Program-made: the position numbers and the translations under genes
In this document: positions 1 to 13,905 of the stretch, piece after piece
Position numbering within the stretch: the stretch's first letter is position 1
Layout: the number at the start of each line of letters is the position of its first letter
DNA from: a virus
Taxonomy: Duplodnaviria; Heunggongvirae; Uroviricota; Caudoviricetes
Virus record (IMG/VR): IMGVR_UViG_2534682164_000017
DNA: 13,905 nucleotides
Reading direction: 5' to 3' (one strand)
Notes under the pieces: generated by a model
The model's input: only the letters and a program-made list of their open reading frames with translations
The model's database searches: none
Told to the model about the DNA's origin: nothing

Positions 1-525
1 CTATATCTTTACTGATCTTCGCTCGTATATCAGCAGAGGGATAATCCAGGTCATTTTTACCACTACCCCAATTCCCATAAAGTTAAAGGTATAATCAGGA
101 ATGATATCGATACCAAATTTTTTAGCATCTTTAACCAATGCAATAAAATCCTGCAAATCTCCCATTGGATTATGGATGGTACAAAGATCTTCGGGTTGAT
201 AAGCATGAAACCAGTAACCCTTTTCTTCTTCGGGAGTTTCTGGTCCGTCGGCGCGGAAAGTTGTCACTGGAGGGATTTGTATATACCCATAATGGCAACG
301 TGCAAACTCAGACATATTTTCCCTGATTTGCTGGTAGGTGGCATTAAAAGCATGAAGAATCGCTTCGCCGGGTTTTTTAGGGGTGATGATTTCACATTGT
401 GATTTCTGAACAGCAGTAAGAGATTTACGCTCAAGTGTCTGCCGTAGATGTTCTGGATTGATTAGTATTTTAAATGTTTCTTGCTGTCCGGAAGGTGACG
501 TAACGTTAATATTATATACATCGGC
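1..525 (-). pseudogene. ygaQ: Glycoside hydrolase family 13 (alpha-amylase-like) gene remnant; 5' end cut by IS1, product far shorter than a GH13 enzyme
   Basis: Minus-strand ORF 1-315 contains the GH13 region motif order (YGYIQIPP ... GDLQDFIALVKDAKKFGIDIIPDYTFNFMG, resembling the conserved G-x-x-V-I-L-D-x-V-x-N-H block). My manual translation shows the same frame stays open upstream from 316 to 525 and runs into the IS1 terminal repeat, so the native N-terminus is missing. A stop at 1-3 ends the product about 25 residues after the motif. The symbol is from synteny recall (ygaQ next to ileY), not a search. Confidence 0.55.
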
Positions 526-580
526 GGTGATGCTGCCAACTTACTGATTTAGTGTATGATGGTGTTTTTGAGGTGCTCCA

Positions 581-697
581 GTGGCTTCTGTTTCTATCAG
601 CTGTCCCTCCTGTTCAGCTACTGACGGGGTGGTGCGTAACGGCAAAAGCACTGCCGGACATCAGCGCTATCTCTGCTCTCACTGCCGTAAAACATGA
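581..697 (+). pseudogene. insA: insA of IS1 copy A, truncated after 38 codons by TGG to TGA
   Basis: Same frame as the intact InsA of copy C ([16 protein letters not shown]...). At 695-697 the sequence reads TGA where copies B and C read TGG (ACATGACAACTG versus ACATGGCAACTG). Confidence 0.8.
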
Positions 698-774
698 CAA
701 CTGCAGTTCACTTACACCGCTTCTCAACCCGGTACGCACCAGAAAATCATTGATATGGCCATGAATGGCGTTGG

Positions 775-1278
775 ATGCCGGGCAACTGCACGCATTATGG
801 GCGTTGGCCTCAACACGATTTTACGTCACTTAAAAAACTCAGGCCGCAGTCGGTAACCTCGCGCATACAGCCGGGCAGTGACGTCATCGTATGCGCGGAA
901 ATGGACGAACAGTGGGGCTATGTCGGGGCTAAATCGCGCCAGCGCTGGCTGTTTTACGCGTATGACAGTCTCCGGAAGACGGTTGTTGCGCACGTATTCG
1001 GTGAACGCACTATGGCGACGCTGGGGCGTCTTATGAGCCTGCTGTCACCCTTTGACGTGGTGATATGGATGACGGATGGCTGGCCGCTGTATGAATCCCG
1101 CCTGAAGGGAAAGCTGCACGTAATCAGCAAGCGATATACGCAGCGAATTGAGCGGCATAACCTGAATTTGAGGCAGCACCTGGCACGGCTGGGACGGAAG
1201 TCGCTGTCGTTCTCAAAATCGGTGGAGCTGCATGACAAAGTCATCGGGCATTATCTGAACATAAAACACTATCAATAA
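775..1278 (+). CDS. insB: IS1 InsB (transposase C-terminal reading frame, normally expressed as the InsAB' fusion by -1 frameshift)
   Basis: The 167-aa translation [16 protein letters not shown]...NIKHYQ is identical to the InsB frame of copy C in this window and matches IS1 InsB as I recall it. Confidence 0.85.
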
Positions 1279-1301
1279 GTTGGAGTCATTACCTACATCG
1301 A

Positions 1302-2068
1302 GGTGATGCAGCAAACTTACTGATTTAGTGTATGATGGTGTTTTTGAGGTGCTCCAGTGGCTTCTGTTTCTATCAGCTGTCCCTCCTGTTCAGCTACTGA
1401 CGGGGTGGTGCGTAACGGCAAAAGCACTGCCGGACATCAGCGCTATCTCTGCTCTCACTGCCGTAAAACATGGCAACTGCAGTTCACTTACACCGCTTCT
1501 CAACCCGGTACGCACCAGAAAATCATTGATATGGCCATGAATGGCGTTGGATGCCGGGCAACTGCACGCATTATGGGCGTTGGCCTCAACACGATTTTAC
1601 GTCACTTAAAAACTCAGGCCGCAGTCGGTAACCTCGCGCATACAGCCGGGCAGTGACGTCATCGTCTGCGCGGAAATGGACGAACAGTGGGGCTATGTCG
1701 GGGCTAAATCGCGCCAGCGCTGGCTGTTTTACGCGTATGACAGTCTCCGGAAGACGGTTGTTGCGCACGTATTCGGTGAACGCACTATGGCGACGCTGGG
1801 GCGTCTTATGAGCCTGCTGTCACCCTTTGACGTGGTGATATGGATGACGGATGGCTGGCCGCTGTATGAATCCCGCCTGAAGGGAAAGCTGCACGTAATC
1901 AGCAAGCGATATACGCAGCGAATTGAGCGGCATAACCTGAATTGAGGCAGCACCTGGCACGGCTGGGACGGAAGTCGCTGTCGTTCTACAAAATCGGTGG
2001 AGCTGCATGACAAAGTCATCGGGCATTATCTGAACATAAAACACTATCAATAAGTTGGAGTCATTACC
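1302..2068 (+). mobile_element. IS1 copy B (767 bp), degenerate: divergent left terminal repeat and several frameshifts
   Basis: Left end reads GGTGATGCAGCAAAC (two substitutions versus copy A). The frameshift window has A5 instead of A6 (CACTTAAAAACTC). A single T is lost (CTGAATTGAGG versus CTGAATTTGAGG) and a base is inserted (TCGTTCTACAAAATC). The right end is canonical ...GGAGTCATTACC. Confidence 0.85.
1357..2053 (+). pseudogene. insA/insB remnants of IS1 copy B, broken by frameshifts
   Basis: The ORF track shows an InsA-like frame (1357-1656) that runs into a third frame (…[16 protein letters not shown]) because of the A5 run. The InsB-like frame (1676-1945) stops early at …RHNLN after the T deletion. 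Confidence 0.75.
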
Positions 2069-2112
2069 CATGTTTATTGCGTGGTTTATAAGTATTGTTA
2101 TTGCACACTCAA

Positions 2113-2188
2113 GGCCCTTTAGCTCAGTGGTTAGAGCAGGCGACTCATAATCGCTTGGTCGCTGGTTCAAGTCCAGCAAGGGCCACCA
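2113..2188 (+). tRNA. ileY: tRNA with CAU anticodon, most likely tRNA-Ile2 (lysidine-modified); elongator tRNA-Met not excluded
   Basis: A 76-nt cloverleaf folded by hand: acceptor GGCCCTT/AAGGGCC, D-stem GCTC/GAGC, anticodon stem GGCGA/TCGCT with loop CTCATAA (anticodon CAT), T-arm GCTGG-TTCAAGT-CCAGC, 3' ACCA. The sequence matches my recollection of E. coli ileX/ileY closely. Confidence 0.8.
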
Positions 2189-2513
2189 AATCATTATTTA
2201 CGTATCAGGAAGAGTTAAGGGTACAAGGGGTACTCGATGGCGGTCTATATTTCATGACTAACGCCATTTCAAGGAAGAAGTGCGGTGGGTGGTTTCGAAT
2301 GAGGGCTGGTGTTTTGGTACGTGGCACGCCACTGCAATGTATTTATCCATCAGTACTCATTCAAAAGTACCTGGAAAAAATGCCTGCTATGCCAAGCGGG
2401 CAAATTGCTTACATGTGGAATTAAGTAATTAACGATAAAGCCAGAGTATTATCATTTATTATACCCCTTCATTTAATCAGGTTAATTACTCAAATCACGG
2501 TAATGACTCCAAC

Positions 2514-3017
2514 TTATTGATAGTGTTTTATGTTCAGATAATGCCCGATGACTTTGTCATGCAGCTCCACCGATTTTGAGAACGACAGCGACTTCCGTCC
2601 CAGCCGTGCCAGGTGCTGCCTCAGATTCAGGTTATGCCGCTCAATTCGCTGCGTATATCGCTTGCTGATTACGTGCAGCTTTCCCTTCAGGCGGGATTCA
2701 TACAGCGGCCAGCCATCCGTCATCCATATCACCACGTCAAAGGGTGACAGCAGGCTCATAAGACGCCCCAGCGTCGCCATAGTGCGTTCACCGAATACGT
2801 GCGCAACAACCGTCTTCCGGAGACTGTCATACGCGTAAAACAGCCAGCGCTGGCGCGATTTAGCCCCGACATAGCCCCACTGTTCGTCCATTTCCGCGCA
2901 GACGATGACGTCACTGCCCGGCTGTATGCGCGAGGTTACCGACTGCGGCCTGAGTTTTTTAAGTGACGTAAAATCGTGTTGAGGCCAACGCCCATAATGC
3001 GTGCAGTTGCCCGGCAT
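2514..3017 (-). CDS. insB: IS1 InsB reading frame
   Basis: 167-aa translation identical to the copy A InsB frame; it overlaps insA in the -1 frame, as expected for IS1. Confidence 0.9.
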
Positions 3018-3211
3018 CCAACGCCATTCATGGCCATATCAATGATTTTCTGGTGCGTACCGGGTTGAGAAGCGGTGTAAGTGAACTGCAGTTGCCATGT
3101 TTTACGGCAGTGAGAGCAGAGATAGCGCTGATGTCCGGCAGTGCTTTTGCCGTTACGCACCACCCCGTCAGTAGCTGAACAGGAGGGACAGCTGATAGAA
3201 ACAGAAGCCAC
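2936..3211 (-). CDS. insA: IS1 InsA (transposition regulator and N-terminal part of the InsAB' transposase)
   Basis: 91-aa translation [42 protein letters not shown]...[12 protein letters not shown] with the zinc-finger-like C-x2-C...C-x2-C pattern. Confidence 0.9.
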
Positions 3212-3719
3212 TGGAGCACCTCAAAAACACCATCATACACTAAATCAGTAAGTTGGCAGCATCACCCAAATCACTGAACTATTCTCTGTTCGCTCACTGA
3301 TGATAAGTGAGTGTCACAACCACGATTTGTATGCGGGCCAATGCCGTAGAGTAAGGATGAAATGTCTCTGCCACGCCTTAAACATCTACTACTGACCAGA
3401 ATACCCGTCGCAGGTAGATGAGTCTTGTGAGCGTTACAGGAGTCTGGCTTTGCTCATTAATCAACGCTATTTAGATATAAATTTCTAACACTCGAAAAAC
3501 GAATTTCACTAATAAATTATAACGGGTGGTTTTTATCATACAGCGAAATAACTTTTTGTTTATTAAATTTAACATTCTTGTGCTAATTTAATTAAAAGTA
3601 CCATGTATAGCATATGAAGCTGTTAATGCCAGCAATTGTCTCAAATGAGCGATTTTTTATAGTGACAAACAATAATAAAATTAAAAATAGCCATGTAGAC
3701 ATTAACTGAGGAATAGACA

Positions 3720-5198
3720 ATGTTAGTTAGTAAAAGCAACGAATTTAACACTAGCTCATTTATAGATAGTGGAAATTGTAATGAAAGAAAATCTTCTGAA
3801 TCCATGGAGCTACTAGCTTATAGTATTATAAATTTAATTTGTAAGGAAGCTGCCTCAGGGACGTATCGCGGTGCTCTTGAAACTTTACAAAAAATGATGT
3901 CTGAATGTATATATCATGAAGGCAACGCCTTTGTCATTATGGGATCTGGAGAGCAATTAAAACGTATTAAATATGATGTTGATGAAAATAACTTAAAAGT
4001 ATTCAACGTATACTTTGATAATAATGAAGAGTTAGTTACTGATGGTGAGCCTGACGTAGTATGTTTAAGCAAGCAGGTCTGGGAAGATCTTCTCATTAAA
4101 CTAAAGCTGGAGAACAAAGAAAATGCGGTTTCTGAAACTGACCTGTCATCGAATAAAAATAATGTTGATCAGTTTATTGAATGCGCTAAGAGAAATGAAC
4201 AGACCCTATTCGATAATATAAGAAAAAGTGATTTTCATGTTGATTCATTTAAGCCAGGTAGTACACGTAGTGTTATTTTAGAAACACAACCAAATGTCTG
4301 TATGGAACCACATAATTTATATGACAACCAAATAGATAAGGTTTCACCTGTAACTAAAAACTCTCAGCAAGTTAAAGGCCACTATGGAGATAAATTTAAA
4401 GAAATGCAGATGTTCCTTAACCAGATGAGCAATGCACTTCAACAGACTCCATCTTTGTCAGAGTCAAAGGAACACACCATAGATATTCAAAAAATAACGG
4501 ATGCCTTTGTGAAAGAATTCCGGGGGGTATTAATTGATAAAAATGGGAATTGTTCAGAACGTTTATTCAATTTTTATGAGTGCTGCTATAAGTTTTTACC
4601 AAGAGCGCAGCCTCAAGATAAAATCGAAAGCTATAATTCAGCACTACAAGCTTTTTCCATCTTTCGTTCATCTACTTTGAATAATAATGATGTAGGGTTT
4701 AATTTTAAATTATTCCCAGAAGTCAAGCTGTCTGGTGAAAATCTTGAAACGGTATTCAAATACAAAAAAGGAAGTTTTGTCCGGGAGATAGCCAGAATTA
4801 ACATTACTCTCCAAAAAGAAGAGGATGGTTTATATAATTTAGGTGGATTGGATTTTAAGGGATGCTTCTTTTCTGGACAGAACTTCAGTAACTATGATAT
4901 TCAATATGTGAACTGGGGAACGTCATTGTTTGATCTTGATACTCCGTGTATTTTTAATGCGCCTGCTTACAACAAGAGTAATGAAAAATCATTAAAACCT
5001 GTGAGCGAAAACGGTTTAAGTGGAGTCTTGACTGATCGTAATAATAAAATAAAACTCATCACGGGCGTGGCACCATTCGATGATATTTTATTTATGGATG
5101 ATGACTTTGATGATAGTTCCTCTGAGGATGATCCCGTTGAGAATAGTCCTGTTGTGACTAGTCCCGTTGTATCAAGTTCTAAAAGCAGTTTTCAATGA
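3720..5198 (+). CDS. Hypothetical 492-aa protein, AT-rich orphan gene; pentapeptide-like repeats near the C-terminus and an acidic Ser/Asp-rich tail
   Basis: A long ORF with GGA at 3710-3712 and ATG at 3720. The gene is markedly AT-rich (about one third GC by eye, against roughly half for the flanking IS and phage DNA). The region GLDFKGCFFSGQNFSNYDIQYVNWGTSLFDLD looks like degenerate pentapeptide repeats. The tail reads DDILFMDDDFDDSSSEDDPVENSPVVTSPVV. No transmembrane segment or signal peptide is apparent. By position it could correspond to the ypjB/ypjC region of E. coli K-12; that is unverified. Confidence 0.7.
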   Translation: MLVSKSNEFNTSSFIDSGNCNERKSSESMELLAYSIINLICKEAASGTYRGALETLQKMMSECIYHEGNAFVIMGSGEQLKRIKYDVDENNLKVFNVYFDNNEELVTDGEPDVVCLSKQVWEDLLIKLKLENKENAVSETDLSSNKNNVDQFIECAKRNEQTLFDNIRKSDFHVDSFKPGSTRSVILETQPNVCMEPHNLYDNQIDKVSPVTKNSQQVKGHYGDKFKEMQMFLNQMSNALQQTPSLSESKEHTIDIQKITDAFVKEFRGVLIDKNGNCSERLFNFYECCYKFLPRAQPQDKIESYNSALQAFSIFRSSTLNNNDVGFNFKLFPEVKLSGENLETVFKYKKGSFVREIARINITLQKEEDGLYNLGGLDFKGCFFSGQNFSNYDIQYVNWGTSLFDLDTPCIFNAPAYNKSNEKSLKPVSENGLSGVLTDRNNKIKLITGVAPFDDILFMDDDFDDSSSEDDPVENSPVVTSPVVSSSKSSFQ

Positions 5199-5310
5199 TT
5201 AATAAATGGCTATTTTTACAAAGAGATAATAACGTAGATTGAAACAATATGTATTATTGATTGATTAAACGGGATTATTTTTTACACTACAACCATTTTG
5301 CTGCCACTAC

Positions 5311-5346
5311 CAAAGAAAAAGGGGCTACGCTTTCACGTAACCCCTT
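5311..5346 (-). terminator. Candidate intrinsic terminator reading on the minus strand
   Basis: Hairpin AAGGGGCTACG-CTTTCA-CGTAACCCCTT (5319-5346). On the minus strand it is followed by a T-rich run (the plus strand reads CAAAGAAAAA at 5311-5320). No U-run follows it on the plus strand. Confidence 0.4.
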
Positions 5347-5479
5347 GATCTGTGCTGTGATTTACTGAGTTTAAATTGGTGCTGTAATTGGTTGAAATAT
5401 TTCATCTAATGTCTGGTTCAACTTTCCTTAGCTGCCTGAAAGTTTTTTGATCTTACCCAGCAATAACAGCGTTACGGTG

Positions 5480-5770
5480 CACCACGCCTGACTGAAGAAC
5501 TGCGTGCTCAGGGTTACCTCTTCAACGTAAAACCGTGGCAGGAGGTCCGGACTGAAAAAACTGCTCAGGACATTATCGGCGGTGGACGCACGGGTAGTCT
5601 GTAAACCGCACCGACTGGGGCGCAGTATGTGGCATCTTGTCGTGCTGTTGGAGGAGCTGTGCAAACGTGGTATTAACTTTCGTGCTCTGGCCCAATCTAT
5701 ATTTGCCCAACAATGGGGGGACGAATGCTGTAAAAGTAAAAGAATCTGCGATCTCAAAGTTATTGTGTGA
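5480..5770 (+). pseudogene. pinH: Remnant of a Pin/Hin-family serine DNA invertase gene, degenerate and frameshifted
   Basis: Translation around 5590-5700 gives ...[37 protein letters not shown], resembling the Pin segment [36 protein letters not shown]. Homology decays on both sides and the frame is interrupted. Boundaries are approximate. Confidence 0.5.
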
Positions 5771-6108
5771 TTTTTATGTGAGCAGAAGATATTCATCAGA
5801 AACGATTATGTAAATCATTTTATTTTGCCGACGGCCTGATTGTCGAAAGAAAAGAATACGCCCGTATTTCCTGAATAGATTGACTTTTTTATCCAATCAC
5901 ACTTCAGCGCACTGTGTTTAAAAAATGCCTCTTTCTTATGTGGAACATCATCATTTCATCATGATGTCTTTGATGAGCGGTGAACACAATACACTTGCGC
6001 TGTCTCTTCAGGATGAACCCCCCGGTCTGGTGCCTGCGGGCTGATGTTGCAGCAGAGCTAAAGTCGCTTAAACGCTACTCAGTATTCACTTTTCAGAGGA
6101 TGAAATTT

Positions 6109-7488
6109 ATGAACAGGACCAGTCCCCATTATTGTCGCCGCTCAGTACTTTCCTTATTGATATCTGCCTTGATATATGCCCCGCCCGTGATGGCGGCCTT
6201 TACTACTAATGTTATTGGTGTGGTAAACGATGAGACTGTAGATGGCAACCAACGAGTAGATGAACGAGGTACAACAAATAACACTCATATTATCAACCAT
6301 GGCCAGCAGAGTGTTTATGGCGGAGTATCTAATGGAAGTCTTATTGAATCTGGTGGATATCAAGATGTTGGAAGGAATAACAATTATATGGGGCAGTCTA
6401 ATAATACAACCATTAACGGAGGAAGACAGACAATTCATGACGGGGGCATTTCCACCGGTACGATAATCGACAGTGGCAATCAGGACGTTTATACAGGTGG
6501 TATCAGCAATGGAACGACAATTAAGGGTGGTAATTCACACATAAGTGGGGGGACTGCGAATGGAACCATCATTGATGGTGGAGGGCAGACAGTAACAACT
6601 CAGGGGCATGTTGATGGTACAACGATAAATAAGTCCGGTTATCAGGACATCACGCAAGGAAGTATGGCAACGAACACAATCATAAATGGTGGACGACAGT
6701 ATGTTGAACAGAGCACAGTAGGAACAACCACCATTAAAAATGGCGGTGAGCAAAGAGTATATGAAAGCCATGCGCTGGACACGACGATTGAAGGTGGAAC
6801 TCAGTCTCTGAATAATAAGTCAACGGCAAAAAATACTCAGATCTATTCTGGTGGTACGCAAATTGTTGATTACACCAGCTCCTCGGATGTTATTGAAGTT
6901 TATTCCGGTGGCGTGCTTGATGTTAGTGGTGGTACGGCAACAAATGTTACCCAGCACGATGGTGCAATTTTAAAAACAAACACTAACGGTACGACGGTGA
7001 GCGGTACGAATAGTGAAGGTGCATTCTCCATCCACAATCACGTGGCAGACAATGTGTTGCTGGAAAACGGTGGTCATTTAGACATAAACGCATATGGTTC
7101 GGCAAATAAGACGATTATTAAAGATAAAGGAACAATGTCAGTTTTAACGAATGCTAAAGCTGATGCGACCCGAATAGATAACGGCGGGGTAATGGATGTT
7201 ACCAGAAACGCGACCAATACCATAATCAATGGTGGTACACAGAATATTAATAATCATGGTATTGCCACGGGTACCAATATCAACAGCGGAACACAAAATA
7301 TCAAGAGCGGCGGGAAAGCTGACACGACAAATATTTCCACCGGGAGCCGGCAGGTTGTTGAGAAAGATGGTACGGCAACTGGCAGCAATATTAGCGCCGG
7401 AGGCTCGCTGATTGTCTATACCGGCGGTATAGCACATGGGGTTAACCAGGAGACGGGCAGTGCTTTAGTTGCTAGACTGGCCCCCTGA
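6109..7488 (+). CDS. ypjA: AIDA/Ag43-type autotransporter adhesin, N-terminal signal peptide and passenger repeats only; 3' end (rest of passenger and beta-barrel) replaced by IS2
   Basis: AGGA at 6097-6100 and ATG at 6109. Extended autotransporter-type signal peptide MNRTSPHYCRRSVLSLLISALIYAPPVMA. Many approximately 19-residue repeats of the form T-x-I-x-x-GG-x-Q-x-V-x-x-GG-x-A-x-x-T. Native sequence ends at 7472; the ORF's last codons and stop (7486-7488) lie inside the IS2 terminal repeat. Symbol is from synteny recall (ileY, pin remnant, adhesin), unverified. Confidence 0.7.
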   Translation: MNRTSPHYCRRSVLSLLISALIYAPPVMAAFTTNVIGVVNDETVDGNQRVDERGTTNNTHIINHGQQSVYGGVSNGSLIESGGYQDVGRNNNYMGQSNNTTINGGRQTIHDGGISTGTIIDSGNQDVYTGGISNGTTIKGGNSHISGGTANGTIIDGGGQTVTTQGHVDGTTINKSGYQDITQGSMATNTIINGGRQYVEQSTVGTTTIKNGGEQRVYESHALDTTIEGGTQSLNNKSTAKNTQIYSGGTQIVDYTSSSDVIEVYSGGVLDVSGGTATNVTQHDGAILKTNTNGTTVSGTNSEGAFSIHNHVADNVLLENGGHLDINAYGSANKTIIKDKGTMSVLTNAKADATRIDNGGVMDVTRNATNTIINGGTQNINNHGIATGTNINSGTQNIKSGGKADTTNISTGSRQVVEKDGTATGSNISAGGSLIVYTGGIAHGVNQETGSALVARLAP

Positions 7489-7563
7489 ATCTCCAGACAA
7501 CCAGTATCACTTATTTAAGTGATAGTCTTAATACTAGTTTTTAGACTAGTCATTGGAGAGCAG

Positions 7564-7929
7564 ATGATTGATGTCTTAGGACCGGAGAAACGCAGACGGC
7601 GTACCACACAGGAAAAGATCGCAATTGTTCAGCAGAGCTTTGAACCGGGGATGACGGTCTCCCTCGTTGCCCGGCAACATGGTGTAGCAGCCAGCCAGTT
7701 ATTTCTCTGGCGTAAGCAATACCAGGAAGGAAGTCTTACTGCTGTGGCCGCCGGAGAACAGGTTGTTCCTGCCTCTGAACTTGCTGCCGCCATGAAGCAG
7801 ATTAAAGAACTCCAGCGCCTGCTCGGCAAGAAAACGATGGAAAATGAACTCCTCAAAGAAGCCGTTGAATATGGACGGGCAAAAAAGTGGATAGCGCACG
7901 CGCCCTTATTGCCCGGGGATGGGGAGTAA
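7564..7929 (+). CDS. insC: IS2 OrfA (InsC), helix-turn-helix transposition regulator
   Basis: 121-aa translation [56 protein letters not shown]... matches IS2 InsC as recalled. The ORF-track start at 7519 is an in-frame upstream extension. Confidence 0.9.
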
Positions 7930-8792
7930 GCTTAGTCAGCCGTTGTCTCCGGGTGTCGCGTGCGCAGTTGCACGTCATTCTCAGACGAACCGATGACTGG
8001 ATGGATGGCCGCCGCAGTCGTCACACTGATGATACGGATGTGCTTCTCCGTATACACCATGTTATCGGAGAGCTGCCCACGTATGGTTATCGTCGGGTAT
8101 GGGCGCTGCTTCGCAGACAGGCAGAACTTGATGGTATGCCTGCGATCAATGCCAAACGTGTTTACCGGATCATGCGCCAGAATGCGCTGTTGCTTGAGCG
8201 AAAACCTGCTGTACCGCCATCGAAACGGGCACATACAGGCAGAGTGGCTGTGAAAGAAAGTAATCAGCGATGGTGCTCTGACGGGTTCGAGTTCCGCTGT
8301 GATAACGGAGAAAAACTGCGAGTCACGTTCGCGCTGGACTGCTGTGACCGTGAGGCACTGCACTGGGCGGTCACTACGGGCGGCTTCAACAGTGAAACAG
8401 TACAGGACGTCATGCTGGGAGCGGTGGAACGCCGCTTCGGCAACGAGCTTCCGGCGTCTCCAGTAGAGTGGCTGACGGATAATGGTTCATGCTACCGGGC
8501 TAATGAAACACGGCAGTTTGCCCGGATGTTGGGGCTTGAACCGAAGAGCACGGCGGTGCGGAGTCCGGAGAGTAACGGCATAGCAGAGAGCTCCGTGAAA
8601 ACGATAAAGCGTGACTACTTCAGTGTCATGCCCAAACCAGACGGGTTAACGGCAGCAAAGAACCTTGCAGAGGCGTTCGAGCATTATAACGAATGGCATC
8701 CGCATAGTGCACTGGGTTATCGCTCGCCACGGGAATATCTACGGCAGCAAGCCAGTAATGGGTTAAGTGATAACAGGTGTCTGGAAATATAG
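7887..8792 (+). CDS. insD: IS2 OrfB (InsD), DDE transposase catalytic reading frame
   Basis: 301-aa translation [34 protein letters not shown]...[14 protein letters not shown]..., with the IS3-family integrase-like core. It overlaps insC in the -1 frame. Confidence 0.9.

Positions 8793-13905: not shown

Follow-up and report, generated by a model that had tools for sequence, protein, structure and literature searches.

IS1 carries insA and insB', whose reading frames are fused through a -1 frameshift at an A6C window and encode zinc-ribbon/HTH and DDE domains. Its transposition is reported to include the formation of IS1 circles and IS1-mediated intramolecular rearrangements, and the spacer in such circles is said to measure 6-9 bp. 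This circle reaction is known chiefly from plasmid assays with overproduced transposase. For other elements, a review text describes the tandem dimers (IS30)2, (IS21)2 and those of IS256/IS911 as having spacers of 2-4 bp and a strong junction promoter, and as being very unstable. In the literature searched with the terms 'tandem IS1' and 'IS1 dimer', we found no prior description of such an arrangement for IS1, and a laboratory-evolution paper on IS1 does not describe tandems.

Structure of the locus

The window, that is, the whole 13,905-nucleotide stretch of DNA analysed here, has as its source the Shigella sonnei draft contig ADUU01000057.1. It contains two IS1 copies in the same orientation, head to tail, namely copy A (526-1293, plus strand, 768 bp) and copy B (1302-2068, plus strand, 767 bp here but 768 bp in the other assemblies), with 8 bp between them (1294-1301; TACATCGA in the draft and TACATCGG in four other assemblies). 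Further along lies copy C (2499-3266, minus strand, 768 bp), an intact and inverted simple insertion with an 8-bp target duplication, CAAATCAC, at 2491-2498 and 3267-3274, whose empty site is present in two other contigs (L010 and L008). All three copies have imperfect terminal inverted repeats of ~23 bp (GGTGATGCTGCCAACTTACTGAT / GGTAATGACTCCAACTTATTGAT), and are 98-99% identical to elements annotated as IS1A/IS1B in E. coli. Copy C encodes an InsA of 91 aa and an InsB frame of 167 aa, with the frameshift window TTAAAAAAC, and the genes called on these copies in further assemblies carry PF03811, PF12759, and PF03400.

To the left of the pair, the window begins with the remnant of an alpha-amylase-family gene (1-525, minus strand), which aligns to positions 3001-3526 of a contig with the intact locus (L001) and from which the 5' end and the upstream region are gone. 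The intact homologue in that contig is the CDS at 1763-4015, corresponding to an E. coli protein of 750 aa called 'alpha amylase C-terminal domain-containing protein'. The last nine bases before copy A (517-525) read TACATCGGC, and would be the left copy of a 9-bp target duplication of A. On the other side, copy B is followed by CATGTTTA (2069-2076), the right copy of an 8-bp target duplication whose left copy would have been lost with the deletion described below, and then, starting 44 bp downstream of B, by a tRNA gene with the anticodon CAT (2113-2188, plus strand), which ARAGORN calls tRNA-Met and which RefSeq, on the homologous E. coli gene, calls tRNA-Ile. The pair as a unit lacks a shared target duplication, as the first-pass annotation had observed, with TACATCGGC on the left and CATGTTTAT on the right. 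The same annotation had noted that the 8 bp to the left of A nearly repeat the spacer; the relation itself is correct, as the 8-mer TACATCGG occupies 517-524, but it does not directly abut A, since one base (C525) intervenes.

We found the tandem at the same site in four further S. sonnei assemblies, of which HE616528.1 and UGZB01000001.1 are single multi-megabase records, and AKND01 and AKNC01 are drafts. The tandem is a genuine feature of the S. sonnei chromosome. Admittedly, IS1 is very repetitive in this genome and draft assemblers handle it badly, which might point to a duplicated repeat, an artefact that had also been raised as the way in which the original description could fail. However, both the structure and its 8-bp spacer are repeated in five assemblies from different projects, two of them multi-megabase, and the spacer sequence makes mechanistic sense, leaving an assembly artefact with hardly any probability.

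Changes private to the draft

Copy A in the window has a TGA in place of TGG at 695-697 (insA codon 39) and a C>A change at 891, while copy B is altered at two positions of the left inverted repeat (1310, T>A; 1313, C>A), has five instead of six A residues at the frameshift window (1608-1612), and has lost 1 nt at 1942/1943 and gained 1 nt at 1988. The spacer is changed as well, at 1301. The differences listed for A and B by the first-pass annotation are indeed all present in the deposited sequence, and from them it had concluded that the pair looks like a fossil and relies on copy C for any transposase. This conclusion does not hold at the level of the locus, as all eight changes are private to ADUU01000057.1. 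The four other assemblies have the spacer TACATCGG and a canonical inverted repeat in B, and are without the stop codon or those indels. In fact, A and B are both intact in HE616528 and UGZB01; in UGZB01 the copies A, B, and C are the same in sequence, and in HE616528 a single base distinguishes A from C. The record nearest to ADUU01 is that of strain 53G (HE616528), from which it differs only by the private changes.

The distribution of these changes is also telling. Eight of the 14 private differences fall in the 1.5-kb tandem (P = 5e-5), three are in IS2, and three are homopolymer indels, a confinement to IS1, IS2, and homopolymers (P = 5e-5 and 5e-6) that is matched by no private substitutions across about 9.5 kb of unique DNA in the draft. 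Moreover, the double variant of B's inverted repeat is absent among 62,427 IS1 left ends from complete E. coli genomes. Two other drafts lose a single A elsewhere, in the A6 run of copy A, as is typical of homopolymer miscalls. Judged from these sequence patterns, the stop codon, the indels, and the repeat changes are probably consensus errors of the draft assembly in multi-copy repeats. That they are instead real mutations in a decaying pair, possibly selected for silencing a reactive IRR-IRL junction, would agree with their standing in the deposited sequence and with the clustering of 1301, 1310, and 1313 at the junction and the transposase-binding end of B, all three within 13 bp of the junction. 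Yet their absence from the other assemblies, the closest one included, their restriction to repeats and homopolymers, and the unseen double variant all speak against this, and we consider it improbable. The value of the window is thus mostly corrective, in that the tandem is real, and the apparent "decay" is very probably draft-assembly error, for which reason the pair should not be read as IS1 degeneration.

Alleles at the site and the 1-kb deletion

For the comparison of alleles in S. sonnei, about 24 contigs were read. These gave an allele with no IS1 (L010), a B-only allele (L008 and three similar places) having the CATGTTTA duplication and an intact 750-aa amylase-like gene, an allele in which one IS1 lies between TACATCGGC and CATGTTTATT (L011), and the allele with the tandem plus C. 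The one-copy and no-copy alleles that the first-pass annotation had suggested looking for are therefore both represented. In the B-only allele, the junctions read ...ATCATCATGTTTA, IS1, CATGTTTATTGCG, and the matching empty site in L010 reads ATCATCATGTTTATTGCG, while the empty A site is TATATACATCGGCTGCCAGC in L001, L008, and L010. The 3.4-kb left flank is identical between alleles and the 10-kb right flank has only a handful of differing positions, and since these SNPs are too few to arrange the alleles by phylogeny, the order of events is not fixed in this way.

Compared with the intact locus, the window lacks positions 3527-4530 of L001, the 1,004 bp between the B site and the A site. The junction falls exactly at the first base of B and shows no microhomology. 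Here, we also considered a microhomology-mediated deletion and rejected it, as the left side ends in ...CGG/C and the right side starts with A/GGTG, with no shared base and the break at the end of the IS. The consensus spacer, TACATCGG, is identical to the first eight bases of the A-site 9-mer TACATCGGC, the expected right-hand duplication of A. This 9-mer is duplicated in E. coli O121 (L014), in which an IS1 at the A position, and in the same orientation, has a perfect TACATCGGC on both sides. The flank there is 2.2% divergent, so the O121 insertion arose independently in this target, and was ruled out as the ancestor of copy A. Target duplications at this site and its O121 counterpart are thus 8 bp for C and B and 9 bp for the A position.

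None of the S. sonnei assemblies among the contigs read had the predicted intermediate with A, the 1 kb, and B. As for the L011 allele, homologous recombination can reduce a pair of this kind to a single copy, and on sequence grounds L011 is consistent with occasional collapse; alternatively, B could have generated this allele directly, by an adjacent deletion reaching into the same target. The junction itself is kept in five assemblies.

Other natural IS1 tandems

A further 16 natural IS1 tandems were read in genomes and plasmids of E. coli. They were sampled through a BLAST ranking biased towards spacers of about 8 bp, and their spacers measure 6, 7, 8, or 9 bp. Nine of the 16 have a spacer that exactly copies all or part of the 9-mer flanking one IS1 end, and two of these nine (pE110019_66 and strain AH04) share the layout of the S. 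sonnei pair. Pattern scans that allowed spacers of 0-30 bp returned only 6 and 8 bp (five hits at four distinct junctions; P about 3e-4 against a uniform expectation), and a BLAST probe without a spacer, aimed at spacers of 0-5 bp, gave two-piece hits from wider-spaced pairs in all of its top 60 rows. Single-piece hits across the junction numbered at least 37 among the matches listed, and direct pairs at close spacing occur in up to 339 records. In two cases (L019 and L020), the tandem pair lies within a single 9-bp duplication, and a pair with the spacer CGATGCAC is common to Kluyvera and two metagenome contigs.

We would tentatively suggest that head-to-tail IS1 pairs with spacers of 6-9 bp are widespread as a class in the genomes and plasmids of E. 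coli and Shigella, one for which we found no earlier description in the literature searched, that they may be natural footprints of circle-type one-ended transfer between sister or neighbouring copies, and that some pairs may move as units. If true, small deletions would arise regularly from this circle-type reaction.

Origin of the pair

Our preferred reading, and a rather likely one, is that two independently inserted direct IS1 copies were joined by transposase, with the copies intact in the population and the changes in the window being errors of the draft. The steps would be as follows. Copy B would have inserted first, 44 bp upstream of the tRNA(CAT) gene, with duplication of CATGTTTA, a state shown by the extant B-only allele. 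Copy A would then have entered the amylase-like gene, at a distance of about 1 kb, with duplication of TACATCGGC, a target and duplication seen solely in an unrelated E. coli. In the next step, transposase would have linked the left inverted repeat of B, through its 3' end, to a position on the same strand that lies 8 bp beyond the right inverted repeat of A. This would be the one-ended strand transfer that gives rise to IS1 circles, except that here the ends involved face each other from two adjacent copies. After replication, 1,013 bp would be missing, made up of the last base of A's right duplication, 1,004 bp of the host sequence, and the left duplication of B, and the product left behind would be IRR-TACATCGG-IRL.

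The first-pass annotation had proposed that A was inserted at the outer end of an existing B. This would have B already placed against ...TACATCGGC by a B-mediated adjacent deletion, as in the L011-type state, before A inserts beside B's left end and duplicates the target, and it gains from the exact match of the left junction to that of the one-copy L011 allele, as well as from TACATCGGC being a proven IS1 target. A simple insertion, however, produces identical duplications abutting both ends of A, whereas we observed TACATCGGC on the left and, on the right, TACATCGG followed by the GGTGATG of B. On account of this mismatch, an extra 1-bp loss, identical in four assemblies, would be needed. 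Target duplications would also not give the partial 6-8 bp spacers of other tandems, and both the 1,004-bp deletion and a right junction of B that is the same as in the simple B insertion are left unexplained. Such an origin seems unlikely to us. Descent from an IS1 dimer, which was the other possibility put forward by that annotation, is nearer in spirit to what we propose, but not in the form of a single copy that doubles, as the data favour the joining of two separate insertions.

More specifically, a single IS1 could have dimerised in place, by a one-ended attack between sister chromatids or an unequal exchange between its target duplications, with 1 kb subsequently deleted from the right end of the pair. 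Such dimerisation does happen, given that tandems of the form X-IS1-X(1..N)-IS1-X exist in E. coli (L016, L018, and L024). Against its having happened here, the right junction of the pair is, base for base, that of the simple B insertion with CATGTTTA in the B-only allele of the same clone, which a random deletion end point would not recreate, and dimerisation from the L011 state predicts a spacer of ACATCGGC or TACATCGGC rather than TACATCGG; we regard this route as very unlikely. An ordinary replicative adjacent deletion by B, with both of its ends attacking a 9-bp staggered target that happens to lie at the edge of A, would give a product of the same appearance, and such deletions are, according to the review text, classical for IS1 and leave the IS without a duplication. 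Its end point, though, would fall 8 bp from another IS1 end by a coincidence of roughly 1 in hundreds, and the 6-9 bp spacing recurs in 16/16 of the other tandems and in all of the unbiased pattern hits, which makes a chance deletion a poor candidate. Joining of two separate copies by transposase remains our preferred origin.

Significance and comparison with known systems

The S. sonnei locus offers a clean, stepwise example of genome erosion by IS1, in which insertions and then a transposase-mediated 1-kb deletion would have killed an amylase-like gene beside a tRNA gene, and several of the intermediate alleles are still segregating in the S. sonnei clone. Spacers of 6-9 bp in many E. coli tandems, together with the partial copies of duplications, suggest that the IS1 circle reaction operates in natural chromosomes, and between separate copies. 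Such spacers would provide a simple sequence signature for genome surveys.

Among known systems, composite transposons of the Tn9 type resemble the precursor of the pair, which would have consisted of two direct IS1 copies flanking about 1 kb, but here the inside ends would have been used, and the stretch between the copies was deleted instead of being mobilised. The (IS30)2, (IS21)2, and IS256/IS911 dimers are likewise made of head-to-tail copies whose inner ends form a circle-like junction, arise by one-ended transposase reactions, and are able to drive further deletions. Unlike these, the IS1 junction has 8 bp and is persistent in several S. sonnei lineages. With regard to a junction promoter, a simple consensus scan, which is a weak test, found no sigma-70-like site in 1150-1450, and a simple scan for an IS1-to-tRNA hybrid promoter likewise found none.

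The closest likeness is to IS1 circles. In both, right and left inverted repeats meet across a short spacer copied from the flank of one end, and the 8 bp found here lie within the 6-9 bp reported for circles; moreover, the join falls precisely at the end of the IS and comes with a deletion. The differences are that the ends at this locus would come from two chromosomal copies, so that the outcome is a chromosomal tandem plus a 1-kb deletion instead of an excised circle, and that the locus is a fixed natural allele, not a plasmid product of transposase overproduction. The finding is a modest one, in that the S. sonnei pair is one more case of an already known kind of IS junction.

IS1 copies and their surroundings in the window

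By repeat finding and alignment of the copies to each other, the window contains three IS1 elements: copy A (526-1293, 768 bp) and copy B (1302-2068, 767 bp), both on the plus strand, and copy C (2499-3266, 768 bp) on the minus strand. All are ordinary for IS1 in their length, ends, reading frames, Pfam families, and target duplications. A and B stand head to tail around a spacer (1294-1301) that reads TACATCGA in the window. Relative to C, copy A carries G>A at 697 (TGG to TGA, insA codon 39), C>A at 891, and T for C at 1168. The left inverted repeat of copy B departs from that of C by T>A at 1310 and C>A at 1313; B further has a frameshift window (A6C) that is one A short (A5, 1608-1612), a 1-nt deletion (1942/1943), and a 1-nt insertion (1988). 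The first-pass annotation had described the sequence accurately, and we add only that C525 stands between the 8-mer TACATCGG and the end of A. Here, the 9 bp left of A are TACATCGGC and the 8 bp right of B are CATGTTTA, while C is a simple insertion with an 8-bp duplication (CAAATCAC).

Copy B ends 44 bp upstream of a tRNA(CAT) gene (2113-2188), which is tRNA-Met according to ARAGORN and whose E. coli homologue is listed by RefSeq as tRNA-Ile. A simple scan of 1950-2260 returned no sigma-70-like promoter. In S. sonnei CP032523.1 (L004, 1-6423), an island with a tyrosine integrase, a D5/primase-like gene, and a capsid/protease gene starts inside the 3' half of this tRNA(CAT), joined at window position 2143. 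A second tRNA(CAT) (12532-12608; tRNA-Met by ARAGORN, 92% identical to the first) heads a cluster of Arg-TCT, Thr-TGT, and Gly-TCC (12610-12842). Moreover, an IS2 copy (IS3 family, about 7473-8803) interrupts the ypjA autotransporter gene, and is followed (8804-13905) by lambdoid prophage genes (DnaB-like helicase, RusA, and antiterminator Q) with Rfam matches to c4-a1b1 (11328-11380), isrK (11341-11417), C4 antisense RNA (11443-11526), and sRNA-Xcc1 (11660-11743).

The tandem in other S. sonnei assemblies

A search for exact copies of the 492-aa YpjCB-family protein (3720-5198) gave ten loci. One of these, ADUU01000057.1 (GCA_000188795.2), is identical to the window across the 13,198 bases that it covers. 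The tandem and the inverted copy C occupy the identical site in four further assemblies, these being HE616528.1 (4.99 Mb, which we take to be the S. sonnei 53G chromosome), UGZB01000001.1 (4.96 Mb), and the drafts AKND01000042.1 and AKNC01000079.1. With the same pair at the same site and in the same layout in four other assemblies, an assembly artefact, the concern raised in the first-pass annotation, is very unlikely.

That annotation had also read the pair as a fossil with inactivating mutations, dependent on the intact copy C. This reading is not borne out by our alignment of the window to the other four assemblies with the tandem, as the inactivating changes are confined to one draft and clustered in repeats. 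All eight of the changes that fall in A, B, and the spacer are unique to the window; in the other four assemblies, the spacer is TACATCGG and the B inverted repeat is canonical. A, B, and C are all identical in UGZB01; in HE616528, B equals C, and A departs from C solely at IS1 position 643. Private differences, i.e., bases in the window that depart from the other tandem-bearing assemblies, number 14 over 13.2 kb, with eight in the 1.5-kb tandem, three in the IS2 copy (8014, 8593, and 8619), and the remaining three being homopolymer indels (65, 12347, and 12437), the last of which recurs in the AKND01 draft and so is not strictly private. The five-assembly alignment gave no private substitution in the ~9.5 kb of unique DNA of the window. 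Clustering of this degree is highly unlikely by chance (P = 5e-5 for the tandem, and P = 5e-6 for every substitution lying within IS1 or IS2). Moreover, the double variant of the B inverted repeat was found in none of 62,427 IS1 left ends from 5,426 complete E. coli genomes. Judging from these comparisons, the eight changes are very probably consensus errors in repeats rather than the marks of a fossil, and the pair would not depend specifically on copy C in any case.

In the AKND01 and AKNC01 drafts, it is copy A that is one A short in the A6 frameshift run (equivalent of window 832-837), whereas the window is short in B; this loss, too, looks like a homopolymer miscall. Miscalls at the frameshift site look recurrent in the IS1 copies of drafts, and can mimic transposase inactivation. 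Separately, window 1168 (IS1 position 643 of copy A) varies by strain, with T in the window, HE616528, and AKND01 and C in UGZB01 and AKNC01. Copies B and C carry C at this position, and the polymorphism may reflect a true SNP or gene conversion among the copies.

Allelic series and a parallel insertion in E. coli

The E. coli gene order is an amylase-family gene (minus strand), ~560 bp, and tRNA-Ile(CAT). Aligned to an E. coli reference region with the intact gene (L001), window 1-525 matches 3001-3526 and window 2069-2498 matches 4531-4960, so the tandem stands in place of 1,004 bp (3527-4530), comprising the first 489 bp of the amylase-family gene and its upstream region. The one-copy and no-copy alleles that the first-pass annotation had proposed to look for do exist in S. 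sonnei. One allele (L010) is without IS1 and has the empty sites TATATACATCGGCTGCCAGC and ATCATCATGTTTATTGCG. Another (L008 and three similar places) has one IS1 at the B position with CATGTTTA on either side; here the 750-aa gene is intact and copy C is lacking. The tandem itself is present in five assemblies, and a further allele (L011) has one IS1 with TACATCGGC on its left flank and CATGTTTATT on its right. The flanks of these alleles are identical over 3.4 kb on the left and depart from one another at a handful of sites over 10 kb on the right, so the whole series must have arisen inside a single recent clone.

To represent the right junction expected of a simple A insertion, we built a synthetic probe and ran it against the complete E. 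coli genomes. This gave one single-piece full-length match, in E. coli O121 strain 201805972 (CP119441.1; L014, 4433-5200), whose IS1 has exactly the position and orientation of A, with TACATCGGC on both sides. Because its flank is 2.2% divergent from that of S. sonnei, it is an independent insertion into the same 9-bp target. The O121 locus shows the outcome of IS1 insertion at the A site, and the shared target and orientation suggest that the amylase-like gene contains a hot spot for IS1.

IS1 tandems in other genomes

A 98-nt junction probe, designed so that a lone IS1 cannot yield a joined match, identified 339 records in which direct IS1 ends lie close together, from 325 of the 5,426 complete E. 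coli genomes; among the 60 matches listed, at least 37 were in one piece and spanned 96-99 bp. S. sonnei apart, we read 16 tandems (15 E. coli genome or plasmid loci and one Kluyvera locus), whose spacers are of 6 bp (3), 7 bp (3), 8 bp (9), and 9 bp (1). As ranking by BLAST favours spacers near 8 bp, pattern scans allowing any spacer of 0-30 bp were run besides, and gave one match in species-representative genomes (8 bp, Kluyvera) and four in metagenomes (6, 8, 8, and 8 bp), with all four distinct junctions within 6-9 bp (P ~3e-4 under uniform spacer length). A heterologous pair with the spacer CGATGCAC is found in Kluyvera ascorbata (L003) and two metagenome contigs (L031 and L032).

In 9 of the 16 tandems, the spacer exactly repeats part or all of the 9-mer next to one of the IS1 ends. 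The S. sonnei-like layout, where the spacer is the first N bp of the left 9-mer and the right flank is unrelated, is seen in pE110019_66 (8 bp) and strain AH04 (7 bp). Three loci have the order X, IS1, X(1..N), IS1, X (N = 6, 8, and 9). In three more, whose left flank is unrelated, the spacer repeats the final 7-8 bp of the 9-mer on the right-hand side of the pair, and in one it repeats the final 6 bp of the 9-mer on the left. The spacer is unrelated to the flanks in four loci and in Kluyvera, where CGATGCAC matches no readable flank. At two loci (L019, pEC1515-3; L020, CP176406.1), divergent IS1 copies (42-67 differences) lie within a single 9-bp duplication, so that the two seem to have moved together. 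Head-to-tail IS1 pairs with 6-9 bp spacers are thus frequent among complete E. coli genomes and plasmids, and by the probe matches and the spacers found elsewhere, the S. sonnei pair belongs to a recurrent class.

Formation of the pair

We propose that, before joining, A would have been flanked by TACATCGGC twice and B by CATGTTTA twice. The product would keep A and the first 8 bp of its right-hand duplication (TACATCGG), then B from its first base, with 1 + 1,004 + 8 = 1,013 bp lost. The break has no microhomology and coincides with an IS terminus, which argues for transposase rather than slippage or illegitimate recombination. Here, the 3'-OH of the B left end would attack the same strand 8 bp outside the A right end, and replication afterwards would fix the deletion. 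One-ended strand transfer, as in IS1 circles, would be the simplest chemistry for the S. sonnei tandem; such circles reportedly hold 6-9 bp of flanking DNA between the ends (a finding ascribed to Sekine et al. in 1997). The L011 allele could derive from homologous recombination between A and B, or B could have made an adjacent deletion of its own into that target.

Alternatively, A might have inserted beside an existing B, as the first-pass annotation had it, but identical duplications would then be predicted on both sides of A, and the observed pair needs an extra 1-bp loss. Dimerisation of a single copy with a later deletion would leave unexplained why the right junction of the pair is identical to that of a simple B insertion. 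An ordinary adjacent deletion ending by chance 8 bp from A is possible, though it does not account for the recurrence of the same spacing in other IS1 tandems.

Comparison with known systems

These results are most useful in correcting the fossil reading and in supplying a clear-cut case from nature of IS1 copies joined by their inside ends with loss of the DNA between them. We found no description of natural IS1 tandems in the literature searched, which covered little of the older subscription literature. By analogy, the S. sonnei arrangement would work like the tandem dimers of IS30, IS21, IS911, and IS256 and the IS1 circle junctions. However, its spacer is longer than in those dimer systems, its junction has no promoter detectable by a simple scan, and the pair is clearly stable enough to have lasted in several strains.

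Follow-up and report, generated by a model that had tools for sequence, protein, structure and literature searches.

The closest described counterpart of the gene analysed here is the ypjC/ypjB locus of Escherichia coli K-12, where a stop (TAA) in place of codon 161, together with the in-frame loss of 105 nt, leaves two open reading frames of 160 and 263 residues, the pseudogene pieces ypjC (b2650) and ypjB (b2649). The lengths of these two frames are also the model lengths of the Pfam families DUF5507 and DUF5508, which, like the NCBIfam YpjCB family, are catalogued without a known function. Genomic SELEX maps an H-NS site and a site for RpoD holoenzyme to the K-12 spacer between the tRNA gene ileY and ypjC (PMC3946193), and Hha is enriched at the ypjC region, with a ninefold change in ypjC mRNA (PMC2408971). 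The only ypjC phenotype found in the literature is that of a deletion of the truncated K-12 fragment, and constitutive expression of ypjC produced no significant change in colonization (PMC3646849).

The window (the whole 13,905-nucleotide stretch of DNA that was analysed) contains an open reading frame on the plus strand at 3720..5198, with an ATG start and 492 codons followed by a TGA stop. Its product matches the YpjCB family (NF050179) with 983.4 bits against a cut-off of 650, aligning residues 1–484 with model positions 1–465, and both Pfam families lie within this single uninterrupted frame (DUF5507 over residues 1–160, 279.5 bits; DUF5508 over residues 234–492, 517.6 bits). A score so far over the curated cut-off, at the common chromosomal locus, makes the gene a member of the YpjCB family. 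The first-pass annotation of this DNA had called the gene an orphan that could not be placed in a known family, which is incorrect; the profile search that it proposed returns these three families. Its further suggestion, that the gene represents K-12 ypjC/ypjB in unbroken form, is borne out by the stop codon, the deletion and the sizes of the two K-12 frames, and the intact homologues that it envisaged might be missing everywhere are present in many strains.

The exact 492-residue protein occurs on 262 Shigella sonnei contigs, and its 90% identity cluster has 763 members and carries the name of that species. Identity is approximately 100% with S. sonnei entries and 86–92% with the listed E. 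coli alleles. The S. sonnei allele, which is intact, is longer than any other form, whereas the K-12 allele stops at codon 161 and lacks residues 207–241, the segment removed from the K-12/O157 lineage by the 105-nt deletion. The gene is also intact in O157:H7, but there in a 449-residue form, which more than 700 O157/O55-lineage contigs carry. Many alleles end eight residues before the C-terminus of the S. sonnei form. Taken together, these results make it very probable that the window gene is an intact full-length ypjCB, chromosomal, confined to E. coli and Shigella, horizontally acquired and fixed beside tRNA-ileY, in an S. sonnei genome. Intact ypjCB is a real gene with a frame kept by selection and is already catalogued; it is not a new discovery.

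A survey of 5426 complete E. coli genomes places ypjCB in 3075 of them, always on the chromosome (3091 chromosomal places and none on plasmids). An apparent divergent paralogue (61% identity) on the IncHI2 plasmid NZ_MN732922.1 was rejected, being a captured 354-nt fragment of a K-12-type allele. The gene order ygaQ–ileY–ypjCB–pinH'–ypjA is fixed in E. coli, and the window and all 14 annotated E. coli loci examined agree in the succession ileY, ypjCB, recombinase remnant, ypjA. The conserved upstream neighbour is the tRNA gene at 2113..2188 (plus strand, anticodon CAT), called Met by ARAGORN and annotated as tRNA-Ile in RefSeq, and the conserved downstream neighbour is the serine recombinase remnant pinH at 5534..5701 (plus strand; coordinates by offset from locus L018). 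The autotransporter gene ypjA lies beyond it. Comparison of the intactness of ypjCB and ypjA gave five loci with both intact, five with both broken, and three and two discordant loci of either kind, in a set that is small and phylogenetically confounded, and a link between the two genes was dropped on these grounds.

An IS1 copy (2499..3266, minus strand) lies within the native ileY–ypjCB spacer of about 755 nt, some 302 nt past ileY and 453 nt ahead of the ypjCB ATG. The 15 other E. coli and S. flexneri loci used for comparison lack this copy, which is a secondary, later Shigella insertion into the native spacer. The earlier picture of solitary mobile cargo flanked by an IS1 and a recombinase remnant thus gives way to a native E. 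coli gene order at a fixed chromosomal locus; the tRNA locus noted beside it is ileY. Likewise, the supposed 450-bp AT-rich leader is AT-rich, but is only the remainder of the spacer downstream of IS1 (3267..3719, plus strand). This residual spacer is 91.6% identical to that of K-12 and has a GC content of 0.35, dropping to 0.28 over its final 280 nt.

The low GC content continues through the gene. Windowed GC is 0.30–0.36 over 3400–5400 and 0.45–0.57 on either side, and the coding sequence itself has a GC of 0.345 and a GC3 of 0.29, compared with GC3 values of 0.65 for the IS1 transposase frame and 0.55 for a prophage helicase frame in the window. Composition marks ypjCB as foreign, and the departure from its surroundings remarked on at first reading is real. 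In its GC content (∼34% against a genome background of ∼50%) the gene resembles H-NS-silenced xenogeneic genes, and H-NS and Hha occupy the orthologous K-12 promoter region (PMC3946193, PMC2408971). This binding is known for the K-12 spacer, so the proposal that the gene is H-NS-silenced foreign DNA is supported by its composition and, as regards binding by H-NS and Hha, in K-12; the S. sonnei copy retains the proximal 453 nt and differs by the IS1 element. If the S. sonnei promoter region is bound in the same way, intact ypjCB would probably show little or no expression during standard growth. The IS1 element, 453 nt ahead of the gene, may have altered this regulation: it could supply outward transcription or interrupt the spreading of H-NS.

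The spacer contains a σ70-like site at 3636–3663; the published K-12 promoter hexamers (TTATCA-18-TTTAAT) were looked for in both the window and the K-12 locus examined, and found in neither. A GAGGA Shine–Dalgarno sequence at 3708–3712 is invariant in the 16 alleles compared, and codons 1–28 are open in all 16. An alternative start at Met29 was rejected because of this invariant GAGGA ahead of Met1 and the consistently open upstream codons.

Outside E. coli and Shigella, no relatives were detected in a HMMER scan of 1.84 billion representative proteins, in which phmmer returned one full-length cluster accompanied by fragments with 55% identity or more. Among GTDB species genomes, matches were confined to E. 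coli, S. flexneri and one metagenome-assembled contig labelled Planococcaceae. Profile searching of PDB sequences gave a single chance match (E 0.86), a PDB sequence search with a YpjCB fragment gave chance matches to antibody V-domains at E > 0.1, and a search against solved folds produced no relative. The one full-length match in PHROGs, phrog_30093, is to a family without an assigned function and probably derives from a mis-bounded prophage, since a tblastn search with YpjCB of 50,697 phage records gave no match. For the same reason a phage origin was rejected.

The full-length PHROGs match would also fit a part in anti-phage defence or another conflict system, encoded at a hot spot linked to a tRNA, as would the adjoining tRNA, the rapid diversification and presence/absence polymorphism of the gene, and a Pycsar system a few kilobases past ypjA in one E. 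coli strain. However, no PADLOC-DB 2.0 defence model was matched at E ≤ 1, the phage records contain no homologue, and ypjCB is a lone gene in a fixed position, not within variable cargo, with no recognizable sensor or effector domain. A role of this kind therefore appears quite improbable.

Two AlphaFold models of YpjCB have mean pLDDT values of only 41.9 and 54.7, and the domain picture that follows is tentative because both are of low confidence. The protein begins with a polar, Ser/Asn/Thr-rich N-terminus (residues 1–28; 3720..3803, plus strand, as for all segments), hypervariable among alleles although the frame is always open, followed by a predicted small α/β module (residues 29–135; 3804..4124) of two helices, five strands and one helix with pLDDT 35–53. 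A long linker (residues 136–220; 4125..4379), predicted to be disordered (pLDDT ∼20–25), is a hot spot for in-frame indels and the site of most inactivating lesions in other strains. The C-terminal module would comprise four helices (residues 221–321; 4380..4682; pLDDT 35–67), a three-stranded antiparallel β-meander (residues 329–363; 4704..4808) that lies in the best-predicted part of the protein (pLDDT 67–83), and a short coil in which seven pentapeptide-like units follow one another (residues 372–406; 4833..4937). The tail (residues 453–492; 5076..5195) consists of an acidic/aromatic cluster, FDDILFMDDDFDDSSSEDD, and a Ser/Pro/Val-rich end and is predicted to be disordered; with 11 Asp and Glu and ten Ser residues, it agrees with the acidic, Ser-rich tail described from the first reading. 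No hydrophobic stretch or signal peptide is found in residues 1–28, and no membrane span is predicted, given that the highest Kyte–Doolittle mean over 19 residues is 0.89.

The pentapeptide-like run (YNLGG LDFKG CFFSG QNFSN YDIQY VNWGT SLFDL) fits the pattern x-[D/N]-[L/F/I/W/M/V]-x-x in seven consecutive pentads, a resemblance to the tandem A(D/N)LXX units from which the pentapeptide-repeat proteins (PF00805; PipB2, EspX/NleL, Qnr/MfpA) build a multi-coil right-handed quadrilateral β-helix. Shuffling the protein 20,000 times gave an equal or higher score in only six cases, with a statistic defined after the run had been noticed. AlphaFold places a strand at every fifth residue across it (pLDDT 70–83), and residues 371–412 are the most conserved segment of the protein (dN 0.032, dN/dS 0.37). 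The run is non-random but lies under the Pfam threshold: PF00805 does not match the full protein at E ≤ 1 and scores 12.4 bits (E 0.12) on a 63-residue fragment against a cut-off of 20.2. YpjCB further differs from these families in having fewer than two coils (∼1.75), and the remainder of the protein has no counterpart there. Fold searching brought up no pentapeptide protein and neither PipB2, NleL/EspX nor Qnr, and the run itself has no fold match to a solved pentapeptide β-helix. The pentapeptide-like repeats noted at first reading are present as a run, but a short, sub-threshold one.

This periodicity, the acidic tail and a marginal Qnr entry among the PDB sequence matches (E = 3.9) could be read as signs of a DNA mimic of the Qnr/MfpA type, shielding or blocking gyrase or some other enzyme that binds DNA. 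In Qnr and MfpA almost the entire protein is a rod of some eight to ten coils, and two such rods form a dimer; in YpjCB the run occupies 35 of 492 residues, less than 10% of the protein, and is under the PF00805 threshold. With seven pentads only, a DNA mimic is highly implausible.

Pentapeptide-repeat modules also occur in some secreted effectors, and YpjCB might be exported by a type III system (LEE, ETT2 or Mxi–Spa) through a signal in its polar N-terminus and act in host cells through the pentapeptide-like coil and acidic tail, in the manner of PipB2 and EspX. Low GC is found in many effector genes, fast mosaic evolution with recurrent loss would suit a host-interaction gene, and ypjCB is intact in both S. 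sonnei and O157:H7, which carry type III systems. The N-terminus (27% Ser and 13% Asn over residues 1–30) varies in sequence while keeping its composition and has no Sec signal, which is compatible with export but not diagnostic, and Ser/Asn richness is also produced by AT-rich codons. Against export, searches of Pfam, NCBIfam, PDB sequences and folds showed no likeness of sequence or fold to any effector family, including PipB2 and EspX/NleL, and the neighbours (tRNA ileY, IS1, the recombinase remnant and ypjA) include no secretion-system, chaperone or other effector gene. Nor does intactness track type III status in the sample: ypjCB is a pseudogene in O121, which is LEE-positive, and in S. 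flexneri (type III status as established for these pathotypes), and intact in isolates from urine, a dog, wastewater and cheese. A translocated effector is accordingly an unlikely identity for YpjCB.

Alleles of YpjCB differ by up to 19% at the protein level and are recombinant mosaics. Of 16 loci sampled, eight hold a pseudogene; at least five of the lesions are independent of one another, and some copies have two. The lesions include Q119*, Q161*, Q235* and frameshifts at nt 609 and at nt 773 or 804, and the gene has been knocked out independently in K-12, 55989, O121 and S. flexneri among others. Comparison of these loci shows a gene that is dispensable and repeatedly lost. Constraint is also weak, as indicated by a coding sequence that is about as divergent as the non-coding flanks (91–97% identical) and by whole-gene pairwise dN/dS values of 0.4–1.0. 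These observations would suit a relic in decay, a gene brought in by an old island at ileY that was once functional and is drifting to loss, with the S. sonnei copy simply not yet hit. Neighbouring genes are often broken too (the recombinase remnant, ypjA and ygaQ), and the intact S. sonnei copy is itself little informative because S. sonnei is a recent clone.

Decay does not, however, readily account for open frames of 449–492 codons across ∼10% DNA divergence; the chance of an open frame under random substitution between intact alleles is P 0.0008–0.0066 (∼0.001–0.007). Indels in intact alleles are all in-frame overall, and the intact 449-residue allele is present on the O157/O55 contigs mentioned above. 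dN/dS is 0.37–0.55 in the predicted folded segments (0.46 for residues 29–135 and 0.44 for residues 242–330) compared with 0.94–1.34 in the predicted disordered N-terminus, linker and tail (0.94 for residues 1–35, 1.18 for residues 136–206 and 1.34 for residues 453–484). The allele comparison shows, on the evidence of substitution patterns, that the reading frame has been held open by selection across this divergence and that the segments predicted to be folded are under moderate purifying selection. A relic in decay is thus a minority reading, though a more credible one than export, a conflict-system role or DNA mimicry.

Neither an enzyme, defence or phage family match with an assigned function nor a catalytic motif was detected for YpjCB, and its best-conserved features are a short β-coil surface and an acidic/aromatic peptide. 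From these considerations it is conceivable that YpjCB binds another macromolecule rather than catalysing a reaction, in a role tied to a particular niche and expendable for many lineages; the step to binding rather than catalysis follows from motifs that were not found, i.e. from negative evidence. A more specific and correspondingly more doubtful proposal is that YpjCB is a lineage-specific protein of new fold engaged in an antagonistic interaction, as a secreted or translocated factor or a component of a conflict system. Were this so, the within-species diversity, mosaic recombination and repeated loss would reflect an arms race and not decay, and the short β-coil and the acidic/aromatic tail would be interaction surfaces.

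The gene belongs to the uncharacterized 'y-ome' of the best-studied bacterium: over half of the complete E. coli genomes carry it, but no relative is detectable among 1.84 billion representative proteins. What the K-12 annotation lists as ypjC and ypjB, and what the two Pfam families built from it model, are halves of a broken gene, and the reported K-12 ypjC knockout phenotypes are those of a 160-residue stump. Functional work would best be performed on an intact allele, such as that of S. sonnei or O157:H7, and mutagenesis would best be aimed at the predicted folded segments and the seven-pentad coil, since it is on these that selection acts. The result tidies up a known unknown and leaves current understanding unchanged.

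The AT-rich stretch holds a single long ORF, 3720–5198 on the plus strand, which begins with ATG and comprises 492 codons. Windowed GC content is 0.30–0.36 over approximately 3400–5400 against 0.45–0.57 in either flank, and the coding sequence has a GC of 0.345 and a GC3 of 0.29 (0.65 for the IS1 transposase ORF and 0.55 for the prophage helicase ORF), confirming the distinct composition recognized in the first-pass annotation. A GAGGA motif (3708–3712), 7 nt 5' of the ATG, is unchanged and codons 1–28 are open in all 16 alleles compared; the start is therefore Met1, and the conserved Met29 is ruled out as the start.

The protein had been regarded as an orphan, but it matches the NCBIfam family NF050179 (YpjCB family protein) at 983 bits (cut-off 650), and Pfam assigns residues 1–160 to DUF5507 and residues 234–492 to DUF5508. 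The identical protein is present on 262 contigs, and its 90% cluster, named for Shigella sonnei, has 763 members, which identifies the window as S. sonnei. YpjCB is already catalogued rather than newly discovered, and the copy in the window is the intact form of K-12 ypjB/ypjC, as the first-pass annotation had suggested: MG1655 ypjCB is stopped by TAA at codon 161 and has lost 105 nt in frame (residues 207–241), so that two separate ORFs remain, YpjC with exactly 160 aa and YpjB with exactly 263 aa. The Pfam models PF17612 (DUF5507) and PF17621 (DUF5508) have 160 and 263 positions, exactly the lengths of these two ORFs (3001–3483 and 3583–4374 in the K-12 comparison locus L006), and thus represent halves of a broken gene rather than structural domains. 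Their boundaries are a pseudogene artefact and conceal a linker (residues 161–233) present in intact alleles.

The order ygaQ, tRNA ileY, ypjCB, serine-recombinase remnant, small ORF and ypjA (autotransporter) is found in all 14 annotated E. coli loci. The ileY gene (2113–2188) has a CAT anticodon, read as Met by ARAGORN and as tRNA-Ile in RefSeq. An IS1 (2499–3266) is inserted in the native ileY–ypjCB spacer of approximately 755 nt, in which an Rfam scan gave no match. The proposed 450-bp AT-rich leader does exist (3267–3719; 91.6% identity to the K-12 spacer), but only as the remnant of this spacer 3' of the IS1. Because the IS1 sits secondarily in a native spacer and the order is common to the 14 loci, ypjCB is not, as had been supposed, cargo with an IS on one side and a recombinase on the other; it is a gene long fixed at the ileY site.

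In S. sonnei the neighbourhood was later riddled with IS elements, including three IS1 copies within 2.8 kb (526–1293, 1302–2068 and 2499–3266). The first two, in the same orientation and 8 nt apart, displace most of ygaQ (remnant at 1–525); the third has the opposite orientation, and the ORF list contains no full-length InsB for the middle copy. The autotransporter gene ypjA/ehaD (5980–7488; AIDA repeats) is truncated at approximately 7472 by an IS3-family element (7519–8792; HTH_Tnp_1 ORF 7519–7929, rve ORF 7887–8792), so that ypjCB is intact with both neighbours destroyed. Beyond this element, a lambdoid prophage remnant (8767–12842) abuts the ypjA stump, with a DnaB-like helicase (8767–10299), RusA (10553–10924), antiterminator Q (10893–11300), Rfam matches to c4-a1b1/isrK/C4 antisense RNA/sRNA-Xcc1 (11328–11743), an ORF6N-domain protein (11583–12344) and four tRNAs (Met-CAT, Arg-TCT, Thr-TGT and Gly-TCC; 12532–12842). 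Directly beyond ypjA, E. coli VREC0864 has a Pycsar system (effector and cyclase; L001 14708–16589), and upstream of ygaQ it carries genes for type IV secretion together with an IS110-family element, indicating that the wider ileY region is a variable hot spot although ypjCB is fixed.

ypjCB DNA is present in 3,075 of 5,426 complete E. coli genomes, always on the chromosome and mostly at 90–95% identity. An exhaustive phmmer search covering 1.84 billion representative proteins (50% clusters) yielded a single full-length cluster, the rest being fragments of at least 55% identity. When each GTDB species was represented by one genome, the only matches were in E. coli, S. flexneri and one MAG contig labelled Planococcaceae, presumably contamination; a phage search gave no match. 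The family is restricted to E. coli/Shigella. Plasmid carriage was rejected, the matches being mislabelled chromosomes and one captured 354-nt internal fragment (L019 6001–6354) in the 245 kb conjugative IncHI2 plasmid NZ_MN732922.1. This fragment is of the K-12-type allele (residues 168–320 with the 35-residue deletion), has no listed genes around it and was presumably picked up from a chromosome by a mobile element.

Within the species, full-length protein alleles diverge by as much as 19%. The 16 DNA alleles require a minimum of 48 recombination events (Hudson–Kaplan Rm, 210 informative sites) and the noncoding flanks, too, are only 91–97% identical, so that diversity and recombination characterize the entire ileY–ypjA block. 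Eight of the 16 sampled loci are pseudogenes. Q119* occurs in two strains (L011/L013), Q161* in K-12, 55989, S. flexneri and SBF22 (L006/L008/L005/L011), and Q235* in VREC0864 and O121 (L001/L017); PM4-5 has a frameshift at nt 609. The three nonsense lesions are independent and all CAG to TAG (TAA in K-12). SBF22 combines two of them, and 55989 and S. flexneri share a stop, each with a different 1-nt deletion as a second-hit frameshift (nt 773 and nt 804, respectively). Pairwise Nei–Gojobori dN/dS among intact alleles is 0.40–0.98; by segment it is 0.94 (residues 1–35), 0.46 (36–135), 1.18 (136–206), 0.44 (242–330), 0.55 (331–370), 0.37 (371–412), 0.51 (413–452) and 1.34 (453–484), with moderate constraint on the predicted folded parts and none on the predicted disordered parts. 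Random substitution simulated for divergent intact pairs (143–159 differences, observed transition fraction) kept the frame open in only 0.08–0.66% of runs, and the ORF has therefore been maintained by selection. Both this test and the segment-wise constraint weaken the main rival reading, a relic in decay, which is possible but doubtful; ypjCB is real and long maintained, yet readily lost.

YpjCB has no hydrophobic segment (highest 19-residue Kyte–Doolittle mean 0.89). AlphaFold was run on the shallow family alignment; the full-length model is poor (pLDDT 41.9), that of a C-terminal crop somewhat better (54.7), and values of 67–83 are confined to residues 330–415. Read cautiously from these low-confidence models, the predicted layout is a polar, disordered N-terminus (1–28), two helices, five strands and one helix (29–135), a disordered segment (136–220), four helices (221–321), a three-strand meander (329–363), a strand every five residues (366–410) and a disordered tail (414–492). 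In a Foldseek search with the full-length model, PC4/Sub1/PUR-type ssDNA-binding folds (beta sheet plus helix; 1pcf, 6ycs, 4usg, 8chu, 4bg7, 5a4n and 5zg9) recurred at non-significant E values (0.08–0.4); the output carries no query ranges, and assignment to the N-terminal strands-plus-helix module (residues 65–135, window 3912–4124) is by topology.

In the best register, residues 372–406 read YNLGG LDFKG CFFSG QNFSN YDIQY VNWGT SLFDL, with a hydrophobic centre in seven of seven pentads and D or N before it in five. Six of 20,000 shuffles matched the run, by a statistic defined post hoc with the run already seen. The run is real and resembles a beta-helix of fewer than two coils. The pentapeptide repeats proposed earlier thus stand as a non-random run but not as family membership, the Pfam Pentapeptide model scoring 12.4 bits (E 0.12; cut-off 20.2) and fold searches matching no pentapeptide protein; nothing connects the run with PipB2/EspX or Qnr. 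A type III effector would fit the polar N-terminus, low GC and fast evolution, but homology, linkage and distribution lend it no support and it is unlikely. The acidic/aromatic peptide PFDDILFMDDDFDDSSSEDD is invariant at residues 453–472 (window 5076–5135) and is reminiscent of the C-terminal tip of SSB (MDFDDDIPF) and of CK2-type SxxD/E sites, although in YpjCB it is internal and not C-terminal.

YpjCB shows no detectable catalytic motif or known domain, and no paper characterizing the protein was found. Our best guess, no more than tentative, is a non-enzymatic binding protein with a niche-specific role, which would touch a partner through its short conserved coil and its acidic/aromatic tail. 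Anti-phage defence is very improbable and DNA mimicry more so still, both being almost without support. The only phenotype found in the literature concerns the truncated K-12 ypjC: deletion of the 160-aa stump increased pathogen colonization of K-12 biofilms, and constitutive expression did not change it significantly (PMC3646849). The suggestion of H-NS silencing is backed by published data on the orthologous K-12 spacer: genomic SELEX located one site for RpoD holoenzyme and one for H-NS between ileY and ypjC (PMC3946193), the H-NS partner Hha was 4.6-fold enriched at ypjC and ypjC mRNA changed ninefold by RT-PCR (PMC2408971).

The useful additions to the catalogued record are that the window carries the intact form, that the K-12 genes and the two Pfam families correspond to the broken halves of ypjCB, that no relative is detectable outside E. 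coli/Shigella, and that the targets of selection in YpjCB are the predicted folded modules and the seven-pentad coil.
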